This document shows, in pieces, positions 1 to 64,000 of a stretch of 64,000 nt of DNA. The position numbers and the translations under genes are program-made. The DNA is taken from the sequence record NC_047776.2; one strand, given 5' to 3'. Source of the stretch: Escherichia phage ESCO5. How positions within the stretch are numbered: the first letter of the stretch is position 1; each line of letters starts with the position of its first letter. The notes below the pieces were generated by a model that made no database searches, was not told where the DNA came from, and saw only the letters and a program-made list of their open reading frames with translations.

Positions 1-770
1 ATTTCTTCCAGGCACGCAATCTTCAATCCTTGACAGTTCTCAATAGTCTGCACGAATTGACCAGCTTCCATCAGACTGGCGTGTGTTCCTGTGTCAAGCC
101 AAGTAAATCCTCGTCCGAGAACTTCCACTTGTAACTTCCTGTCTTCGAGGTAGCTGCGATTGATATCAGTGATCTCCAGTTCTCCACGCGCGGAAGGGGT
201 TACTTCTAATGCACGTTGAATAACAGAGTTATCATAGAAATACAAACCTGTGACAGCATAATCTGATTTAGGATTTTCAGGTTTCTCTTCAATAGAAATA
301 ACTTGACGATTACTCCCAAATTCAACCACACCGAATCGTTCAGGATCTTTCACCAAACACCCGAAGATACAAGCTCCGCCCCAAACATCTACCATCTCAC
401 TAGCGTCAATCAGTAGTTTACCAAAGCTTTGTCCGAAGAATAGGTTGTCACCTAAAATAAGAGCAACAGAGTCTTCTCCGATAAAATCTTTACCGATGAT
501 GAAAGCGTCCGCAAGACCTCGTGGCTTGGATTGGATTGCGTAAGTGAGTTTTATCCCAAACATAGACCCATCTCCAAGAAGATACTCAAAGTCTTCCTGA
601 TCGCCTGGTGTGGTGATGATTAAGATATCCTTAATGTCAGCCAACATCAATACCGATAAAGGGTAGTAGATCATGGGTTTGTCATACACAGGGAGCAATT
701 GCTTGCTCACACTGCGTGTTACCGGATGAAGGCGGGTTCCACTTCCTCCCGCCAAAATAATACCTTTCAT
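1..770 (-). CDS. rmlA: glucose-1-phosphate thymidylyltransferase (RmlA), 3' end runs off the window
   Basis: Minus-strand ATG at 770-768 behind a GGAGG RBS; translation [39 protein letters not shown] matches the RmlA N-terminal nucleotide-binding motif; open to position 1. Not in the ORF track because it is truncated. Confidence 0.85.
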
Positions 771-778
771 AACCCTCC

Positions 779-1771
779 TTAAATCTTCTCACTCCACCAT
801 TGAGGGTTGTTTAAGTACCATTCAATCGTTGAGTAGAGATCTTGTTCAAATGTAGAGTTTGCACTCCAACCCAGTTCAGACTCTATTTTAGAAGGATTGA
901 TTTCATAACGCAAGTCATGTCCTTTACGATCTTCAACAAAAGTTATCAAGTTGGAAGAAGGGTAGGTTCCTGCTTCTGGATGTACAGCATCTATGTAGTC
1001 ACAAACCATATAGATGATCTCCATATTGGTTTTGGGATTACGTGTTCCAACATTATACGTTTGACCTGGTTCTCCACCTGTTGCCACTTGAAGAATAGCT
1101 CGCGCATGATCCTCAACAAAAAGCCAGTCTCGCACCTGATCGCCTTTACCATACACCGGAATCTCTTTATTCGTCAAGATACTTGTGATGATTTTTGGGA
1201 TCAGCTTTTCTGGATGTTGATAAGGTCCAAAGTTATTGGAGCAGTTGGTTATCACAACAGGTAAACCGTAGGTACGGTACCAAGCTTTCACAAGATGGTC
1301 AGATGCTGCCTTAGACGCACTGTACGGGCTTGAAGGGGCATAAGCTGTCTCTTCGGTAAAGGGAACGCCAGAGTCTGCCATATCGCCGTACACTTCGTCT
1401 GTGGAGACATGTACGAACATCTTAAGTTTATTTTTTGGGAGGAGCCTTGCAGCTTCCAATAAATTGTATGTACCAATAATATTGGAGTCGATGAAAACTC
1501 GTGGATTCTTGATAGAATTATCCACATGACTCTCTGCCGCTAAGTGAATGATGAAATCGGGATTGCACTCTACTACTAAACTTTTGACCTGGGTTTCGTT
1601 TGCCAAATCTGTTATGCTCAGTTTAACGTGAGTGATATCGCCTACATTCTCAATATCTGCTGCATAGCCCATCTTATCAACGACAAAAACTTCGTTATTG
1701 GGATCTTGACAAAGAGAGCGCACCACGGCACTCCCAATAAAACCAAGACCACCTGTTACCAGATAGCGCAT
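779..1771 (-). CDS. rmlB: dTDP-glucose 4,6-dehydratase (RmlB)
   Basis: 330 aa; N-terminal Rossmann GGLGFIGS; catalytic YSASK (YxxxK) triad of short-chain dehydrogenases; immediately upstream of rmlA. Confidence 0.85.
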
Positions 1772-1780
1772 CAGTTCTCC

Positions 1781-2107
1781 TTACCAGACATGTTGAGAAA
1801 TAATAGTTTCCGTTTTAATGTTATATTTTTCAAGTAGCTTTGCATAGGCTTCTTTTGCATTCTCATTCAATTGCTCAAGATCTACAGCTATGCTTCCTTC
1901 TCCTCCTTCTAAATCAAGGCCATATATGCAATAAGACTCATCCGCATCGTAGAAAGGAGAGATGCGGCTTAAGTCAAGACCTTCTTGTAAGAACCAGTTA
2001 AAATCTCCGTCAAATTCTTCTTCAATTCTAGGATCTTCTCCTACAGCCTCTTCCCACTTATTTAAAGGTGCACCCTGTAACATACGCCATTCGATATCAA
2101 TACCCAT
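1781..2107 (-). CDS. hypothetical strongly acidic protein
   Basis: 108-aa ORF rich in D/E; packed tail-to-head with neighbours. Confidence 0.4.
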   Translation of the reverse strand: MGIDIEWRMLQGAPLNKWEEAVGEDPRIEEEFDGDFNWFLQEGLDLSRISPFYDADESYCIYGLDLEGGEGSIAVDLEQLNENAKEAYAKLLEKYNIKTETIISQHVW

Positions 2108-2261
2108 TTTTCATCTCCTCCTCTTCTTGAGCAGCTTTAATAATTGCTTCATAAATATCGTAAGCAATGCCTCCACAACATCTAGCTTCGAAAGCTATTG
2201 CTTCTGCAATGTGATCTGTTAATTCTCGTGGAATGCGGACATACTCTTTTTCACTCGCCAT
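2097..2261 (-). CDS. hypothetical small protein
   Basis: ~54-aa ORF (MASEKEYVRIPRELTDH...) filling the gap between annotated ORFs; stop overlaps next start. Confidence 0.3.
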   Translation of the reverse strand: MASEKEYVRIPRELTDHIAEAIAFEARCCGGIAYDIYEAIIKAAQEEEEMKNGY

Positions 2262-2403
2262 CTTCTACCTCCAACCCTTCTTTTTCAAAGACTACTACTC
2301 GTCCCTCACCATGACAATTCAGGCAAGGAAATGTTACCATAATTTCCACTTCCATCTGTCCAGTCCCACCGCACACAGGACAAAAAATAAGTTTTTCAGC
2401 CAT
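2251..2403 (-). CDS. hypothetical zinc-ribbon protein
   Basis: 50-aa ORF MAEKLIFCPVCGG...CLNCHG with two CxxC pairs; below the ORF-track size cutoff. Confidence 0.35.
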   Translation of the reverse strand: MAEKLIFCPVCGGTGQMEVEIMVTFPCLNCHGEGRVVVFEKEGLEVEDGE

Positions 2404-2612
2404 TATTCCTCCTTAATTATTTCAAACTTGGCAACACCATTTACAATAATATGACCACAAGACATAACTCCTAGCCAAGGATCGCCGTTTTTCTTCAGGC
2501 GTTTACCGAATACATCACAAAAACCATTCTTCATTTCAGAGGCTTCATAAGAAGCCCCTTTATCAAAAACGTCTTTGAATGTGTCGATTATACCAACACA
2601 TTTCAAAATCAT
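2403..2612 (-). CDS. hypothetical protein
   Basis: 69-aa ORF, start overlaps nrdB stop. Confidence 0.4.
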   Translation of the reverse strand: MILKCVGIIDTFKDVFDKGASYEASEMKNGFCDVFGKRLKKNGDPWLGVMSCGHIIVNGVAKFEIIKEE

Positions 2613-3697
2613 TCGAAGTCAAGCTCCTCATCATCAGAGAGATCTTTGTTAGCTGAATTCAATTTGTAGTTAGTTAACTGAATCTCTTGGGCTGCTGACT
2701 GAATCAAATCAGGATTCAACCATTTTTCCATCCAAGCTAAAGGGCTATGTTTAGGTGCTTTAAACTTGGCTTTCATTTTCAATCGACGATAAATAGGAGC
2801 AGCATTGAAATAAACCCACTGTTTAGACAATTCGGCGTTAAGACCTACAATAAAACGACCTTCACTAAACAGGTAGTCACACCACTGTTCCTCTTGTTCA
2901 ACAACAGTGTCGAGGATCAAAGTCAACTCTTCAATATTGTCTTCGTAAATTTTACGCCAAATTGGGTCATGCATCAATGCATCAATTACAGCATAATCCA
3001 TCTTAACATGCAAGATTTCATCTAGCATAATTTTCTGGATCAGTTTACAAGCTCCAACAAACAGTTGTTGTTCTGCCATAGCAAAAGTAGCAGAGAAGGA
3101 AGATATAAACTGAATACCTTCTAACCCAATCAGGGCTACCATCCCTTTAAGAATCAGCAGTCGAAGTTCATCGTTAGCTTCAATCAATCCTAGAGCATAC
3201 TTATGACCAGCTTCTTCCAACTGACCCATGATATCAGCAATGATACCCATACGATTGAAAATTTTATCATTAATCATAATCTGATTGATGACTTCAATTG
3301 GATCTGGAGTACATTGACGGATTATTTCAGAATACGTTAACGCATGGAGAACTTCCATTTCACTCTGCTTCATCATCATAGCACAGGCTTCATTGTTACT
3401 CAAGAATGGAGAGAACAAAGTGATGATTGATTTTGCAAGAGAATCATTTTCCCATTGGAACGATAAGTTTTTAATCATAACATCATAGTTGTTTTTAGAA
3501 CAAGCTACGAAATCTTTACGTGTCTGATCCAAGTTAACTTCGTTTTCATCCCAATCTTGTGCTTTTTGAAGTTTGTAGAGTTTGTGCATTTCTGGATAAG
3601 TCACGTTAACAGAATCAAAGATCCCTAATTGCTCCCCCAAAAATACTGGATATTTCCCTGTCTTGTAAACTTCGTTGTGTAAATTAATTGCTGCCAT
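2609..3697 (-). CDS. nrdB: ribonucleotide reductase class Ia beta subunit (NrdB)
   Basis: 362 aa; ferritin-like di-iron R2 pattern (EEAGHKYAL...GLEGIQF...LDEILHVK); paired with nrdA. Confidence 0.9.
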   Translation of the reverse strand: MAAINLHNEVYKTGKYPVFLGEQLGIFDSVNVTYPEMHKLYKLQKAQDWDENEVNLDQTRKDFVACSKNNYDVMIKNLSFQWENDSLAKSIITLFSPFLSNNEACAMMMKQSEMEVLHALTYSEIIRQCTPDPIEVINQIMINDKIFNRMGIIADIMGQLEEAGHKYALGLIEANDELRLLILKGMVALIGLEGIQFISSFSATFAMAEQQLFVGACKLIQKIMLDEILHVKMDYAVIDALMHDPIWRKIYEDNIEELTLILDTVVEQEEQWCDYLFSEGRFIVGLNAELSKQWVYFNAAPIYRRLKMKAKFKAPKHSPLAWMEKWLNPDLIQSAAQEIQLTNYKLNSANKDLSDDEELDFE

Positions 3698-4022
3698 TTA
3701 AATCCTCCACTATTTCACAAAAACCTTTTAAGTTTAAAATATCTTGTTCCTCAACACCATTAATCCGGTAGAAACCTTCTAAGGCTTGCCATACGCTTCT
3801 ACCAAGTATAACAGTCACTGTTTCTTCACTTCTTGCTCTTGTTATTGCGTAAGCCGTAGCTTCTGGATAAAAAGATTCCCAAATCTGGATATTAGCTATT
3901 TGAAGTCCGCCAAGATAATGGTGACACCAAACAGGGGTAAAATCTTCAGGGGGAATCAACAAAGGCTTAAACCCAGGACGGTAGATTGGGGTTACTCCAG
4001 GTAAAACTATAAGTGTGCTCAT
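3684..4022 (-). CDS. hypothetical protein
   Basis: 112-aa ORF between the homing endonuclease and nrdB; RBS GAGGAGAG upstream. Confidence 0.45.
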   Translation of the reverse strand: MSTLIVLPGVTPIYRPGFKPLLIPPEDFTPVWCHHYLGGLQIANIQIWESFYPEATAYAITRARSEETVTVILGRSVWQALEGFYRINGVEEQDILNLKGFCEIVEDLNGSN

Positions 4023-4034
4023 AATCTCTCCTCA

Positions 4035-4057
4035 ATAAAAAAGGGGCCGAAGCCCCT
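4035..4057 (-). terminator. rho-independent terminator
   Basis: Minus strand GGGGC-TTCG-GCCCC hairpin followed by a T-run, just after the stop of 4064-4723. Confidence 0.55.
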
Positions 4058-4063
4058 GTATTG

Positions 4064-4723
4064 TTAGCCTCGGAATACTGTTTTTGTTTCTGCCAGATTG
4101 TAATAGAAATCCGACTTGTTTACAAGTGTTTTGTAAACATCCTTACAAAAATGATCTTCCTGTTTGTAACGTTCCGCTGTCTCTTTGATGGACTTGGCTT
4201 TATCCTTAAGCCAAGCAAAATGTGCTTCTTCTTCTGTTGCAAAGTATCCTAAATGTTTGCTCTTGCTACCAGAAGCTTTGGCATAAATTTTACCATCTCC
4301 TTTCCTGACGTGCGCTCCCAGTAAATACTTCCTTTCTGTTCTCTTTGAGAAACTCAAAAGGGTATTCACATACGGAGGAACAAATCTACAATATTCAGGG
4401 CAGTATACAGTATTACCTTCCAGAACAAGGTCTTTGTCTAAAACAAAACCTTCGACATTATGTTCTTGATACCAGGTATCAAAATTTGAGAAAGTAAACC
4501 AAGAATCACACACAGTAGTAAACTCATAACCAGGACGTGTGTCCTTCATTTTATAAGCCCTATCAAACATGTTCCTCCACGCTGCATAAGAAGGATCTAT
4601 GAAAGTGTTTACTCTCTTCCCATTAATGGTTCCCCCTTCCCACAGTCTACGATCTACGTCCACAATCAAGGGGATTTCTCCCCTCTCTGTGAGAACGGTA
4701 ACTTTACGTTTACCCTTCTTCAT
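4064..4723 (-). mobile_element. AP2-domain homing endonuclease-like gene inserted between nrdA and nrdB
   Basis: 219 aa; AP2-like segment GKIYAKASGSKSKHLGYFATEEEAHFAW; paralog of 21002-21607; nrd intergenic position is a classic homing-endonuclease site. Confidence 0.55.
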
Positions 4724-4734
4724 CTGTTCTCCTA

Positions 4735-6978
4735 CTACATTTTACAGGCACTACACCCTTCGTCTTCAGAATCTTCTTGTGCTAAAGAATCTGCTGATTT
4801 TGTTCTACTATTAAGGTAATACAATGATTTGCCACCCAGTCTAGCAAAATTCAGAATAAACTGCATCTCAGCTTTCACGGATAAACGTCCACCTACTAAT
4901 TTAGAATAATCTAGCCAAGAATCACAAGAAATTCCTTGGTCAGTAAATTTGGTAAAGATACCATACATTTCTGCAAGGTCTTTAGCCGGAGTATCCCAGG
5001 CAGATTGGTAGAACATTTTCAGTTTTTCGTAGTCTGGAACAATAAATAATACACTACCTTTCTGACTTTGTTTATACATAATGGTATCACGGACAGGATA
5101 CAGAGAGTTAGTAGTATTGCTTACCAAACTGCTGGACTCATTAGGTGCAATAGCAGCCAATACACTGTTACGGATACCACCTTGTTCAATGATTTCAGCA
5201 CGTAAGCCTTCCCAGTCCATTTTAAGATCAAAATTACCGATACTATCTACTGTTTTAGCATAGGTGTCAATTGGTAGCCAACCTTGAGGCCATTTGGTCT
5301 TATCGATCCATTCCGCATTACCTTTTTCCTTAGCCAGACGCAGAGAGGCTTTTGCCAACCAAAAGTAATGACGTTCTGCAAGTTCATGCATTAATTTTTT
5401 AGCATAAGCATCTGAATAATTTACAAAATTACTTGCCAAGTAATGCGCTAAGTTTGTAATACCTACACCAATAGATCTACGTGCTTTAGCAGTTATTTCG
5501 TTATGTTTAAATGGATAATCCATTGTTTCAATAACGTTGTCAATTGTCAATACAGTGTAGTATGCAACATCCTCATATTCTTCAGGTAATACACGACCAG
5601 CAACAATAGAAGATAAGAAGCATAAAGCCAATTCTTGATCTTCTGTATTCTCACCAGTAAAGAGATCCGGCATACTGTGGAAAGCTTTAGTTGGCAAGAA
5701 GATCTCTTGACACAGGTTTGATTGATACACCGTATCCAGGAAAGGTGTATGGTTGTTAACGTTGTCAGCAAAGAACATGTAAATACGTCCTGTTTCTGCA
5801 CGTTGAACAATAATCTCTGTCAGAAGATCACGAGCCTTAACAAATTTTTTCTTAATGCGACGACGACTTACTTTGTCATAAACTGCATCAAACTCTTCTT
5901 CACTTTTATATAAAGCTTCATAAAGTTCAGGAGCATCATCACAACTAACTAACATCCAGTCTTCGTTTTTTGCTGCTCGACGCAAGAACGAACGGTTAAC
6001 AACAATAGAATAATCTAGTTTATCCACTCGTTTATCTATAGGTGTTGTTGGATTCTTCAGTCGAATCAGATCGTCGAAGTCTGGTTCAAGTATGGTAAAG
6101 GTAACTGTAGCACTACCTCCACGGCTTGCTTGCTTTGAAGCTCCAACACTATCTTCCATCCATTTCAGATACGGAAGAAGACCACCGTGAATAATACGAT
6201 TATTCTTAACACCTTGACCTGTGGCACGAGTTTGAAGATTAACACCAATACCTGCGTTATTCAACGTATACTCATGAGCTAAGTAATTAGCAATGGCTAA
6301 AGACTCTGCCGTATCGTCTGCACGGAATAAACAACAAGACGCACTTCCTTTGATTGGAGTTCGTAGAGTTGTCAGATATGGCGATGGCAGATTAATCTTA
6401 AGATCGCTGACATAAGTATAAAGTTTTTTAATATCTTCTATACGGCGTTCTTTTGGTTGGATCTCCATAACCTTCATTGCGATACCAATGAAAAGGAACT
6501 GTGGAGACTCATGCACCACATCGTTTACTGCATCTCGAATAAGATATTTATCCACCATTTGACGTAAAACAGAATAACCATAAGTTAGATTTTTATTATG
6601 CTTTACAATCTTACCGATTTCTTTGATCTCTTCATCAGTATAATCCATTTTAGCCCAATGACCACGTTCTACCATATCATGATAAAAGGTATTCAGTGAA
6701 GGGATACTGTGGTATCCCCCATGAGCCTGTTTGTAAATCATACCCAGAAGAAGTCTTCCTGCCATATCACTGTAAGCTTGTGTTTTCTTGTCAATACACG
6801 CTGCAATCATTGCTTTATGCAGATCACGTGTAGACACACCGTCATAACACCGCTTCACAGCTTCTAATTCAATTTCAGACCAGTTTAGTTTACCTGCTGC
6901 AAATTCAGACCACTTGCGAAGTTTTTCTGGGTTAAACTCCTCTGTCTTACCATTAGATTTAGTTACAAAACGAATCAA
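4735..6978 (-). CDS. nrdA: ribonucleotide reductase class Ia alpha subunit (NrdA)
   Basis: 747 aa; N-terminal ATP-cone-like segment, then large catalytic domain; adjacent to nrdB. Confidence 0.9.
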   Translation of the reverse strand: MIRFVTKSNGKTEEFNPEKLRKWSEFAAGKLNWSEIELEAVKRCYDGVSTRDLHKAMIAACIDKKTQAYSDMAGRLLLGMIYKQAHGGYHSIPSLNTFYHDMVERGHWAKMDYTDEEIKEIGKIVKHNKNLTYGYSVLRQMVDKYLIRDAVNDVVHESPQFLFIGIAMKVMEIQPKERRIEDIKKLYTYVSDLKINLPSPYLTTLRTPIKGSASCCLFRADDTAESLAIANYLAHEYTLNNAGIGVNLQTRATGQGVKNNRIIHGGLLPYLKWMEDSVGASKQASRGGSATVTFTILEPDFDDLIRLKNPTTPIDKRVDKLDYSIVVNRSFLRRAAKNEDWMLVSCDDAPELYEALYKSEEEFDAVYDKVSRRRIKKKFVKARDLLTEIIVQRAETGRIYMFFADNVNNHTPFLDTVYQSNLCQEIFLPTKAFHSMPDLFTGENTEDQELALCFLSSIVAGRVLPEEYEDVAYYTVLTIDNVIETMDYPFKHNEITAKARRSIGVGITNLAHYLASNFVNYSDAYAKKLMHELAERHYFWLAKASLRLAKEKGNAEWIDKTKWPQGWLPIDTYAKTVDSIGNFDLKMDWEGLRAEIIEQGGIRNSVLAAIAPNESSSLVSNTTNSLYPVRDTIMYKQSQKGSVLFIVPDYEKLKMFYQSAWDTPAKDLAEMYGIFTKFTDQGISCDSWLDYSKLVGGRLSVKAEMQFILNFARLGGKSLYYLNSRTKSADSLAQEDSEDEGCSACKM

Positions 6979-6994
6979 CTTCTCCTCCCTATTA

Positions 6995-7249
6995 TTAATG
7001 CATATTCAAAACATCTACATCATAACCGAACTTCATTTCATTAAAAAGTCCATTAGCATATAGAAAACCTTCAAAATGAGTTATGTCATCAAACCCTTTT
7101 GCTTTTGCTCGACGATCTGCTTCTTGTCTTTTAGGAGATAAACGTTTTGAAGTGTCTAGAATTACAGTTACATTACAACCAATAGTTTCATCAAAATAGA
7201 CTTCGATTTCACAGCCTTCATATTTATTATCAGTCATTGTCCCTCTCAT
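6995..7249 (-). CDS. hypothetical protein
   Basis: 84-aa ORF. Confidence 0.4.
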   Translation of the reverse strand: MRGTMTDNKYEGCEIEVYFDETIGCNVTVILDTSKRLSPKRQEADRRAKAKGFDDITHFEGFLYANGLFNEMKFGYDVDVLNMH

Positions 7250-7689
7250 TGATTAGTATCATCTGCTTTCGCAGGATCATAAGAGTTACCGAAATCATCC
7301 ATCTTAATATGTGACGCACCCCAACCTGTAAATTCTTCATCACCAAAATGAAAAATATCATTTTCTTGATAGATTCGTTTAAAACCACAATTAGGTGAAA
7401 CAGGGAAAGTGAAAAGCGTTGTATTTGCAAACACTACTCGCTTATCGTTATTGCTTCGGATATTCACATTACGCTCAACAGAATAGTGTGAATCTTCAGC
7501 CATACCCAGCATTACAAGCGACGCTCTAATAACAGCATTTTGTTTCTCGTGTGGAATATTGCCATTGTGTTTATTTGATTCTAGTTTCCAGATAGGGGTA
7601 GACATTACAGTAGACATGCTTACGGTAGCCCAAGTTGTAGTATTTACTAATGACATATTTTCTCCTTCGTTTTGAATGGGAGGACTCAC
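7246..7689 (-). CDS. hypothetical protein
   Basis: 147-aa ORF. Confidence 0.4.
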   Translation of the reverse strand: MSPPIQNEGENMSLVNTTTWATVSMSTVMSTPIWKLESNKHNGNIPHEKQNAVIRASLVMLGMAEDSHYSVERNVNIRSNNDKRVVFANTTLFTFPVSPNCGFKRIYQENDIFHFGDEEFTGWGASHIKMDDFGNSYDPAKADDTNQ

Positions 7690-7754
7690 CTCCTCCCAGT
7701 ATTGTGCTATATTATACTAAAACTAATACTAAAGTCAATAACTATTTAAACAGA

Positions 7755-8753
7755 TCACCATTTAGTATGATTTGTTAAAAGTTGACGATGTTGAATCCAA
7801 CCTTTGAAATTGCCAGACCAAAACTTACCATTACGATCTACATGGGTAATACCTGGTTCCCAAGAGTTAAAATCCCAGGGAGCATTGATAAACAAATCTT
7901 CAAAACAGTTCTCTCCGTATTGTTCGCATGTTTCTTGCATTGGGGTGGCTTGATGTTCAAACGGAGAAGCATGAACCTTACGCCCAGTCAGCAAACGACC
8001 ATAGATATCTAAAGCTTTATCTTTAGTTGCATTCAAACGACGATAGCTAACCTGTGCACAACACGAAGCTGAAATAGCTTTGGCTTCTTCCAAAGTAAGC
8101 ACAACAACTTCTCCAGATTCATCTTGAACATAGTATCCACCAAAAACAAAATGATCGTCACCTTCTGTGCCAATATTATCATAGAAATGGTCTACATAAG
8201 GTGTGTGCCATTGCCCTGGTTTCAGCACTTCTGGTGTAGATTCTTCATACTCTTTGTGCATCTCTTTAGCCAAAGCTTCGATAGTAGGATCGGCTTCTTT
8301 GTCATCACGTAGCCACCAGAAATTTTCATATTCTGTTGCTGTCAGAACTGTTTTAATTCGTTGGAAAGGTTCCAGAAGACGGTTTGCAACTTGTTTGTGG
8401 TACCCTGCCAAAGAGAATTCTTCTGCAAAACGTGCTGCACTAAGCGCGGCAAGATCCCACCACTCTTGAGCAGTATAACCTGCATCAATAAGAGCATCAT
8501 GGTCAACACCTTTGTCCTGCATACCAGGTTGGTTAGCCCCAAAACGATAAGGACGAGCAGGCTGATTTCGCACCATTTCGATCAGTGTTTTAACAGGTAT
8601 AGCACGGCTAGAAGCAGCGTTACGACTGAACAGGCGGTGAGTCATCAGTTCTGAATGAATAATACGTGGATATTCAAGTTCGAAAGTTACAATCTCTTTT
8701 CCGTCTTCAGTGATGGAATGTGCAATAATACTAGCCGAAATCTGTTTTGTCAT
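7755..8753 (-). CDS. ThyX-like flavin-dependent thymidylate synthase family protein (divergent)
   Basis: 332 aa; THRLFSRNAASSR resembles the ThyX signature RHRxxSxNxxSxR but with T for the first R; longer than typical ThyX. Confidence 0.5.
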   Translation of the reverse strand: MTKQISASIIAHSITEDGKEIVTFELEYPRIIHSELMTHRLFSRNAASSRAIPVKTLIEMVRNQPARPYRFGANQPGMQDKGVDHDALIDAGYTAQEWWDLAALSAARFAEEFSLAGYHKQVANRLLEPFQRIKTVLTATEYENFWWLRDDKEADPTIEALAKEMHKEYEESTPEVLKPGQWHTPYVDHFYDNIGTEGDDHFVFGGYYVQDESGEVVVLTLEEAKAISASCCAQVSYRRLNATKDKALDIYGRLLTGRKVHASPFEHQATPMQETCEQYGENCFEDLFINAPWDFNSWEPGITHVDRNGKFWSGNFKGWIQHRQLLTNHTKW

Positions 8754-8762
8754 TTTTTCTCC

Positions 8763-9371
8763 TTAGTTTTTAAAATTGTTCAAAGTGTTAAAAACATCCA
8801 AACATGTTAGCCACTGATCTTCTAAACCTGTGATCACAACGTTTGGTTTTTTCTTTAGTTCTTCTAGATGGTTATCTTTATAAGGTGTATTAAAATATAT
8901 TTTAACTACTTCATCCGGAAAATATAATAGGTTATCAGCCCTGTCATCTATTGCTATATCACAAGGTAATAAGTATTTTTCTTTCGTAGCAAAAAAGCCG
9001 TTACCAGATCCTTTGCTAAAATCAATCGTATCTAATGTTCTTAAAACATGTTTATGTTTAGAACTTAAGTGACCACCTTTTGTCACACTCGCGATCAAAA
9101 GATTGCTACCTTTCCTTGAAACATACTTTAAGAAATCTGGCATACCTGGAACAAAACCCATTGTATCGTAGAGATGAGGATTATCCAGAAATCCGTAAGG
9201 ATCTATGTTGAACTCTTCCCTGAAACCAGGAAAATAGTTGGTAAGATCATAATCTGCATTTTTTGTGAATGTGTCGATTTTAACACCAAGGCCACTAATC
9301 TTATTCAACCATTCTAACCAAGCAACATCTAACGGAGCCACAACTAAATCCCAATCACATACTATCTGCAT
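8763..9371 (-). CDS. HAD-like 5'(3')-deoxyribonucleotidase (putative)
   Basis: 202 aa; N-terminal IVCDWDLVV is a DxDxV HAD motif. Confidence 0.45.
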   Translation of the reverse strand: MQIVCDWDLVVAPLDVAWLEWLNKISGLGVKIDTFTKNADYDLTNYFPGFREEFNIDPYGFLDNPHLYDTMGFVPGMPDFLKYVSRKGSNLLIASVTKGGHLSSKHKHVLRTLDTIDFSKGSGNGFFATKEKYLLPCDIAIDDRADNLLYFPDEVVKIYFNTPYKDNHLEELKKKPNVVITGLEDQWLTCLDVFNTLNNFKN

Positions 9372-9407
9372 AAAACCTCCTCTCTCTTTTAGTATAGTTA
9401 TCTTATA

Positions 9408-9983
9408 CTAACTTTCAATTTCCTGCAATAGGATTTTGACTATTTGTTTACGGCGTTTTGCTACTGTGCTTTCAGGTTCTATTTTACGCTTCTTCAGCCA
9501 TGCTTTATCTTTCTTAGCTCTACACAAAGCTATCGCTTCTTTTTCAGCTTTTGCTTCTTCAAAAGATATGCCTTGCTTGTCTGCATAAGCAAGAATAGAG
9601 TTGCACAATTTACAAACCATTCGCAAATCTTCTTCTTTCACATAAATCAAACGGAAAACAAAAAGAGGAATATCATCAAAACATTGAAGTTGTTTTGCTG
9701 CGTGAATATGATCCACTTGGAAGTCTTTCATTCCTCCTCTATGTCCACATATTTCGCACTCACAATTCCAAACTTGTTTTGGTTTTCCAGTTTTCTTATC
9801 TAGCATTACATTGCCGTCTTTATCTACGCGATCAACTTTAAAACGCCTTGCATTGATAACCTTAATTTTATTAGGGTGTCTCATCCATGCTTTTCTAAAA
9901 CATCCCCTAAGATAAGTATAAAATTCCGCTTGTGTTTTCCAGGGTGTTCCTTCACCCCACATTATTTTTGGTTCACCTGCCAA
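9408..9983 (-). CDS. HNH endonuclease domain protein
   Basis: 191 aa; CECEICGH...VDHIH...CKLCN HNH/zinc pattern; basic C-terminus. Confidence 0.5.
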   Translation of the reverse strand: MAGEPKIMWGEGTPWKTQAEFYTYLRGCFRKAWMRHPNKIKVINARRFKVDRVDKDGNVMLDKKTGKPKQVWNCECEICGHRGGMKDFQVDHIHAAKQLQCFDDIPLFVFRLIYVKEEDLRMVCKLCNSILAYADKQGISFEEAKAEKEAIALCRAKKDKAWLKKRKIEPESTVAKRRKQIVKILLQEIES

Positions 9984-10030
9984 TATTGCTCACCTTTTTA
10001 GCTGTATATTCCCCTGGTGGGATATTGTGT

Positions 10031-10060
10031 TTAAAAAACAAAAGGCGGTCTAACCCCGCC
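10031..10060 (-). terminator. rho-independent terminator
   Basis: Minus strand GGCGG(G)...CCGCC hairpin followed by TTTTGTTTTTT; downstream of 10151-10552. Confidence 0.55.
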
Positions 10061-10150
10061 TTGCACATTGTTTCTGGAATAGTCAAAGTTAGTAAAAGTT
10101 TATCACCTTTTCGGTTGAATATTTTATAAACTTCTCCTGCTCCATATTGT

Positions 10151-10552
10151 TTAGTATTGCTCGCCACTAATACGTTCCTTAAGTTGTTTAATAGCTTCGA
10201 TTGCATCTACATAAGAAGAGTTATACATGTGTTTCAGTGCTACTCGTATTAAAGGATCTTTTGTGAAGAAATCAATAAGAAGCATAGCTTGATCATGTTT
10301 AGCTGCATTTGTCATAGATGGATAATTTTCACGAACCATATACGTGTTATTTTGCATAAGGGTTCTTTCTAGTTCAATACAATGAATAGCTTTATCTAGG
10401 TTAATCTGACGTTCACCTTTAATACGTGTTGCGTATTTTGCCAATTTGCAAAAACAAGGTGTGCCACCAACCAAATAAGCTAGTTCAATAGGTTGCATTG
10501 CCATTTTTGTGTAGTGATCACCGTCAACCTGATTATCAAAAGCATTAGACAT
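10151..10552 (-). CDS. hypothetical protein
   Basis: 133-aa ORF with GDHY motif near N-terminus. Confidence 0.4.
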   Translation of the reverse strand: MSNAFDNQVDGDHYTKMAMQPIELAYLVGGTPCFCKLAKYATRIKGERQINLDKAIHCIELERTLMQNNTYMVRENYPSMTNAAKHDQAMLLIDFFTKDPLIRVALKHMYNSSYVDAIEAIKQLKERISGEQY

Positions 10553-10817
10553 AATTTTCCTCCTGAATTCCTACTGCACCTTCTTCTGGGTAGTCTGCAT
10601 AATAAGCTACCCTACCTTGATAGATAATATCACCATCGTCATTATAAATTGCTGTATCTTCTTGGATTGTTATTTCAACGTCAAGAAGATCTGGATCTTT
10701 ATTGATGGTATAGTTCAAACCTAACATTTCAAACAGTTCGAAAATTTCGTTACCTGTTAATGTAATGCTCATATTTCCTCCTTTTATTGTGGTTAGCAGA
10801 GTATACACTAATATCAA
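10545..10817 (-). CDS. hypothetical protein
   Basis: 90-aa ORF. Confidence 0.4.
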   Translation of the reverse strand: MILVYTLLTTIKGGNMSITLTGNEIFELFEMLGLNYTINKDPDLLDVEITIQEDTAIYNDDGDIIYQGRVAYYADYPEEGAVGIQEENYV

Positions 10818-10858
10818 ATTTTTGTCAATAAAAAAGGGAGCAATAAGCTCCCTGATTA

Positions 10859-11818
10859 TTAGATTCCAATGATAGTTGCTGCTCGTTTATCCTTGGATCT
10901 GGTGTTTGCTCTACTACGTGACAAACCTCCGCAAGATTCACAACGAATGATATCGAAAGAACTTACCGCAGTGTGGTATTGTTTACCAGTAACAACGTGA
11001 ACGTGATCACTGCCACAACGAGAACAACGGACCTTCTCATCTGGGTAATAAGCGGATAAGTTAGGATGCTGTGGAATCCACGGAAGGATTTTCATATACA
11101 AATCACGGAGTGAAACAACATCACCGTCATTGTAAATCTGCATACGTTCAAAAGCATCACGATCACCTTCACAACATGCTTTCCATAAAGGGAACCCCTC
11201 GTTATCCAGTTTTTCACTTTCTGTTTCGAAATATGCTCCCATTTCTTTAAGGGAGTTGGAAGGAAGTGCAAATTGTTTCTTAGCTGCCTTCAATGTATCA
11301 ACAACTACATAATTAGAAGGAGGAGCCATATCGTGATATGCAAATCGTTGGTTAATGTATGCACGGTCAAACTTATACCCGTTGTGTGCCACAACTACAT
11401 CTGCCTCATTCAGAAGGTTCCAAAGATCTTGGCAAAGCTCCCAATCATCTGTATGATCAATATCAAAAAGAGGATAAGAAGACAAATTCTTACCTTCCAC
11501 TTCACCAGTATACAGATCAGCAGAAGAATAAGATAACAAATAACCTCTGCGAATTACCTGGTCTGGAGAAATGAAGGCTTTGAATCGACGGAAAGTATAT
11601 GCAATCTCTGGTGCAGTTTCAACATCAATAATTTTAATAACTGGTTGTTTCTTTTTAACTGGTTCTTGTTTACTTCCACTGAAACGTGCAAGGAAATCAT
11701 TCACTGTGCTTTTTCTTGTTGGGCTACCTAAAACAATTGCTGCAATATTGCGAGAAGACATACCCTCTGCACTCATACTAAGGATATCTGCTTTCTGCTC
11801 TTCTGTTAATCTGCTCAC
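10859..11818 (-). CDS. DnaQ-like 3'-5' exonuclease with N-terminal HTH and C-terminal zinc ribbon (putative)
   Basis: 319 aa; IIDVETAP (Exo I DxE) and VVVAHNGYKFD (Exo II HNGxxFD); C-terminal CSRCG...CESCGG. Confidence 0.5.
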   Translation of the reverse strand: MSRLTEEQKADILSMSAEGMSSRNIAAIVLGSPTRKSTVNDFLARFSGSKQEPVKKKQPVIKIIDVETAPEIAYTFRRFKAFISPDQVIRRGYLLSYSSADLYTGEVEGKNLSSYPLFDIDHTDDWELCQDLWNLLNEADVVVAHNGYKFDRAYINQRFAYHDMAPPSNYVVVDTLKAAKKQFALPSNSLKEMGAYFETESEKLDNEGFPLWKACCEGDRDAFERMQIYNDGDVVSLRDLYMKILPWIPQHPNLSAYYPDEKVRCSRCGSDHVHVVTGKQYHTAVSSFDIIRCESCGGLSRSRANTRSKDKRAATIIGI

Positions 11819-12933
11819 TCTGCCTCCTGTTGTGAGATGTATGACTGAAGCATACTCTCAAATGTTGTATCGTCATTATCCCAGCGTTTCATGTATACCA
11901 ACTGGAAAATTGTTTCTATCCATTCATCTGTTGTCATATGGACTTCTTCTCCATCCCAAGAAGTAAAATTAACACCATCTGGGAACCACGAGTAGTAAGT
12001 ATCTTTAACTGTTTGGAAAAGCTCTGCTTGAGTTTTACAAGCTGAAAGAAGATTAAAACAAGTAATATCTCCAAACTTAATATCAAAATCTTGATAGGGT
12101 CGGATACTATCTGTTTTATCTCCCATTAGCATCTGATATGCTAACCAGTAACTGCCCCAACCTTTAACTTCTTTCTTTTTACCTTTATCTACGATCCATA
12201 TATCGCCAATAGATTCATCAATAAGAATTATATCTGGATTTTTAAAGACTCCATCTTCTTTGTAGAAATTAAAAAGAATACTAGGAGTATGTAAACTATC
12301 TTTATCTATAGATACCACGATATAAGAAAATTTACCCGTCCTTTTATAATCTTTATAACCTTGGAAACCATATTTCTCTAACTCATCGTCAGCCTCTATT
12401 ACAGTAACAACATCACCATTGTGGAACTCCACAAGATAATCTTTGGTTTCTGAAAGCTGAAGTGGTTTGATATCTAATCGTTCAGACTTATATTCTACAG
12501 GCATTTTGAAGGCGTGTCTGAAAGTTTTTCCTACGCCAATAACTCCGCAATATTTTTCTAAACGCAGATGTTTTAGAATACCTAAGACTTTTGTTTTAGC
12601 TGCTTGGAAGGTGTGTCCGATATCTTCTGGCGGGTATTGCTTATCAATAATTTCGAACTCTTCCTTTGTGAAGGGACGTTTGTTTTTGGAGGCTCTTTCT
12701 GCATTTGTATCTCCTAGCCAACCTCCAATTTTAGTCTTACTTTTACCCCAAAACTCTGTCTTATTTTTAAATTCCTTTTGAGCACCTGAAGGGATGTGCT
12801 TCGCAATGATTGTTCTTTTCTCTAATGCAGACGCTGCTTGGAAAGCAATCTGATCATAATCAATTGCAGCTATTGTCTCTTCGTTGACATATAAATGAAG
12901 ATCTTCAGGTTTAATTAAAATATAACCGCTAAT
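11815..12933 (-). CDS. T4 RNase H / FEN-family 5'-3' exonuclease-like protein, start codon uncertain (no canonical start)
   Basis: ORF track gives 11815-12504, but the frame stays open for 147 more codons up to the TAA at 12946-12948 with no ATG/GTG/TTG. The extension reads like the FEN N-domain (GYILIKPED) and the body has a GDKTDSI motif like T4 RNase H GDKKDNV. Likely ATT start near 12933-12931 after AGGGGGAAA. Confidence 0.5.
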   Translation of the reverse strand: MSGYILIKPEDLHLYVNEETIAAIDYDQIAFQAASALEKRTIIAKHIPSGAQKEFKNKTEFWGKSKTKIGGWLGDTNAERASKNKRPFTKEEFEIIDKQYPPEDIGHTFQAAKTKVLGILKHLRLEKYCGVIGVGKTFRHAFKMPVEYKSERLDIKPLQLSETKDYLVEFHNGDVVTVIEADDELEKYGFQGYKDYKRTGKFSYIVVSIDKDSLHTPSILFNFYKEDGVFKNPDIILIDESIGDIWIVDKGKKKEVKGWGSYWLAYQMLMGDKTDSIRPYQDFDIKFGDITCFNLLSACKTQAELFQTVKDTYYSWFPDGVNFTSWDGEEVHMTTDEWIETIFQLVYMKRWDNDDTTFESMLQSYISQQEAE

Positions 12934-12945
12934 ATTTCCCCCTAA

Positions 12946-13155
12946 TTATTCATCGTCATCCTCTGTTGAGAATGTTTTAGTATACGGACATTGACGACTT
13001 TTCGGGATTGCTATAACTTCATCTTGGTTAGCGTTAGAATAGTAGCAATATTTTGTGTTGCCATTAACTTCAGAATTAGACAAGATTAAAGTAATTTGAC
13101 CTGCTGCTACTGTGAAACTAAAAGCTAAAAGAACAACTGTCAGAATCTTTTTCAT
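12946..13155 (-). CDS. small secreted or membrane-anchored protein (signal peptide)
   Basis: 69 aa; MKKILTVVLLAFSFTVAAGQ signal-like N-terminus; AGGAGG RBS. Confidence 0.45.
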   Translation of the reverse strand: MKKILTVVLLAFSFTVAAGQITLILSNSEVNGNTKYCYYSNANQDEVIAIPKSRQCPYTKTFSTEDDDE

Positions 13156-13165
13156 AACGCCTCCT

Positions 13166-13194
13166 AAAAAGCCTACCTCATTAAGTAGGTAGGC
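13166..13194 (-). terminator. rho-independent terminator
   Basis: Minus strand GCCTACCT...AGGTAGGC hairpin followed by TTTTT, between 13228 gene and 13155 start. Confidence 0.5.
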
Positions 13195-13227
13195 ATAATA
13201 TCATAACTAATCCCGCAAGTCAAGAAC

Positions 13228-14106
13228 TTATTTAAGGATTGTTGCTTTGGTTAAATCTTCCATCAGACCTCGAATCTCATTGAAGCACAGAAGGACTGAA
13301 GCTTCAATACTACCTTCTTCGTCTGCAAAATATTTCGGAAAACGTAGTTTAGAAAGTTTAAACTCTTTATCAACTACAAAATCTACAACACCGTCATATT
13401 CAAGACCGATTGCAACAACATCTTTACCATCTTCTTTTAGTTCGACAGCTTTAGACTCGTATAGGGATTCTTTACTCCAAACAACAACGCCCTCGCTATC
13501 CTCCATTTTGATATAATTTCCGAGAGTAATACGATCTGCTTCGTGATTCTCCAGCAATTCACCAAAACCTTTTACAATAGCTTCTTCGTGCACACTAAAA
13601 CCTACCGAAGGGAAAGTCCCCAGGACGGAACGGAGGAAAGAAGTAATCTCTTCTGCAACCTTTTTACTTCCATTAAGAACATAAAGAAGATTCGTAGTTT
13701 TATCCAAGACAACATAGTTAGAGAAATCTTCAGGTTCTGTTTCAGGCAATAGTGCAAATTCAATATCTTCTTTCATTGCTTTGACTACTTCTTTATCGAC
13801 ATAAAACTCTTTACCTTCGCTCTCCATGTCCTGACGCATTTCTTCTAGACGTTCATTCAGAATACGTTTAACTTTCTTTTTATCTACTTTCTTCACAGAT
13901 TGACCTACATTAAGCAGTTCAAGATCTGAAAACTCTTTTACAAATTTAGAGTCATCTTCGAAACGAACAAGACCGATAGTGTGTGACTGGGAGCCTTCTG
14001 CTGTTACAAATTCCAGAGGAATATCTGTAATGCTGTTAAGGGATGCTACAGAAGCATTGTCACCAACAACCATAGGCAGAGCGGATTTAAAAGATTTTAC
14101 AAACAT
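13228..14106 (-). CDS. hypothetical protein
   Basis: 292-aa ORF, acidic. Confidence 0.45.
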   Translation of the reverse strand: MFVKSFKSALPMVVGDNASVASLNSITDIPLEFVTAEGSQSHTIGLVRFEDDSKFVKEFSDLELLNVGQSVKKVDKKKVKRILNERLEEMRQDMESEGKEFYVDKEVVKAMKEDIEFALLPETEPEDFSNYVVLDKTTNLLYVLNGSKKVAEEITSFLRSVLGTFPSVGFSVHEEAIVKGFGELLENHEADRITLGNYIKMEDSEGVVVWSKESLYESKAVELKEDGKDVVAIGLEYDGVVDFVVDKEFKLSKLRFPKYFADEEGSIEASVLLCFNEIRGLMEDLTKATILK

Positions 14107-14162
14107 GTTTCCTCCTATTTAATACATCTCACATTACCGCCCGTAAAGGGCGGCTTACAACA

Positions 14163-14888
14163 TTACTTGTTAATAATGGCTGCAATGTTAGGTTCAATGA
14201 AACCTGACCACTTCATGATCTTACCTTTATCATCAAAGAACACATACACTTTCTGTTTTTCATTATAAACAGCATGAACACCAGTGTATGCCCCTTCTGG
14301 ACGATTGGCATTTCGTTCTTCAATTGCAGCGCATTCTTGTGCAATGGCTGAATCGATATCCGAAGTTTTCCAAGTTTTCAGCAACTGTTGTTTAGTTGGA
14401 TACTTGGAATCATTACTTTTCAATACCTCTTTAATAACTTTCTTTTCTGGATATTTTGAACGGATTAGAGTGTCACGAGACATACGCATAATACCAGCAG
14501 CCATTAGTGCCATTTGAACTGGCTCTGTAAATGTTTGTTCCAAAGCATCAAAATCAGTATACACAGTTGGAGTAAAAACATCGCCTACAGCATAGTCCAA
14601 GAAATTCATCGTATGTTCTTCACCAAAGAACATGTAGGTCAGATAACTGGATACTACAAAAATATCCGCTGCTGCATCCAATAGTTCTACATGATCGTTT
14701 ACTTTCGCGGCTGTTTCATACTCTTTAAGCTCTTCACGAACGAATCCGATTTGGGACATAAATAGCTCTTGAGTGAATTCAGGTTGTTCACCACCCCGTG
14801 CTTTAGCATTCCAATCAATCACGTGCTTCGCTGCATTTTTGAAAAATTCAGTATCGAACTTAATATCTTTAAAAAAATTCTCGATCAT
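14163..14888 (-). CDS. hypothetical protein, possible MazG-like all-alpha NTP pyrophosphohydrolase domain
   Basis: 241 aa; VREELKEYETA...ELLDAAADI resembles ExxEE...ExxD metal-binding motifs. Confidence 0.35.
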   Translation of the reverse strand: MIENFFKDIKFDTEFFKNAAKHVIDWNAKARGGEQPEFTQELFMSQIGFVREELKEYETAAKVNDHVELLDAAADIFVVSSYLTYMFFGEEHTMNFLDYAVGDVFTPTVYTDFDALEQTFTEPVQMALMAAGIMRMSRDTLIRSKYPEKKVIKEVLKSNDSKYPTKQQLLKTWKTSDIDSAIAQECAAIEERNANRPEGAYTGVHAVYNEKQKVYVFFDDKGKIMKWSGFIEPNIAAIINK

Positions 14889-14897
14889 TATAACTCC

Positions 14898-15158
14898 TTA
14901 TTTAAAATAGCTTTCTAGAAAGTTGCTAATATTTACTACAGTCTCACCCATGTAAATTCCTGCGAAACCGAAAACAAGCATACGTGGAATATTGAAATAC
15001 CATTTATCCGCTGGAAAAGATGCCAGAATTACAATAGCAATTGCTATCAGCATCATAAGAATTGTTGCTAAAATTATCATAAAAATGCCTCCAGGTATTT
15101 TGAACAATGATAAGCTAAGAAACAAGAAACTACCGCATACCCAACTCCAGACATACAT
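14898..15158 (-). CDS. hypothetical membrane protein
   Basis: 86 aa, two to three hydrophobic helices. Confidence 0.35.
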   Translation of the reverse strand: MYVWSWVCGSFLFLSLSLFKIPGGIFMIILATILMMLIAIAIVILASFPADKWYFNIPRMLVFGFAGIYMGETVVNISNFLESYFK

Positions 15159-15280
15159 GAATCAATCACAACACATACGGTTCTTTTCTTTGAATTCTTA
15201 GGAAAGTTTTCTGAAGCATTCATACAATAAAAAGAAAGCACACTGAAAATGATTAAAATGGCTAAGAACATTTTTCCTCC

Positions 15281-16408
15281 TTACTCTGCTGGTTCCCAAG
15301 TGCCTGGGATCATTTCTCGAATACGAACACCAACAGGTTTTGTTGGAATACCTTCATCTGAAAATTCTTCATACTCTATTTCAACGAACTGATTAATCAA
15401 GGTAGAAGCATTCTCTGCTTTACGATAATTGATAGTCTCATGAGCATCTTTACGCATTAAGAATTCGACTACTTTACCATTTTCCATCTCACCTGTCAAC
15501 ACTCCATCGCCATTTTTATCGCTTTTTGAATTTGTTACTTTAACTTCAAGGGTGTGGCGAGGCTTACGTTTAATAACGTCATAAGAACGTTTATCAAATT
15601 CGTAAACTCCGTGAGCATTACGATATACTACACCTTCAGCTTTCTCAAGTAAAGCTTTTTCATAGAAAGCGTCAAACTGCTCTTGGTTTTCAATATACTC
15701 TGTATGAACTACACAAATAAGCTCGTCAAGACCATAATCTTCAACTACTGCCTTAAGAGCAGCAAGAGCATCAACACGTTTTTCAAACGGTAGACCTGGA
15801 ACTGGAATATCGTATACGTAATAATTCAGCAAAGGTGTATTTGCATTATGCTTCTTCCAAGCACTGTTAATTTGTTGCAGACTAAGGACACCTAACCCAG
15901 CAAACACTTCACCATCAAGAGGATGACCAACAACTTCACTAATAAAGTTTGGAATACCTTTCCAATGAGGTGGCAGGTTATACACTTCCCCAGCTTTTGA
16001 TAAACACTCCCCTTTCATGTTAATCATAGAACGTAACCCGTTCAGTTTGTATTGTGCATAACCAGGGAACACAACCCTTTCAGGATAATCTTTATAATCC
16101 TGGCATTTCATTGGTGTGGAAGGAACATGGTTTTCAGCTTCTTCTTTTGTTTTATAATAGCCATTCTTTAACTGTTTTGTCCATTTGGCAAAAGCTTCAA
16201 GTTCAGCTTGTTCTTCCGGTGTTGTTTCATTGGAACGACCAATGTTTTTTGCTTCTGCTGTATAAGATTTTTCTGTGATCTTTCCACCTACTCTTCCATG
16301 AGCTACAGTAACAACTGCACCATCTGTATATACTGTCCACTGTTTAAGTTTTCCTTTTGAATCTTTACCATACAGCGTTTGATTTGTTTGTTGCATTAGT
16401 CCTCCCAT
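15281..16408 (-). CDS. ATP-dependent polynucleotide ligase (nucleotidyltransferase superfamily), motif I variant KxNG
   Basis: 375 aa; motif I YKLNGLR (N in place of D), motif III PLDGEVFA, later YVYD and EGVVYR motifs. Confidence 0.55.
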   Translation of the reverse strand: MGGLMQQTNQTLYGKDSKGKLKQWTVYTDGAVVTVAHGRVGGKITEKSYTAEAKNIGRSNETTPEEQAELEAFAKWTKQLKNGYYKTKEEAENHVPSTPMKCQDYKDYPERVVFPGYAQYKLNGLRSMINMKGECLSKAGEVYNLPPHWKGIPNFISEVVGHPLDGEVFAGLGVLSLQQINSAWKKHNANTPLLNYYVYDIPVPGLPFEKRVDALAALKAVVEDYGLDELICVVHTEYIENQEQFDAFYEKALLEKAEGVVYRNAHGVYEFDKRSYDVIKRKPRHTLEVKVTNSKSDKNGDGVLTGEMENGKVVEFLMRKDAHETINYRKAENASTLINQFVEIEYEEFSDEGIPTKPVGVRIREMIPGTWEPAE

Positions 16409-16617
16409 TTAAAAACTGAAATTTTCAATCTGTTACACACTTCATCCAAATCTGCGTCGAGTAACGTTGTAGATGTTGCCAACATATAATCAATGCTTGT
16501 GAAACCTTGCCCTTTGGCATAGTCAAGCATATCTTCATACATATCTTCAAGATCACCGTCATCAAAAGTAGCTAGAAAATCCTCGTCTCCGCTACGAACA
16601 TAAAATGCAGTACTCAT
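16396..16617 (-). CDS. hypothetical acidic protein
   Basis: 73-aa ORF. Confidence 0.35.
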   Translation of the reverse strand: MSTAFYVRSGDEDFLATFDDGDLEDMYEDMLDYAKGQGFTSIDYMLATSTTLLDADLDEVCNRLKISVFKWED

Positions 16618-16805
16618 TCTTCTTCATCCCAAGATTCAAAAGCACAACAATCATCGGTTTCTATAATACCAACACGTCCGCAGGTATTGCAAGTGATTTT
16701 ATCCCCGTAGAATAAATAATTTTTATCACCCTCTGTGTTTACAGTTATGTCATTACTACCACAAGGGCAAGTCAGCCAACCAACAACAACGATATCTTTT
16801 TTCAT
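16614..16805 (-). CDS. hypothetical zinc-ribbon protein
   Basis: 63 aa; CPCG...CNTCG. Confidence 0.4.
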   Translation of the reverse strand: MKKDIVVVGWLTCPCGSNDITVNTEGDKNYLFYGDKITCNTCGRVGIIETDDCCAFESWDEEE

Positions 16806-16814
16806 AATCCCTCC

Positions 16815-17141
16815 TTAAGCGTTCAGTTCGTTGTTGAGTTCGTAAATCTCTTCTTGAAGAGCATCAATCTCTTCCTCCAAACGGGAGATCTCTTCTTTTA
16901 GATATACCATTTCGGACTCTTTCTCTTCTAATTCATTTTCAAATTTTACTTTATTCGCCTCATTTTCATAATGCAGTTCAGCGTAATCATCACGCATTTG
17001 TTCAATAAGATGAATCAGAGACAAGATATAATTGTCTCCCGTTTCATCACGCCACTCTTCACCGTGACGGAGAACGGTAATTCGTCCAGTATCTTCATCT
17101 AAAATTGTCTCATATTTACGATCATCTGTATAAATCTGCAT
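16815..17141 (-). CDS. hypothetical coiled-coil protein
   Basis: 108 aa; C-terminal heptad-like ELEEKESEMVYLKEEISRLEEEIDALQEEIYELNNEL. Confidence 0.4.
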   Translation of the reverse strand: MQIYTDDRKYETILDEDTGRITVLRHGEEWRDETGDNYILSLIHLIEQMRDDYAELHYENEANKVKFENELEEKESEMVYLKEEISRLEEEIDALQEEIYELNNELNA

Positions 17142-17150
17142 TATTTCTCC

Positions 17151-17555
17151 TTATTGAAGTTTAAGTGAACCACGAAGACGTTTCTCTTGCTGATCACGGA
17201 TATATTGTGGAACCTCGTGAATTGAATCATTACCGTGCCTATTTTCAACAATTAAAGAGATAACTTGATAACCAAACTCTTCAGCAAGAGCTAGATAAGG
17301 TTTAAGTTCTTTCTCTGTGGTTGAAGTATTAGAAACAATAATCTTGTTAAGATTAGATGCCATAGCATCACGAACAATACCCTGACACCATGCGTGTGCT
17401 TTACCTACATTTTCTGGCTTCCAATCGTAAACACCACTCTCTGTGTAATGATATTGATCTGCCTCACAGATAGGCCAATAACCTTCAGAAATAATTTCTG
17501 CTACTGTAGATTTACCAGCACCTGAAACGCCACGTAAAATGATAAGTTGTTTCAT
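17151..17555 (-). CDS. polynucleotide 5'-kinase (T4 Pnk kinase-domain-like P-loop protein)
   Basis: 134 aa; Walker A GVSGAGKST near N-terminus, IIVSNTSTT like T4 Pnk; no HAD phosphatase domain attached. Confidence 0.6.
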   Translation of the reverse strand: MKQLIILRGVSGAGKSTVAEIISEGYWPICEADQYHYTESGVYDWKPENVGKAHAWCQGIVRDAMASNLNKIIVSNTSTTEKELKPYLALAEEFGYQVISLIVENRHGNDSIHEVPQYIRDQQEKRLRGSLKLQ

Positions 17556-18488
17556 TTATCCTCCAAAAAAGTTTTCGATTTTTTCACGTCGCTCTTGCTG
17601 ATTTAAAGCAGCCCATTGAGTCTTCGTAAAATTATTTCGAATCCATTCTAACAAAGCGTAATATTCTTCGTCAACAATTTGTTTGGCATTTTTCGGATTA
17701 TCCCAAATCAGATCCCACTTTTTATCTCCACCGCGCATAAGAAACTTCTTAGTAAGATAGTGTGGTGATTTAATTTTTAAAAGTAAGTTGAACGGATAGT
17801 TTGTTTCACGAACTACAAACCCTTCGTGTTTACAATGTTTAGACATTTCAACAACATCTGAAAACTTAACCATTGGATAAACTTCAGGACGCTTAAATTT
17901 GGTGACAGAAGCAATTCCATCAAGAGCACCTTCAGGTAACATAAAACTTGTCCCATCAGGATTTTGAATTCTGGCACCAATTAAGTATGCACCTGGTTCT
18001 TCTTCGACAATATGCGGATCAGAAGGATCACAGATTTCAAAAAGGAAAGTTGCTTTTGCACTCTCTGTCCATTTGATGAAATGTTCTATGTCATCACACT
18101 CTGAAACAATACGATTCTTTGCAATACTTGCAAAATCTGATTCAAGGCTTCCTGTTGTCGATACAATAAGTTGACCTTTATATACACCTACAGAGGCCAT
18201 AAAACCATTTACTTTACGAACCACATCTACAAGTTCATCCAATGGTAGATCTGTGCCATTCTCAAAACGATTAAAAATCTTAGTGAAAGGCCAAATAACA
18301 ACATTGTCATCAGCATCAACAACGATTCCGCGACATTCTAGAAGACGAGAATCAATGCTCCATAAGTTATCCCAGAAAACTTTGTTCTTATACTTAAGAA
18401 CAGATAGACCAGAATACTCTCCTTCTTTATATGTTTTCTTATGAACTAAACCTTTTTCAACCAAATCGTCGCAATTAAATTTAGTCAC
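17556..18488 (-). CDS. RNA ligase, T4 Rnl1 (RnlA) family
   Basis: 310 aa; LECRGIVVDADDNVV...FNRFEN resembles T4 Rnl1 ALECRGIMF...FFNLNEN; motif I RKVNGFMASV (KxNG). Confidence 0.7.
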   Translation of the reverse strand: MTKFNCDDLVEKGLVHKKTYKEGEYSGLSVLKYKNKVFWDNLWSIDSRLLECRGIVVDADDNVVIWPFTKIFNRFENGTDLPLDELVDVVRKVNGFMASVGVYKGQLIVSTTGSLESDFASIAKNRIVSECDDIEHFIKWTESAKATFLFEICDPSDPHIVEEEPGAYLIGARIQNPDGTSFMLPEGALDGIASVTKFKRPEVYPMVKFSDVVEMSKHCKHEGFVVRETNYPFNLLLKIKSPHYLTKKFLMRGGDKKWDLIWDNPKNAKQIVDEEYYALLEWIRNNFTKTQWAALNQQERREKIENFFGG

Positions 18489-18489
18489 A

Positions 18490-19041
18490 TTACTCTCCTT
18501 TGATTATTTTGTGATGGTCTACAGTCACGATATCTCGTTTACTCATCATAGAAATTATCTCATCAAAATGCAAGATTTTTCCGTGTGCATCCCAACCCAC
18601 ATCTAACATTTTACCATAAGCTTCATCAGGGAAAGATCCGTGGGAATGCCCGTGTAGCATGATTGATCCACGACCTTGTTTATTCCAGGAGGCCATAGGG
18701 TAATGACTTAAGACGAAGAACAGCTTCTGATATTTCACTTCGTCATAATACACCACTTCACCATACTCTGCAAGCACTTCTCGGTGTTTGCTGTAGTCAT
18801 GGTTCCCAACACAGTAGGTGATATCTCCTTGGAGACGAGAAGCAATTTTACGGGTATCTTCTTCAGTTCCGAAACAGAAGTCGCCCAAATGCCACATCTT
18901 AACACCAGGAGTAGTAGCACATTTGTTCCATGCTTCGATCAAGGCTTCTGTCATGTGGTCCATATCTTCCCACGGACGATATTCAGGAGCAAACTCTCGA
19001 ATACGTTTATGCATAAAATGCAAATCGCTTGTAATAAACAT
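18490..19041 (-). CDS. calcineurin-like metallophosphoesterase (putative RNA 3'-end healing phosphoesterase)
   Basis: 183 aa; binuclear-metal motifs SDLHFMH, HLGDFCFG, CVGNHDY, LHGHSHG. Confidence 0.7.
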   Translation of the reverse strand: MFITSDLHFMHKRIREFAPEYRPWEDMDHMTEALIEAWNKCATTPGVKMWHLGDFCFGTEEDTRKIASRLQGDITYCVGNHDYSKHREVLAEYGEVVYYDEVKYQKLFFVLSHYPMASWNKQGRGSIMLHGHSHGSFPDEAYGKMLDVGWDAHGKILHFDEIISMMSKRDIVTVDHHKIIKGE

Positions 19042-19397
19042 TAGTATAATCCCTCGCTAAATAATTCATGGTCGTGACCATTACGCTCATGGTCGATCTG
19101 GTCAGCATTTTCCGCGATGATGTAAGCATCCGCACGACTCCACCAATTGTAATACTGATCGATAAAGCCTTGATTATCTGGTGTGCACAAAGTTTTGTTG
19201 ATTACACCTGCTTCTTTCAACACGTTTAACTGTGCATATAGTACAGGATTTGCATGTCGAACACAAGGAATAATTAACTCTTCACCATTATTCAAAATAT
19301 ACTTATTTGCAGCACAGACGATAACACGTTGCGCATAATGACCCTCACCCATCCAGGTAAGAGGTTGGTAACAAATATTGTTTTCAATACCACTCAT
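19041..19397 (-). CDS. hypothetical protein
   Basis: 118-aa ORF directly upstream of the RNA repair operon. Confidence 0.4.
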   Translation of the reverse strand: MSGIENNICYQPLTWMGEGHYAQRVIVCAANKYILNNGEELIIPCVRHANPVLYAQLNVLKEAGVINKTLCTPDNQGFIDQYYNWWSRADAYIIAENADQIDHERNGHDHELFSEGLY

Positions 19398-19556
19398 TGT
19401 TTCCTAATCCTCCTCTCTTAAGTTATCCTCGAAAAAACTAGTGTCTGGAAGTAAAAGATCATTACTTGTGTCGGGCCAATCCTCTTCTTCTCGGTAGATA
19501 AAGTAACCTTCGTCCTCTTCTTGTTCCGACCAAACCGAATGATGCATGTTCTCTCC

Positions 19557-19901
19557 TTAGTAGTGCACACGAATCATTTTAATACCATAACGCAGCATAG
19601 ATTCTTTTGCAAGCATGAATTTATCCCCAGCGGCGGGATTAGAAGTATGCACGAAAATGGTGGGTGAACCAAAGCAAGGTTTACCAAACGCCAGAAGTTC
19701 TTCCAGGTACAGGAAAACATCATACCCATCTTGGTCTGACTCCATACCTAAATCATTGTCAAAAGACCACTCGGTTACTCTTCGATACAGTTTAGCAGGA
19801 TCGTTGAGAAAGGCCATAGCTTCTTGTGACGTTTTAAACCAAATTGCATCCTCCTGTCCATAGTCGGCTGGGTTCCGCATATCATCTATCCAAACTTTCA
19901 T
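19557..19901 (-). CDS. hypothetical protein
   Basis: 114-aa ORF. Confidence 0.4.
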   Translation of the reverse strand: MKVWIDDMRNPADYGQEDAIWFKTSQEAMAFLNDPAKLYRRVTEWSFDNDLGMESDQDGYDVFLYLEELLAFGKPCFGSPTIFVHTSNPAAGDKFMLAKESMLRYGIKMIRVHY

Positions 19902-19911
19902 ATAACCTCCT

Positions 19912-20382
19912 TTAAGCTGGCATGATTAAAAAAGAACTTTCCACTTCAAAATGCCAATCATCAACAAGCCCTGATTCCCAATCCTTCTCTTCATGGAAAG
20001 AGCAAATCCAACGGTACATACCTGGCGGTGTATTCTCAACATCTTCTGGCAACCCATAATCCAAAGCTGTCTTACCGTTCTCTGTAAAACTAGGATGGAG
20101 ATTAGGAGCCTTCAGTACAGAAACCATACCTCCAACATCCACAGCTACGATCCACTCTGTCATGTATGGGCTGTCATATTGAGGCTCATCAGAACCTACC
20201 TCAACAGCCTCTGTGCGTAAGATGATAATAGCCTGCTCTGTGATTGGGGCTTTGACAATATAACCGTGGTCCTCAAAAAGATCGATAACCTCGAACTCAT
20301 CGCCGTTTTCGACACCATAACTCTTATTCAAAGAGATAAACTTCGGGTTATCATCGTAAGCTTTAGTTACTTTAATTCTCAT
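19912..20382 (-). CDS. hypothetical protein
   Basis: 156-aa ORF. Confidence 0.4.
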   Translation of the reverse strand: MRIKVTKAYDDNPKFISLNKSYGVENGDEFEVIDLFEDHGYIVKAPITEQAIIILRTEAVEVGSDEPQYDSPYMTEWIVAVDVGGMVSVLKAPNLHPSFTENGKTALDYGLPEDVENTPPGMYRWICSFHEEKDWESGLVDDWHFEVESSFLIMPA

Positions 20383-20603
20383 TTTTCCTCCTTCACTTTA
20401 ACCTCAAATTCTACAGGATTACCCTCAATGTAAAAACACTGATACTCTGCCTTATCATCATCATCACGAGGCCAAGTTACCAAGGAGTTATAGCAATCTT
20501 CTGGTGCTTTGAAGATGGTTTTAGTCTCCACAGTAACATTCCCATTAAGTGTTGCCAATACCACCCACCCAGCTACAGGGATCATAGTGCCTCCACTTTC
20601 CAC
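20379..20603 (-). CDS. hypothetical protein
   Basis: 74-aa ORF. Confidence 0.35.
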   Translation of the reverse strand: MESGGTMIPVAGWVVLATLNGNVTVETKTIFKAPEDCYNSLVTWPRDDDDKAEYQCFYIEGNPVEFEVKVKEEK

Positions 20604-20764
20604 GTTTTACCCTTATCAACCAAGGTCTTTGCTACAGCATACTCCTTCCCATTAACAATGAAATAATAAACTATAAAAGATTTTCCGATTGTTACTGTCT
20701 TAGTAACCTCTACGCGTTTAACACCTTGCATGTATTTTGCCTTACCGGAATAGAGTAAAATCAT
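20582..20764 (-). CDS. hypothetical protein
   Basis: 60-aa ORF. Confidence 0.3.
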   Translation of the reverse strand: MILLYSGKAKYMQGVKRVEVTKTVTIGKSFIVYYFIVNGKEYAVAKTLVDKGKTWKVEAL

Positions 20765-21042
20765 TTTGCATTCCTCTTGTTGTTGATAACATCCATAGCA
20801 GTATATGGTTTATTAGTGCCATGATACTCCAGAATCATTGGAGATCCTTCTTGCACTACTTCAAAGATACCATAAACAGAACTTTCAGCAAATACCATTT
20901 GCTTCGTACCTTCATCGTTTACAACGAGAGAAAACTTCTTGCCTGTCCCGTTGAGGATCTCGTATTTCTTGCCAGCCGTGAATAATCCAGAGTACCACTC
21001 ATTATCTGTTGCTTTTACACACTTCAGGAAAGTCTTGATCAT
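20761..21042 (-). CDS. hypothetical protein
   Basis: 93-aa ORF. Confidence 0.4.
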   Translation of the reverse strand: MIKTFLKCVKATDNEWYSGLFTAGKKYEILNGTGKKFSLVVNDEGTKQMVFAESSVYGIFEVVQEGSPMILEYHGTNKPYTAMDVINNKRNAK

Positions 21043-21607
21043 TTCTTTTTATCTCCTCTTTTAATCTATCTACTATACGAACATCATAGACGCCCTCTGT
21101 ATACATGTCAATAACTTCTTCAAGATAAACTTTTTTAGCTTTTCTGTAAGCTTCTTTTGCTGCCTCTTCTGTAGAAAAACTTCCAAGATAGAAGCCCTTA
21201 CCGAACTTACGGATGCTCGCTTGGTAGACCTTATCTCTCTTGTGATATGTAACACCCCTATAAGATGTCGAACCCATAAGTGCAAAATTCACATACTCTG
21301 GTATAAAGACACACGTGCTTGGTGAATAAACTTTAGAATCGGAAAGAAAATCCTTATCTAAAACTTTACCTTCCCAAGATTGACTCTCCATCCAGTTTTT
21401 GAAGTTAGAGAAGACCAACCATTCATCACAAACTTGAGAATTTTTGTATGCTGGCATCCTTGCCAACTGCTTCTCACAGTAACACCTACGCAACATATCC
21501 GTCCATCTCTCGTAATAAGGGCATGTCTTCCTTTTACCATCTTCTCCCCAAAAAGTAACTGGAACTTTTGAATCATTTATTCCTTTTCCGAACACTAGTT
21601 TTTTCAT
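21002..21607 (-). mobile_element. AP2-domain homing endonuclease-like gene (paralog of 4064-4723)
   Basis: 201 aa; YRGVTYHKRDKVYQASIRKFGKGFYLGSFSTEEAAKEAY AP2-like; shares VY(S/C)P..C.F(I/V)PEYVN segment with 4064-4723. Confidence 0.5.
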
Positions 21608-21926
21608 AAATTTTTAATACTCCGTTTTCTTTTGCACAGGTTGGTACTGTCTTAAGTCCTCTTCGTTTTGCATCTGGAAGATTGAGTGTCCACCATCCGA
21701 ACCAATAAATTTGGTCTGCCGTGAGTGGTTCAGCCATTGGATCTGCCTCCTGCTCCTCAAGACGTTGCAACGCTTCTTCAATCTTCTCGATTGGTGTGTC
21801 AAAGACGAATGCCTCCGTATCAAATTTATCTTTCTTAGGAACTGATTTGGCTACTTTGAGAACCTCGTTTTTCGGTTTCTTAGTAACGTTCTTTGGCTTT
21901 GATAACTTCTTCGGTGTTTTCGCCAC
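21573..21926 (-). CDS. hypothetical basic protein
   Basis: 117-aa ORF, lysine-rich N-terminus. Confidence 0.35.
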   Translation of the reverse strand: MAKTPKKLSKPKNVTKKPKNEVLKVAKSVPKKDKFDTEAFVFDTPIEKIEEALQRLEEQEADPMAEPLTADQIYWFGWWTLNLPDAKRRGLKTVPTCAKENGVLKIYEKTSVRKRNK

Positions 21927-22119
21927 TTACTACCTCCATACGATCTAAAAAGTCATTCACAAATCTCCAGTAACGTTGACCTGTTCTAAGATCTTCATAG
22001 ATAACCACAGGATCAAACACTTTAGATATTCCGGCGGGTTTTGGAAATTCCACTACTGTATATAAACCACCTTTTGCTACACAAGAATAGGTTACGCCTG
22101 TAATTGGATAGTTGCTCAT
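21880..22119 (-). CDS. hypothetical protein
   Basis: 79-aa ORF. Confidence 0.35.
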   Translation of the reverse strand: MSNYPITGVTYSCVAKGGLYTVVEFPKPAGISKVFDPVVIYEDLRTGQRYWRFVNDFLDRMEVVSGENTEEVIKAKERY

Positions 22120-22310
22120 TTCTTTACGTACTCCATGATTGGGGTATGGTCGCCAGTAAGCGTAACACGGCTGTAGGACACATCTTGTGTCTTCAATGTA
22201 TCAATCCACTCTAAGAAGTGTTCTTTCGCTTCTGTGTAGTTCTGTGTGCCTTTAACAACGTGTATACCATCTAGAGTTACACGGAATACCATTTGAATAA
22301 CGTCTTTCAT
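22116..22310 (-). CDS. hypothetical protein
   Basis: 64-aa ORF. Confidence 0.35.
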   Translation of the reverse strand: MKDVIQMVFRVTLDGIHVVKGTQNYTEAKEHFLEWIDTLKTQDVSYSRVTLTGDHTPIMEYVKK

Positions 22311-22423
22311 TTCTTACCTCCCTTGTTTTCAAAATAACTTACTAGAACATCGTGAACCACACACATGGCAAAAATCAGAACAATTGTTGTCAGGACTGGA
22401 TTCTCACTAATTAGTGCTATCAT
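22307..22423 (-). CDS. hypothetical small membrane protein
   Basis: Internal start of track ORF 22307-22504 (MIALISENPVLTTIVLIFAM...) preceded by GGAGGTGG RBS. Confidence 0.3.
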   Translation of the reverse strand: MIALISENPVLTTIVLIFAMCVVHDVLVSYFENKGGKK

Positions 22424-22730
22424 CTTTAACCACCTCCAATTGCCTTTCGAGTTTGACTTTGTTTGAGAACTGATAATGACACAACTTACATTGCATGTCA
22501 ACAATCTGATCGTGATTTAACCCTACAATTTTAACTTCCTTTGCACCATCCCACTCCAAATACTCAAAGCCATCCAAATGATTACTCTTGTCCAACAGGA
22601 ATGCTATCTGCTGCCATTCAATCTGAATGTCATTTAAATGATATGCTGCACAGAATATATCTTCATAGTAAAAAACGATCATTGTCATTGCTTCGTCCAG
22701 CACAACTACCTCTTGTCTTGTAAATCTCAT
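22407..22730 (-). CDS. hypothetical protein (first gene of the leftward early block)
   Basis: 107-aa ORF abutting the divergent intergenic region. Confidence 0.4.
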   Translation of the reverse strand: MRFTRQEVVVLDEAMTMIVFYYEDIFCAAYHLNDIQIEWQQIAFLLDKSNHLDGFEYLEWDGAKEVKIVGLNHDQIVDMQCKLCHYQFSNKVKLERQLEVVKDDSTN

Positions 22731-22974
22731 TCTAGCCTCCTAAACGCGTCTCTGACGCACTTTTTATATATAAGATGATAAATCACCTTACCTAGTAAGT
22801 GAACTTGCTCTACGAGCCTCTTATGAAGCTTATGTTATAGGCTATACTATTGCTACCTGTTTAAGCAAGGTTTTTGCACAAAGAAAATAATTTTTAATAA
22901 AACTCTTGACTTTTGTGTTCGAAGTATGCTACCCTAGAAATCTATTAACGAGCGCAGCGAGTTAAGGTTTTAGG

Positions 22975-23200
22975 TTGTTGATGTAGTACTCTGTACTCAA
23001 GTACTGTACTCCGTACTAGATTAATAATTATTAAATATTAATAATAAATAATTATTAGATCTAACAAACAGGTACAGTGTATCAGAACTGGTACGTACAG
23101 ATCAACTTCTATCAATTAAAAAATAAAATAATAAATTATTATAAATAATACTTGATCTATAGATCAGTATGAAGTACAGTACAGAACATCTTAACAAGAA
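22975..23200. promoter_or_regulatory. divergent AT-rich control region with GTAC-core repeats and GATC palindromes (candidate origin / promoter hub)
   Basis: Six or more GTACT/GTACAG repeats in both orientations flanking AT-only stretches; palindrome GATCTATAGATC; lies between minus-strand early and plus-strand blocks. Confidence 0.4.
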
Positions 23201-23211
23201 TGGAGGTGTGC

Positions 23212-23385
23212 AATGATTAGCGAGAATCCGTGCAAATGGCATCATGTACCTATTAAAGATTGTATGTCTTGTAATCCACGTTCTATTTATAACATTGCAT
23301 CTTATGACGATGACAATGTGTTAGACGATGATGAAGGCTGGGAGGATTTAGATTGGACTGGTTATGAAACCAAAAAAGGATAAAA
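23212..23385 (+). CDS. hypothetical small protein
   Basis: 57-aa ORF MISENPCKWHHVPIKDCMSCNPRS... with GGAGG RBS; below track cutoff. Confidence 0.35.
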
Positions 23386-23395
23386 TTATTCCTAG

Positions 23396-23424
23396 TTGAC
23401 TTAAGATATCCTTCGTGCTAAACT
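23396..23424 (+). promoter_or_regulatory. sigma70-like promoter
   Basis: TTGACT, 17-nt spacer, TAAACT. Confidence 0.4.
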
Positions 23425-23436
23425 AGAAGTGAGGAG

Positions 23437-23688
23437 ATGCCGATCACTCCCCATTTGGGGTTCGAAGGATATATGCAAAATAGTTTTTATTTTAGGCGCC
23501 GTGCTTGTAATAGGCATTTGACAAACCACTCCAGACGTGATAAAAATGGAGTCATCAAGGAATCAGACCTCTGTTCTATTTGCACAGGTTTGGCTTTTGA
23601 TGATAGTCCCGAAAGGGTTTATCAGCATCAATGTATAACAGACGTTCTCGTGTCAAACTTGGTAGAGGACGAACAACTAACAGATTAG
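23437..23688 (+). CDS. hypothetical protein
   Basis: 83-aa ORF with GAGGAG RBS. Confidence 0.4.
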   Translation: MPITPHLGFEGYMQNSFYFRRRACNRHLTNHSRRDKNGVIKESDLCSICTGLAFDDSPERVYQHQCITDVLVSNLVEDEQLTD

Positions 23689-23696
23689 GAGGAACA

Positions 23697-23945
23697 ATGT
23701 CTCTATTAGAAAAACACGTGTTTGAAGATGGTAACGGCAATGCAGTTTTTCTTTTCCATCCAGAAAAATACACATCTGAAAACAATGGTACAACTTCTAT
23801 TGTAATCACTAAAGATGTTAAAGTTATTGATTTCTTGGCTCTGATGCGAGAGATGGATCTTGAAATTAATACTTTTAACGCAGAAGCTTTGGTTGTTGCT
23901 CTTCTGGAAAAGAAAGATAGTGAAGAAGTAGCAGAATATGCTTAA
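23697..23945 (+). CDS. hypothetical protein
   Basis: Internal ATG of track ORF 23631-23945 preceded by AGGAGG (MSLLEKHVFEDGNGN...). Confidence 0.4.
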   Translation: MSLLEKHVFEDGNGNAVFLFHPEKYTSENNGTTSIVITKDVKVIDFLALMREMDLEINTFNAEALVVALLEKKDSEEVAEYA

Positions 23946-24192
23946 ATAACTATTGACAAACGTATCCTTCATATGTTAGGATACGTTCATCAAGTGTGGT
24001 AACAGGGTCGTTGACTTTTGTTAAGAGAGGCTTGCACTGCGGATAGTGTTAGAGACTACTTCTTCAGAGGTTAGCTACCAAAGAGGAAAAGGAATAGTCT
24101 CGGCTCAAGAACTTTTACGCTGAAAGTTGGGCTTGGTCTTAGAGAATGTAGCGGTTCCCTACAATCGTCAGCGTCTCTGTTACCACATTTAT

Positions 24193-24267
24193 GGCCCTGT
24201 AGCTCAATGGGAGAGCTGTCGGCTCATAACCGATAGGTAGCTGGATCGAAACCAGCCAGGGCCACCA
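24193..24267 (+). tRNA. tRNA with CAT anticodon (Met or Ile2)
   Basis: GGCCCTG acceptor pairs CAGGGCC; anticodon loop CTCATAA; encoded CCA. Confidence 0.7.
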
Positions 24268-24269
24268 AC

Positions 24270-24344
24270 GTCTTTATGGTGTAATGGATAGCACAGGAGT
24301 CTTCTAAACTCTTAGTCAAGGTTCGATTCCTTGTAAAGACACCA
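24270..24344 (+). tRNA. tRNA-Arg (TCT)
   Basis: Acceptor GTCTTTA/TAAAGAC; anticodon arm GGAGT-CTTCTAA-ACTCT; T-loop TTCGATT; CCA. Confidence 0.65.
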
Positions 24345-24540
24345 GAACATTTTAACATGAATTAGCTCAAGTGATTTGAACCCACTACTGATCATGGTGG
24401 CAGAGAATGAGGCAAGTATGTCAGACATTATAAACAAAGGCCACGGTTATATTAGAAGACATAAATGCTCGAAGAGCACCGTTCGTGGAGAACGGGGGTT
24501 GGTGGAGTCACCATTCATGGTAAAATGTTTTAAAAAACTA

Positions 24541-24569
24541 TTGACAACAAACATTATTTTATGTTAGAT
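24541..24569 (+). promoter_or_regulatory. sigma70-like promoter
   Basis: TTGACA, 17-nt spacer, TTAGAT; upstream of tRNA-Ser. Confidence 0.4.
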
Positions 24570-24578
24570 TATAAGTAT

Positions 24579-24669
24579 GGAAGGGCAAATCGACGTGGCG
24601 ACGAAAACGGTCTTGAAAACCGCCGAGCTTGAAAGAGCCTTGGGAGTTCGACTCTCCCTCCTTCCGCCA
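24579..24669 (+). tRNA. tRNA-Ser (TGA), type II
   Basis: Acceptor GGAAGGG/TCCTTCC, loop CTTGAAA, long variable arm; close to E. coli Ser(UGA) arms. Confidence 0.65.
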
Positions 24670-24674
24670 GATTA

Positions 24675-24760
24675 GGTAGATTGGTGAAATGGTAGCCACG
24701 ACAGTTTGCTAAACTGTAGTCGGAAACGGCGTGTAGGTTCGAGTCCTACATCTACCGCCA
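24675..24760 (+). tRNA. tRNA-Ser (GCT), type II
   Basis: Acceptor GGTAGAT/ATCTACC, anticodon loop TTGCTAA, long variable arm, CCA. Confidence 0.6.
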
Positions 24761-24890
24761 AGTTCTTTTTAATGTAGCTTACTTTAGCAGAGTAAATCTT
24801 CGGCAAGTGGCGGTAACCACTTTACCGATACCTCATAGTTAGTGGTGCGAACACTGGCTATTTTAAAAAGAATTTAAATATTAGTATTTA

Positions 24891-24978
24891 GGTGAGTTAA
24901 TTCCGTAGGGGTAGCGGGGCAGACTGTAAATCTGTTATCATTGCGATTCGGGTGGTTCGACTCCATCACTCACCACCA
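24891..24978 (+). tRNA. tRNA-Tyr (GTA), type II
   Basis: Acceptor GGTGAGT/ACTCACC, anticodon arm CAGA-CTGTAAA-TCTG, long variable arm, CCA. Confidence 0.6.
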
Positions 24979-24984
24979 AATTAA

Positions 24985-25070
24985 GATGAGTTGGCTGAAT
25001 GGTTTAAGCGGCGGACTGTTAATCCGTGTTCGAAAGAACAATATAGGTTCGAATCCTATACTCATCGCCA
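24985..25070 (+). tRNA. tRNA-Asn (GTT) with an unusually long variable arm
   Basis: Acceptor GATGAGT/ACTCATC, discriminator G; anticodon arm GCGGA-CTGTTAA-TCCGT matches E. coli tRNA-Asn; ~15-nt GTTCGAAAGAAC hairpin before T-arm; 86 nt. Confidence 0.5.
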
Positions 25071-25080
25071 GAATTATGGA

Positions 25081-25158
25081 CTTGTAGAGTTAAGGTAAAC
25101 CCCCAGTCGCCAATAGGCTTCTGGAATTGCAGGTATCGAATCCTGCCGAGTCCCAGCA
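25081..25158 (+). ncRNA. tRNA-like element, anticodon arm unresolved
   Basis: Acceptor GGACTTG/CGAGTCC and T-arm GCAGG-TATCGAAT-CCTGC present; central region does not fold into canonical D/anticodon arms by eye; no CCA. Confidence 0.3.
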
Positions 25159-25160
25159 TT

Positions 25161-25235
25161 GCTCCTATAGTATAATGGCTATTACAACGGTTTTGTAATC
25201 CGTGGATCTCTGTTCGATTCAGTGTGGGAGCACCA
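25161..25235 (+). tRNA. tRNA-Thr (TGT) (putative)
   Basis: Acceptor GCTCCTA/TGGGAGC, D-arm like E. coli Gly, anticodon loop TTTGTAA, CCA. Confidence 0.5.
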
Positions 25236-25508
25236 ACACAACATTAAGAGCACTGTGATTGATCGTCGTATCCTGTGCACAAGGTCTGCTCGAAAGACAG
25301 TGTTCTTAGTATTGTGTTGATCACAAAAAGAGTCACCCGAAACTTGACCGGAGTAGGGTTGGATGGGGCAAAATGAGAAGCGGCTCTCCCATCGACAGCA
25401 ACGAAGAATAATATTTGACTTTTGTTTTGTATTATTTTAAGTTAGCTTACCGAACGTAGGGCTAGTCACCCAACGGGATACTCGTCACTGTCCCACTCAA
25501 TAAAACTA

Positions 25509-25538
25509 TTGACAACCAATAGTAAAATGTAGTATAGT
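25509..25538 (+). promoter_or_regulatory. sigma70-like promoter
   Basis: TTGACA, 18-nt spacer, TATAGT; upstream of tRNA-Gly. Confidence 0.45.
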
Positions 25539-25549
25539 AAAGATGTAGG

Positions 25550-25623
25550 GCGTTCTTGGTGTAGCGGTAGCATTCCGTCCTTCCAAGTCGGCGGCACGAG
25601 TTCGATCCTCGTAGAACGCTCCA
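25550..25623 (+). tRNA. tRNA-Gly (TCC)
   Basis: Acceptor GCGTTCT/AGAACGC, anticodon loop CTTCCAA, T-loop TTCGATC, CCA. Confidence 0.6.
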
Positions 25624-25721
25624 AATTATTTAATAAAGGGTTGCCAGAAAACTTTCTCTTTTACTCATGGTTTTCTCCTTCTCTCACACTTCTTCTGGTT
25701 GCCCTTCATTAAATGATTTAT

Positions 25722-25797
25722 TGGTTTGTAGTGTAGTCCGGTAGCACACGACACTTTGACTGTCGTAGGTTTGGTTCAAATCCAGACAGACCAGCCA
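25722..25797 (+). tRNA. tRNA-Gln (TTG)
   Basis: T1-A72 start TGGTTTG/CAGACCA like E. coli Gln, anticodon arm CGACA-CTTTGAC-TGTCG, CCA. Confidence 0.65.
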
Positions 25798-25870
25798 TAT
25801 AACAAAGGTGAGTCACTACCTTAAGTGTGAAGTTAAAAACGAGGAGCCGCCGAACACTTTCTTTTGCGGT

Positions 25871-25947
25871 GTACCTTTAGAATGTTATCACGGGACGTAG
25901 CACAGCTTGGTAGTGCGCTCGCTTTGGGAGCGAGAGGTCGAGTGTTC
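25871..25947 (+). tRNA. tRNA-Pro (TGG)
   Basis: Acceptor CGGGACG/CGTCCCG, anticodon arm CTCGC-TTTGGGA-GCGAG, CCA. Confidence 0.7.
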
Positions 25948-25953
25948 GAATCA

Positions 25954-26027
25954 CTCCGTCCCGACCAATTAAATGTTTCGTAGTTCAATGGTAGAACCCA
26001 CGACTGATAATCGTGAGACACAAGTTC
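25954..26027 (+). tRNA. tRNA-Ile (GAT)
   Basis: Acceptor TGTTTCG/CGAAACA, anticodon arm CACGA-CTGATAA-TCGTG, CCA. Confidence 0.65.
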
Positions 26028-26028
26028 G

Positions 26029-26098
26029 ATTCTTGTCGAAACAACCAGTTTCCCGTTAGACTTACAGGATAAGAGATCCACAATTTATTGTGACGCTG
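26029..26098 (+). ncRNA. tRNA-like element, anticodon arm unresolved
   Basis: T-arm GCTGG-TTCGAAT-CCAGC and acceptor-like TCCCGT/ACGGGA; interior has a CACAAT-TT-ATTGTG hairpin instead of a 7-nt anticodon loop; no CCA. Confidence 0.3.
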
Positions 26099-26125
26099 GT
26101 TCGAATCCAGCACGGGATACATAAT

Positions 26126-26204
26126 AGCGGGATAGAGGAGTCTGGTCGTCCTCGCCAGTTTCATATGCTGGAGATCATTGGTTCAAATCCAATTCCCGCC
26201 TCCA
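26126..26204 (+). tRNA. second tRNA with CAT anticodon (Met or Ile2)
   Basis: Anticodon arm CCAGT-TTCATAT-GCTGG, T-loop TTCAAAT, 3' TCCCGCC-T-CCA; possible 1-72 A/C mismatch. Confidence 0.55.
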
Positions 26205-26318
26205 AATATCGCTTGCCAGCGGTATCTTTGAAGACCTTGCCTGGTTCCTTCTAAGATGGAGGGGTGCGACTCCTTAACGCACAATCATAATAAAGCATTT
26301 CAAATTAACAGTATTTAT

Positions 26319-26343
26319 TGGCCTCCTTATTGGAGGCTTTTTG
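26319..26343 (+). terminator. rho-independent terminator closing the tRNA array
   Basis: GCCTCC-TTATT-GGAGGC followed by TTTTT. Confidence 0.7.
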
Positions 26344-26361
26344 CTATCTATCGAATAAAAC

Positions 26362-26390
26362 TTGACTTATTATTTTTTATATGTTAAGAT
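26362..26390 (+). promoter_or_regulatory. sigma70-like promoter
   Basis: TTGACT, 17-nt spacer, TAAGAT; upstream of 26412 gene. Confidence 0.45.
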
Positions 26391-26411
26391 AAAGTTTAGG
26401 AGGATTTTATT

Positions 26412-26708
26412 ATGCCTAAACTAAAACGTGGTCGTGGAAGACCAACAGCCGAAATGCAACAGATTTACGCAATGGATGCGGCGCAAGCAAGTGTAAAAGA
26501 ATTATTTGCAGAGCATTATTTAGAAGCTATGCGGTATATTGTTGAACTTGTTAATGATAAGGATGCAGCAAAACCTCTCCGCTTCCAAGCAGCTAAAGCT
26601 ATTAAAGAGCAAGTAGAAGAATGGTTAGAAGAACATTATGAAGCTATGGAAGAAGAAACCCCTGCCGTGCAGAATACAGATGACGTTCCTAAAAAGATCG
26701 TAATCTAA
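26412..26708 (+). CDS. small AT-hook-like DNA-binding protein (putative)
   Basis: 98 aa; N-terminal PKLKRGRGRPT (GRP core with basic flanks), acidic helical remainder; AGGAGG RBS. Confidence 0.45.
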   Translation: MPKLKRGRGRPTAEMQQIYAMDAAQASVKELFAEHYLEAMRYIVELVNDKDAAKPLRFQAAKAIKEQVEEWLEEHYEAMEEETPAVQNTDDVPKKIVI

Positions 26709-26723
26709 TCCCTCTCCTCTCTT

Positions 26724-26787
26724 GGGGCTTTGCCCCTCCTCCTTGTTATTTTTAACACCCCTCTCCGAAAGGTTAGGGGCTTTTTTA
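26724..26787 (+). terminator. tandem rho-independent terminators
   Basis: GGGGC-TTT-GCCCC then T-run; CCCCT...AGGGG then TTTTTT. Confidence 0.55.
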
Positions 26788-26797
26788 TTTTTAATGC

Positions 26798-26827
26798 TTG
26801 CAATTGTATATCCTTTTGTGATAAGAT
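26798..26827 (+). promoter_or_regulatory. sigma70-like promoter
   Basis: TTGCAA, 18-nt spacer, TAAGAT. Confidence 0.4.
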
Positions 26828-26848
26828 CAGATATGAGGAGGATAAAAT

Positions 26849-27019
26849 ATGCGCAATTTTGTAGTTAAAAATGATTTTAACCGTTCTTCTTATCATAAAG
26901 ATAAAAAGAATGATTACACACGGGCTTGGAACTTGGAGGAAGAACTTTATGATGACAGAGAAGACGTGGGAAGAGATCCTAGCGGAGGCTCAACCAATGG
27001 AAGTGAAGAAGATAGTTAA
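26849..27019 (+). CDS. hypothetical small protein
   Basis: 56-aa ORF MRNFVVKNDFNRSSYHKDKK... with GAGGAGG RBS; overlaps another frame (see rejected). Confidence 0.3.
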   Translation: MRNFVVKNDFNRSSYHKDKKNDYTRAWNLEEELYDDREDVGRDPSGGSTNGSEEDS

Positions 27020-27069
27020 TAATGCCCCTTCTCTTCCTAAAATAAAATTTTATGAGGAAGTAGAAGATA

Positions 27070-27462
27070 ATGAATCTAAAGACTAAAACTGTATTAGGTT
27101 TTGTTTTAATTGTTGTTCTTATTTTTGCCGGAATGTTTGCTTATAACAAGATACGTGAGTCTGGCTACAAAGATGGTGTTGCCTATCAAACGCAATTATA
27201 TCAAGCAGCCCAAGCAAAAGCAAAACAGGATTTTGATGTTCTTCAAAAAAGAGCCGATGAAGAAAGAGCATTATTAAATACTCAAATAAACAACTTGTCT
27301 AAAAACAATGCACAATTAAGAGCAGATTTAGAGAAGAAGAAACAAACGATCAATGAGGATACAACGAATTATGCAAAAACTAATTCTGGCAGTATGTCTT
27401 GCTTTGCCCCTAATGATGATGGGTTGTTCATCATCAATAAAAGTTTCCCCAGTTCTTATTGA
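27070..27462 (+). CDS. i-spanin (Rz-like inner-membrane spanin)
   Basis: 130 aa; N-terminal TM helix VLGFVLIVVLIFAGMFA then coiled-coil periplasmic domain; overlaps o-spanin. Confidence 0.55.
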   Translation: MNLKTKTVLGFVLIVVLIFAGMFAYNKIRESGYKDGVAYQTQLYQAAQAKAKQDFDVLQKRADEERALLNTQINNLSKNNAQLRADLEKKKQTINEDTTNYAKTNSGSMSCFAPNDDGLFIINKSFPSSY

Positions 27463-27697
27463 TGAGTGTAAGGCTGTAGCCATAGAAAAGGTTAAAGGTC
27501 CAGATTCGGATTTGATGGATAAAGTATCGACACCTGTACCATACACTAAAAATCAAATTGCAAAAGGGGTTAGTAGATCTGAAGTTGTTAACAACCAAAC
27601 TCAAAACAACGCTCTTTGGGAGCAAGATAGACGAAAGGTTTTAGGTTTACAAACATATATTAAAACACTGCAAGAAAAAGGTATTATTGCTGAATAA
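27371..27697 (+). CDS. o-spanin (Rz1-like outer-membrane lipoprotein)
   Basis: Internal start MQKLILAVCLALPLMMMGCSSS gives lipoprotein signal with lipobox Cys; different frame, overlaps 3' end of i-spanin (track ORF 27353-27697). Confidence 0.55.
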   Translation: MQKLILAVCLALPLMMMGCSSSIKVSPVLIDECKAVAIEKVKGPDSDLMDKVSTPVPYTKNQIAKGVSRSEVVNNQTQNNALWEQDRRKVLGLQTYIKTLQEKGIIAE

Positions 27698-27706
27698 GGA
27701 GGGAAT

Positions 27707-29782
27707 GTGGCAAAGAAAAAGGCAGCAGGTAGTTTAGCTGGAGTAGATATTGAAGTAAAGGCTCAACCAGGTAAACAGACTCTTGCAATGGATTTAATGC
27801 CAGAAGTTATGATTTATGGTGGTGCCGCTGGATGTGTTTCTGCTGAAACGGAATATCTTACAAAAGATGGTTGGAAACAGATTAGTGAATATTCGGGAGA
27901 GGATATTTACCAATACAACCCTAAGAATAAGCGTTTAGAATTGGTAACACCTTACTTTGTAGAATACGATTTAAATGGAGATAATCTATACAGAATAACA
28001 AATGGTGTAGGATTGTTCCAAGAACTTAGTATGGAACACCGTTTTGTATTCTATAAGAAAAAGAAATCAAAGAAACATTTCGAGATTCTTGTAGGAGATC
28101 TTATTGCATTACAGCAAATAGGAAAACCCCTGCAAGGTTATGTAGAAAATCCATTCGGTAAACGTGTTCCTTTTAACATACCTGGTAAAAAGAGCACTTA
28201 CTTAAAAATACACGAGGTTATTTCAACAGATGATAAGAAATATTGTTTTGAGACTCCAAGCAGCTATATTGTCTTTAGACGTGGCGATCACTGCTTCGTT
28301 ACTGGGAATAGCGGCAAGTCTCGTCTGCTATTGCTGAAAGCTTTAAAATACGCCTACAAAGACCCTTTGTTTGGGGGAATACTTTTCCGTAAGAACACCA
28401 CTGCTCACCGTAAACCAGGTGGTCTGTTTACAGAAGCAAAACGTTTGTATCTTCCTTTACAACCGCACGTAAAAGAAAGTACAATGGATATCATTTTTGA
28501 AGCCACTGGTGGCGGAACCCTCAAATTCGACCATTTGGAAAATGATAACGTAACAGCAGAAACAAACCATCAGGGTACACAGTATTCAATGGTAGGTTTT
28601 GACGAGTTAACCCACTTCACGCAATATGAAATGCTCTATCTTCTGGGACGTATGCGTTCAGAATCAGAAACAAGCTTCATGTTGTGCACATGTAACCCCG
28701 ATGCAGATAGTTGGGTTTTGAATTGGGTGTTACCTTATCTTGATGAGGGTGGTTATCCTAGAGAAGATATGTGTGGTAAACAAAAATATTTCATCATTGT
28801 TAACGATGAACCTGTTTTTGCTGACACACCTGAAGAACTGAAAGAAAAATATCCAGAAAACTGTTTCATGGAAAACCCTAATACAGGGGAGACAGTTGTT
28901 ATTGAACCACAAACTTTCGTATTTATTGGTGGGACAATATTTGATAACCCAGAACTGATTAGGCTTAACCCTAATTACTTAGCACAGCTTAAATCACAAA
29001 CAGCAATTAAAAGAGCACAGCTTCTGGATGGTTGTTGGTTTGCACGTATTCAGAAAGAATCTTTCTTTCAACGTGAATGGTTACATAAAATATCTTATAA
29101 AGATGTTCCTAACAATCTTAAACTAATGCGAGCCTGGGATAAAGCTGTTTCAGTTCCTACAGAAACTTATCGTTATCCAGACTATACAACGTCTGTCAAA
29201 ATGGGTAAAGATCAAGATGGTAATATCTACATCTTTGGTGACTATGACTATGACGCTGTGGATGAGAAAAGTAAAATTTTCGGAAGGTTTAGAAGACTAC
29301 CTGGGGAAAGGGATAATCTGATTCTTAATCAATGTAAGATTGATGGACCAGAAGTTACAGTAGTGCTTCCTAAAGACCCATCTGGTGCTGGGACAATAGA
29401 ATATACAGAGTCTGCAAAGAAACTTATTCTAGAAGGTTTTGTTGTTAAACCAGACGCTATGCCAGGCAACAAGAAAAAGCTTCAGCGTTTTATGCCTTTT
29501 AGTAGTGCGTGTCAAAATGGTTTTGTTTATATTGTTGAAGATTCTTTCCCTAATGTGGAAACTCTAACCCACTTTTATAAAGAATTGGAATCTTTCAATG
29601 GTGAAAGATCTACAGCCACTATTAAAGATGACATTCCCGATGCTGCTGCTTCTTGTTTCAATACTCTGTCAAAAGAGAATACTTTTAAGGCAGTAGCTAT
29701 CCCTACAACAACAAATGCTCCTACAGGATACAGTAGAATGAACAGCGGATTTCACCAACCGTATAGTGTCCGTAAAAGATAA
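27707..29782 (+). CDS. terminase large subunit, intein-containing
   Basis: 691 aa, GTG start after AAGGAGGG; P-loop YGGAAG...SGKS split by insert; C-terminal nuclease-like domain; position before portal. Confidence 0.8.
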   Translation: MAKKKAAGSLAGVDIEVKAQPGKQTLAMDLMPEVMIYGGAAGCVSAETEYLTKDGWKQISEYSGEDIYQYNPKNKRLELVTPYFVEYDLNGDNLYRITNGVGLFQELSMEHRFVFYKKKKSKKHFEILVGDLIALQQIGKPLQGYVENPFGKRVPFNIPGKKSTYLKIHEVISTDDKKYCFETPSSYIVFRRGDHCFVTGNSGKSRLLLLKALKYAYKDPLFGGILFRKNTTAHRKPGGLFTEAKRLYLPLQPHVKESTMDIIFEATGGGTLKFDHLENDNVTAETNHQGTQYSMVGFDELTHFTQYEMLYLLGRMRSESETSFMLCTCNPDADSWVLNWVLPYLDEGGYPREDMCGKQKYFIIVNDEPVFADTPEELKEKYPENCFMENPNTGETVVIEPQTFVFIGGTIFDNPELIRLNPNYLAQLKSQTAIKRAQLLDGCWFARIQKESFFQREWLHKISYKDVPNNLKLMRAWDKAVSVPTETYRYPDYTTSVKMGKDQDGNIYIFGDYDYDAVDEKSKIFGRFRRLPGERDNLILNQCKIDGPEVTVVLPKDPSGAGTIEYTESAKKLILEGFVVKPDAMPGNKKKLQRFMPFSSACQNGFVYIVEDSFPNVETLTHFYKELESFNGERSTATIKDDIPDAAASCFNTLSKENTFKAVAIPTTTNAPTGYSRMNSGFHQPYSVRKR
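27833..28309 (+). other. mini-intein (~159 aa) inside the terminase Walker A motif
   Basis: Starts CVSAETEYLTKDG (intein block A-like) right after GGAAG, ends ...HCFVTGN followed by SGKS; excision restores GGAAGSGKS; too short for a homing-endonuclease domain. Confidence 0.6.
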
Positions 29783-29785
29783 TTG

Positions 29786-29814
29786 TTGACAAAAGTCACT
29801 TTAAAGTGTATTAT
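29786..29814 (+). promoter_or_regulatory. sigma70-like promoter
   Basis: TTGACA, 17-nt spacer, TATTAT. Confidence 0.45.
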
Positions 29815-29883
29815 AACTAGATAGGTGAGGTTGTATATAATACAGCCTTGCCTTAACGATTTTATACCTGACTGGAGGAACAA

Positions 29884-31449
29884 GTGTCAACAGGAAAAAG
29901 AACGTACACTAAAAAGTCAGAATACTGGGACAAAGGTGCTGCAAATAAAGCTGCTCTCTCTCCAACAAAAGAAGCAGAGAAAGAGAAAACGTTACTCCTG
30001 TCACCTGAAATAGGAACGATCGGATTAAACTCAATCAAAGCATTTACGAATTTCATGCAGCCTTATGAGACTCGTTTCCCAGAATGTATTCGAACTTTTA
30101 AAGAGATGGGTGAAGACCCTGATGTAGCTACTGCTCTTGATGCTACGTATATCTTTGTAGATAGAGCATTCTTTGATTTTAAGATAAAATACAATGTAAG
30201 CTCGGCAAAGTCAAGAAAAGCTGCTAAGTTTATCGATTATATGTTACGTAATATGCAAGCCCCTCTACGTCAATATGTTAGATCACTTTTGACATATAAG
30301 CAATACGGGTTTGCATTCGCAGAAAAAGTTTATGAGTTGGATGAAGATCCTAAGAGTCCTTACTTTGGGTATTGGCGATTAACTAAGCTGGCTTTTAGAC
30401 CACAAGATACTCTTCACATGGCTCAACCTTTTACATATTCGGCAGACGGACGTTCTATCTTGTCTGTTAACCAGAATATCACCAATACAATGTTAGCCCC
30501 AGGTAATACAACTTTAGAAACTGGTATTAAAGAAATTCCTTTCAGTAAAGTTTTATTTGTTGGTAGCAACATTACAGAGAATAACCCACTAGGAGTTAGT
30601 CCGCTTTTAGCTGTATATCGTAGCTGGCGTGAAAAATCTCTTATTCAGGAATTTGAGGTTATTGGGGTATCTAAAGATTTAGGCGGTATGCCAGTTCTTA
30701 AGGTTCCAAGTGACATTCTAAACAGGGCATCTTTAGATCCTGCTGGGGATGAAGCACAATCTCTTCGAGTTCTCCAAGCCAACATCGCTAACCTGCACTC
30801 TGGTGAGCAAGCCTACATGGTATTGCCTTCAGACGTTTATGAAGGTACAGTGATGCGTCAATACGATCTTGTATTCCAAGGTGTTGATGGCACGGGTAAA
30901 CAGTTTGACACTCAAGCACTAATCAAACAACGCAAACTAGATATTTATAACCGCTTTGGTGCGGGTGTGTTGATTATGGGTGATGGTGATGCAGGAAGTT
31001 TTGCGCTTTCTGACAACAAACAAACACTATTGTCTCATTTTATTGAGCGAGATGTAGATATTGTTGTAGAAGCTATAAACTCTCAACTAATCCCTCAAAC
31101 ACTACGACTAAACAATATCTTCCTTTCTGATGAAGATATGCCTAAGTTTGTCAGTGGTGAAATGGGTGATCCTGATATTGAAGTAAATGCTAAAGCTATT
31201 CAACAGTTGGTAGCCTCTGGTGCAATACCTTTAACCCCAGAAGTTATTAACGAGTTCCTTGAAAAAATTGGTTTTGAATATCGCATCCCTGACGATATTG
31301 TTGCCAATAAAGAGAAATTCTTTGAATTCATGGATAACTATATGCCTGACAAAACTTCACGATCAGGAGATGGTTTAGCTACAGCAGGGACTGGAACATC
31401 TGATACTGTTTCTGCTTTAGATCCTTCAGCACAAAACCTGTCGAATTAA
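29884..31449 (+). CDS. portal protein (putative)
   Basis: 521 aa, GTG start with GGAGGAA RBS; size and position directly after terminase. Confidence 0.55.
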   Translation: MSTGKRTYTKKSEYWDKGAANKAALSPTKEAEKEKTLLLSPEIGTIGLNSIKAFTNFMQPYETRFPECIRTFKEMGEDPDVATALDATYIFVDRAFFDFKIKYNVSSAKSRKAAKFIDYMLRNMQAPLRQYVRSLLTYKQYGFAFAEKVYELDEDPKSPYFGYWRLTKLAFRPQDTLHMAQPFTYSADGRSILSVNQNITNTMLAPGNTTLETGIKEIPFSKVLFVGSNITENNPLGVSPLLAVYRSWREKSLIQEFEVIGVSKDLGGMPVLKVPSDILNRASLDPAGDEAQSLRVLQANIANLHSGEQAYMVLPSDVYEGTVMRQYDLVFQGVDGTGKQFDTQALIKQRKLDIYNRFGAGVLIMGDGDAGSFALSDNKQTLLSHFIERDVDIVVEAINSQLIPQTLRLNNIFLSDEDMPKFVSGEMGDPDIEVNAKAIQQLVASGAIPLTPEVINEFLEKIGFEYRIPDDIVANKEKFFEFMDNYMPDKTSRSGDGLATAGTGTSDTVSALDPSAQNLSN

Positions 31450-31477
31450 AAATATTTAATATTTTTTAATTTTTCTA

Positions 31478-31506
31478 TTGACAAAACAACAAATATCCTG
31501 TAGACT
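31478..31506 (+). promoter_or_regulatory. sigma70-like promoter
   Basis: TTGACA, 17-nt spacer, TAGACT. Confidence 0.4.
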
Positions 31507-31542
31507 AAGATTTATGGGATATCTGTTTTTAAGAGGTTTCAA

Positions 31543-32022
31543 ATGGAACTCAATAAAGATACACTGTGGGAACTCTTCAAAACCTTCGCTGGTTTTAAAG
31601 AGAATTCTGAATCCCAACAAGATTCTATACCATCTCAAAAACCTGAAACTTTAGTCAAACAAAATAAATTTGATGAAGAAAAGATGCAGGTTATTGAGGT
31701 CTTGTATTGTCCACCTGAAGAAGACGATCTCCACGGAGAGCGCATGTCTGATTTGGAAATCAGGAAGATGGTTGACAACTTCAATGAGAATATTACCAAC
31801 ATTAGTGGTAATCTTGGTCACATGAAGAACACCGATAAGTTTTCTCCAATTAAAGCTTGGGTAAATGAAGTTGATTGTTACATTGGTGACGAACTCGTTG
31901 TGGAAGGAACTCCCCTCGTTAAAATCCAATTCAACGACCCTGAATTATATCAAGCTCGTAAAGACGGCGTTCTTAAAGGTTTGAGTATAGGCGCAATGGG
32001 CGTTAAAGTCAAGAAGGACTAA
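31543..32022 (+). CDS. head morphogenesis protein (putative)
   Basis: 159-aa ORF between portal and scaffold. Confidence 0.35.
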   Translation: MELNKDTLWELFKTFAGFKENSESQQDSIPSQKPETLVKQNKFDEEKMQVIEVLYCPPEEDDLHGERMSDLEIRKMVDNFNENITNISGNLGHMKNTDKFSPIKAWVNEVDCYIGDELVVEGTPLVKIQFNDPELYQARKDGVLKGLSIGAMGVKVKKD

Positions 32023-32024
32023 TC

Positions 32025-33140
32025 GTGGCAAATACATATTTAACTAACGTAGACTTTTCAGGAAAAGCTACGGAAGAGTCACTAGGTGCTCATATTGCTT
32101 ACACTTTTGATTTTCAAGGTGGAGCGGCATCTGGTTATAATACCCCCCTTTTATTTAAGTCAGACGGATCTCCAGACATAACTTTTGAAAAGTTAGAAGC
32201 TCTCACTAAAATGGGAGAAGATGTTACAGAGTTACGTAAAAGCTATATTCAACAAGTGATGGATCGCATTTCTGAAAAAGTGCGTGAAAAATTTGAAGCT
32301 GGTTGGGATTGGGTTTACGTTATTGATGCTGACTTCGATGCGAACGTTGCAATTTTCTGTTCAGATAACGGTATGTTCTCTGTTGGCTTTAAAGTTGACG
32401 GACTGAATGTTGAAGTTGAAGAGGTTGCTAAACCTGTTGTTCGTGTTACTGATTATCAAGTTGTTGATGGTGATGTAATGATCTCCATTGATTTCTTTGA
32501 GGACGTTTTAGACGATGCTTTGAGTAATCTCGTTAAGAGTTCCTTGAAACAAAGTCAAGTTAAAGATTATTTAGTGAAAGCTCACGCTAAAGCTAATACA
32601 AACTCTGTGGATGCAGAGGCTAACCCCGCAGGTGATAAATCTGCAAACACAACTGGAATCAATAAAGGAGAAACCCCTTTGGAAAATATCAACAAAGAAG
32701 AATTCCTGAAATCTGCTGAATTCCAAGAACTGATGAAAGCACAGATCGCTGAAGCTGTAGAAAAAGCAGCCGCAGATGCACGTGCAGCCGCAGAACTTGA
32801 AGCACAGGAAAAAATCGCTAAGGCAGAACAGGAAGCAGAAGAACTTCGTAAAGCTGAACAAGCTCGTATCGAAGAAGAATATACAACTGTTGTTAAATCC
32901 TATTCTTTCGTAGAAGAAGACAAAGTTGAAGCTCTCGTTAAATATCTGGTAGATAATAAAGATATCGCTGAAACTATCGTCAAAGCATTCGAAAAAGCAC
33001 GTGCAGAAGTGGACGCAGTTAAGAAAGAATTTGGAGCAGAACGTGGTGTTGATGTGATCAATACTCAACCTGTAGCTAAATCTTCTTCTGAACTGATTAG
33101 TCAGAAAGCTGCTGAACTTAAAAAAGCCCAGAAACAATAA
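32025..33140 (+). CDS. scaffolding protein (putative)
   Basis: 371 aa, GTG start; Ala/Glu/Lys-rich coiled-coil segment (AEAVEKAAADARAAAELEAQEKIAKAEQEAEELRKAEQ); precedes capsid genes. Confidence 0.5.
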   Translation: MANTYLTNVDFSGKATEESLGAHIAYTFDFQGGAASGYNTPLLFKSDGSPDITFEKLEALTKMGEDVTELRKSYIQQVMDRISEKVREKFEAGWDWVYVIDADFDANVAIFCSDNGMFSVGFKVDGLNVEVEEVAKPVVRVTDYQVVDGDVMISIDFFEDVLDDALSNLVKSSLKQSQVKDYLVKAHAKANTNSVDAEANPAGDKSANTTGINKGETPLENINKEEFLKSAEFQELMKAQIAEAVEKAAADARAAAELEAQEKIAKAEQEAEELRKAEQARIEEEYTTVVKSYSFVEEDKVEALVKYLVDNKDIAETIVKAFEKARAEVDAVKKEFGAERGVDVINTQPVAKSSSELISQKAAELKKAQKQ

Positions 33141-33159
33141 TCTTAGGAGATTAAATTAA

Positions 33160-33558
33160 ATGGCTAAAGGAATTACTTTATCTAACTCTCGCCAGGAATT
33201 CGGACACCTGGTTCTGGGTGGAGTGTTTAGCTCTGACCTTGGACACTGTGTACGTGAAGTTAACCTGGTTAAAACAGCAACCATGAAAATTGGTTCTATC
33301 CTGAAAGCTGACAACACTGAAGCTGCTAAAGCTGAAGCTGCCGATGCTGCTAAAGTTCTGATTTGGACTGATGCTCTGTTCGGTATTGATGATGTAGCAG
33401 TAGGTGACACTTTCACCGCAGTTGTTGGCGTACGTGATCTTACTCTGAACCGCTTTGCAGTATACTACAAAGATGGCTCCCTGGTAGATGACGCTGGCGT
33501 AGCAGCACTGGAAACACATGATCTGAAACTGACCGAAAAAGTCGTTTTCACTTCTTAA
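33160..33558 (+). CDS. abundant head protein (decoration or minor capsid, putative)
   Basis: 132 aa; strong shift to CTG/CGT/GGT codons shared with the next gene. Confidence 0.4.
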   Translation: MAKGITLSNSRQEFGHLVLGGVFSSDLGHCVREVNLVKTATMKIGSILKADNTEAAKAEAADAAKVLIWTDALFGIDDVAVGDTFTAVVGVRDLTLNRFAVYYKDGSLVDDAGVAALETHDLKLTEKVVFTS

Positions 33559-33579
33559 TTTTAATAGGAGATTAATATA

Positions 33580-34581
33580 ATGCCAGCAGTAATTTTAGAT
33601 CAGGTTGTAGATTTCAGCCCTATGATCGAACTTCAGGATTCCCCTGATACACTGATTGCCAGCCTGAATCTGTTCAGCGTTGACTATCATTCAACTACCG
33701 CTATTGAAATCGGTAAAGAAAAAGCTGAAGATGCGCTGATCTCCGCTCGTGAGCGTGGTGGTGAGCGTAACTTCCTGACCATGAAAAATCCAGAACTGAA
33801 AGCGTTCCGTATTCCGTTCTTCCCTCTGGATAAAAACATCAAAGCTCAAGATATTCAATCTTTCCGTAGCTTTGCGATGGCAGGAATCAATGACTCTCTG
33901 CGCACAGACGCTGAAGTTGTTAACCGCTATATGTCCCAGATTCTGCGTGACGTAGCAAAAACCAAAGAGAAAATCTTTGCAGAAGCAGTTATGGGTCGTG
34001 CCTATAACGGCGTAGGTGGTGCAGCTAACTCTGCATACAACTGGTATACCGAGTGGAATGCTACCCAGAAATCTGTTGCTGTAGACTTTGCTTCTACCAC
34101 TGTTTCTCCAGCAGCCACTATCGAGCAAGAAGCTCGTGCTTACATCATCGATACTAAACAAGATGGCTCTACCGCTACTCGTATCGTAGCTCTGTGTTCT
34201 CGTGAATTTTTCGCATCTCTGGTTAACTCTCCATTTGTTCGCCAGGCATATCAGTATTTCCAAGGAACTCCTAACCTTCTGCGTGACCGCCTTAGCGGTA
34301 ACATGGATGTTCAGGTGTTCGAATGGAACGGTGTAACTTACATTGAAGATATCCACGGTAACATCCCTGCTGGTGAAGCATATGTTCTGCCTATGGGTAT
34401 CGAAGGTATGTTCCAGGCGCACTACGCTCCTGCGGATACTCCAGAACTGGCTAACACCCAGGCTCGTGAACTGTATACCTTCATGATCAGCCAGCACCGC
34501 ACCATTCAGCTTCAGTCTGAATTCTCGCTGCTCGCAGTTAACACCCGTCCAGAACTGGTAGTTAAACTGACTACGGCTTAA
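33580..34581 (+). CDS. major capsid protein (putative)
   Basis: 333 aa; position after scaffold; highly biased codon usage; followed by strong terminator. Confidence 0.55.
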   Translation: MPAVILDQVVDFSPMIELQDSPDTLIASLNLFSVDYHSTTAIEIGKEKAEDALISARERGGERNFLTMKNPELKAFRIPFFPLDKNIKAQDIQSFRSFAMAGINDSLRTDAEVVNRYMSQILRDVAKTKEKIFAEAVMGRAYNGVGGAANSAYNWYTEWNATQKSVAVDFASTTVSPAATIEQEARAYIIDTKQDGSTATRIVALCSREFFASLVNSPFVRQAYQYFQGTPNLLRDRLSGNMDVQVFEWNGVTYIEDIHGNIPAGEAYVLPMGIEGMFQAHYAPADTPELANTQARELYTFMISQHRTIQLQSEFSLLAVNTRPELVVKLTTA

Positions 34582-34602
34582 CAGAACTCTGTTAATATTA
34601 GA

Positions 34603-34636
34603 GGCTCGTCCGTGATGGGCGAGCCTTTTCTGTTTA
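34603..34636 (+). terminator. rho-independent terminator
   Basis: GGCTCG...CGAGCC hairpin followed by TTTTCTGTTT. Confidence 0.6.
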
Positions 34637-34665
34637 CAACAAGAGTTTACAATGAGGAGATTGAT

Positions 34666-35010
34666 ATGTCAAACCCAGAATTGAAACGTTACTTTAGTTA
34701 TCACGAAATGATTCGTGATTTCGAATCGCTTTCACCACTGATTGATGCTGATAAAACATTAGTATCTGCGCCACCAATGTCTTTCTATCTGAAAGATGGT
34801 CGTATTGCATTAGGTGGAAACTTCATTCACTTCCTCACACGTTTGAGAGAAGAAACAGGTATTCTTGTGCATCCTTTTGCAAGTGAAGAACACATGGGTT
34901 ACTATCTTGTAAGTTACGAAGATTATGCACCTGTAAAAATCAAAGAAGAAGTTTTAAAAGTAGAAGCGGTAGACACTCCAGCTAAAAAACGTTCCCTTCG
35001 TAAAAAATAA
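34666..35010 (+). CDS. hypothetical structural protein
   Basis: Internal ATG (MSNPELKRYF...) after GAGGAG; the track start 34612 lies inside the terminator hairpin. Confidence 0.4.
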   Translation: MSNPELKRYFSYHEMIRDFESLSPLIDADKTLVSAPPMSFYLKDGRIALGGNFIHFLTRLREETGILVHPFASEEHMGYYLVSYEDYAPVKIKEEVLKVEAVDTPAKKRSLRKK

Positions 35011-35019
35011 GGTGGGCTT

Positions 35020-35568
35020 ATGCTGAATGCGGTAGAGTTGGCACCACTGATCCGAATTCTTGTTTATAACCCTTCTCAAGAAGTATTGCCAGATGCAATG
35101 CTGATTCAGATCATCCAGACTTGGATTGATATTATAGGGAATGAAGATAAGGATAAGTGTGCAGTATTGTGGAACAGCTTGATTTCTGTTTTAGAGTATT
35201 TATGGAACAACGATGTTCTTAATAACAATACTCAAACAGGAGGGGCTATGTCTCGCAGAGAAAAGATGGGTGAAGTCGAAGTTGAAGTTAAATTTAACAA
35301 CGGTCAAGTAACTTATAAGTCTCCGTGGGAAGATATTTATCATAACTATTTAAATGGTCTTATGGTTATTCCTGGGTGCACGGCAGGACGAGGAGCAACC
35401 AGTAAAGTTCTTATTGGTGGTGTTGATGCTCGTGAGATTGATCGAGTAAACAGCGATCCTAACTCTGTAAATGGTCTTGGTAATGTTGCAAGTGTTGATC
35501 GTAATACACGCAACGTTAATTATTTGCGAAATTATGGACCTGTTTCTTTTTATCGTAGGGACAAATAA
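35020..35568 (+). CDS. head-tail joining / neck protein (putative)
   Basis: 182-aa ORF in the connector region. Confidence 0.35.
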   Translation: MLNAVELAPLIRILVYNPSQEVLPDAMLIQIIQTWIDIIGNEDKDKCAVLWNSLISVLEYLWNNDVLNNNTQTGGAMSRREKMGEVEVEVKFNNGQVTYKSPWEDIYHNYLNGLMVIPGCTAGRGATSKVLIGGVDAREIDRVNSDPNSVNGLGNVASVDRNTRNVNYLRNYGPVSFYRRDK

Positions 35569-36056
35569 TGGAAAGTGAGATCTTACCAGGTGATGATACG
35601 GATTGGGAAACCATTATCAAAAAGATGATGGACCTTGAACAAGTTCAAATCGAAGCTGGTTTTTTAACAAACAAAAGGCATCCTGAATCAGATCTCACTA
35701 TTCCTGCAATAGCAGCTATTCAACAATATGGTAATGAAACAAATAACATACCTGCTCGCCCTTTTATAACAGATGGCGCTGTTATCTCACAGAACAATAT
35801 CGCTAAAAAGATGAAGCAGGTGTTTGCAAATTACTTAATGAATAATGTCGGGTTAGCTGTTTTTGAGCCTATAGCGAGAGCCTCTAGAGAAGGAATAGCT
35901 CAAGCGATTGCAATGCAACGTTATCGTCCTTTATCTCCTGTGACAATTAAGATACGACAAGATAAAGGCAACTATTCTAATCATATCTTAATAGATACGG
36001 CACACATGATAAATGCAATCGAAACAAAAATCACAAAAAGCAAGTCTAAAAAATAA
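35568..36056 (+). CDS. head-tail joining / neck protein (putative)
   Basis: 162-aa ORF, start overlaps previous stop. Confidence 0.35.
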   Translation: MESEILPGDDTDWETIIKKMMDLEQVQIEAGFLTNKRHPESDLTIPAIAAIQQYGNETNNIPARPFITDGAVISQNNIAKKMKQVFANYLMNNVGLAVFEPIARASREGIAQAIAMQRYRPLSPVTIKIRQDKGNYSNHILIDTAHMINAIETKITKSKSKK

Positions 36057-36057
36057 C

Positions 36058-36086
36058 TTGCATAAACTTTGTTTTTGATGTATACT
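36058..36086 (+). promoter_or_regulatory. sigma70-like promoter
   Basis: TTGCAT, 17-nt spacer, TATACT. Confidence 0.4.
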
Positions 36087-36518
36087 AAAAAGGAGATACA
36101 AGTGTTACTAGATCAATTTACTCTCCTTGATCTAACTGAATACCAAGGTCGTAGACGAGTCTACAAAGAGGCGGTTGGTTCAGTTATTGCTAACTTAGAA
36201 AGTAGTGTAGAATATGAACCATTTACTATTGAAGCGGCAAGCTTACAACCGATATCTGGTAAAACACTGAATGCACTACCTGAAGGTTACAGATCTAAGG
36301 CTCAATATAGTTTCTGGACTAAAACAGAAATGAAGGGGTTACAACAAGGAACAGAACAGTTATCAGATCAGATATTGATAGATGGTAAATGGTATTCTGT
36401 TTATTCCCTTAAAAATTGGACCAGAACATCTTTCTTAGTCCATCATCACTGTGTTGCAATATTAGACGATCAAAACAACTCCTGGTCTTATGGAACAGAA
36501 GGAGGAAACTTTGGCTAA
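36069..36518 (+). CDS. tail completion / neck protein (putative)
   Basis: 149-aa ORF, GTG start. Confidence 0.35.
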   Translation: MFLMYTKKEIQVLLDQFTLLDLTEYQGRRRVYKEAVGSVIANLESSVEYEPFTIEAASLQPISGKTLNALPEGYRSKAQYSFWTKTEMKGLQQGTEQLSDQILIDGKWYSVYSLKNWTRTSFLVHHHCVAILDDQNNSWSYGTEGGNFG

Positions 36519-37149
36519 TATTTACCAACAAATAGAAGCATACGAAAATGCCATCTACTTAAATATAGGTGGCTTCCTTCAAGAATTAGTGGGGTTGCCA
36601 GTCTATGTTATGGATAAGCCATTCATTAAACCGGATACTCCTTACCTAGCACTACGTATTATCACTTCCAGCGATTCTGGAGGTTGGTCTTACCGAAGCT
36701 CTATTCAAAATGATATGTATTCCTACGAGATGGATAATACCTACGAGATTGAACTTGTAGCCTATCGTGGAAGACCTACCACTTTGATGAGCTATGTTCT
36801 GGCTGCTCTCCGTGGTGCAGAGGAATTAAAATACAAACATCTCTATTCTAAAGGTCTTGGTTTTTTAGGAGCCTCTAATATAGCTCAAGCCAATACGATT
36901 GTAGACGGAGATAAGACTGAATTAAGAGCGCGTATGGTTATGACGTTCAACACTCGTATGAGTATTGAAGATATTGCTACTACACCAATAGAAGCAATCA
37001 ACATGCACATCCGTTCATTCAGAGATAGTTACAATGATCCTATCCCTTTAGATTTAATTCTAAACAGGGTTTATGCAATTACTTTGGTTCCAGGCGAATA
37101 CTCGTCAGTTAATCAAAATGGATCATTATTTAACAACCCTACCGAATAA
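36490..37149 (+). CDS. tail completion / sheath stabiliser (putative)
   Basis: 219-aa track ORF; a TTG at ~36511 after GAAGGAGG may be the true start. Confidence 0.35.
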   Translation: MEQKEETLANIYQQIEAYENAIYLNIGGFLQELVGLPVYVMDKPFIKPDTPYLALRIITSSDSGGWSYRSSIQNDMYSYEMDNTYEIELVAYRGRPTTLMSYVLAALRGAEELKYKHLYSKGLGFLGASNIAQANTIVDGDKTELRARMVMTFNTRMSIEDIATTPIEAINMHIRSFRDSYNDPIPLDLILNRVYAITLVPGEYSSVNQNGSLFNNPTE

Positions 37150-37183
37150 ACTCATTGGAATTAAGTTTCTAACAGGAGCATAA

Positions 37184-38557
37184 ATGGCAACTTTTCGTGA
37201 AAAGGTAGCAACCGTAACTTTACTGTATGGTGCTACATCAATTCGTGAAACCCAGTTCGATATTCCTCTGATCCTTACAGGTCAGAACGTAACTGGCGAA
37301 GCGATTCAATATTACTCTTCTTCCGATGCACTTTTGGAAGCAGGTTATGGATTAAATGATCCAGCGTATATTATGGCAGTCAAACTGTTTAACGGTTTGT
37401 TCCCACCAGATCAAGTCATGGTTGGTAAGCGTGAAGTTACAAACTTTACTCTAACTCCAATCGTAGAAGATAGTGCAACTTACACAATTACCATCAAAAA
37501 TGGTACCAAGAAAAAAGAATTTAAATTCATTGCTGATGACACTGCAACTGCACAAGAGATTGTAGTTGGTCTGACTGAAATGATCAATGCAGATCTTGTT
37601 TATGGCCCACTGTTTACAGTAGCTAACAACGGCGCTGCAATGACTTTCACTCCAGTAGAAGGTAAGTTTGGTTCTATTGACAGCACAGGTTTCACTCAAG
37701 AAACTGTCTATGCTAATGCTATTACGGAAGATATTGCTGCTCTGCATGATATTGATAGTAGCTGGTTCTGGACCCTTTCAGATTCCCATGAAACAGAAGA
37801 TATTCTAGCTTTGGCTGCATGGGTAGAAGAGAATGATAAAGTTTACTTCTTCTCTAGTTCTGAACCTGGAATTAAAACGAAAGCAGAAGATAACGTTCTG
37901 GAACGACTGAATGACCTCGGTTATAATAACACTTGCTTTGCATTGTGGATGACCGATGCAGATTCTGTATTCCCAGAAGCAGCAGTTGTTGGTGCTATCT
38001 GTTCTCGTCAACCTGGTTTAACTACCCTTCACGGTAAAACACTGGTAGGCGTAGAGATCGAGAAACTGGATCAGACTTCGGAAAACAATATTGTTCAACA
38101 GAACGGTAACATCTATCGTAAAGAGCATGGAACTCTGTTCTATCGTGATGGATTGATGGTTAGCGGTTTCTTTGTTGACTATGTTGTTCATGCTTTGTGG
38201 TTTAAAGCTCGCACAGAAGAATCACTGTTTACACTGTTTAAACAACAGTCTATGCTGGGTGGTGGTGTTCGTGCTACTTCAAACGGTCTGGCTTTGATTC
38301 GACAAGCTGTTCTGGCTAACCCGATCCAAGTAGGTATCCTCAACGGTTCCATCGCTAATGAAGTTGTTACTTCTGAAGAGACTGGTTTGCGTGTCGATCT
38401 GAAACCTATTGTTTATATTCCTTCTCGTGCCGATATGACCGATGCGCAAATCAATGCTCGTCTGGTTGATGGGATGAAGATTGAATATGTTTACGCTGGC
38501 TTCTTCCATTACGTTAAAGTTCAGGTCAACGTCCTGACTAACCGTACTGCAAACTAA
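37184..38557 (+). CDS. tail sheath protein (putative)
   Basis: 457 aa, immediately upstream of the tube gene; size and order typical of contractile tails. Confidence 0.5.
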   Translation: MATFREKVATVTLLYGATSIRETQFDIPLILTGQNVTGEAIQYYSSSDALLEAGYGLNDPAYIMAVKLFNGLFPPDQVMVGKREVTNFTLTPIVEDSATYTITIKNGTKKKEFKFIADDTATAQEIVVGLTEMINADLVYGPLFTVANNGAAMTFTPVEGKFGSIDSTGFTQETVYANAITEDIAALHDIDSSWFWTLSDSHETEDILALAAWVEENDKVYFFSSSEPGIKTKAEDNVLERLNDLGYNNTCFALWMTDADSVFPEAAVVGAICSRQPGLTTLHGKTLVGVEIEKLDQTSENNIVQQNGNIYRKEHGTLFYRDGLMVSGFFVDYVVHALWFKARTEESLFTLFKQQSMLGGGVRATSNGLALIRQAVLANPIQVGILNGSIANEVVTSEETGLRVDLKPIVYIPSRADMTDAQINARLVDGMKIEYVYAGFFHYVKVQVNVLTNRTAN

Positions 38558-38603
38558 TACGGCGGGGGTTAAGCCCCCGTTATCAAAATAAAGAGGATCT
38601 ATA

Positions 38604-39083
38604 ATGGATAAAATGCTTACTGGCGTAATGGCCTACGACCCATCTCAAGTTATCCTTTCATTAGGTGGTTGGGAACCGTGGGGTTTTGCGGCTGATACTA
38701 AAATCGTTATTGCTAAATCTAACGATATTATCAACCCTTATTCAGGGACTGATGGGGACGTTTCATTAGCTTTGAGTCGTAACCGTTTGGGAACACTCAC
38801 AATGTCTTTGCAACGCACATCTCCAGCTAACGAAGTACTTGCAACATATGCACAAACAATGTATTCTACTCGTCAAGTAGCATTCAGTGTTTACTTGGAA
38901 GACCCACGTGGCTATTACATTAGCACGATTGGATGGATTCAAAGTCAGCCTGAAGATACTATTGGCGAAATGATTACAGAGAACCAATGGGTTATTGGTC
39001 TTAAAGATGCAAGCCTTCTGCGTAATGAAGTTGGTGTAGGTTTGAGCACCCTTAACTCAATCTCTGCTCTGACAATTCAATAA
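38604..39083 (+). CDS. tail tube protein (putative)
   Basis: 159 aa, follows sheath, strong terminator after it. Confidence 0.5.
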   Translation: MDKMLTGVMAYDPSQVILSLGGWEPWGFAADTKIVIAKSNDIINPYSGTDGDVSLALSRNRLGTLTMSLQRTSPANEVLATYAQTMYSTRQVAFSVYLEDPRGYYISTIGWIQSQPEDTIGEMITENQWVIGLKDASLLRNEVGVGLSTLNSISALTIQ

Positions 39084-39087
39084 TAAA

Positions 39088-39108
39088 TAAAGGGCAGAAA
39101 TGCCCTTT
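39088..39108 (+). terminator. rho-independent terminator
   Basis: GGGC-AGAAAT-GCCC followed by TTTTT. Confidence 0.6.
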
Positions 39109-39128
39109 TTATCATTAGAGAGGAAAAT

Positions 39129-39611
39129 ATGTCACAAGAACAAGATAACACAATTCAAAAATATGCTCGACCAGAAGAAGTAGTTGAGATTCCGTTAGAT
39201 GGAAACAGATCTGTTACTTTCCGTATTATGAAGTGGAGTCCATCTAAAGTGTTTGACAGGATTCCAGAATTGGGTAGTGTTCTGGTTGTTCCTATGACTA
39301 TGTATAGCACAGCAACAATGTCCGCAGACGAAGACCTTGAGTCACGTATTGCTATGGCACTGATCCAACTTTTTGCAGGTTTGGAAGAAAAGAATTTAAC
39401 TGTCTTTTTGCGTAAAATTTTAGATGAGGTTTATACTCAAGACGGTTATAACGTTGCAGAAAATTTTGATGAATTATTTATGGCTCACCCAGAACTAGTG
39501 TTAGATCTTACTGCTAAAGTTCTGGAGGTAAACTACGGCCCTTTTTTCAAACGAGGTTTCGGAAAACTGTTCACACAGCTTCAGGCGATGACGAGTTTAG
39601 CAGCAAATTAA
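39129..39611 (+). CDS. tail assembly chaperone (putative)
   Basis: 160-aa ORF between tube and tape measure. Confidence 0.4.
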   Translation: MSQEQDNTIQKYARPEEVVEIPLDGNRSVTFRIMKWSPSKVFDRIPELGSVLVVPMTMYSTATMSADEDLESRIAMALIQLFAGLEEKNLTVFLRKILDEVYTQDGYNVAENFDELFMAHPELVLDLTAKVLEVNYGPFFKRGFGKLFTQLQAMTSLAAN

Positions 39612-39658
39612 CACCTGCGATTGAACATGCTATCGACACAGCAACGAAAACCCTTACT

Positions 39659-39877
39659 TTGAAGTGGTATGAGGTTATTCTTTGCAAAGTCGTTAAAGAT
39701 ACCTCGGAAACACTGAAAACATTGGATAACTACGGTGTAGATTATCTTTTAAAACTATATGAGTATTTAACATACGAAGAGTATGTTGAAGCCATGTATG
39801 TTAAAGACACTTCAATAAAGAGAAAACATCAAAACCAGACAAATAAAATGTCAGATTTGTTTAAGAAACTTGTTTAA
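39659..39877 (+). CDS. hypothetical protein
   Basis: 72-aa ORF upstream of tape measure. Confidence 0.3.
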   Translation: MKWYEVILCKVVKDTSETLKTLDNYGVDYLLKLYEYLTYEEYVEAMYVKDTSIKRKHQNQTNKMSDLFKKLV

Positions 39878-39897
39878 TCCAACACGAGGAACATACT

Positions 39898-41886
39898 TTG
39901 TTAGAAATTAACGCCTCCAAAATTAGTAACGTGGTTACGTTTAAGGTGGACAAGAACAGTCTCAAGGAAGCAAAAGATGCCGTGTTGAGTGTTCAGAAGT
40001 TTGCAAATAAAATGCAACCCACTATGAACATGACCAAGTTTAGACAACAAATGAAAGAGATTGAGCGTGAACTTAAGAAAGCTCAAACTCAAAGTCAAAA
40101 ACCTATGCGAGCACCTACTCCCGCTGGAGCGGGTGCTCCTGTAGGCGGATCTGGCAGACCTAGAACTCCTAAAACCCCGCAAGGAAGAGAAGAAGAAAAA
40201 GCTCGTAAAGCTGCTGAACGCGAAGCTAAAGCAGCAGCACGTAGGGAAGACTTAGGTAATCTTCGTTTGCAGAACTTTAACTATCGAGCAAGAGCATTTA
40301 GTAAAGCCAGTCCTGGCGCTATGCAAGAAGCTAGAGACGTTATGGGTAAAGCTGTAGAGCAATACAAAAAGGGTGAAATAACTCTTCAACGTATGAACCA
40401 AGCTCTTGCTCACCAGTTAGATGCTTTACGCAGATCGCATCGTGAAAAGAATGCTGAAATAGAAGACGAGGTTCGTGGTCGCCGTCGTATTCGTAGAGAG
40501 CTAGAAGCAGAAGCTAAAACCCGTATACGTATGCGAAATCGTGAACTTAGAGATATAGAACGCAACCGTAAGCGTGAATTAGCTCAACAAAGACGTGATC
40601 GTGATCGTCGATATGGACAATTAAAAGAAGGTGCGGCAGGTCTTAATCCACGCATGATTGCATCCTCTTTGATCGGTGCTGGGTTATTTGCAGGGGGTTC
40701 TGTAGTTGGTAACACTTTGATGAATACTAACGAAAGGATTAAACTTGTAAGCCGTGGTGCTGAAAACGTTCAGACAAACGCCAACGCTATTTTGGCAATG
40801 ACAGCTTGGGGTGAACAGAACGGTGTAGACTCTGCAAATATTATTAAGTCAATAGATAATATTAAAGACGTTCGTGAACGTCTTGGTAATACAGTTTTAG
40901 CCTCAAAATGGAATGAGAAAGAAGGGAAGTGGAAAGGCGGTGATAATGGCATAAATGACATTATGAACTTGTTTGGATGGAATCCAGAACAGCTTAAACC
41001 TTTACAGAACGATCCTTTGGCTTTTATTCAGGCTACTGTTAATGAAGGTGAGCGTCGAGGTATGAACTCTGCTCAAATCGGGCGACTTCTTGAAAACCTT
41101 GGTGATGACCTTATGCACTACCAACGTATGTTTAGTAAAAACGGCGAAGGGTATAATGAAGTATTGAAAATGCTTCAAAGAACAGGTGCAACATTAACTC
41201 AAGAACAAATAGATGCTTCTAAAGAGTTTACTCGTTTTGCTGCAACAGTTCAGCTTGTAGGTCAAGGTATGCAGAACCATTTCTTAGAGGGTTTTGTGAA
41301 AGCCTTACCTAAAGATGATTCTTGGTTGGATAACGTTAAAGTGCTAGATCAGTTTGCCAAAGATTTAGGTGAAGAACTTGGTAAGACAACAGTTCAATTA
41401 GGAGGTTTTGCTAAAGAATTGGGAGATGGTTTCGGATCTTTTACCAATTGGCTTAAAGAGACATTCCCAGACACCTTCGGAGACAACACAGATCCTAATA
41501 AATCTATGGCACAAAAGGCATATGAGGCAACGCAAAGTGGAGACAGCAATCCTGTAGCAGATTGGTTGTACAATTTAACAGGTATTGATACACAAGATGT
41601 TGGTCGTATGTGGAGAGGAGAACAAACAAGGACACGTGCTTTTGGATTTGGTAATCCTCTTGAAGATTTACGTGAATCAGCCTATACACCTAACGTAAGT
41701 TTGGCTCGTAATCAACCTATTGTTGAGAATACGGTAGCAATACCAAGTGATCTTATCAAAGTTACGATCAGCCCTTCTTCAGAGTTTGGAAATATTCTTG
41801 ATGCAAGAATTCAAAATAGCGGAAATAGCATTTTCCAACGTTTATCTCTTTCAACTCTAAGTGGACAATCTAACACTGGTGGTTAA
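39898..41886 (+). CDS. tail tape measure protein (putative)
   Basis: 662 aa, TTG start after GAGGAA; long helical Arg/Glu-rich N-terminal half; position after tube and chaperone. Confidence 0.55.
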   Translation: MLEINASKISNVVTFKVDKNSLKEAKDAVLSVQKFANKMQPTMNMTKFRQQMKEIERELKKAQTQSQKPMRAPTPAGAGAPVGGSGRPRTPKTPQGREEEKARKAAEREAKAAARREDLGNLRLQNFNYRARAFSKASPGAMQEARDVMGKAVEQYKKGEITLQRMNQALAHQLDALRRSHREKNAEIEDEVRGRRRIRRELEAEAKTRIRMRNRELRDIERNRKRELAQQRRDRDRRYGQLKEGAAGLNPRMIASSLIGAGLFAGGSVVGNTLMNTNERIKLVSRGAENVQTNANAILAMTAWGEQNGVDSANIIKSIDNIKDVRERLGNTVLASKWNEKEGKWKGGDNGINDIMNLFGWNPEQLKPLQNDPLAFIQATVNEGERRGMNSAQIGRLLENLGDDLMHYQRMFSKNGEGYNEVLKMLQRTGATLTQEQIDASKEFTRFAATVQLVGQGMQNHFLEGFVKALPKDDSWLDNVKVLDQFAKDLGEELGKTTVQLGGFAKELGDGFGSFTNWLKETFPDTFGDNTDPNKSMAQKAYEATQSGDSNPVADWLYNLTGIDTQDVGRMWRGEQTRTRAFGFGNPLEDLRESAYTPNVSLARNQPIVENTVAIPSDLIKVTISPSSEFGNILDARIQNSGNSIFQRLSLSTLSGQSNTGG

Positions 41887-41893
41887 TAAAATA

Positions 41894-41916
41894 CCTCGCT
41901 TCGGCGGGGTTTTTTC
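41894..41916 (+). terminator. rho-independent terminator
   Basis: CCTCGC-TTCG-GCGGGG followed by TTTTTT. Confidence 0.6.
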
Positions 41917-41923
41917 GTTTCCC

Positions 41924-41953
41924 TTGACACAAAGTTTCTATATGTGTTACAAT
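41924..41953 (+). promoter_or_regulatory. sigma70-like promoter
   Basis: TTGACA, 18-nt spacer, TACAAT. Confidence 0.45.
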
Positions 41954-42012
41954 AATCAATATGGGAAGATCTTGCATCTTCCTTTTGGCATTATCATTAC
42001 TACGAGGTTATC

Positions 42013-42714
42013 ATGGCAGCAATGACTCCACAACAGTCGGTGAGAGCCGTCTATAAGGCAGAACAGGAAATCAACTCTACCGAGAATAAAAATACCTCGG
42101 CATCTACTGTAAAGGGTGATAATGGTTTCTGCATTTTAGCAAGTGTTTATAATAGTTCAAGTGATCAATACATTCAAAACTTTAAAGCAATTACTTTCGA
42201 TTCGGTCCCTGAAGTAGGTGTAACTCGTGAGGCAGATGTTACAAGTTTTCCAGTAGAATCAGGATCGGATGTAAGTGACCACGTTCAAATAAAAAACAAC
42301 AGATTTAAACTTTCAGGTATAATTACCGAAACACCAATTCGGCTTATGCGAGATCAATTATACAGTGCAGGTGTAAATGGAGCAAGGATTTCTCAAGCAA
42401 TAGAATATCTAGATCAAATATTTGAGTCAAGACAACCAATAGTTCTTTTGACAGAACACAGGACTTTTGAAAATGTTATTCTGAAAGGCTACTCTTATGA
42501 TTATAAATCTGAATTTGCTATGCAATTTGATTTAGAGTTCGAACAAATTCGTCTAGTCTCTAAGGCCACTACTAATGCTATTGCTGTAAAAACAGCACCA
42601 AATAAGTCAACTGGTGGTGATGTGAAAGGTCAAGTCGCTTCTAATGGTCCTAAGTCAGATATTACAGTAAGAACTGCTGAAGCTACTAATACCCCAACAA
42701 ACAACGGAGGTTAA
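42013..42714 (+). CDS. tail/baseplate protein (putative)
   Basis: 233-aa ORF after tape measure. Confidence 0.35.
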   Translation: MAAMTPQQSVRAVYKAEQEINSTENKNTSASTVKGDNGFCILASVYNSSSDQYIQNFKAITFDSVPEVGVTREADVTSFPVESGSDVSDHVQIKNNRFKLSGIITETPIRLMRDQLYSAGVNGARISQAIEYLDQIFESRQPIVLLTEHRTFENVILKGYSYDYKSEFAMQFDLEFEQIRLVSKATTNAIAVKTAPNKSTGGDVKGQVASNGPKSDITVRTAEATNTPTNNGG

Positions 42715-42716
42715 TA

Positions 42717-43130
42717 GTGACAACTTATTCTAAAACAACAAGGTCTACAAGTAATACTGGCTACAGTGCAGTTTATCTGGAGGACCATTCTACTTATTTT
42801 GCATGGTATCTGAAAACTGAAGAGTACCCTGATCAAACATATACAGTTACATTGGATGGAGTTGATTATGACATTCGTTTAAGGTGGAACACTAGGGACG
42901 AGTCTTGGCAATGTCAGATAGGATTATCTGGAGATGATCCAAGTATAAGTTTCAAAGTTACAAATGGTTTAGATCTTCTTAAACCTTATAAATATCTTGA
43001 AAGTGTGCCAGATGGTCAATTGTATATAGTAGATACAGTTAAGATTAATGGTCGTCCTGGGTATACAACTACAGGTCGAGATAAACGTTTTGTATTGGTT
43101 TATATTGATAACAAACCTAATCAGGCGTAA
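42717..43130 (+). CDS. tail/baseplate protein (putative)
   Basis: 137-aa ORF. Confidence 0.35.
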   Translation: MTTYSKTTRSTSNTGYSAVYLEDHSTYFAWYLKTEEYPDQTYTVTLDGVDYDIRLRWNTRDESWQCQIGLSGDDPSISFKVTNGLDLLKPYKYLESVPDGQLYIVDTVKINGRPGYTTTGRDKRFVLVYIDNKPNQA

Positions 43131-43139
43131 GGAGATAAT

Positions 43140-44150
43140 ATGGCAGAAAGAGAGTATACAAAAGCTCCTGCCCCTAATTTAAACAGGGCATACAAATTAT
43201 TAATTGGTTCTGCCACAAACACAATACAGAAGAGAACTAAGAACTCGGCATTTAAATCTACAGTAGATTTGGATACTAAGTTAGGCACAACAGAAAAATC
43301 CTCTTCTAATTTGTATTTGTTGCAAGACCATCAAATAACCTTCAGCATTAAGAAAGATAATAATAAAGATCCTAACCAAGCAGAGATTGTAGTTTATAAT
43401 CTATCGGATGATACTGTTAACTATATAAACCGTGGTATCCGAAATAACTTGGCGGTTGCTCTAGCGGTAGGATACGAAGGTGAAGAGTTGGTTATGATTT
43501 TCAAAGGAACTATCCAATGGGTTAGTGATACTTTTGACTCGGTAGACAGGAAAACCACTTTACACTGTTTGGATGGCGGTATTAACATTGCAGAAGCAAG
43601 AACAAGCCGCAGTTATCCAAAAGGAACTAAAATCAAACGTGTTGTGACAGATTTGGTAAAAGATTTAGGAACTACAGAAGGTAATATACACGTAGACAAT
43701 GATCAAACCTTATCCTCAGCAACAGCTATGTGTGGAAACACTTCACATTACCTAGAACATATTTGTAAAAGTATTGATCACAATGTGTCAATACAAGATG
43801 GATCTGTTTATGTCACTCCTCGTTCACAAATGTCTAGTGCACGTAGCGCCTACATTAGCCCTGAAACTGGTCTGATAGGAAGTCCAGAACCATTCCACAA
43901 CGATATAAAACCTACTAAAAAAGTTACCAAGTCCTCTAAGAAGGCAAAGAAACCTACAGATGGTGTTAAATTCAAATGCCAAATGAATGGTGCAATACTA
44001 CCAGAAAAAACAATCTGGTTAAAAAGCCGAGATTATGATGGTCCATTTAAAGTTGTTTCTGTTTCTCACAATGGTGATAAAGAGGGTAAAGAGTGGGTTA
44101 CTGAAGTGGAGTGTGTATCCGTGTCTGAAATAATGACTAAGGAGAAATAA
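43140..44150 (+). CDS. baseplate hub / tail protein (putative)
   Basis: 336-aa ORF. Confidence 0.35.
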   Translation: MAEREYTKAPAPNLNRAYKLLIGSATNTIQKRTKNSAFKSTVDLDTKLGTTEKSSSNLYLLQDHQITFSIKKDNNKDPNQAEIVVYNLSDDTVNYINRGIRNNLAVALAVGYEGEELVMIFKGTIQWVSDTFDSVDRKTTLHCLDGGINIAEARTSRSYPKGTKIKRVVTDLVKDLGTTEGNIHVDNDQTLSSATAMCGNTSHYLEHICKSIDHNVSIQDGSVYVTPRSQMSSARSAYISPETGLIGSPEPFHNDIKPTKKVTKSSKKAKKPTDGVKFKCQMNGAILPEKTIWLKSRDYDGPFKVVSVSHNGDKEGKEWVTEVECVSVSEIMTKEK

Positions 44151-44884
44151 TGGATGCATTGAATTTTGTCACAGCAATGCGTGGCTTAATGACAGAACAA
44201 TTAGCAGAAGTCCATACAGCCCTGCCAGTCCGTGTGACTGGCGTTAATTATGGTGCTAAAACTGTCACTTTAGAATCTATTGTTAAAAACACACGATCTA
44301 GTGAAGATGAAATAGATTATCCTACTTTTGAAGATGTTCCTTTTATGGTTAATGGGGGTGGGACAGGAAGAATCTCATTCCCTATTAAAGCTGGCGATTT
44401 AGGAACTGTTATATTTTCTGAAAGAGATCCTTCTAATGCACTGCAAACTAGTGGAGAAACCTCTTCATCATCCACTTTTATGCAGCCTTGTGGATTATAC
44501 CCTATTTGTTTTATTCCCAAAATAGCTACAGGAACAGATTCAACAGAAGCCGTAGATTCTGAAAAGGTAGTTATTTCTAATAACAAAAACACGTACGCTT
44601 CTTTCGACCCTACAGGTAATATTTCAATATGGAATAGTCAAGGGATGAAAATAGATATTACTACCTCCGGTATTACTATTACAGATGGCACAGGGACTTT
44701 GGATCTAAAAGGTGGTAATTTAACTTTCAAAGGCGGCGTGGCAGATATCAATGGTCTTAAAATAGATCAGAACGGTTTGATGACAGATGGTAATGGCATC
44801 GGATTCCATACTCACACGCACACGGTTCGTAACATTCAGAGCGGTAACTCAAGTGCCGAGTCCTTAAAACCAACAGGAGCCTAA
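44150..44884 (+). CDS. baseplate spike protein (gpV-like, putative)
   Basis: 244 aa; start overlaps previous stop; Gly/Thr-rich C-terminal repeats. Confidence 0.4.
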   Translation: MDALNFVTAMRGLMTEQLAEVHTALPVRVTGVNYGAKTVTLESIVKNTRSSEDEIDYPTFEDVPFMVNGGGTGRISFPIKAGDLGTVIFSERDPSNALQTSGETSSSSTFMQPCGLYPICFIPKIATGTDSTEAVDSEKVVISNNKNTYASFDPTGNISIWNSQGMKIDITTSGITITDGTGTLDLKGGNLTFKGGVADINGLKIDQNGLMTDGNGIGFHTHTHTVRNIQSGNSSAESLKPTGA

Positions 44885-44885
44885 C

Positions 44886-45512
44886 ATGGGAATCCCTTTT
44901 GACTTAAAACTTGGGCCAAACAACGACCTCATCATGGATGATGGGGATTTGGTCCTCACTACAACCAGAACAGAAATTGCAGCACAAACTCTTGGGATAA
45001 CTCTGAACACGTATCGTGGAGAGTGGTTTTTAAATACTAACTTCGGTGTTCCTTACTTACAAGAGATTATTGGTGTTGCTAGAAAGAAAGATATTGTAGA
45101 CAGAATATTTTTAGCAGAGATTGCCAAAAACGTTTACATAGATACAATAAACAGTTATAAATCTGCTTATGACATGGATCAACGTTATTACTCAATGACA
45201 GTTATGGTGACAGTTGGAGCAGATACAGTAACATCCATATTCAATACTCAACCTTCTGAAGAGTTTATTTACCCTGAAGCTGGTGAAGACAATGCAGCGA
45301 TCATTTGTGAAGCTTACAGTATTGTTGAGAATTCGAATAGACTTTATCGCTTTATCAACTTTGTTGGTTTGCCACGTGATACCTACTCTACTTGGTGGAA
45401 TGAATGGTCTACAGAGTCAGCAGGGGAAAGAATCATGGTTAACGAAAAAGGTGATGCATTAGCTACAAACAATAATTTCGGTATAACAGCTATGACAGGA
45501 GTAGAAGAATAA
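44886..45512 (+). CDS. baseplate wedge protein (gp25/W-like, putative)
   Basis: 208 aa; N-terminal DDGDLVL...TEIAAQ...LNTYRGEWFLNTNFGVPY pattern. Confidence 0.35.
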   Translation: MGIPFDLKLGPNNDLIMDDGDLVLTTTRTEIAAQTLGITLNTYRGEWFLNTNFGVPYLQEIIGVARKKDIVDRIFLAEIAKNVYIDTINSYKSAYDMDQRYYSMTVMVTVGADTVTSIFNTQPSEEFIYPEAGEDNAAIICEAYSIVENSNRLYRFINFVGLPRDTYSTWWNEWSTESAGERIMVNEKGDALATNNNFGITAMTGVEE

Positions 45513-45985
45513 TGGCAGATTTAACTACGATCAAAGTTTCTGATCTTACACAAACAACCTCTGTGTCTGATACAGATTTCTTTGTAACAGATCAGGCTGG
45601 AATAACAAAGAAGACTTCTTTGAAAGTGCTGTTGAGTGGTGCAGGGGTAACTAGAAACCGTTTAAATGCACGGGGAACAGTAACTAGCACCTTGGCATTA
45701 GATATTAGTTCAGCAGAATATTTTTCGGCAACCTTATCTTCTGCAACGTGCACAATTAGTTTTACTAATATTCCAGTAGCAACGAATGCAGTTTTAAACT
45801 TTACTTTAGCTTTGCGTCAAGGAAGTGGCGCAAATAAAGTCGTATGGCCTTCTTCTGTAAAATGGAGTTTTGGTCGTTCCCCAGTTTTGAGTTATCGTCA
45901 AGGTGCAACAGACACTTTTGAGTTTATCAGTTATGATAATGGAGCAACTTGGACAGGTAGCTTAGTTTTAGCAGGAGTTATTTAA
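45512..45985 (+). CDS. baseplate/tail protein (putative)
   Basis: 157-aa ORF overlapping neighbours by 1 nt. Confidence 0.35.
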   Translation: MADLTTIKVSDLTQTTSVSDTDFFVTDQAGITKKTSLKVLLSGAGVTRNRLNARGTVTSTLALDISSAEYFSATLSSATCTISFTNIPVATNAVLNFTLALRQGSGANKVVWPSSVKWSFGRSPVLSYRQGATDTFEFISYDNGATWTGSLVLAGVI

Positions 45986-48861
45986 TGTCAAGAGTTAAGC
46001 ACAATATTGACAACACGTTTCAGTTGATTGAAGGGTTGGTTCAGTTTTTGGAAAGAAATACTGGGCTTACCATAGATCCTACGGTTCAGCATTACATTAT
46101 CAACCCACAAAACGTATTGGCGAACAACAGACACTTTATTAACTGGACAGCGCAGGAAGGGCAACCAAACGGTGACGCTACTACCGAAGGTCAATCTGTG
46201 CTTATCACTGGTTTTGCTTATGCATATTTGGCTACAGGGGATAAAAAATATCTTGAATCTGCCGAGAAGTATTGGCAAGCCTATATAGATCACTTCTTCG
46301 GGGGCCAACCTATTCCTGATCCTCCAGCTAAATATCGTCCCAACTGGATCATCAATGGTAAAGAACCACGTTTAGCACATTACCCTCTCACAGATGATGG
46401 GTATCCTACGCACGGCGGGTTCAAAGGTAGCATGATGACTTGGATTAACGGAAGGACTGTTATTCCTAAAGGTGCACCGCATTGGGGGGAATACTTAGAT
46501 AAAGCTTGGTTTGCTTTCAATGGCAATCTTGGTTGGAACTCCGTTAACGCAACAGTTTATGCAACTAACCCAGATGGTTCAACTAACTGGAAAGAATATG
46601 GAGATCAGTGGGATGTTGAATGGATTATAGATCGTCTAGGACGTAAAGTTGATTGGGATGGTAACATCTTATCTACAGGTCACAGCTTTGCAGAATATGG
46701 AACAGTGCAACTTAAAAATGCTTCTGTGAACGGTGACTATAAATTCAACTACGCTACATGCAACCCTGTAGAACACGGTGGATATCTGCTTAAGCGTAAT
46801 GAGATGTGGCATAACCGTCCTGTAAACGTTCCGGTAGAATTAGGTTATCAAGATAATGCTTCCGATGCGGAAACGTGGTGGTGTGATGCAAACTACTTGA
46901 TGTATCAGATCACAGGAGAGAGAAAATACTGGCTTTGCTGGCAATCTTCTTTATTGCTGTGTCAAGACTACTCAAACATTGATATGTTTGATAAATTCTT
47001 CCGTAGATCTACGACAGCAATAATTCCTTTTACAGATGGTATCTCTTATGATTACTCATACCCATCTACAGCAATACCTAAATACTCTCGTGACGAATTA
47101 GGATACACAGTAATTCGACAAGATGTTGCAGCCCAAACAACTCTAGAACAACAGGCAGTTTGGTTCAGAGTGGATCAGAATTCAAAACTGCGTATTGAGT
47201 TTCAAGGTGTAGATGATGCAGGGGAAGGTATTCTTTTCCGTCCAGAGTTAGAATTAAGCAAGACTAAGAGTGAAACAGACACAGTGACATATCGTTGTGG
47301 CTTACCTCTTGGTGCAGCTAATATGACTAAGATGGATATACCTTTATCTAGTTTTATGCGCACCGAACCTCCTGGAGGTGGTGTATATATTATTGCTGAA
47401 CCTAGAATCATTGTTGACTGGGGAAGCAATACTGTGATACAATATAAATATGCAACTGGTATTGCTGGGACAAATAGTGATCAGATAGTTTCTGCTAATA
47501 TGGATTCAGATGGTGGTTTTACTGTTGGGTTTTGGTTAACACCAACTAAAACAGCCAATTTAAAATCTATTACGTATCGTTCATACGCAGATGATTTTAA
47601 CATCACTATTACGGATTCCGCAGGTTGGAGATGGTGGGCCATGTTAGAAAAAACAAATTCTACATGGGTTACTAAAGCTTTAAGTCCTGCTGATTTCAAA
47701 TTAAGTACTTGGCAACCTAATCACGATGACACAGAGACAAAACCTTCGTCAATAAACCTGACTGCTATTGATCAGATCAATATTGCATTGGATTCTGAAC
47801 CTGCAAATGGCTTGACAGGGGCAATCGATTTTTATTGCGTTAACGATATCCCATCTTTGTATTCTTCAGCCACTGGTGATGACTACACAATGTATTTCAG
47901 GGTTACAGTTTCATCTGAAAATCCTTATACAGCAAAACTTGGAGATTGTACAATACTGGACTACAAACTTGACAGTTTGAATTATACTCCAGGAATCATT
48001 CCATTTTCTAATATTAGCGATCCTAACACAGCATTATATGACGGTTGGCGCGGTATTCCTTACCCAGGTTATCAATACCCATCCTTATATTGTTTTAAAG
48101 GGAGAGATATTGATTGGGTTCGTATGAACAACAGTATAGACTTTTTATATGATTCACAAATGTGGTTTTATAATAAGTTTGCCCCTGTGATGCCTGGGCC
48201 AATGGCACAAGCTTATGTTTGGGATCGTTGGGATGCTCATAAATACGGAAACAAGAATGAGTTCACAATGTATCATTGGAACGATAAAGCTTGGGATGGG
48301 TATGAAGCACGAGCATTCTTCTGTGCGTGTCATACAGTATACGAACTTAAACAACGAGGAGCAGAAGTTCCTGAAAAACTTTTAACAGTTTGTAAAAACT
48401 GGATCAACTATCTGAAGTGGTTCCAAGACAACAACGAAGGAAGAACACCAACAATATTTTATCCCAATGGAGAAGTGGCAGCGCCTGTAGATGACTTTAC
48501 AAGTCACATGTCTGCGCTCTTTATGGCAGGATGTGCTATAATGGGGATGGCTGGATATGATTCAGAAATTCCTAACATTAAAATAGTAGCAGACCGCTGT
48601 TTTGAACTTATTCAGGAAAATTATATTGTTCTTGGTCCTAATCATGTTATGAATGGCTGTTGGAGTTCCGCTCCTAGACCAGATAGTGATAACGGAGTCT
48701 TCTTTGGCTTCCACGCTGGAGAGTTGTTACGTGGTTTTGGGTTGTATGCTTTATACAAAAAACTTAATCCCCAAAATGCATTACCTGTTTTGGATTCGAG
48801 CAATATTCCTGCACTTACTGTTTTGACAATGGCAAACATTAGTGTGGACGTTACCGAGTAA
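45985..48861 (+). CDS. large tail-associated protein, possible glycoside hydrolase-like domain
   Basis: 958 aa; segments GFAYAYLATGDKKYLESAEKYWQAY and WDGYEARAFFCACHTVYEL resemble alpha/alpha-barrel glycosidase patterns (weak). Confidence 0.35.
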   Translation: MSRVKHNIDNTFQLIEGLVQFLERNTGLTIDPTVQHYIINPQNVLANNRHFINWTAQEGQPNGDATTEGQSVLITGFAYAYLATGDKKYLESAEKYWQAYIDHFFGGQPIPDPPAKYRPNWIINGKEPRLAHYPLTDDGYPTHGGFKGSMMTWINGRTVIPKGAPHWGEYLDKAWFAFNGNLGWNSVNATVYATNPDGSTNWKEYGDQWDVEWIIDRLGRKVDWDGNILSTGHSFAEYGTVQLKNASVNGDYKFNYATCNPVEHGGYLLKRNEMWHNRPVNVPVELGYQDNASDAETWWCDANYLMYQITGERKYWLCWQSSLLLCQDYSNIDMFDKFFRRSTTAIIPFTDGISYDYSYPSTAIPKYSRDELGYTVIRQDVAAQTTLEQQAVWFRVDQNSKLRIEFQGVDDAGEGILFRPELELSKTKSETDTVTYRCGLPLGAANMTKMDIPLSSFMRTEPPGGGVYIIAEPRIIVDWGSNTVIQYKYATGIAGTNSDQIVSANMDSDGGFTVGFWLTPTKTANLKSITYRSYADDFNITITDSAGWRWWAMLEKTNSTWVTKALSPADFKLSTWQPNHDDTETKPSSINLTAIDQINIALDSEPANGLTGAIDFYCVNDIPSLYSSATGDDYTMYFRVTVSSENPYTAKLGDCTILDYKLDSLNYTPGIIPFSNISDPNTALYDGWRGIPYPGYQYPSLYCFKGRDIDWVRMNNSIDFLYDSQMWFYNKFAPVMPGPMAQAYVWDRWDAHKYGNKNEFTMYHWNDKAWDGYEARAFFCACHTVYELKQRGAEVPEKLLTVCKNWINYLKWFQDNNEGRTPTIFYPNGEVAAPVDDFTSHMSALFMAGCAIMGMAGYDSEIPNIKIVADRCFELIQENYIVLGPNHVMNGCWSSAPRPDSDNGVFFGFHAGELLRGFGLYALYKKLNPQNALPVLDSSNIPALTVLTMANISVDVTE

Positions 48862-48869
48862 GGGGTAAA

Positions 48870-51023
48870 ATGAAACAAGCTATATTTACTGTCACGCGAG
48901 ACAAGAGAGTAAATGCGAGTTCATTTAACTACACGACTGTTGATGGAACAGCAGTCGCTGGTAGAGATTATATTGCAAAATCGGGAACACTTGTGTTCCC
49001 TGATGATGCTGATTCTGCTACCATTGTGGTTGAAGTATTTGAACGACCAAAGAACTCAATAGATCTTAACTTCTCCCTCCAAGTTTCAGGGATTAGTCAA
49101 AATAACATGATGGTTGAAACGACCATCAACTGTATTATAACTACGATTCAAGAAAATACTACTCCAATAACTTGGACTACAAAAGACGTTAAAATGTTCT
49201 CTCCTATGTATTGGACAATAGATTCTCAAGCAACGGAAAGTTGTTCTATTGTATCTCATGGAGACTCTTTTACTGCAAGATTTGTAAACAGAACAACAGC
49301 AGGTTTGGCAGGGGTTATCTGGAGCACAGTTGACAAATATGACCATAAAGGTGTTGGGTATTTACCCCACACAGATTTAAGTTCAGAGAAACTTTGGTTT
49401 AAAATGGAAGTTAGTCAAAACATGCCAGGTTTTAAAGAAGAACCTTTGGTGCCAACTTTGACTGTAACTCTCTTGGATAAAAGTGTCCACTATGTTAGTT
49501 TAGGATTTTATGCTTCAGATATTTCAGAAGATGGTAAAACAGCTACAATCAAACTAGATTTTGGTAATATCTTCTCTGGTCCTAATAATGATATTCCTTT
49601 GGACATGAGTGCTGTAGATAATATTTTCTTCTCTTTGATTACAGCAAGGTATGAAGAAATAGAAGAGATTGTACCTATTGATAGTCAAGAGGCTTGGTTT
49701 ACTTTCACTCTTCTTGAACCTACTTCTGGTTATAGTATGATGAAAGTCAGTAACCTTGTCCAGCCTGAACATGATATTCGCATGTGCACATCTTATGACG
49801 ATATGTATAACCTGACTCCAGAGAGAGTTATTTATAATACATATGCGCTAGGTTATCGTGGAATGATTAACCATTACAACGGAATGTCTCACTATTATGA
49901 GTTCTCATGGAACGGAACATCTTGGGCTTTAAATAGATCTGTCTTCCTGAATCCAGCTACAGAAGCTTGGCTAAATAGTTTCCATTCTATAGCGAACGAG
50001 AAGGGTTACACAATAATGAACTCTTTAAGTTTTGAGTTGATGAGCACAGTTTGTCCTGTAGAATGGGTCCAGCATGATTGGAACGATGCTCTTGCAGCAA
50101 CAGGGTATGAGCCTCCTAGTTACGTGTTGTCTCCAACTATTGACGAAGGTATGAAATATTTGCAAAATGTTATTAATAAAATAGCATCTATTTCGCAAGC
50201 TAATAATATTCCAGTTGTCATTCAAATTGGTGAGCCTTGGTGGTGGTATAATACAGCGAGTAAAATGCCTTGTATATACGATTACACTACTAAACTAGCA
50301 TTCAACACAGAAACAGGTTTATTTGCACAAGATGTAGGAACAATAGATAATTATAAAACAGGAACACCGTTTGACGAATACTATGCATTTTTGTCTCGTA
50401 AACTAGGATTAAGAGTTGCAAAGTTTGCAACAGATACTAGATTAGCCTATCCTGGAGCTAAAGTTACATTATTACCATTTGTGCCATCCATTTTAGGTAA
50501 CGGTATGATGGAGTTTGTTAACTTCCCTAAAGATTATTATATCCCAGAAAACTTCGACTTTTATTGTTCAGAGTGTTATGACTGGTTGTTGGAAGGTAAG
50601 ATGGAAAAATCTTTTGACGCTATCACAATACCTAATGAACAATTAGGTTTTAGTTATGATAAGATACATTATCTTGCAGGTTTTGTTCCAGATGCTACTC
50701 TTGCACCTTTGTATAGCTTTGATCCTGAATCAAACTACCGCACGTATCTTTGGAAAATGATTATAGGTAACATAGTGTTGAACGCCAATAAGTTCAATGG
50801 ACTTACACAATATATATGGGCCTATCCTCAAATAATGCACGATTCTATCACGGTAGTTAATTCTCAATCCCAAGTTTTCTATATGGGTAACGTGCCTTTG
50901 AACGTTTATTTACAGGATATCACTCTTAAACAGGTAAATGTTGAGATTGCCACCATAAGTGGAATTACATTAGCCACTAAATCTGGAGAAGATTTAGTAA
51001 CAACACAAAAATTTTATATATAG
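48870..51023 (+). CDS. tail fibre / baseplate-associated protein (putative)
   Basis: 717-aa ORF in the fibre cluster. Confidence 0.35.
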   Translation: MKQAIFTVTRDKRVNASSFNYTTVDGTAVAGRDYIAKSGTLVFPDDADSATIVVEVFERPKNSIDLNFSLQVSGISQNNMMVETTINCIITTIQENTTPITWTTKDVKMFSPMYWTIDSQATESCSIVSHGDSFTARFVNRTTAGLAGVIWSTVDKYDHKGVGYLPHTDLSSEKLWFKMEVSQNMPGFKEEPLVPTLTVTLLDKSVHYVSLGFYASDISEDGKTATIKLDFGNIFSGPNNDIPLDMSAVDNIFFSLITARYEEIEEIVPIDSQEAWFTFTLLEPTSGYSMMKVSNLVQPEHDIRMCTSYDDMYNLTPERVIYNTYALGYRGMINHYNGMSHYYEFSWNGTSWALNRSVFLNPATEAWLNSFHSIANEKGYTIMNSLSFELMSTVCPVEWVQHDWNDALAATGYEPPSYVLSPTIDEGMKYLQNVINKIASISQANNIPVVIQIGEPWWWYNTASKMPCIYDYTTKLAFNTETGLFAQDVGTIDNYKTGTPFDEYYAFLSRKLGLRVAKFATDTRLAYPGAKVTLLPFVPSILGNGMMEFVNFPKDYYIPENFDFYCSECYDWLLEGKMEKSFDAITIPNEQLGFSYDKIHYLAGFVPDATLAPLYSFDPESNYRTYLWKMIIGNIVLNANKFNGLTQYIWAYPQIMHDSITVVNSQSQVFYMGNVPLNVYLQDITLKQVNVEIATISGITLATKSGEDLVTTQKFYI

Positions 51024-51031
51024 GAGTAAAA

Positions 51032-53797
51032 ATGTCAACTACAATTACTAATTTACCCGAAACATCAAAAGTTAATGGTTCTGATTACCTGGTTTTAGAC
51101 CAACCTGATAAGACTGTTAAAAGCACAGTTTCCAACTTTCTTACTGACACTGGGGTGGTTTTAGCCACCCAGTTAAAAGATATTTCTGGAGCTACCAAGT
51201 ACCCAGAACTTCAAATGTCACGCTGGAGAGATGAAGGTGATCCTAGAGGATGGGGAGCAGTAGGTGACGGAGCAACAGACGATACCAATGCCATAACACA
51301 GCTTCTTGCTGCTATGCCTGATGGATGGATTATTGATGGGCGTAATCTCACTTTCAAGGTTACAACACTACCAGATATAAGCAAGTTTAAAAACGCTGCT
51401 TTTGTTTACGAGCGTATTGTTGGACAACCCCTTACTTATGTATCTGAAGGTTTCTTCGATGGAAATCTGACAAAGATTACGGATACACCATTTTACAATG
51501 CTTGGACGCAAGATAAGACGTTTGTTTATGACAATGTTATATATGCACCATTTATGGCTGGCGAACGTCATGGTGTACAAAACCTCCATGTAGCGTGGGT
51601 TAAATCAGGAGATGATGGACAAACTTGGTCTATGCCAGAATGGTTAACTCCAATTCATCCTGATTATAATGCCTCTTCAGCAAACAAAGTTAACTATCAT
51701 TGTATGAGTATGGGCGTATGTGGTAATCGCCTATATGCAGTCATCGAAACCCGTTATTTATCTAACATGCGATTGAAGAAAGCAGAACTTTGGTCACGTC
51801 CAATGCCTTATTATAGAAGGCCAACTGGAGGTATAACAATTAGTTCTGGGTCTACTACGGCGACGATTGTTTTAGAAAAGCATGGTCTTAAAGTTGGAGA
51901 TGCTGTTAACTTTTCCAATTCAGGTGCAACTGGTGTATCTGGAAATATGACTGTTGCATCTGTAATTAACAAGGATACATTTACTGTTACATTAGCGAGT
52001 GCTGCCACATCTAATATAGATAATACAGGAACTACTTGGCATTTTGGAACACGTTTCTGGGATAGCCCTTGGGAAATTACAGAATTACCAGATGTTGCCT
52101 ATTCTACTAATGCAGACTTATGTGTTACAGAAACCCATAGTTTTACAGTTATAGATGATGATAATTACACTTTTGCTGTGGGTTATCACAATGGTGATGT
52201 TTCCCCAAGAAGATTAGGTATTTTGTATTTCAATAATGCTTACTCTGACCCAAGTTCTTTTACTCGTAGAACAATTAGTCAAGAATATGCTGACAATGCA
52301 GCAGAACCCTGCATTAAATATTATGATGGAATTTTATATTTAACTACTAGGGGTACTTCAACTTCTGCTGCTGGTTCTACATTAGCAATGAGTGCTGACC
52401 TTGGAGAAAACTGGAATTACTTAAGATTTCCTAACAACGTTCATCATACAAACCTACCATTTGCAAAAGTTGGTAACTACCTTTATATCTTTGGTACAGA
52501 ACGTTCATTTGGAGAATGGGAAGGAGAAGAACTAGATAATAGATATAAAGGTACGTATCCTCGAACGTTTATGTGCAAGATTAATGTATCTGCATGGCCT
52601 GCATCTTTATCCGATGTTCAATGGTTTAATATCACCGATCAGATGTATCAAGGGCATATTGTTAATTCTGCATGTGGTGTTGGTTCGGTATGTGTTAAAG
52701 ATGGTTGGTTATATTATATCTTTGGAGGCGAAGATTTCTTATCTCCTTGGTCTATTGGGGATAATAGTAAAAAATTATGGTACAAGCACGATGGTCATCC
52801 AGCCGATTTATATAGCTATAGACTAAAGATTACCGAACATGATTTTGTATCACGTGATTTCAAATATGGAGCTACGCCAAACCGTACATTGCCTGTATCT
52901 ATGGGTACAGATGGGGTAAGGCATGTCTCAGCCCCTGTAACTTTTGATAATGATGTGCAAGTACACTCTTTAACAGTTACTGGTCTTGAGCATGATGGGA
53001 CACAACAATCTGCCGTTAGAATAAAATTAGATGGTGATTATGGGGTTGTTGCAAAAAATGTCCCAATAAAAAATCCTTCTGAACAGCGACTAATCTTATG
53101 TGGAGGAGAAACTCCTTACGTTACTGATGGATCGCTATTACAACTATATGGTTCAAACCATACGTATCCAAACAGAGCAGTTTTATATGCCCCAGGAGGA
53201 GCATATACCCAAAATAATTTCATGCCATATTTAGATGGACAAGTTGCATTAGGTGGTGCATCTAACAGATGGTCAGAAGTGTACGCATCTACAGGAACCA
53301 TTAATACTTCAGATGGAACATTAAAAACTAAACCTACAGAGATTGAAGATATTTTACTGAAAGCGTGGGAAGATATTCATGTAATCTCTTATCAATGGCT
53401 GAGTGCTATCGCGGAGAAAGGAGATTCTGCGCGTATTCATTTTGGTGTTATAGCTCAAGATGTAAGAGATATTCTGATTAATTATGGTTTAATGGATGAA
53501 AATAGCACTGATTGTAAGTATGCTTTTCTGTGTTATGATGAATACCCTGCTATGTACGATAGTGTTGTTACGGGACAAAAAGAAATCCCTTTATTTGATG
53601 ATGAAGGGAATGTTGTAATTGATGAAGAAGGTAATCCAGTAACAATCGTAGAAGATGTTGTAGAAACTATCGAAATAATTCCAGCAGGATCGCGATGGGG
53701 TATCCGCGCTGACCAAATGTTTTTTATTGAGATGGCTTATCAACGTAAAAAGTTAAAAGCTCTTGAAGAAAGACTTGCAACCCTGGAAAGTAAATAA
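51032..53797 (+). CDS. tailspike/tail fibre with N-terminal beta-helix motif and C-terminal S74-type intramolecular chaperone domain
   Basis: 921 aa; GAVGDGATDDTNAI near N-terminus; C-terminal ~150 aa with HFGVIAQDV and coiled-coil end, like self-cleaving fibre chaperone domains. Confidence 0.55.
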   Translation: MSTTITNLPETSKVNGSDYLVLDQPDKTVKSTVSNFLTDTGVVLATQLKDISGATKYPELQMSRWRDEGDPRGWGAVGDGATDDTNAITQLLAAMPDGWIIDGRNLTFKVTTLPDISKFKNAAFVYERIVGQPLTYVSEGFFDGNLTKITDTPFYNAWTQDKTFVYDNVIYAPFMAGERHGVQNLHVAWVKSGDDGQTWSMPEWLTPIHPDYNASSANKVNYHCMSMGVCGNRLYAVIETRYLSNMRLKKAELWSRPMPYYRRPTGGITISSGSTTATIVLEKHGLKVGDAVNFSNSGATGVSGNMTVASVINKDTFTVTLASAATSNIDNTGTTWHFGTRFWDSPWEITELPDVAYSTNADLCVTETHSFTVIDDDNYTFAVGYHNGDVSPRRLGILYFNNAYSDPSSFTRRTISQEYADNAAEPCIKYYDGILYLTTRGTSTSAAGSTLAMSADLGENWNYLRFPNNVHHTNLPFAKVGNYLYIFGTERSFGEWEGEELDNRYKGTYPRTFMCKINVSAWPASLSDVQWFNITDQMYQGHIVNSACGVGSVCVKDGWLYYIFGGEDFLSPWSIGDNSKKLWYKHDGHPADLYSYRLKITEHDFVSRDFKYGATPNRTLPVSMGTDGVRHVSAPVTFDNDVQVHSLTVTGLEHDGTQQSAVRIKLDGDYGVVAKNVPIKNPSEQRLILCGGETPYVTDGSLLQLYGSNHTYPNRAVLYAPGGAYTQNNFMPYLDGQVALGGASNRWSEVYASTGTINTSDGTLKTKPTEIEDILLKAWEDIHVISYQWLSAIAEKGDSARIHFGVIAQDVRDILINYGLMDENSTDCKYAFLCYDEYPAMYDSVVTGQKEIPLFDDEGNVVIDEEGNPVTIVEDVVETIEIIPAGSRWGIRADQMFFIEMAYQRKKLKALEERLATLESK

Positions 53798-53825
53798 TAC
53801 CGCTTAGGCGGTATTTCAATCTTTA
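53798..53825 (+). terminator. rho-independent terminator
   Basis: ACCGC-TTAG-GCGGT followed by T-rich run. Confidence 0.5.
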
Positions 53826-53845
53826 TATCTCACTTAGAGGTACTC

Positions 53846-54109
53846 ATGGTTAAAGAGAAAAACGGTTTTAAAAAATTTATTCGCGGAATGTTCTGCACTT
53901 ACCCCGGCAACGGGGTAAGCTCTACGAAAGTCTGGAACGCTGTAGGCATGTCGGTTATGACAGGCATGTTTATCTTTTTAGGAATAGAAAAAGAAATTCC
54001 TGAATGGATGGGTTGGGCTTTTGTTTTCATGATAACCCCTTCTCGCCTCATGAAAAATCTTATTGATTTACGTTGGGGCAGATCACAATCTACCAAAGAG
54101 GATGACTAA
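53846..54109 (+). CDS. small membrane protein
   Basis: 87 aa; two hydrophobic segments (VMTGMFIFLGI, WAFVFMI). Confidence 0.35.
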   Translation: MVKEKNGFKKFIRGMFCTYPGNGVSSTKVWNAVGMSVMTGMFIFLGIEKEIPEWMGWAFVFMITPSRLMKNLIDLRWGRSQSTKEDD

Positions 54110-55596
54110 TGGACGAATATGGTTTGACAGATGCGGGATTTGTAATCCCGACTTTTGACGATGTTTTAAACAACTACATGACAGCAGTAAAAAACACATT
54201 TGGTGCAGATGCAGCCACTTCGGAAGATACTGTGATCGGACAACTGTTTAGAATAATTGCATACACAGATTACACATTGTGGGAAGGTATGCAAGGGGTT
54301 TATAATACTCAAACACTGGATGGTGCAGAAGGTATTTATCTTGACGAAATCTTTTCTAAACGTGGTTTCTATCGAGCAGGGGCAGCAGCAAGTACAGGTT
54401 ATGCATATGTTAAAAGTAATAACAAAGCAGCTTGGACTTACGAGTTAGGCACAGATATTTACTTCAACTCTGATAGCGATATGAACTACTATGTTAGCAC
54501 ACCAACTATGTTGAATGCTAAGATTGCAGCTTATCAAATTTCTCGTGCTAATGCCACTGCTACAGGTGTTCCAAATATTACTTTTTATGCACAAAGTGCG
54601 ATAGATGGAGGACTAAACAGTAAAACACTTGCACCTGGTTCTTCTACATTTATAGCCGATCTTGAAACTTTTATCAAGGCAAACTTAACAGAGGCTGATC
54701 GTAGTCTTGTATTTTCTGATTCTGGTAACTTGTCAATTGGTTTTACTTCTTTAACCAGTGATACTCCAGTGGGACTAGTAACTCCTATCAAATTTTATGC
54801 TAGTGTTCCAGTTGGAACCAAATGGAGTGAAATTCCGGTAGTTGCAGCAGAGAAAGGATACAATCCGGTGGGTGTGGAGTCTATTACAGGGATATCTTCT
54901 ACCTTTACAGGTTATCTTGATAGTGGTAACTTCTATTCGTTTTCTCCTGGTCGAGATGTTGAGACAGATGCAGAATTCCGCTCTCGTTTCAATGACAACG
55001 TTGACGAAGCTAACGCAGGGACACGAGCAGCTATTGTGAAAGCTCTGTTACTTACAGATGGTGTTACTAAGGTGAAGATTTATGATAACCCTACGTTACA
55101 TGATCAAGAACATGCTCCAGCTATGACTTTCCAGACTATAGTCTATGGAGGGAGTGCTGAAGAAGTTGCTGAAGTTATTTACAAAACTAAACCAATCAAC
55201 AGTTTGACACATGGAACAACTAACATAACTGTTACAACGGAAGACGGAGGACAAGAAATTATTCGTTTTTCTCCTGGTGCTTCTGCTACGTATTCCGTAA
55301 AACTTGTTTATCAAACTGTCAACGGAACAACTTTAAGTGGAACAGAAAAACAAAACATTGTAGAAGCTTTACAAAACCTGCAAGCTTACTTTGAATTAGG
55401 TTCTTCAGTAACGAACGATCAAATCAAAGGTGTTATTTATGCAGCACTTGCTTTTGGACGCTTGACTTCTCTTCGTGTTTATGTTAAACTTAATACTGAG
55501 GATGACAGTAAATATACAGAGAATAATATAGTTCCTGCTTATAATGTTGTCCCTTCTTTTGACCTTGATAACATTTCTTACGAGTATGGAGTGTAA
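54109..55596 (+). CDS. baseplate J-like protein (putative)
   Basis: 495 aa; N-terminal YGLTDAGFVIPTFDDVL pattern. Confidence 0.4.
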   Translation: MDEYGLTDAGFVIPTFDDVLNNYMTAVKNTFGADAATSEDTVIGQLFRIIAYTDYTLWEGMQGVYNTQTLDGAEGIYLDEIFSKRGFYRAGAAASTGYAYVKSNNKAAWTYELGTDIYFNSDSDMNYYVSTPTMLNAKIAAYQISRANATATGVPNITFYAQSAIDGGLNSKTLAPGSSTFIADLETFIKANLTEADRSLVFSDSGNLSIGFTSLTSDTPVGLVTPIKFYASVPVGTKWSEIPVVAAEKGYNPVGVESITGISSTFTGYLDSGNFYSFSPGRDVETDAEFRSRFNDNVDEANAGTRAAIVKALLLTDGVTKVKIYDNPTLHDQEHAPAMTFQTIVYGGSAEEVAEVIYKTKPINSLTHGTTNITVTTEDGGQEIIRFSPGASATYSVKLVYQTVNGTTLSGTEKQNIVEALQNLQAYFELGSSVTNDQIKGVIYAALAFGRLTSLRVYVKLNTEDDSKYTENNIVPAYNVVPSFDLDNISYEYGV

Positions 55597-55598
55597 AA

Positions 55599-56228
55599 AT
55601 GGCAGTGAGTGTTGACCATGTAACAACTTGGGCCAGTATCAATGAAGATGTTAAAAACCTTCTGATTGAAGATTTTAAATCTTCTCCTAACATTGTCAAG
55701 CTCCTCTACATCGTATCCAGTGAAAAGCAAAAGATAGATCAGGCAATGATCTATCTTGCTAAACACCGCTTGATCTCCACAGCCACAGGCAAATACCTAG
55801 ATATCTTAGGAGAAGAAATGGGGATCGAACGTAATGGCTCTGATGATGAAGAGTATAGAACAATATTAAAAATCAGGGCTTACCGCGTAGCCTCATCGGG
55901 GACTCGTGGTGACATAATTGATATCTTCGCCCGTTTCACAGGAACAGAGCGTGAAACGCTTAATACTTACGTAGGTTTGAATAAAACCTTTGATGTGTTT
56001 TTCTACAACCTGTGTCTTCAATCTGATCAAGCTTTAGAGCAGTTGCTAAGTGTTTTCCCTATTATTAGTAGCTACCGTCTTGGAGCAAAAGCAGGATCAG
56101 CTTTTGGTTTTAGTTCTTATTATGCTGCCAAACCGCCTCATGGTATTGGTGGTTTAGGTTCCCTGTACATGGAATCTACTGGGGATGAAACAGGACGCAT
56201 GTGTACGCTTCTCAAGCAAATAGATTAA
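55599..56228 (+). CDS. baseplate/tail fibre-associated protein (putative)
   Basis: 209-aa ORF. Confidence 0.35.
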   Translation: MAVSVDHVTTWASINEDVKNLLIEDFKSSPNIVKLLYIVSSEKQKIDQAMIYLAKHRLISTATGKYLDILGEEMGIERNGSDDEEYRTILKIRAYRVASSGTRGDIIDIFARFTGTERETLNTYVGLNKTFDVFFYNLCLQSDQALEQLLSVFPIISSYRLGAKAGSAFGFSSYYAAKPPHGIGGLGSLYMESTGDETGRMCTLLKQID

Positions 56229-56237
56229 GGAGTTTAA

Positions 56238-57299
56238 ATGGCGAAGCCAATATATTATCCTGACTGGGCTACACAAACTGTAACGCTCCCAGGAACTTTA
56301 AACACAAACAAAATTAGACCTAAAGAAACCATCCGCACAATTGGTATGGATTATGGTCAAATCATGACTTGCGAAGAAATGAACTGGATTCTTAATAATA
56401 TCGGTTTATGGATTCGCTATTTGGTGGATGACTTTCTTCCAACTTTACCTGATACTTACTTGCCTTTAATTGGAACTAAGATTACAATGGCAGGTGATGC
56501 TACTGGTGAGGCTACTTGGAATGGTAATAAAGAAGTTACTTTATCTATCCAAGTTCAAGATAATAGTCATAATCACTTGTCGGCAAACATTACAGATGCC
56601 ACTAGTTCAACAGTAACACCAAACGTGTTGGTAAAACGTGATGCAGGTGGTGCTATTTACGGTGGTGATATTTATGTTAATGGCACTTCCACAACAGATC
56701 CTGCAACACTGTTCTTCAAAAACTTTGCAGGACAAACGAATGGTGAGATTTCTGCCGAGTATCAAAGCGGAGGTCAGCTTTACATCTATCGTAGAAATCC
56801 TAGCACAGGTAGTGTATCGGCAGGTGTTCGTTTATATGATGCAGGTTATGTTCTAATAGATAATCCAAGATCAAACAGTGGACAAGACACTTCTAACGGA
56901 AATGCTTTAGTTCGTTTAGATTATCTGAACTCTCGTTTGACTTCCCTTCAGAATACATTGCAGACGAATATTAACACTGTTCAAAACAACTTGAATAATG
57001 TTAACAACAACCTCTCTTCTCGTATAAACAATGTAGAAAGTAATCATCAAAGTCAGATTACAAATAACTACAACTATGCTAACGGAACCTTTGTAAGAGA
57101 TATTCGTTATACTAGCCAAGGTGTGTATTATCCACCAGGGAACGAGGTTTCTTGGACTTATATCTGTTCTTCTGGTTATGTTCTTTCTGGTATTATCGTA
57201 CAGGAAACAGGACGTAGCTCTGCGGATAACATCGGTGGGGTTTACTTCAAACGCCTCCAGCGCAACGTTAACGGAAACTGGTACGATATTGGAGGCTAA
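56238..57299 (+). CDS. tail fibre protein (putative)
   Basis: 353 aa; Asn/Gln-rich coiled segment LQNTLQTNINTVQNNLNNVNNNLSSRINNVESN. Confidence 0.45.
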   Translation: MAKPIYYPDWATQTVTLPGTLNTNKIRPKETIRTIGMDYGQIMTCEEMNWILNNIGLWIRYLVDDFLPTLPDTYLPLIGTKITMAGDATGEATWNGNKEVTLSIQVQDNSHNHLSANITDATSSTVTPNVLVKRDAGGAIYGGDIYVNGTSTTDPATLFFKNFAGQTNGEISAEYQSGGQLYIYRRNPSTGSVSAGVRLYDAGYVLIDNPRSNSGQDTSNGNALVRLDYLNSRLTSLQNTLQTNINTVQNNLNNVNNNLSSRINNVESNHQSQITNNYNYANGTFVRDIRYTSQGVYYPPGNEVSWTYICSSGYVLSGIIVQETGRSSADNIGGVYFKRLQRNVNGNWYDIGG

Positions 57300-57845
57300 A
57301 TGATATTTACAAACTTTAAAAAATATATTCCTGAAGACCCTGAACTAAAAGAATTGGTAGAAGCAGAGAACATTCTTTTTCTTCGTTGCGATCAAGGTTA
57401 CGATTGGTATGATTTACGTAGCACAGAATTCAATAACGATAAAATGAAAGTCGTTTTTGATGATCAAAATCGTATTGTGTTTTGGAATACTGATCCTACA
57501 CTACTTTGCCCTGAAGATCTTTCTATAGCACAAGTAGACTTTAACATAGATACTTTTGAGGATATTAGGAACAAGGTTCTGGATTTAGAAACCTTAACTC
57601 TTAAGAATAAAGAGTATTCCCGTGAAGAGTTGATGACACAAGCTAGTGCAAAAATTCGCTCTTTACAAGAAACAGCGGTAGCACTTATAACACCTTTACA
57701 GTATGCTAAAGATTTAGAAATGGCTACTGAAGACGAATTAGCTTATCTTAAAAATCTTCAAGTTTATGTAGTTAAACTAAATCGTGTTCCGCTTCAAAAA
57801 GACTATCCTTACGCTATAGATTGGCCTACATTACCGACAGAATAA
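57300..57845 (+). CDS. tail fibre assembly protein (putative)
   Basis: 181 aa; start overlaps previous stop. Confidence 0.35.
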   Translation: MIFTNFKKYIPEDPELKELVEAENILFLRCDQGYDWYDLRSTEFNNDKMKVVFDDQNRIVFWNTDPTLLCPEDLSIAQVDFNIDTFEDIRNKVLDLETLTLKNKEYSREELMTQASAKIRSLQETAVALITPLQYAKDLEMATEDELAYLKNLQVYVVKLNRVPLQKDYPYAIDWPTLPTE

Positions 57846-57854
57846 GGGATCACT

Positions 57855-58190
57855 ATGGAATTTCAAGAAGCATGGGGACTTGCAAAGGATGCAATAATCC
57901 CTTTAATCGGAGTCATCTGGTTCTTTTTCAAACAAAAAATGGATAAATTCGGCTCTGATCTTGAGGAAATGGAGGAGAAAAGTCGAGAGCTAGAGAAGAA
58001 GTTGGTCTTTGTTGAATCAACTTATGCAACTAAAGCCGAACTTACCCAGATGCTAAATCAAATTAACTCTACATTAATGGCAAATAATAACACTCTTGAG
58101 CAAAAAATTGAAAAGATTATGGACCTCAAGAATGCGACTATCCAAATGATGCTAGATGACATAGTTAAACGTACACAGAATAAGGGGTAA
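57855..58190 (+). CDS. hypothetical protein with N-terminal hydrophobic helix and coiled coil
   Basis: 111-aa ORF. Confidence 0.35.
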   Translation: MEFQEAWGLAKDAIIPLIGVIWFFFKQKMDKFGSDLEEMEEKSRELEKKLVFVESTYATKAELTQMLNQINSTLMANNNTLEQKIEKIMDLKNATIQMMLDDIVKRTQNKG

Positions 58191-58193
58191 TTA

Positions 58194-61100
58194 ATGGCAA
58201 CATTCCCAACATATCCAGCAACGTCTCTCGAACAGGGCGTAGACCTGGTTATTTTCTCATCTAACCAACTCCATGATGTTATTAATGGAAGTGCTACAGA
58301 GAGTATTGAAACAGAATCAGGGTTGATACCAACCCTGAGAAAATCCCTTGTTGACAACTTTTTCTTTAAAAGCCCATTGGATTGGGCGCAAGGCACAAAC
58401 GAAACAGTTTTTAACCAACTACGTTATTTTCAGAATGGGGTATTGAGCGGTTATTATTATGCTCCTAATGCTACATTGGTAAACCCAATTCCTATGCAAG
58501 GGACTCCAGTAGGAGATAACAACTGGGTATTGTGGGGACTGAAGACAGAACAACTAGCAACAGAAGTCACCCCTTGGGTATATTCTGGTGCAACTGGTTA
58601 TGAAACAGTAATCAGTCCTCCCTACATCTTTGATAGTGCTATTGTTACAATCAATGGTGTTATTCAGGTTCTGGGAGAAGCTTTCCGCATAGAAGATAGT
58701 AAAATCATTTTATCTGAACCTTTGGGACATGATCCTGCAACAGGACTGCCAAACAAGCTTTTTGCCTATATTGGTAAAATCGTAGCTTCCGCAGATACAG
58801 ATCCTAACTTAGAAAACCGTCTTGTCAGTTTAGAAACAAAAACTGAAGAACTGACAGAAAACATGGATAAAGTACCTTTACAAACTATTGCTCGTAAATA
58901 CGGTTTGTTGGATGACGAAGTAGCTTACGCAACAGCGGGTCAATCATTAACAGGGATTAAAGCTCTGTATGATCCGGTAGCACAATCTTCCTACACATTG
59001 CCTCCTAACATCACAGGGACTTTAACATCTTTGTCTGTTTCTGGAGTAATGACTTATTCTGGCGGATCTGTAGATCTTTCTGCATTAGCTGTTGAACGTG
59101 GACAGTTTGTTCATTTGCCTACAAGCTTTGGTAATAATGTAACTCTGACAGCTAAAAATCAGACGATTGGGCGTGGCGCTGGTCGCTATCGTTGGGCGGG
59201 AAGTTTACCAAAAAGTATTTTAGCTTCTGATACATTGGAAACAAGTGGTGGATTAGGTCCAAATGCATGGGTTCTAACTAATACAGAAGGACTGTTAACC
59301 CCTCGTGGTGGAACATACAACGATTTATTCGATGTTGTCCGCTTATCAGAATTTGCTAACAATACAACTACCTATACCACACCAGAAGCAGCTTTCCAGG
59401 CGGCACTGTTAGCAGCAAAAGCTTCGAAAAGTAAGATTCTCGACGCTTACGGTTGTGATATGACTTTCACGACAAGCTCTTTTGATATTCAAGATATCAC
59501 TTTGCGTGGGGGTGTGTTCCGTGGTCAACGCGATTATCGTGTGCAAAATGCTACAGTAGAAGGCACAACTTTCCGTAACTCTCGTGTTATGTATTGGGGT
59601 GGTGCTGTGCGCATGTTCGATTGTTTGTGGGACGGTGCTCCTCGCGCAGGTCAAGTTGGTAGCTTGGTATTCCAAGGAAACCCAATATCAGGTACTTTTG
59701 AAATTGATAATTGTACTTTTAAAAACGGGTTATATGGCATCCTTCAACAAGGAACAGGGGAACCAGTAACACGCGGTGTCTTCCGTAACCTTACCTTCAT
59801 GGACATGCAAGGTGATGCAATAGAACTGAACGTCATCAATAAACATTATGATGATGGTTGTGTGATTGAGAATATTTACCTGTCTAATATTGATGGGACT
59901 AACGCTCCTATTCCTCTGTCCAACTGGGGTATCGGTATTGGTGTGGCTGGTAAAGGACCATATGGTTACGGAATTCCTGATGATCAATATTGCAAGAATA
60001 TTACAATTCGTAACGTTTTTGCAAAACGTTGTCGTCAGATTGTCCACGTAGAAGTTGGTCGTAATATTTCTATCGAAAACATTCATGGCGATCCAGATCA
60101 AACTGTATCTGTTGGGACAGGTTTGGCAACTGGCGCAGTTGTAATGTATGGAAGTAAAGATTTTACGATTGATGGTGTTTACGGAGAGCCTAAAACAGAC
60201 GGTAGCACACTTGCAAGTAATATCCGTATGATTTATTTGGAGTGGGGAACTAACGCAGTTCTGGATGAAGAGGGCAATCCGGTAGTTCCGGCACAGGGCA
60301 GACCTTCAAACCCATGCTTTAACTATTCTGTTCGTAACATTCACACCAAAACTGGGCGTGTTTTTGCAGGAGTTTCCGCTGGGCCAGGTTATGAAAACAG
60401 AGTCAGCTTTGAGAATATCCATTGTGCTGCGTTGCAGTTGTTCGGTGTAGCTTCTTGGCTTTCAATGTCTAACATCACCTGTAATATCTTTGATTGTGTT
60501 GGTCAACCTGAATCTGGTCCAGGGACATTTTATGATGGATTCTTCCGTAGAGAAAAATCTGTTCTTGAGATGGTTAACGTAAACTGTTACCCAGATGGCA
60601 AGACTATGGTTACTGGTCGCCCACAGTGGAGCCGTTGCCGTTACTCTGATATTCATCGTGTCAACTGTAATGTTGAAGCTAATATGTATACCAATATCGC
60701 AGGTGGTATTGGAGCTATTGTAGGGACAACTGGCAAAGTTTATTACTTAGAGCCTAACCCTAGCCGAAACATTGATGGGATGCATTTCCCAACAGGGAAG
60801 GAGTTTGACAAAGGGGATATGATAGTCAAAGCGGATAATACGTTCTTCCTTGTAACAACAAGTGGGGCATACATTCCAGATATCCCAGCTTTCGGTATTC
60901 GAGCTACACAAGCAGGAGATACCTTCCTGACACAGAACTTGACTCCTAATGGGACAGCAACAAACGCTTCTTGGTTGTATCACTATCCTCTGTCAGCAGG
61001 AACACGTATCCGTATTCCTGGTGCTGGTGTAGGTGGAGCAGATTTGGACACAGTTATTACTCGTGCACCTTATCAAGATAATGATACGTGGACTAACCCA

Positions 61101-61247
61101 GTTAAAATAGACATTGCAGATCCAATTGTAACGCCTACGAGTGCTGGAGTTAGAATCAAAACCATACCTAACGATTCTAGTAATGTTTCTGTAGGTAATA
61201 CTGCGGTTATTCGCCCAACACCAGTGGTAGATGTGCCAACAACCTAA
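58194..61247 (+). CDS. tailspike-like protein with parallel beta-helix-like repeats (possible depolymerase)
   Basis: 1017 aa; repeated Asn/Gly/Val-rich segments (NITIRNVFAKRCRQIVHVEVGRNISIENIHGD). Confidence 0.4.
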   Translation: MATFPTYPATSLEQGVDLVIFSSNQLHDVINGSATESIETESGLIPTLRKSLVDNFFFKSPLDWAQGTNETVFNQLRYFQNGVLSGYYYAPNATLVNPIPMQGTPVGDNNWVLWGLKTEQLATEVTPWVYSGATGYETVISPPYIFDSAIVTINGVIQVLGEAFRIEDSKIILSEPLGHDPATGLPNKLFAYIGKIVASADTDPNLENRLVSLETKTEELTENMDKVPLQTIARKYGLLDDEVAYATAGQSLTGIKALYDPVAQSSYTLPPNITGTLTSLSVSGVMTYSGGSVDLSALAVERGQFVHLPTSFGNNVTLTAKNQTIGRGAGRYRWAGSLPKSILASDTLETSGGLGPNAWVLTNTEGLLTPRGGTYNDLFDVVRLSEFANNTTTYTTPEAAFQAALLAAKASKSKILDAYGCDMTFTTSSFDIQDITLRGGVFRGQRDYRVQNATVEGTTFRNSRVMYWGGAVRMFDCLWDGAPRAGQVGSLVFQGNPISGTFEIDNCTFKNGLYGILQQGTGEPVTRGVFRNLTFMDMQGDAIELNVINKHYDDGCVIENIYLSNIDGTNAPIPLSNWGIGIGVAGKGPYGYGIPDDQYCKNITIRNVFAKRCRQIVHVEVGRNISIENIHGDPDQTVSVGTGLATGAVVMYGSKDFTIDGVYGEPKTDGSTLASNIRMIYLEWGTNAVLDEEGNPVVPAQGRPSNPCFNYSVRNIHTKTGRVFAGVSAGPGYENRVSFENIHCAALQLFGVASWLSMSNITCNIFDCVGQPESGPGTFYDGFFRREKSVLEMVNVNCYPDGKTMVTGRPQWSRCRYSDIHRVNCNVEANMYTNIAGGIGAIVGTTGKVYYLEPNPSRNIDGMHFPTGKEFDKGDMIVKADNTFFLVTTSGAYIPDIPAFGIRATQAGDTFLTQNLTPNGTATNASWLYHYPLSAGTRIRIPGAGVGGADLDTVITRAPYQDNDTWTNPVKIDIADPIVTPTSAGVRIKTIPNDSSNVSVGNTAVIRPTPVVDVPTT

Positions 61248-61254
61248 TGGAAAT

Positions 61255-61282
61255 AGAGAGGGGGATTCCCCCTCTTCTTCCA
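61255..61282 (+). terminator. rho-independent terminator
   Basis: GAGAGGGGG-ATT-CCCCCTCTC followed by T-rich run. Confidence 0.5.
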
Positions 61283-61311
61283 ATAGAATGGTCTAATAAT
61301 AGGAGAGATAA

Positions 61312-63336
61312 ATGAATTTAACAAGACCTAATAGTGCGATAGCCGATCTAGTAGAAGCTACTTATCGAAAACGTCGCAGTTTTGAGGCAGGTTTTACATT
61401 ACGTAATTCCCGTGAAGTTTTGCTGTTAGCGGCAGAAGGGAATTATTACCAATGGAAAGGAACTTTTCCTAAAGTAGTTCCAGCAAACTCTACGCCAGCC
61501 ACCACAGGTGGTATTTCTTCCCTTGCATGGCAAAGTGTTGGGACCGCTGATGATATAGCAATTATCAATGCCAAGTTTACGGCAATGCAGCAACAGATTG
61601 ATGATCTGTCGGAAACAATACCTGAAGCTGGTAAATCGGCTTATCAGATCGCACTTGATAATGGTTTTGTTGGAACAGAAGCACAATGGCTTGCTTCTTT
61701 GAAAGGGGATACTGGTGCTCAACTTAATATTAAAGGATCATTAGCAAGCACTAGTGAACTACCATCTACAGGTAACGTAGCAGGTGATGGTTATATTGTA
61801 GGAGATGTAATCTACGCTTGGGATGGGGCTGTTTGGAAACTTATCTCTTCTCTTGGGCCAGAAGGGAAATCAGCTTACGAGGTATGGTTAGCAGATGGTA
61901 ATACAGGATCTGTTTATGACTTTCTTGCCTCTATAAAAGGTGATAAAGGAGACGTTGGTCCTACAGGTCCACAGGGTGCACCTGGTGTCAACGCTAATGG
62001 TTTTGATTACCGTGGAGATTTGCCTTCTACAAGTAACTTACCACAACCTAACTCTGAAAACGTAAGCCAAGCTTATTCTATTAATGGTAATCTTTATGTC
62101 TCTAATGGGACAGCTTGGGTCAACATGGGTAATATTGTTGGTCCTCAAGGTCCACAAGGTGAGGCAGGTAAAGACGGTCTAGATGGAACAGATGGAGACG
62201 AAGGGAAATCTGCATATCAAAGTTGGCTGGATGCTGGTAATGAAGGGACAGAAGTAGATTTTATTGCCTCACTTAAAGGTCCAAAAGGAGACAAGGGTGA
62301 TCAAGGAGAGCGAGGTCCACAAGGTGAACTAGGTCCACAAGGACCAGTGGGTGCAACAGGATCAGGTTTAGAGATTATCGGGGTTCTGAACAGCGAAGCT
62401 GAACTTCCTCCTACTGGAGAAGTAGGTGATGCATATAAAATTAATAATGATTTGTATGTTTGGGTTCAAGATGCTACAGAATGGATGAATGTAGGCAGTC
62501 TTGGAGGAACATCAATTACAGCTAAAGGTCATGTTCCGAACAGTGAAGCTCTCCCTGTTTATAATAACTACGGTGATGCCTATTTAACTGAAGACACTAG
62601 TAATCTTTACATCTATACCTACGATCAAGACACCAATTCCGCATCTTTTGTTGACATGGGAAGTATTAAAGGCGACAAAGGTGAAAAAGGGGATAAAGGA
62701 GATAAGGGTGATCCTGGAACAAACGGAACCAACGGTACTGATGGGACCAACGGTAAGGACGGCGCACAGTGGTTTGTAGCAACAACTAATCCAGTCACAG
62801 GAGACGGTGTTATCAATGATTACGCCTTCAATACTACCACTGGAGCAGTATTTAAGAAAACAGATTCTTCTACGTGGACACTTATAGGAACTCTTCCTAG
62901 TATACCAGAAGCCCCTCAAGACGGCTTGACGTATGGTCGTTCTGATGGAAACTGGATCGAAATATCAGGATCAGATCCTACGGAAGCTATAACACCAACT
63001 AGAGTTACAGCAGGTTTCATGGAACTTGAAACAACTACTGCCAACTCTGGAGCATCTTGGACTCCTTCTGGAACTTCCAATATGTATGTTGTTACAGTAA
63101 CTGACGCTCTGACAGTTGGAGCATGGCCTGGTGTCACTGGCTCTACAAAACCTAAAGCGTTTTCAGCAATGATTTATTTGATTCAAGATACAACGGGACA
63201 CACGGTTACACTAGATGCGTCTTATGGAGCACTAAATGATACAGAAATAGCAACTACTGCTAACGCAGTAACAATTTTGCAATTAACGTATCCTGGTGTG
63301 GGTGATATCGTGGACATGGTTGTTGTAACACGATAA
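61312..63336 (+). CDS. tail fibre protein with collagen-like Gly-X-Y repeats
   Basis: 674 aa; GPQGPQGEAGKDGLDGTDGDEG, GPKGDKGDQGERGPQGELGPQGPVGATG, GDKGEKGDKGDKGDPGTNGTNGTDGTNGKDG. Confidence 0.6.
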   Translation: MNLTRPNSAIADLVEATYRKRRSFEAGFTLRNSREVLLLAAEGNYYQWKGTFPKVVPANSTPATTGGISSLAWQSVGTADDIAIINAKFTAMQQQIDDLSETIPEAGKSAYQIALDNGFVGTEAQWLASLKGDTGAQLNIKGSLASTSELPSTGNVAGDGYIVGDVIYAWDGAVWKLISSLGPEGKSAYEVWLADGNTGSVYDFLASIKGDKGDVGPTGPQGAPGVNANGFDYRGDLPSTSNLPQPNSENVSQAYSINGNLYVSNGTAWVNMGNIVGPQGPQGEAGKDGLDGTDGDEGKSAYQSWLDAGNEGTEVDFIASLKGPKGDKGDQGERGPQGELGPQGPVGATGSGLEIIGVLNSEAELPPTGEVGDAYKINNDLYVWVQDATEWMNVGSLGGTSITAKGHVPNSEALPVYNNYGDAYLTEDTSNLYIYTYDQDTNSASFVDMGSIKGDKGEKGDKGDKGDPGTNGTNGTDGTNGKDGAQWFVATTNPVTGDGVINDYAFNTTTGAVFKKTDSSTWTLIGTLPSIPEAPQDGLTYGRSDGNWIEISGSDPTEAITPTRVTAGFMELETTTANSGASWTPSGTSNMYVVTVTDALTVGAWPGVTGSTKPKAFSAMIYLIQDTTGHTVTLDASYGALNDTEIATTANAVTILQLTYPGVGDIVDMVVVTR

Positions 63337-63340
63337 CAGA

Positions 63341-63366
63341 AGCCCCGAAAGGGGCTTTCTTTTTAT
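63341..63366 (+). terminator. rho-independent terminator
   Basis: AGCCCC-GAAA-GGGGCT followed by TTCTTTTTAT. Confidence 0.65.
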
Positions 63367-63377
63367 GGAGGGTTTAA

Positions 63378-64000
63378 ATGTTTCCAATTCCAATATTTAC
63401 TATTATGACCAGCACTGGTGTCGTTCCTCTGCCAGCAGGTATTGTTAAAAAAGTAATCACTCTAGATTACCCAGATAATGCTGGCAATTCTAATAGCAGT
63501 TTAGCAATTTTGCTTAATGATGGTAGATTGTTTACTCAAGGCGCAAACCTTTTTGGTGAGATTGCAGATGGAACTCGTAGTGCACGATTCAATAATTTCC
63601 ACTTAGCTTCTACTGTAGTAGCGGATGTGTTTACCGCAGATCGTTGTTTTGTTATTAAAACTAACAGTGGGGGATGGCAATATTCAGGATTGACAGCAGG
63701 GTTGGTAGGATCTATAGCAGCAGGTGGTACGGATGCATGTGTAACTACTTGGACCAGCTTTCCATCTGTAATAACAGGGACTATCTCTTTAGCCAATCTT
63801 AAAGAGGTTAAGGGAGGATATAACAACACTCTCTGGTTGATGAATAGTGGTGTTCTTTATGGATCAGGTCAAAACACAGTAGGCAGTTTAGGTGCAAGTA
63901 CTACTAACGAAGTTTCTACTCCTCGTCAGATAACAAGTGCAGCAGTTGCTTTTGATGCAGGTTACAACCAATGCTCTTATGTCAACAATGTGGGAACCTT
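63378..64000 (+). CDS. tail fibre/structural protein, 3' end runs off the window
   Basis: ATG after GGAGGG RBS; ORF open to the window end (MFPIPIFTIMTSTGVVPLPAG...); Gly/Ser/Thr-rich. Confidence 0.4.
   Translation, partial: MFPIPIFTIMTSTGVVPLPAGIVKKVITLDYPDNAGNSNSSLAILLNDGRLFTQGANLFGEIADGTRSARFNNFHLASTVVADVFTADRCFVIKTNSGGWQYSGLTAGLVGSIAAGGTDACVTTWTSFPSVITGTISLANLKEVKGGYNNTLWLMNSGVLYGSGQNTVGSLGASTTNEVSTPRQITSAAVAFDAGYNQCSYVNNVGT

Follow-up and report, generated by a model that had tools for sequence, protein, structure and literature searches.

The DNA analysed here—the window—is a 64,000-nucleotide stretch of Escherichia phage ESCO5 (genus Phapecoctavirus; NC_047776.2), and its sequence is 100% identical to phage vB_EcoM_REC. 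Its replication–recombination module carries, beside RdgC, a ligase, and a DnaQ-like exonuclease, a nuclease gene on the minus strand, which most annotations start at the ATG at 12502..12504 and which then appears as a 229-aa "exonuclease" ORF ending at 11815. This ATG is the first canonical start of its frame. Upstream of it, the frame stays open for 147 sense codons (12945-12505) without any ATG, GTG, or TTG, up to the TAA (12948-12946) of a 69-aa ORF—as given by machine translation and the list of ORFs. A sequence-only reading of the window had described this same layout from a hand translation, and the computed translation agrees with it. The window has 65 stop-to-stop ORFs of 120 codons or more, and none of the others has so long a leader devoid of a canonical start; from the codon usage of the window (ATG, GTG, and TTG together 4.4%), such a run of 147 codons has a probability of ~0.0013. 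The three next-longest candidates were rejected as antisense shadows of head and tail genes, namely those for the major head protein, a gpH-domain protein, and a colanic-acid-degrading protein. The complete lack of GTG and TTG within the leader is a trait of the ESCO5 lineage alone, with relatives bearing GTG or TTG inside it.

The full-length coding sequence proposed here spans 11815..12933 (minus strand; 372 codons plus TGA) and begins with ATT at 12931..12933, the first near-cognate codon after a Shine–Dalgarno (SD)-like AGGGGGA (12937..12943). The AGGGGG core of this site (12943-12938, with the G-run at 12942-12938) lies four bases ahead of the ATT. The N-terminal 142 codons following the start (12505..12930), which are absent from most annotations, include Asp25 (12861-12859) and Asp27 (12855-12853). 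At its other end, the gene overlaps the GTG start (11816..11818, minus strand) of a 319-aa DnaQ-like exonuclease with HTH and RNase_H_2 domains, the two sharing the sequence GTGA.

The upstream 69-aa ORF (12946..13155, minus strand) encodes a signal peptide and an acidic C-terminus, and its TAA precedes the ATT by 12 nt. It falls into PHROG 4641, a family annotated as of unknown function, and for its phi92 homologue, gp086, the annotation gives a SignalP signal peptide. Most clade members have the ORF at the same syntenic place; two lineages bear a different upstream gene. Just upstream of it, a consensus scan alone picks out TTGACT-17-TATTAT, which resembles a promoter, with a GC hairpin and a T-run behind it (13171..13223, minus strand)—a possible transcript boundary for the small ORF, the nuclease, and the 3′–5′ exonuclease.

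Fold and family of the nuclease

The sequence-only reading had likened the upstream extension to the N-terminal region of a FEN/RNase H-type nuclease. A high-confidence structure model and fold searches bear this out, and so does the invariant Asp25, which is located within the extension. The protein displays the PIN-like α/β nuclease fold of the FEN superfamily, together with its order of conserved carboxylates, which bind two metal ions in this superfamily: an N-terminal D, then E-x-D-D, D-x-D, and D-x-x-D. D25, E180/D182/D183, D210/D212, and D272/D275 are invariant in an alignment of 30 diverse sequences and in one of 16 clade sequences. On the minus strand, the acidic motif E180-A-D182-D183 is encoded at 12385..12396, D210-K211-D212 at 12298..12306, and G271-D272-x-x-D275—a kind of motif known from the helix-3-turn-helix region—at 12109..12120. 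By motif order rather than residue-level superposition, E180-A-D182-D183 would be equivalent to the E128/D130 metal site of T5 FEN; the full set of residues we take to correspond to T5 D26, E128/D130, D153/D155, and D201/D204.

Sequence models capture this protein poorly. No Pfam match was obtained at E ≤ 0.01 for the nuclease itself, neither to PF02739 nor to PF01367, and among 30 relatives a weak PF02739 match appears in only 10 and a PF01367 match in one; a search of the PDB by sequence or profile gave no match either. As the Pfam models miss the protein while the fold matches, it represents a divergent FEN branch that is recognised by fold and not by sequence model. In structural alignments, T5 D15, T4 RNase H, E. 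coli ExoIX, and mycobacterial FenA share 12–21% identity with it. Relative to these nucleases, it has additional strands and helices (residues 38–137) that separate the first Asp motif from the YK/EADD motifs, and it is ~80–130 residues longer than the matched T5, T4 RNase H, and ExoIX chains (239–283 residues). On this reading, the gene at 12933-11815 encodes an intact 372-aa FEN-family protein, predicted to be a 5′–3′ exonuclease/flap endonuclease.

The start position among relatives

Distinct junctions between the upstream stop and the nuclease were collected for the clade, drawing on phage records as well as on IMG/VR, Logan/ENA, and JGI metagenomes—28 in total, from relatives down to 50% identity. 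At the homologous start position, ATT is found in 10 of these haplotypes, ATC in 10, ATA in six, and CTG in two, and none of the 28 carries ATG, GTG, or TTG there. In every junction, the near-cognate codon sits 22–24 codons before an IDYD motif and 3–5 nt after a GGAGG-like core, which in the relatives reads GGAGG, GGGGG, or AGGAG, with TAGGA alone in one. The open frame begins 0–5 codons ahead of the near-cognate codon in most junctions of the relatives (10 and 13 codons in two), no in-frame ATG, GTG, or TTG lies upstream of that codon, and at four loci a TAA directly precedes the ATC. Likewise, the frame in the window runs from the upstream stop into the conserved, indispensable part of the protein without offering a canonical start. 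Within the genus, the G-run between the TAA and the ATT varies (G5, G6, or G7), with ATT and ORF staying intact.

From these observations we infer that translation of the nuclease most likely starts at the ATT at 12933-12931. The sequence-only reading had named an ATT at ~12933, following AGGGGGAAA, as the best candidate, and this choice is upheld by the near-cognate codon at the homologous place behind an SD site in every clade relative. It also coincides with the records of phage ESCO13, whose "putative exonuclease" gp105 (YP_009786567.1; KX552041.2 / NC_047770.1)—the same gene, with 98.8% nucleotide identity over a 1.6-kb region—is annotated from the identical ATT together with an RBS feature; this is an annotation only, and the ESCO13 genome paper is silent on the start codon. 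Literature searches on ESCO13/phAPEC8, on phage ATT start codons, and on noncanonical starts of phage exonucleases returned nothing on this start, and a search for proteomic or Ribo-seq data on these phages found none.

A sequencing error between stop and nuclease, which the earlier reading had held able to overturn its claim, is ruled out: the 51-nt junction is identical in 53 of 63 Phapecoctavirus records, 49 Justusliebigvirus records have their own identical ATT junction in common, and identical ATT junctions thus recur in more than 100 isolates. Two points call for more caution. A 4-nt spacing between SD site and start is at the short end of the range that works well, which counts against the ATT. 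Moreover, ATT, ATC, and ATA all encode isoleucine, so that their conservation could by itself reflect a retained Ile; the stops immediately upstream of the start and the lineages with CTG disfavour this reading. In three lineages, an extra in-frame ATG lies nine codons downstream of the near-cognate codon and could serve as the start there.

Other ways to make, or not make, the protein

The annotations themselves seem to speak for a 5′-damaged gene, from which only the 229-aa C-terminal fragment—or nothing at all—would be made. Apart from ESCO13, all annotated records examined, including those of alia, phi92, and phiWec181, truncate the gene or leave the region empty. Of the 59 annotated Phapecoctavirus records listed, 57 have no annotation or a wrong one for the N-terminal 142 codons; some records place spurious ORFs in the gap. 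A fragment beginning at ATG 12504 (Met144) would, however, lack the opening β-strands of the fold as well as the invariant Asp25. No SD site precedes this ATG, and nine of 15 aligned clade relatives have Leu in place of Met144, which also dismisses the possibility, raised by the earlier reading, that homologues normally begin at this Met. Furthermore, none of the relatives, down to 50% identity, has a disrupted N-terminal frame, and the region shows the pattern of purifying selection, with 39–55 synonymous versus 35–67 nonsynonymous codon differences and a bias toward third positions. We therefore regard a pseudogene, one of the options left by the earlier reading, as very improbable. A start of the full-length protein only a few codons further downstream deserves somewhat more consideration, though it is still improbable: in-frame ATT codons are present in the window at 12921-12919 and 12915-12913, the first modelled strand can be reached without the first 4–7 residues, and residues 4–10 are where the PHROG and tblastn alignments with distant relatives set in. 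Yet these codons are 16–22 nt away from the SD site, and their positions are not kept as near-cognate—two relatives read AGT AAA TTT GAA ACA after the start—whereas the codon 3–5 nt behind the SD site is the only one that is near-cognate in 28 of 28 junctions.

If the TAA at 12948-12946 were read through or suppressed, as also considered in the earlier reading, the nuclease would be fused to the 69-aa signal-peptide protein. In the window the two ORFs are indeed in frame across this single stop, and a public protein collection contains a 444-aa "fusion" cluster (P0005). This cluster is a gene-caller artefact and not natural readthrough: the contig DNA has a TAG, which the caller read as Gln and by which it bridged the annotation gap. 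The in-frame link is not conserved, as alia and phiWec181 have the two ORFs in different frames, and within the genus the frame is shifted in the G6/G7 variants. Several relatives even bear two stops (TAA TAG, or a TAG followed two codons on by a TAA directly before the start), and it would make no sense functionally for a replication nuclease to carry a signal peptide. Readthrough is hence the least credible of these accounts, to the point of being barely conceivable.

A probable weak start and its possible role

We are thus fairly confident that the gene encodes an intact FEN nuclease, that it starts at AUU 12933-12931 behind a strong SD site, and that this weak start probably holds the protein level low—an assignment drawn from sequence comparison. 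The AUU would be decoded by the initiator fMet-tRNA, with the SD site four nucleotides upstream and adjoining the stop codon of the small ORF. Ribosomes finishing the 69-aa ORF may help to load the nuclease start; such translational coupling is possible but not universal, since two lineages have a different upstream gene, and no RNA structure that would enforce it was found at the junction, whose minimum free energy is no better than that of shuffled sequence (z = 0.05). As for output, E. coli initiates from AUA, AUC, AUU, and CUG at 1–2% of the AUG level (bioRxiv 10.1101/063800), and AUU and AUA are disfavoured by IF3 (PMC9723500). The start codon would hence most likely keep the nuclease low and its level dependent on IF3 and on cell physiology—non-AUG starts respond to temperature, nutrients, and ppGpp (PMC5499595). 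A role for a phage tRNA(CAT) as a special initiator was considered and rejected: one such tRNA has an A1xC72 mismatch but not the GGG/CCC anticodon stem. Near-cognate pairing of the ordinary fMet-tRNA is the simpler explanation, as CUG also occurs as a start.

Weakness of the start does not by itself imply regulation. The trait could descend from one ancestor as a nearly neutral state, tolerated because very little nuclease is needed. Parsimony counts at least nine codon switches at the start position, and with nine inferred switches the absence of ATG is on its own only modestly significant under a naive neutral model, ~(2/3)^7 or ~0.06; likewise, no regulatory RNA structure was found at the junction. 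On the other side, the trait persists through 28 haplotypes and all of these switches without ever reaching ATG, GTG, or TTG, and a strong SD site is kept beside the weak codon. Sister clades are similarly enriched for weak TTG and GTG starts: among more distant homologues, rV5-like phages use TTG, other Vequintavirinae-like phages a mix of ATG, GTG, and TTG, and remote relatives ATG. Prokaryotic start codons elsewhere are under selection toward AUG (PMC5622118). We consider the neutral account unlikely, albeit as the most serious of the competitors. Throughout a whole clade the start has stayed weak, with the codon itself moving among AUU, AUC, AUA, and CUG; this argues for selection on weakness and not on a particular codon.

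E. coli infC (encoding IF3) and pcnB are the only confirmed cases of AUU starts in this bacterium (bioRxiv 10.1101/063800). As in these genes, a near-cognate AUU is the sole start of an intact gene behind an SD site, and the likeness would extend to a low, IF3-sensitive output, which for the phage gene follows from the codon class. In contrast to both, the gene is phage-encoded, its codon drifts among four near-cognates across the clade, and initiation is assigned by comparison. infC is autoregulatory, its product being the discriminator itself, and this has no counterpart in a nuclease; infC-style autoregulation as such is hence inapplicable, whereas infC-like control of dosage, as the sequence-only reading had suggested, would be plausible and in keeping with the evolutionary pattern. 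The GTC start of Streptomyces sigR, repressed by IF3, is likewise a noncanonical start serving as an IF3-dependent control point of translation, but differs in codon, organism, and type of gene and is experimentally proven (PMC5472188). Given the IF3 discrimination against AUU and AUA and the response of non-AUG starts to ppGpp and nutrient state, the near-cognate start might even act as a sensor or timer that ties flap nuclease output to the initiation-fidelity state of the host—a rather speculative and improbable idea. A falling IF3-to-ribosome ratio in the course of infection could then raise expression, or a phage factor or phage tRNA(CAU) that relaxes start-codon discrimination could enhance it, and the weaker TTG and GTG starts of the sister clade would represent a milder variant of this strategy.

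For annotation, the truncated entries describe a catalytically incomplete fragment. They could be repaired by a simple rule—a near-cognate codon 4 nt after GGAGG and 22–24 codons before the IDYD motif—which applies to a phage subfamily used in therapy research. The gene is a new case of the known class of infC/pcnB-type weak starts, and it would provide a natural example of a whole virus clade that maintains a start of ~1% efficiency on a replication nuclease, with the codon drifting among AUU, AUC, AUA, and CUG.

The start-less reading frame

On the minus strand of the window, the 69-aa signal-peptide ORF (13155–12946) ends with a TAA at 12948–12946, and its frame stays open for a further 147 codons (12945–12505) devoid of ATG, GTG or TTG, until the ATG at 12504 opens the annotated 229-aa ORF, which ends at 11815. 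This frame, its TAA and its coordinates had been obtained by hand translation in a sequence-only reading, and were recovered unchanged by computation. Given the window's own usage of the three canonical start codons (4.4%), the chance of 147 consecutive codons lacking them all is P ~0.0013; the leader is the longest among the 65 long stop-to-stop ORFs of the window. The three next-longest start-less leaders were discarded as antisense shadows of head and tail genes. Long minus-strand ORFs of this type, one of them without any ATG, lie at 33691–34668, 56916–57344 and 59730–60305, and shadow the genes of the major head protein, a gpH-domain protein and a colanic-acid-degrading tail protein.

The nuclease region is 100% identical to that of Escherichia phage vB_EcoM_REC and 95–99.4% identical to 62 other Phapecoctavirus records. 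A 51-nt stretch spanning the junction between the TAA and the proposed ATT start is the same in 53 of 63 Phapecoctavirus records from many laboratories, and the sister genus Justusliebigvirus has an ATT junction of its own, identical across 49 records. Since independent records agree to this extent, a sequencing error that created or removed a start or stop is excluded as the cause of the start-less leader. Several records with other host names are also 98–100% identical at this locus to E. coli Phapecoctavirus/Justusliebigvirus—the "Campylobacter phages" B15, C3, A150, A145 and A110a (MG065650, MG065656, MG065639 and others) and "Acinetobacter phage vB_AbaM_ABPW7" (OP562383)—and their host labels look doubtful.

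A proposed near-cognate start codon and its alternatives

The candidate start proposed earlier, an ATT at 12933–12931, lies 4 bases 3' of the Shine–Dalgarno (SD)-like AGGGGG (12943–12938). Homologous loci were drawn from phage records, IMG/VR, Logan/ENA contigs and JGI metagenomes, and each junction was read in the protein's own frame. Within the clade, defined by at least 50% protein identity to the window and comprising Stephanstirmvirinae and uncultured relatives, all 28 distinct junction sequences carry a near-cognate codon at the proposed start position: ATT (10), ATC (10), ATA (6) or CTG (2). It follows an SD core of GGAGG, GGGGG or AGGAG by 3–5 nt (TAGGA only in one junction), and precedes the invariant IDYD motif by 22–24 codons throughout; none of the 28 shows an ATG, GTG or TTG, either at this position or before it. 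In four loci (L014, L121, L122 and L124), the ATC comes right after an in-frame TAA, so that the proposed start codon is the very first of the open frame. On a neighbour-joining tree, Fitch parsimony places ATT as the ancestral state, with at least nine codon switches. Together with the ESCO13 annotation, which uses the same ATT, this comparison supports a start at the rare ATT.

The in-frame TAA might suggest that the nuclease is made by readthrough or suppression of this stop, and a 444-aa "fusion" cluster in a public collection (P0005, 48 members) at first looks like such a product. Its DNA, however, has a TAG that the gene caller read as Gln, falsely joining the small ORF and the nuclease (L025, 1501–2835, Logan SRR30397360 contig)—apparently the lack of a canonical start in the nuclease ORF led to the choice of a recoded genetic code. 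The frame link itself is a coincidence of the window's lineage: it is lost in the related phages alia and phiWec181, and further relatives show either a tandem TAA TAG or, past the stop of the small ORF, one more in-frame stop ahead of the start codon. Even within the genus, the G-run between TAA and ATT (window 12938–12942; loci L106, L107 and L109) counts five Gs in the window and phAPEC8, six in ETEC-TG and PNJ1809-36 and seven in BI-EHEC, which shifts the upstream frame and leaves the ATT and its ORF unaffected; these differences are either true variation in SD length or homopolymer sequencing errors. Readthrough is hence rejected.

A 5'-damaged pseudogene, also considered initially, is excluded by the conservation and substitution pattern of the N-terminal region. 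Its 142 codons show 39–55 synonymous versus 35–67 non-synonymous codon differences per comparison, concentrated at third positions and with zero frame disruptions, and judged by these alignments they evolve as coding sequence. Initiation at a downstream ATT (12921 or 12915) appears improbable, as the SD is 16–22 nt away and some relatives lack a near-cognate codon at these positions. The Met at 12504 (Met144) as the normal start fares no better: no SD precedes it in the window sequence, its position is Leu in 9 of 15 aligned clade relatives, and it would leave out the invariant D25.

Three ENA/Logan contigs (L112–L114, 53–57% identity) keep the SD and an ATT/ATA start, and gene callers pick an in-frame ATG that lies nine codons further on. 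Since the nine residues in between show protein-level conservation (consensus I[ST]xxFxTIS), these loci probably still use the upstream codon. When the SD-proximal starts of more distant homologues are read by hand, TTG is found in rV5-like phages, a mixture of ATG, GTG and TTG in other Vequintavirinae-like phages, and almost exclusively ATG in remote relatives. In the rV5-like homologues L008 (Escherichia phage V18), L056–L058 and L062, the TTG stands 3–4 nt past a GGAGG-like SD.

A divergent FEN-type nuclease in a replication module

Pfam gave no match to the 372-aa product, and PDB sequence and profile searches no meaningful one; PHROG 107 ("exonuclease") covers its residues 10–367, and 10 of 30 diverse homologues match PF02739 (5'-3' exonuclease N-domain). 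A 30-sequence alignment yielded a very confident AlphaFold model (pLDDT 95.1, pTM 0.88), and its best 13 Foldseek matches in the PDB are all FEN-family nucleases. Invariant in the alignments are D25, E180/D182/D183, D210/K211/D212 and D272/D275—the carboxylate-motif order of T5 FEN, to whose motifs they would correspond. The model and the fold search identify the product as a divergent FEN and bear out the early assignment of the extension upstream of 12504 to the N-terminal part of such a nuclease. Because this extension holds D25 as well as the predicted fold's first strands, the annotated 229-aa product would be catalytically incomplete.

With its neighbours—an RdgC-like protein, a DNA ligase, a DnaQ-like exonuclease and a protein that the records of ESCO13 and EF1-1 call a nucleotide pyrophosphohydrolase—the gene forms a replication/recombination module. 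The downstream gene encodes a 319-aa 3'-5' exonuclease with an HTH-like N-terminal region and an RNase_H_2/DnaQ-like domain; its GTG start and the stop codon of FEN share bases in the sequence GTGA (11815–11818, minus strand), which suggests translational coupling along the operon, and its translation may thus be partly slaved to that of FEN. Upstream, the small ORF's ATG at 13155 is preceded by an AGGAGG SD (13165–13160) and, at 13171–13223, by a promoter-like TTGACT-17-TATTAT with an upstream TG, directly followed by a GC-rich hairpin and T-run. Here a terminator and a promoter may overlap, separating the rdgC-like gene from the small ORF/FEN/exonuclease operon. Elsewhere, a cluster of 10 tRNA genes (24193–26204, plus strand) contains two with anticodon CAT; the one at 26126–26204, with an A1×C72 mismatch atop the acceptor stem and without the initiator's three anticodon-stem G-C pairs, could represent either a tRNA-Ile2 of the lysidine type or an unusual tRNA-Met.

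Proposed weak initiation, and annotation

Initiation at AUU is proposed to involve pairing of the initiator fMet-tRNA with a third-position mismatch, which would be partly offset by the strong SD and possibly by ribosomes that end translation 12 nt upstream and are used again. In many relatives, the small ORF's stop TAG forms part of the SD TAGGAGG; judged by gene order, such coupling cannot be universal in the clade, because the upstream gene is a different one in two lineages. At the TAA–ATT junction, no RNA structure is conspicuous. The clade's four putative start codons are exactly the E. coli class AUA, AUC, AUU and CUG, which initiates at ~1–2% of AUG (bioRxiv 10.1101/063800); since CUG also occurs, their common property would be near-cognacy to AUG rather than coding for isoleucine. 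In E. coli, only infC and pcnB are confirmed AUU-start genes (bioRxiv 10.1101/063800); AUU and AUA starts are impeded by IF3 (PMC9723500), and temperature, nutrient state and ppGpp affect non-AUG starts (PMC5499595). We infer that the nuclease would be made in small, IF3-sensitive amounts. That ATG is avoided over ~9 switches is only modestly significant alone; the start gradient among distant homologues and the GTGA overlap are consistent with selection for weak initiation.

Initiation at near-cognate codons is an established mechanism, and one database entry already has the present ATT start: the GenBank and RefSeq records of ESCO13 give the 372-aa CDS with an RBS feature, although the ESCO13 genome paper makes no mention of it and our literature search found no paper describing it. 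Among the 59 annotated Phapecoctavirus records listed, only ESCO13 is correct. phAPEC8 and BI-EHEC instead place a 40-aa out-of-frame hypothetical ORF in the N-terminal region (12582–12704, minus strand), almost certainly spurious filler, and Klebsiella phage phi1_175008 has two antisense ORFs there. The nuclease is begun at an internal GTG in alia and phi92 (annotators' remark: "No RBS identified; weak Prodigal statistics") and at an internal TTG in phiWec181, and the TTG-initiated V18 homologue is shortened in RefSeq to an internal ATG ~50 codons downstream. The ATT assignment corrects this widespread error. What is added here is the clade-wide pattern—AUU, AUC, AUA or CUG in 28 of 28 junctions, with at least nine switches and never a canonical start—along with grounds for rejecting readthrough and a rule for annotating the gene. 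While the principle is unsurprising, the nuclease would make a neat and testable example of a start codon selected for its weakness.

Follow-up and report, generated by a model that had tools for sequence, protein, structure and literature searches.

The ligase gene and its surroundings

The window analyzed here, a stretch of 64,000 nucleotides of Escherichia phage ESCO5 (NC_047776.2), contains a ligase gene on the minus strand, in a leftward early-gene block that also includes NrdAB, a DnaQ-like exonuclease, a second exonuclease, RdgC (PF04381, 2.8e-22) and a MazG-like pyrophosphohydrolase. The 6-kb region around it is 100% identical to that of Escherichia phage vB_EcoM_REC (Phapecoctavirus) and 99.0 to 99.5% identical to those of ESCO13, Schickermooser, nepoznato and other Phapecoctavirus genomes. 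The records of these relatives label the gene “ATP-dependent DNA ligase” and its neighbor “RNA ligase.”

The minus-strand ORF of 375 aa (15281..16408) contains PGYAQYKLNGLRSM, in which motif I is read as Q-Y-K121-L-N123-G-L-R; the K121 codon occupies positions 16046-16048 and the N123 codon, AAC, positions 16040-16042. The sequence upstream of the ligase start is AAATGGGAGGACTAATG. A GGAGGA Shine-Dalgarno sequence is found a few bases 5′ of the second ATG (M5, 16396), which itself overlaps the stop codon, TAA, of the preceding ORF (TAATG). As the RefSeq coding sequence, annotated “ATP-dependent DNA ligase,” is 371 aa long and database homologues have about the same length, 371 aa, translation most likely starts at M5 to yield a product of 371 rather than 375 aa. 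Residue numbers of the DNA ligase nevertheless follow the 375-aa ORF throughout. The features of the region are listed in Table 1. The N-terminal domain (NTD) is composed of a long helix and four beta-strands, and the C-terminal OB domain holds a motif VI-like segment, P-T356-K357-P-V-G-V-R-I-R364-E.

Table 1. Features of the ligase region, with positions in the window and DNA ligase residues numbered as in the 375-aa ORF
Feature	Coordinates	Strand	Basis
ATP-dependent DNA ligase gene, probable CDS of 371 aa	15281..16396, stop codon 15281-15283	-	ORF, Shine-Dalgarno, RefSeq, profiles of DNA ligases only
N-terminal DNA-binding domain (residues 5-100), predicted; AsfvLIG-NTD-like, WGR-like fold	16109..16396	-	
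Conserved NTD loop A-K-N-I-G-R-S-N-E-T-T (residues 53-63)	16220..16252	-	Alignment, conservation
Nucleotidyltransferase (NTase; adenylation) domain, residues 101-284	15557..16108	-	PF01068 (residues 99-282), fold
Motif I, K121-L-N123-G-L-R126; K121 is the predicted AMP-accepting lysine	16031..16048	-	Sequence, alignment to AsfvLIG K151-R-N153-G-V-R
Motif III, L-D165-G-E167-V-F	15902..15919	-	E167 invariant in 128 distant relatives
L177-Q178, paired with AsfvLIG L211-Q212	15875..15880	-	Profile alignment; invariant in close relatives
Motif IV, A-E258-G259-V-V-Y-R263	15620..15640	-	E258 and G259 invariant
Motif V, V-I-K280-R-K282-P	15560..15577	-	K282 invariant, K280 at least 90%
C-terminal OB-fold domain, residues 285-375	15284..15556	-	
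P-loop kinase, 134 aa, polynucleotide-kinase-like	17151..17555	-	AAA_33 3.5e-10; phrog_505 polynucleotide kinase 1.2e-7
Rnl1-like RNA ligase, 310 aa; motif I R-K92-V-N94-G-F-M at 18198-18218	17556..18488	-	PF09511, phrog_562
Calcineurin-like metallophosphoesterase, 183 aa	18490..19041	-	Metallophos 3.1e-5, 24.9 bits against a cut-off of 21.5

The neighboring RNA ligase was identified by its matches to PF09511 (8.7e-15, 55.6 bits against a cut-off of 28.3) and phrog_562 (4.9e-70). Its ORF contains VVRKVNGFMAS, with N94 encoded by AAT at 18207-18209. K92 pairs with the motif I Lys of T4 Rnl1 (VRKVNGFM versus LTKEDGSL), which identifies it as the true nucleophile, and K92, N94 and G95 are kept in every one of the 120 homologues (49 to 95% identity). 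The score against the NCBIfam T4 RnlA equivalog was far below the cut-off (24.8 versus 242 bits), so that the protein is a member of the family rather than a T4 Rnl1 orthologue. It also differs from T4 Rnl1 in length (310 aa versus the 375 residues of the 2c5u chain), and the two align directly only over residues 43-129 (E 0.027).

The RNA ligase is flanked by the kinase and the phosphoesterase, each a separate small protein, and ten tRNA genes are located at 24193-26204. The kinase, the RNA ligase and the phosphoesterase together provide the domain set known from RNA (tRNA) repair systems and form a putative repair trio, separate from the DNA ligase.

Family assignment and likeness to AsfvLIG

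According to the original prediction, both proteins carry KxNG rather than KxDG in motif I. The ORF translations confirmed this (K121-L-N123-G and K92-V-N94-G), and the proposal of a 375-aa ligase from the covalent nucleotidyltransferase superfamily next to an Rnl1-like enzyme is borne out by PF01068 and PF09511, respectively. The prediction also held that sequence could not decide the substrate of the 375-aa enzyme, whether DNA or RNA. The profile and fold comparisons described below led us to a different conclusion, since they place the protein, with its NTase domain and C-terminal OB domain, among the ATP-dependent DNA ligases.

In Pfam, the ligase matched PF01068 (DNA_ligase_A_M) with an E value of 6e-9 and 36.3 bits, above the cut-off of 26.2, and the match to DNA_ligase_OB_2 (PF14743) at its C terminus was weak and sub-threshold (E 0.05). 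The phage family phrog_114, “ATP-dependent DNA ligase,” was matched at 2.4e-74 across residues 5-366. Six NCBIfam models were matched, all of them DNA ligases and none an RNA ligase. Comparison of a profile built from 77 homologues of the DNA ligase with all PDB sequences gave 34 matches, every one a DNA ligase. [quoted passage not shown] The same homologue alignment was used to produce an AlphaFold2 model with a mean pLDDT of 94.7 and a pTM of 0.85. In a Foldseek search of the PDB with this model, AsfvLIG-DNA complexes ranked at the top (TM 0.76-0.78 over about 410 columns), and next came the ligases of T4, Lig E, and those of a Rhizobium phage and Chlorella virus, as well as cellular DNA ligases; RNA ligases were absent from the best 50 matches. 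The DNA-ligase profiles and the fold matches therefore define an architecture composed of an NTD, an adenylation domain and an OB domain.

Distant relatives of the ligase gave a similar picture, as 127 of 128 matched PF01068. PF09414, “RNA_ligase,” was also matched by 29 of the 128, with a best E of 1.4e-12; we take these matches to be cross-matching between related adenylyltransferase-domain models. The ESCO5 protein has an adenylation profile above threshold, motifs I, III, IV and V, and a C-terminal OB fold. The combination of an RNA-ligase profile with an RNA-ligase-type appended domain replacing the C-terminal OB domain was not found in it, and it is the OB domain that separates DNA ligases from RNA ligases (PMC1807946), a domain that capping enzymes have as well. 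These results bear on the idea that the phage carries two RNA ligases, the 375-aa protein being a second one, or an enzyme that seals nicks in RNA strands like Rnl5 (DraRnl/NgrRnl). Rnl5 does likewise have an N-terminal module fused to its adenylyltransferase domain. Nevertheless, given the profile and fold matches to DNA ligases, we consider this highly improbable. The adjoining RNA-repair set already provides for RNA-sealing activity.

In alignments, K121 falls opposite K151 of AsfvLIG and opposite the motif I Lys in the remaining DNA ligases of known structure, showing that it is the true nucleophile. Across the 128 relatives (29 to 51% identity), K121, G124, E167, E258, G259 and K282 never vary, and conservation of K280 and R364 is at least 90%. 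Such conservation of catalytic residues is the signature of an active enzyme, and activity is predicted on this basis. Taken with the domain architecture (NTD, NTase and OB), these data leave us in little doubt that the gene codes for the phage's own ATP-dependent DNA ligase, from which we infer a DNA substrate.

The closest solved relative, AsfvLIG (NP419L; PDB 6imj, 6imk, 6iml and 6imn), has the motif I sequence Q-R-K-R-N-G-V-R, which pairs with Q-Y-K-L-N-G-L-R of the phage protein. Chen et al. (2019) solved four AsfvLIG-DNA complexes and assayed the sealing of DNA nicks (PMC6344480); in our literature search, no assayed member of the phage clade of the ESCO5 ligase was found. The “unique” nick-site residues described in AsfvLIG are Asn153, Leu211, Leu402 and Gln403 (PMC6344480). 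Two of the four are common to the phage enzyme, as N123 and L177, and T356-K357 replaces L402-Q403. The four nick-site residues mark AsfvLIG itself and not necessarily a family.

The likeness to AsfvLIG extends to a homologous N-terminal DNA-binding domain of mixed alpha/beta structure. In the phage family, conservation of the NTD is highest in the loop A-K-N-I-G-R-S-N-E-T-T, in which N55 and N60 are invariant, and K54, G57 and T62 conserved in at least 90%, of close relatives. It aligns with G-K-N-L-G-K-K-N-A-T-T of AsfvLIG, a segment that spans the DNA-contacting loop 85-92. At the tip of that loop, Lys89, Lys90 and Asn91 fit into the major groove, and replacement of residues 85-92 halves DNA binding (PMC6344480). 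The AsfvLIG NTD was called a completely novel fold, required for DNA binding, by Chen et al. (PMC6344480). In contrast with these similarities, overall identity between the two proteins is only about 21 to 23%, the phage NTD is some 30 residues shorter at its N-terminal end, the alignment beginning at AsfvLIG residue 74 and profile position 37, and one enzyme belongs to a bacteriophage and the other to a eukaryotic virus. From phylogeny, Yutin and Koonin had already concluded in 2009 that the ASFV ligase is of bacterial or phage origin (PMC2806865).

Among the systems closest to the phage ligase are also the minimal NT-OB_2 ATP-dependent DNA ligases, namely the Chlorella virus PBCV-1 ligase and the bacterial Lig E. 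Bacterial DNA ligases with a WGR-NT-OB_2 organization have been described in a review (Williamson and Leiros 2020; PMC7470946) whose authors nonetheless regard the NTD of AsfvLIG as unique. The phage NTD has a WGR-like fold. The Pfam WGR model (PF05406) was undetected in the ESCO5 ligase and was matched by only 1 of 128 relatives (E 0.007). We therefore dropped sequence-level WGR membership of the NTD and describe the likeness to WGR as one of fold.

Asn and Asp at the third position of motif I

Ligases differ at the third residue of motif I: classical ligases have Asp, Rnl2 and Rnl5 have His, and Asn is found in both Trl1 and AsfvLIG. In the family of the ESCO5 DNA ligase, position 123 is always Asn or Asp, between the invariant K121 and G124. 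Asn is present in 107 and Asp in 13 of 120 close homologues (45 to 99% identity); the corresponding numbers for 140 representatives of 50% clusters (30 to 52% identity) are 51 and 89. KxNG is thus the minority state, at about 36%, family-wide and the majority state in the clade of the ESCO5 ligase. The family itself is very large: tblastn retrieved 1,014 phage records, and an exhaustive HMMER search returned 5,569 representatives of 50%-identity clusters at E ≤1e-3, with 262 at ≤1e-30. KLNG is found in the phi92-like phage PATM and in Vibrio phage RYC, and KLDG in the Felix-O1-like wV8, the rV5-like HdK5, the Pakpunavirus PaZq-1 and the Mydovirus Ro1.

We mapped the two states on a neighbor-joining tree of 261 sequences. 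Fitch parsimony required at least 32 Asn/Asp changes, compared with a mean of 80 and a minimum of 68 when the labels were shuffled on the tree, showing that the state is inherited within clades yet often switches. At the nucleotide level, a switch takes a single transition, G-to-A or A-to-G (GAY to AAY). KxNG is therefore a common, recurrent and ordinary variant in this DNA ligase family. Asn153 of AsfvLIG stands in for the conserved Asp570 of human LIG1 (PMC6344480), and the fungal tRNA ligase Trl1 has a KxNG motif I whose Asn150 contacts the catalytic metal, an Mn(H2O)5 complex, through waters (PMC6379707).

The view expressed in the original prediction that the motif variant is unusual, even in a DNA ligase, thus does not stand, given its frequency of about 36% family-wide, its majority in the clade, the 32 or more switches, and the precedents of AsfvLIG and Trl1. 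That prediction had named, as the outcome that would speak against it, clustering with ATP-dependent DNA ligases variable at this position together with sealing of DNA nicks only; the profile searches that it proposed gave the sequence half of this outcome. A link between the two ligases was also implied, for which their sequences give no support. They belong to different families and yielded a BLASTP E of 26 against each other, so that common descent of the two genes or conversion between them was ruled out as the source of the shared Asn. Asn is normal in the RNA ligase as well, since N94 is present in 120 of 120 homologues and since the fungal tRNA ligase, which has an Rnl1-like sub-domain, carries the KxNG form of motif I (PMC6379707), like the 310-aa phage protein. 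With Asn in 107 of 120 and 51 of 140 DNA ligases and in all 120 RNA ligases, the residue is expected in both enzymes in this phage lineage. The shared Asn is therefore a coincidence, no more than chance would give.

The side chain at this position is not dispensable in general. In solved ligases, it touches the water shell around the catalytic metal. The motif I Asp or His has been linked to the binding of divalent cations, and most of the ligases tested can do without it in step 1 but need it downstream of adenylylation (PMC1807946). In Pmar-Lig of Prochlorococcus marinus, motifs I, III and IV contribute residues that hold the catalytic metal via waters (PMC7470946). Replacement of the Asp by Ala nearly abolishes nick sealing by LigIV (mutant D275A; PMC6035275), and activity of the Chlorella virus D29A mutant on a pre-adenylated nick is given as undetectable or trace in the work cited in PMC6035275. 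Such defects could be taken to mean that Asn marks a catalytically impaired protein or a non-ligase derivative, e.g., one that binds AMP or nicks. This reading is barely credible, however, because AsfvLIG is an efficient ligase with Asn153 (PMC6344480), because all other catalytic residues of the phage enzymes are invariant under strong conservation, and because Asn is kept in 107 of 120 close relatives and swapped only for Asp, a pattern of constraint rather than decay. The literature search yielded no clean Asp-to-Asn single mutant of a DNA ligase.

We infer instead that KxNG is a functional natural variant, being neither a defect nor a marker of RNA specificity. In the catalytic cycle, K121 would attack ATP to form ligase-AMP, the AMP would pass from the ligase to the 5′-phosphate at the nick, and attack by the 3′-OH would seal the strand. 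The duplex would be ringed by all three domains (NTD, NTase and OB), in the manner of 6imk and 6imn. The amide of Asn could make the same second-shell, water-mediated hydrogen bonds as Asp around the catalytic metal. If the amide can indeed keep these contacts, this would explain why Asn and Asp are freely interchanged.

The OB-domain pair and the role of the ligase

Residues T356 and K357 of the OB domain pair with L402 and Q403 of AsfvLIG and with the equivalent R871 and F872 of human LIG1. The Asp of motif I forms a salt bridge with an OB Arg in both human LIG1 and LigIV, the pair being Asp570 and Arg871 in LIG1, and the Phe that follows the Arg supports the sugar at the nick (PMC6344480; PMC6035275). 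We therefore compared these positions between Asp and Asn forms among the 50%-cluster representatives. The Arg-Phe dipeptide at 356-357 occurs in 19 Asp forms and in 0 Asn forms. Of the 89 Asp forms, 63 have Phe at 357, compared with 11 of the 53 Asn forms (Fisher p 6e-9, kinship ignored), and Arg is present at 356 in 20 of 89 and 1 of 53, respectively (Fisher p 4.5e-4, again with kinship ignored). Asn forms mainly have Thr-Lys or Leu-Lys at the two positions.

When the sequences were arranged in tree order, the signal at 356-357 mostly tracked a pair of large clades, and the Lys357 clade included Asn as well as Asp forms. Strong covariation of position 123 with any column was not detected, the top mutual information being 0.27 bits. 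The columns with the highest values, 347/348, 357, 356 and 101, mostly follow clades. As most of the signal follows clades, the coupling between residue 123 and the OB pair is suggestive only; the sequences point to a loose association, with Arg-Phe found only alongside Asp.

A bolder interpretation is that the Asn/Asp dimorphism is a functional toggle co-evolving with the OB nick-site pair, in which Asp may go with (Arg/Gln)-Phe, as in human LIG1, and Asn with (Thr/Leu)-Lys, with the corollary that the AsfvLIG NTD is WGR-like. We regard this proposal as unlikely. If it were true, the phage ligases with Asn would share with AsfvLIG an active site that is looser and tolerates mismatches; the AsfvLIG NTD, published as a novel fold, would be a WGR-like break-binding domain, common to thousands of phage and bacterial ligases.

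A related question is whether the ESCO5 enzyme is a specialized, error-tolerant repair DNA ligase like AsfvLIG, leaving Okazaki fragments to be sealed by the host LigA. Its Asn and Leu nick-site residues, two of the four described in AsfvLIG (N123 for N153 and L177 for L211), would loosen the active site; T356-K357 stands where human LIG1 has its Arg-Phe pair, and, as described above, Arg-Phe and Phe357 go entirely and mostly, respectively, with Asp. The adjacent genes, moreover, include RdgC and exonucleases. However, position 177 is Leu in 114 of the 142 representatives (Phe in 26) and in the majority of Asp forms too (67 of 89), the association between Asn and Lys largely follows clades, and the phage has its own helicase and polymerase. 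The annotation of Schickermooser, 99.4% identical over the 6-kb region, lists a DnaB-type helicase, a Pol I-type polymerase and a UvrD-type helicase. Its deposited whole-genome annotation includes no other full-length DNA ligase, so that the ESCO5-type enzyme is the only one annotated. A 65-aa ORF labeled “DNA ligase” in that annotation (RefSeq NC_048196.1) was dismissed as a second ligase because it is too short. A role restricted to error-tolerant repair is thus quite improbable in our view. The phage DNA ligase that we favor would likely seal both Okazaki fragments and the nicks left by recombination and repair during replication of the genome of about 150 kb.

In sum, a false lead is removed: the phage has neither two RNA ligases nor a crippled active site. 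The gene encodes an ordinary phage DNA ligase of the AsfvLIG type, its annotation is correct, and the phage genus is well sampled. The motif variant has a precedent in AsfvLIG, which has been studied by both structure and biochemistry, and the broad significance of the case is small. The natural series of Asn and Asp forms, loosely coupled to the OB residues, nevertheless represents a ready panel for work on ligase fidelity and engineering. Finally, the features considered unique to AsfvLIG, namely its NTD, Asn153 and Leu211, are widespread in a very large family of phage ligases, which bears both on the targeting of these features by drugs and on the phage origin of the ASFV enzyme.

Motif I and OB-domain variation in the ligase family

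The residue at motif I position 123, Asn in the phage ligase, was compared with an OB-domain pair, residues 356-357 of the 375-aa ORF. In the family-wide alignment, Arg-Phe occupies this pair in 19 members with Asp at position 123 (Asp-type) versus none with Asn (Asn-type), as raw counts that ignore kinship and carry no phylogenetic correction; Asn-type members have for the most part Thr-Lys or Leu-Lys. Five ligase homologues from outside the window (P0164, P0177, P0183, P0191 and P0192) reach 715 to 785 aa. An insertion of approximately 345 residues, apparently an intein, interrupts their motif I, with junctions K-L-D-G/C-F ... V-H-N/C-R, and all five are Asp forms.

Gene boundaries

The second ATG, at 16396, is probably the ligase start codon, relative to which the 375-aa ORF is four codons too long. 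GGAGGA lies just 5′ of this ATG (window 16394-16408, minus strand), which shares bases with the TAA stop codon of a preceding 73-aa ORF. This TAATG overlap suggests that the two genes are translationally coupled. In the RefSeq entry for the near-identical phage Schickermooser, a 65-aa ORF (L002; NC_048196.1, 15760-15957), outside the window, bears the label "DNA ligase," probably an annotation artifact because 65 aa is far below ligase size.

Neighboring genes

Features of the window discussed here
Feature	Position	Strand	Remarks
RdgC-family protein	13228-14106	-	PF04381, 2.8e-22
MazG/PRA-PH-like nucleotide pyrophosphohydrolase	14163-14888	-	PF01503, 2.7e-6
OB-domain residues 356-357	15338-15343	-	aligned with human LIG1 Arg871-Phe872
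P-loop polynucleotide-kinase-like protein	17151-17555	-	trio member
Rnl1-like RNA ligase	17556-18488	-	middle gene of trio
Calcineurin-like phosphoesterase	18490-19041	-	trio member
tRNA gene cluster	24193-26204	+	10 genes

The pyrophosphohydrolase and RdgC-family genes (13228-14888) lie directly downstream of the ligase and are consistent with a replication/recombination gene block. Between them, three neighboring genes (17151-19041) encode the domains that make up an RNA-repair system, and approximately 5 kb separates this trio from the tRNA cluster. In T4, Pnkp and Rnl1 perform tRNA repair that counters host anticodon nucleases. By analogy, the kinase-like, Rnl1-like and phosphoesterase proteins may have a T4-like role in tRNA repair against such nucleases.

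Follow-up and report, generated by a model that had tools for sequence, protein, structure and literature searches.

Bacterial defences that cleave tRNA or other RNA are common and include PrrC, RloC, PARIS, retron-linked and HEPN nucleases, and Cas13. Phage T4 counters the PrrC anticodon nuclease by tRNA repair with Pnkp and Rnl1, to our knowledge the only phage repair answer worked out by experiment. In yeast, the T4 pair can rescue a trl1-delta strain and bypass Tpt1. The bacterial Pnkp/Hen1 and Pnkp1-Rnl-Hen1 systems (complex PDB 4xrp) combine a P-loop kinase, a binuclear metallophosphoesterase and an ATP-dependent RNA ligase, and bacterial Pnkp unites kinase, phosphatase and ligase in a single polypeptide. 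The metallophosphoesterase of Clostridium thermocellum Pnkp (CthPnkp) is a documented 2',3'-cyclic phosphodiesterase, and both this enzyme and lambda phosphatase have been shown to heal 2',3'-cyclic phosphate ends (PMC2190708). The fungal and plant system of the tRNA ligase Trl1 and Tpt1 is characterized by a 2H cyclic phosphodiesterase and a strict requirement for a 2'-PO4 (PMC10946426). Among phages, a sirtuin-centred RNA-repair neighbourhood was described by Iyer, Burroughs, Anantharaman and Aravind in 2022 for Escherichia phage V5 and Proteus phage Mydo, so that an RNA-repair module in V5-like phages is not new as a prediction (PMC9503650). The idea of repair by a kinase and a ligase has also been published for a Pakpunavirus (PMC12846349). 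The literature searched contained no assay of any member of the ligase, kinase or metallophosphoesterase subfamilies discussed below, and no biochemistry or genetics on the module.

Here, we analyse a 64 kb stretch of the genome of Escherichia phage ESCO5, a phAPEC8-like phage of E. coli (hereafter the window). The stretch matches Escherichia phage vB_EcoM_REC (Phapecoctavirus) with 100% identity. The window carries a trio of genes for a metallophosphoesterase (MPE), an RNA ligase and a P-loop kinase. We propose that the trio probably mends RNA by a heal-and-seal pathway divided among three proteins, with a function like that of T4 Pnkp and Rnl1. Common to the T4 pair and the trio are 3' end healing, 5' phosphorylation and ATP-dependent sealing, which in the trio are predicted, and both sets are phage early genes. 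The ligase and T4 Rnl1 belong to one family, share their catalytic residues and are closest in fold, and the kinase agrees with T4 Pnk in fold and catalytic Asp. T4 Pnkp has a fused HAD phosphatase, whereas the trio kinase lacks one and the separate MPE is the candidate phosphatase. The ligase is also shorter than the 374-residue T4 Rnl1 and has a much shorter C-terminal domain, its motif I is KxNG instead of KEDG, a Thr takes the place of T4 Lys119, and the kinase is without an equivalent of T4 Arg38. The genes of the trio abut, whereas in a T4-like genome about 2.4 kb separates rnlA from pseT.

The trio shares with the bacterial systems the set of P-loop kinase, binuclear metallophosphoesterase and ATP-dependent RNA ligase, spread over three genes instead of one polypeptide, and the trio kinase has its top fold match in the CthPnkp kinase. 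No Hen1-type methyltransferase domain was found among the neighbours scanned, a set that covers the small ORFs in part, and no 2H or Tpt1/KptA domain among the proteins scanned. The window and the V5/Mydo neighbourhood have five families in common, namely a T4-like tRNA ligase, cREC, a nucleotide kinase, MazG and a calcineurin-like phosphoesterase, all encoded within 14163-19901 on one strand. A V5/Mydo-type sirtuin has no counterpart in the 64 kb window, which contains no match to Sir2, NAMPT, PRS or HD phosphohydrolase; the Sir2-like gene of the genome lies outside it, about 31 kb from the ligase (OM386667.1 19991-20791), and the MazG-like gene is 2.3 kb downstream. Protein identities between the V5-like phage Murica and the window are 35-55%. 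The window has MPE, ligase and kinase side by side on a single strand, whereas in Murica the MPE and kinase genes are divergent from ligase-cREC-Sir2-MazG. The phosphoesterase, called 'occasional' in the V5/Mydo description (PMC9503650), is the most constant ligase partner in our survey of 80 loci (74/80), in which sirtuin, cREC and MazG are lineage-specific.

Gene arrangement and neighbours

The first-pass annotation proposed three consecutive minus-strand genes, and the MPE, ligase and kinase reading frames lie in this order at exactly the coordinates that it had assigned to them (Table 1). The MPE start is reached via a TAATG overlap with the end of the upstream gene, the MPE-ligase junction reads TAA-T-GTG, the ligase-kinase junction reads GGAGGATAA-ATG, and Shine-Dalgarno sequences are present at the tight junctions of the trio. 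The genes are under purifying selection, with dN/dS values of 0.064 (MPE), 0.085 (ligase) and 0.149 (kinase) against a relative 88-94% identical. All predicted catalytic residues of the three proteins are intact.

Table 1 Features of the window discussed in the text.
Feature	Position	Strand	Description
MazG-like all-alpha NTP pyrophosphatase	14163-14888	minus	241 aa; Pfam PRA-PH 2.7e-6, residues 34-85
Intrinsic terminator	13171-13194	minus	8-pair stem (5 GC), then T run; closes the long minus-strand unit that holds the trio
DNA ligase, ATP-dependent	15281-16408		PF01068 6e-9; PHROG 114 2.4e-74
P-loop kinase, polynucleotide-kinase-like	17151-17555	minus	134 aa
Rnl1-family RNA ligase	17556-18488	minus	310 aa, GTG start
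Metallophosphoesterase (MPE)	18490-19041	minus	183 aa
T4_Y16D-family early protein	19041-19397	minus	118 aa; 1 nt overlap with MPE start, co-transcribed
cREC (cyclic-phosphate-processing receiver-like) protein	19557-19901	minus	114 aa; PF20274 3.9e-17
tRNA array	24193-26204	plus	10 tRNAs

The description of the trio as an operon holds in that the three genes abut, but they do not form a self-contained operon and lie inside a minus-strand unit of about 10 kb. The only strong terminator of this unit is read from 13194 to 13171, and a terminator is annotated at the equivalent site in phage Schickermooser. The number of promoter-like sites, 37 against an expected 33.6, is no higher than chance and gives no signal of a discrete operon. 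The neighbours of the trio are DNA replication and repair genes, including a DNA ligase, RdgC and exonucleases, and PADLOC defence models gave no meaningful match.

The large tRNA array reported in the first-pass annotation is present. The second KxNG ligase, which together with the trio was suggested to provide two layers of tRNA protection, was rejected as an RNA ligase. Its profile matches are to phage ATP-dependent DNA ligase and GenBank annotates it as DNA ligase; it does not constitute a second layer. The two genes of 19041-19901, suggested to be accessory components, have to be told apart: the role is credible for cREC, whereas the T4_Y16D-family gene has no link to RNA repair. Residues D6, D7, D48, D50, T86, S87 and K94 of cREC are conserved in 11 relatives, and the gene adjoins the ligase in Murica and in contig L093. 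The protein is probably an accessory enzyme of RNA repair, a function predicted for its family (PMC7824862, PMC9503650). Homologues of the ORF between cREC and the MPE carry PF26092 T4_Y16D, and a T4-like Yersinia phage has the gene between motA and asiA. Murica, PaP1 and Brizo have no copy of it near the ligase; given its family, its generic early-gene contexts and its presence in only 3 of the 80 loci, it was rejected as an accessory or a hidden sirtuin. The MazG-like protein is homologous to the Murica 'nucleotide pyrophosphohydrolase', which is placed after ligase-cREC-Sir2. Its gene occurs in 14 of the 80 ligase loci, exclusively in the enterobacterial group, and it is possibly a peripheral member of the module.

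Predicted activities of the three proteins

The ligase matches the Pfam family PF09511 RNA_lig_T4_1 (8.7e-15; 55.6 bits against a cut-off of 28.3; model positions 1-227) and PHROG 562 (4.9e-70), in agreement with the RNA ligase assignment of the first-pass annotation. The motifs on which that assignment was based are present as E51-CRGIVV, F72-NRFEN and K92-VNG95. Ten residues, R53, K70, F72, K92, G95, E151, E222, G223, K238 and K240, are at least 98% conserved among 82 relatives and invariant in comparison with T4-like Rnl1, where they correspond to R54, K75, F77, K99, G102, E159, E227, G228, K240 and K242 (T4 numbering). The nucleotidyltransferase residues of T4 Rnl1 are reportedly essential according to mutagenesis in the Shuman laboratory. 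The position of T4 Lys119 is occupied by Thr112, inside a conserved S-T-T-G motif. Among ligase families, Rnl1 is the closest in fold, with Trl1-LIG as near as T4 Rnl1 itself; the sequence profile matched T4 Rnl1 (4e-10) and did not detect fungal or plant Trl1. The C-terminal domain is predicted to be helical (residues 242-307) and comprises about 65 residues, compared with about 120 in the T4-like domain. The profile alignment with T4 ends at motif V, and the C-terminal domain is not alignable by sequence. In T4 Rnl1, the C-terminal domain is the source of tRNA specificity. Since the ligase scores 24.8 bits against the T4 RnlA equivalog TIGR02308, below the cut-off of 242, it is a member of the family and not a T4 RnlA orthologue. 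Its sequence indicates that it is most likely a short form of the Rnl1-family ATP-dependent RNA ligases.

The kinase matches Pfam AAA_33 (3.5e-10), PHROG 2071 (4e-56) and the 'polynucleotide kinase' family PHROG 505 (1e-7). Its P-loop, G9-VSGAGKS16, is intact, and this loop and D33, which aligns with D35 of T4 Pnk, are 100% conserved in 69 relatives. Arg38 of T4 Pnk binds the phosphate on the 3' side of the terminal nucleoside. The corresponding residue is His36, and H, Q, F or R occupies this position across the family, which has invariant residues of its own (R8, Y43, Y87 and H113). As the first-pass annotation had it, the protein resembles the kinase domain of T4 Pnk without the HAD phosphatase, and the chain stops after the kinase domain. 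A sequence search of the PDB returned only P-loop noise, and a fold search was therefore used. The AF2 model (pLDDT 90.4) has its best matches in CthPnkp, T4 Pnk, Pnkp1, the Mucorales tRNA kinase and PSTK. The top 20 Foldseek matches are CthPnkp kinase (9e-7, TMq 0.76), T4 Pnk (TMq 0.75-0.80) and the Mucorales tRNA kinase, and adenylate and gluconate kinases rank lower, at a TMq of about 0.5. The predicted structure is thus nearest to polynucleotide and tRNA kinases, not to small-molecule kinases. Judging by the model, the protein is probably a minimal P-loop polynucleotide 5'-kinase-like enzyme.

The MPE matches Pfam Metallophos (24.9 bits, cut-off 21.5) and PHROG 547 (6.5e-56). The motifs of binuclear metallophosphoesterases, DxH, GD, GNH[D/E], H and GHxH, are complete and 98-100% conserved; the previously noted ones are D6-L-H8, G53-D54, G79-N-H-D82 and G131-H-S-H134. 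The metal-binding and catalytic set of D6, H8, D54, N80, H81, H113, H132 and H134, together with H11 and R22, is 98-100% conserved in 75 relatives. By sequence, Aq_1665 (1xm7; profile E 5.7e-22) is the sole relative with a solved structure. The identification of the MPE as PdeM was rejected (16.8 bits, cut-off 150). A CthPnkp-like phosphatase was likewise rejected, as the family profile found neither CthPnkp nor lambda phosphatase in the PDB at E up to 1. The likeness to bacterial Pnkp drawn in the first-pass annotation is limited to the superfamily level, because the MPE belongs to an Aq_1665/COG4186-like family outside the CthPnkp/lambda-phosphatase clade. By analogy, and in view of the gene linkage and fusions described below, the MPE may be a 3' end-healing enzyme with 2',3'-cyclic phosphodiesterase and phosphomonoesterase activities.

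Conserved linkage and alternative explanations

The linkage of the three genes was surveyed in 80 IMG/VR viral loci with a ligase relative 37-88% identical. Within 10 kb of the ligase, an MPE relative is encoded in 74 and a kinase in 68 of the loci; the MPE is within 3 kb in 68, and at most 300 bp separate the ligase from the MPE in 42 and from the kinase in 40. Nearly all of these MPE and kinase genes are on the ligase strand and usually directly adjacent, in the order MPE-ligase-kinase (33 loci) or kinase-ligase-MPE (21 loci). The trio is found in Phapecoctavirus, Vequintavirus, Pakpunavirus, Thalassavirus and Saclayvirus, and conservation of the linkage extends to at least five phage lineages. 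NAMPT and PRS occur within 10 kb in 41 and 30 loci, and within 300 bp in one and two loci, respectively. Sir2 (11/80), cREC (10/80) and MazG are confined to enterobacterial loci. The MPE family extends to 1408 phage records, compared with 751 for the ligase, and to 11,113 clusters at 50% identity.

No fusion of MPE, ligase or kinase was found among the 80 loci. A wider search of representatives identified an MPE, 53% identical to that of the window, fused in frame to an RNA ligase of another family (PF09414). The contig is syntenic with the window and encodes cREC, the MPE::ligase fusion, an Rnl1-type ligase, a kinase, DNA ligase, MazG and RdgC. Its Rnl1-type ligase is 26% identical to the one in the window, whereas the MPE and kinase are 52-57% identical, which indicates that the ligase slot was replaced and the partners were retained. 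Some other MPE relatives carry HAD_SAK_2, the 'Swiss Army Knife RNA repair' HAD domain; the contig of one such fusion, P0391, is too short to provide gene context.

An unlikely alternative is the NAD-dependent, fungal-type repair of Iyer et al. (2022). Here, cREC or the MPE would open the cyclic phosphate to a 2'-phosphate, the ligase would seal the 3'-OH,2'-PO4 end, the phage sirtuin would strip the junction 2'-phosphate with NAD+, as Tpt1/KptA does, and cREC, MazG and MPE would clear the ADP-ribose cyclic phosphate by-product. The published form of this model concerns V5/Mydo-type neighbourhoods (PMC9503650), Murica has the gene order ligase-cREC-Sir2-MazG, and cREC and MazG lie within the transcription unit of the trio; however, Sir2, cREC and MazG occur in 11, 10 and 14 of the 80 loci, whereas MPE and kinase are near-universal. 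The phage genome does contain a Sir2 gene, but about 31 kb from the ligase, and the ligase is present in 175 Pseudomonas phage records, yet Sir2 has fewer than 10 matches in Pseudomonas. The fold of the ligase is equally near to the 2'-PO4-dependent Trl1-LIG, and its KxNG motif I is as in Trl1 (PMC10946426), but its profile finds T4 Rnl1 and no Trl1. The 2'-PO4-binding arginines of Chaetomium Trl1 are R334 and R337, and K248 and R252, both conserved, are candidate equivalents in the ligase. The proximity of NAMPT and PRS in 41 and 30 loci would fit an NAD route. We know of no sirtuin with 2'-phosphotransferase activity, which counts against it. It is similarly doubtful that the trio is the conserved core of a widespread phage RNA-repair system that cREC, MazG and the sirtuin extend into an NAD+-consuming pathway in enterobacterial myoviruses. 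If this were true, the core system would be spread over about 750 phage records from five phage lineages or more, the sirtuin would remove the junction 2'-phosphate, a chemistry that sirtuins are not known to perform, and the frequent linkage to NAD salvage would be explained by the demand for NAD+.

We regard it as quite improbable that the ligase and kinase repair RNA alone, and that the MPE merely shares the early-gene cluster and does a separate job, such as the hydrolysis of cyclic or ADP-ribose-derived nucleotide signals or other nucleotides. NAMPT and PRS frequently lie in the vicinity of the trio, but at distances of up to 300 bp from the ligase they are found in one and two loci, compared with 42 for the MPE. 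The breadth of the MPE family in comparison with the ligase favours a separate role, as does the Kayvirus MPE, which lies 3.5 kb from a PRS and NAMPT pair and has neither ligase nor kinase within 5 kb; the syntenic relative with MPE and RNA ligase fused in frame and the MPE and HAD_SAK_2 fusions elsewhere speak for a shared one. Aq_1665 is without a known function and the Adele paper credits repair to kinase and ligases only, yet a phosphatase-less kinase requires a 3' end-healing partner to mend cyclic-phosphate breaks. The trio has genes of DNA replication and repair as neighbours, which makes 5'-OH or 3'-phosphate nicks in DNA conceivable substrates during phage genome replication, recombination and repair, and the T4 Pnk and CthPnkp kinases (fold matches 1rrc and 4mde) act on DNA ends in vitro too; we consider this very unlikely. 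We give hardly any credence to a main role of the ligase homologue in tail-fibre attachment, the second activity of T4 gp63. PHROG 562 and many GenBank records bear the name 'RNA ligase and tail fiber protein attachment catalyst', but this name is inherited from T4 gp63, the adenylyltransferase active site is conserved in full, and the gene lies with the kinase and phosphoesterase in an early block of nucleic-acid enzymes, not among tail genes.

Proposed repair pathway and its implications

We hypothesize that the substrate of the heal-and-seal pathway is RNA, tRNA being the most plausible, in which a metal-independent host ribonuclease has made breaks with 2',3'-cyclic phosphate and 5'-OH termini, and that repair takes place early in infection. 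The MPE would open and then remove the cyclic phosphate to restore a 3'-OH, and cREC, encoded 0.5 kb upstream, may assist this step. The kinase would phosphorylate the 5'-OH using its P-loop and Asp33, as its fold and residues suggest. The ligase would adenylylate itself on Lys92, activate the 5'-phosphate and seal the break, a step that we infer because the Rnl1 active site is fully conserved. A separate MPE of a different fold would replace the HAD phosphatase. The wide distribution of the MPE family and its position beside NAD-salvage genes in Kayvirus are points against such a pathway, as are the lack of a specific similarity of the MPE to the CthPnkp and lambda phosphatases, the missing equivalents of Arg38 and Lys119, a C-terminal ligase domain about half the T4 length, and the DNA replication and repair genes around the trio.

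The likely payoff of the pathway is resistance to tRNA- or RNA-cleaving host defences, and the likeness to T4 makes counter-defence against anticodon nucleases, as the first-pass annotation proposed, plausible. GenBank already names the genes of the trio; because the prediction is already in the literature, the value of the locus is that of a clean, testable case and not of a surprise. Many phages of therapeutic type that infect E. coli, Klebsiella, Pseudomonas, Acinetobacter and Vibrio have the trio or close variants of it. If the trio heals and seals RNA, its compact RNA ligase and kinase would be new tools for laboratory work, the large Aq_1665-like phosphoesterase family would gain a function, and part of the resistance of these phages to RNA-cleaving defences would be explained.

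Organisation of the gene trio and its surroundings

The metallophosphoesterase (MPE), ligase and kinase genes are packed head to tail, and ORF calling reproduced exactly the positions and minus strand assigned to them in the first-pass annotation. The MPE start is overlapped by the TAA of the upstream gene (TAATG). The MPE end runs into the ligase start as TAA-T-GTG, and the ligase end into the kinase start as GGAGGATAA-ATG. The trio lies within a minus-strand block of roughly 10 kb, which ends at a strong terminator (13194-13171) and contains promoter-like matches at chance level. Region 16800-20400 is 100% identical in phage vB_EcoM_REC (Phapecoctavirus, Stephanstirmvirinae) and is present at at least 80% identity in about 120 phage records. 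Since dN/dS values against an 88-94% identical relative are 0.064 (MPE), 0.085 (ligase) and 0.149 (kinase), the three are real, constrained genes. The database also has 'Campylobacter phage' records (B15, C14, C15, C7 and C9) that share 99-100% identity with phAPEC8-like or V5-like phages of E. coli, which suggests mislabelled hosts or contaminant sequences.

Features of the trio region in the window
Feature	Position	Strand	Remarks
tRNA genes (ten)	24193-26204	opposite to trio	
AP2 ORF	21002-21607	-	201 aa; AP2 DNA-binding domain, Pfam 1.3e-7
cREC ORF	19557-19901	-	PF20274, 3.9e-17; upstream of trio
T4_Y16D-family ORF	19041-19397	-	upstream of trio
MPE gene	18490-19041	-	ORF, 183 aa
Ligase gene	17556-18488	-	ORF, 310 aa, GTG start
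Kinase gene	17151-17555	-	ORF, 134 aa
Coiled-coil ORF	16815-17141		108 aa
Phage DNA ligase	15281-16408		downstream of trio
MazG-like protein	14163-14888	-	downstream of trio
RdgC	13228-14106		downstream of trio

The two ORFs upstream of MPE had been proposed as possible accessory components. This is credible for the cyclic-phosphate-processing receiver-like domain (cREC), which matches its Pfam family and has conserved acidic active-site residues, but not for the T4_Y16D-family ORF: in a T4-like phage this gene lies between motA and asiA, a context in which no linkage to RNA repair was seen. The expected tRNA array is present, and the supposed second KxNG ligase is the phage DNA ligase. The pyrophosphatase domain of the MazG-like protein is confined to residues 34-85; the remaining ~150 residues have no Pfam match, yet are conserved in phage Murica and the related contig L093. 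The AP2 ORF is present in vB_EcoM_REC but has no counterpart at this site in the near-identical phage Schickermooser, and looks like a mobile homing-endonuclease-type insertion. The labels in record OM386667.1 of the cREC gene ('putative RNA ligase and tail attachment protein'), the coiled-coil ORF ('DNA polymerase I') and the T4_Y16D-family ORF ('anti-restriction nuclease') look like annotation errors.

Predicted activities of the three proteins

The ligase matches the full Pfam model RNA_lig_T4_1 (8.7e-15), in agreement with its earlier assignment as an RNA ligase. Of the solved ligases, a profile of 40 relatives matched T4 Rnl1 alone, at 4e-10 over the nucleotidyltransferase domain. Residues aligned with T4 R54, K75, F77, K99, G102, E159, E227, G228, K240 and K242, which are essential in T4 Rnl1, show no variation or at least 98% conservation among 82 relatives. 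The ligase differs from T4 Rnl1 in its length (310 versus 374 aa), its helical C-terminal domain of only about 65 residues, its motif I (KVNG instead of KEDG) and the replacement of Lys119 by Thr112, and its score for T4 RnlA falls well short of the NCBIfam equivalog threshold. These differences indicate that it belongs to a distinct short subfamily within the Rnl1 family, with 751 phage records. The KVNG form of motif I is that of Trl1 (PMC10946426).

The kinase is matched by AAA_33 (3.5e-10) and more weakly by the PHROG 'polynucleotide kinase' family. Its P-loop is kept, as is Asp33, which aligns with Asp35, the catalytic residue of T4 Pnk. T4 Pnk Arg38 has no equivalent, and R8, Y43, Y87 and H113 are family-specific invariant residues. 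The predicted structure (pLDDT 90.4) best matches the Clostridium thermocellum Pnkp kinase and T4 Pnk (TMq 0.75-0.80), followed by Pnkp1 of the Pnkp1-Rnl-Hen1 complex, a Mucorales tRNA kinase and PSTK. The phosphatase domain is absent, as the first-pass annotation had noted in likening the protein to the T4 Pnk kinase domain.

MPE contains every metallophosphoesterase motif, with 98-100% conservation among 75 relatives. By sequence, its only solved relative is the uncharacterised Aquifex protein Aq_1665, and no specific relationship to the CthPnkp or lambda phosphatases was found. When 1.8 billion representative proteins were searched with MPE, 11,113 related clusters emerged. Of the relatives P0468 and P0387, one (496 aa) is interrupted in the GHxH motif by about 300 residues that resemble an intein or homing endonuclease; in the other, a HAD_SAK_2 domain is inserted after GHSHG and before the C-terminal DVGWD segment.

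A 524-aa protein (L093 6001-7575; JGI 3300004634 contig Ga0066906_10000109) consists of an MPE part, 53% identical to that of the window, fused in frame to a PF09414 RNA ligase, a different family from the Rnl1-type ligase. This contig of 58 kb encodes cREC, MPE::ligase, Rnl1-type ligase, kinase, DNA ligase, MazG and RdgC, in synteny with the window; its Rnl1-type ligase is only 26% identical to that of the window, and its MPE and kinase 52-57%. The L093 module therefore includes two different RNA ligases. In two other relatives, MPE is combined with a 'Swiss Army Knife RNA repair' HAD domain. A counterpoint to these fusions is that the MPE family is spread about twice as widely as the ligase and occurs away from ligase and kinase in Kayvirus.

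Linkage across related loci

Vequintavirus Murica, Pakpunavirus PaP1, T5-like Vibrio phage Brizo and Acinetobacter phage phiAbaA1 each carry the trio proteins together; in Streptomyces phages, a long Rnl1 is found with a T4-type Pnkp instead. We searched all stop-to-stop ORFs by HMM in 80 IMG/VR loci with ligases 37-88% identical; these loci were drawn from a pattern-based scan and do not form an unbiased sample.

Loci with each gene near the ligase, among the 80 of this sample
Gene	Within 10 kb	Within 3 kb	Within 300 bp
MPE	74	68	42
Kinase	68	64	40
NAMPT	41	17	1
PRS	30	25	2
MazG	14	2	0
Sir2	11	11	0
cREC	10	10	7

MPE and kinase share the ligase strand in nearly all of these loci, in the order MPE-ligase-kinase (33) or kinase-ligase-MPE (21). 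tRNA genes lie within 10 kb in 48. The genes for cREC, Sir2 and MazG are restricted to the enterobacterial V5/phAPEC8-like group. A PRS-like and NAMPT-like pair for NAD salvage is found within 10 kb of the trio in 30-41 of the 80 loci and was not found in the 64-kb window; the related loci covered are L012-L091, L004, L005, L007 and L092. In a Staphylococcus Kayvirus, an MPE homologue lies 3.5 kb from such a pair, with no ligase or kinase nearby.

Proposed repair pathway

The best-supported reading is that the trio forms a three-protein heal-and-seal pathway for RNA with 2',3'-cyclic phosphate and 5'-OH ends. As judged from linkage, fusions, folds and residues, MPE would heal the 3' end, the kinase would phosphorylate the 5' end, and the Rnl1-type ligase would seal the break via a Lys92-AMP intermediate. 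CthPnkp and lambda phosphatase, metallophosphoesterases hydrolysing 2',3'-cyclic phosphates, provide a precedent for the MPE step (PMC2190708). tRNA is the most plausible substrate, given the grouping of the ligase with the two tRNA-ligase families and the T4 precedent (PMC10946426), although the short C-terminal domain of the ligase makes any prediction of specificity tentative.

An NAD-dependent scheme proposed by Iyer et al. (PMC9503650) is the chief rival: in it, a sirtuin removes a junction 2'-phosphate, and cREC and MazG clear by-products. It is possible for the enterobacterial group; V5-like phages have Sir2 two genes beyond the ligase. As a core mechanism it is unlikely, because sirtuin, cREC and MazG are missing from most trio-bearing loci and the sirtuin is unlinked in this phage: none was found in the 64-kb window, and the Sir2-like gene of the genome (OM386667.1 19991-20791) is ~31 kb from the ligase and ~13.7 kb before the window start, in the minus-strand gene block of the trio but at its far end.

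GenBank already names the trio 'putative polynucleotide kinase', 'putative RNA ligase' and 'putative phosphoesterase', and a 2025 Pakpunavirus paper proposed tRNA repair for the homologous kinase and ligase, remarking on the missing phosphatase domain (PMC12846349). Given these, the prediction of Iyer et al. and a literature search that found no experimental test of the module, the trio counts as a rearranged member of a module that is predicted but uncharacterised. Our conclusions on it draw on sequence, predicted structure and gene context. They add that the constant partners of the ligase are MPE and kinase, that the NAD-related genes are lineage-specific additions, and that gene fusions tie the MPE family to RNA ligation.
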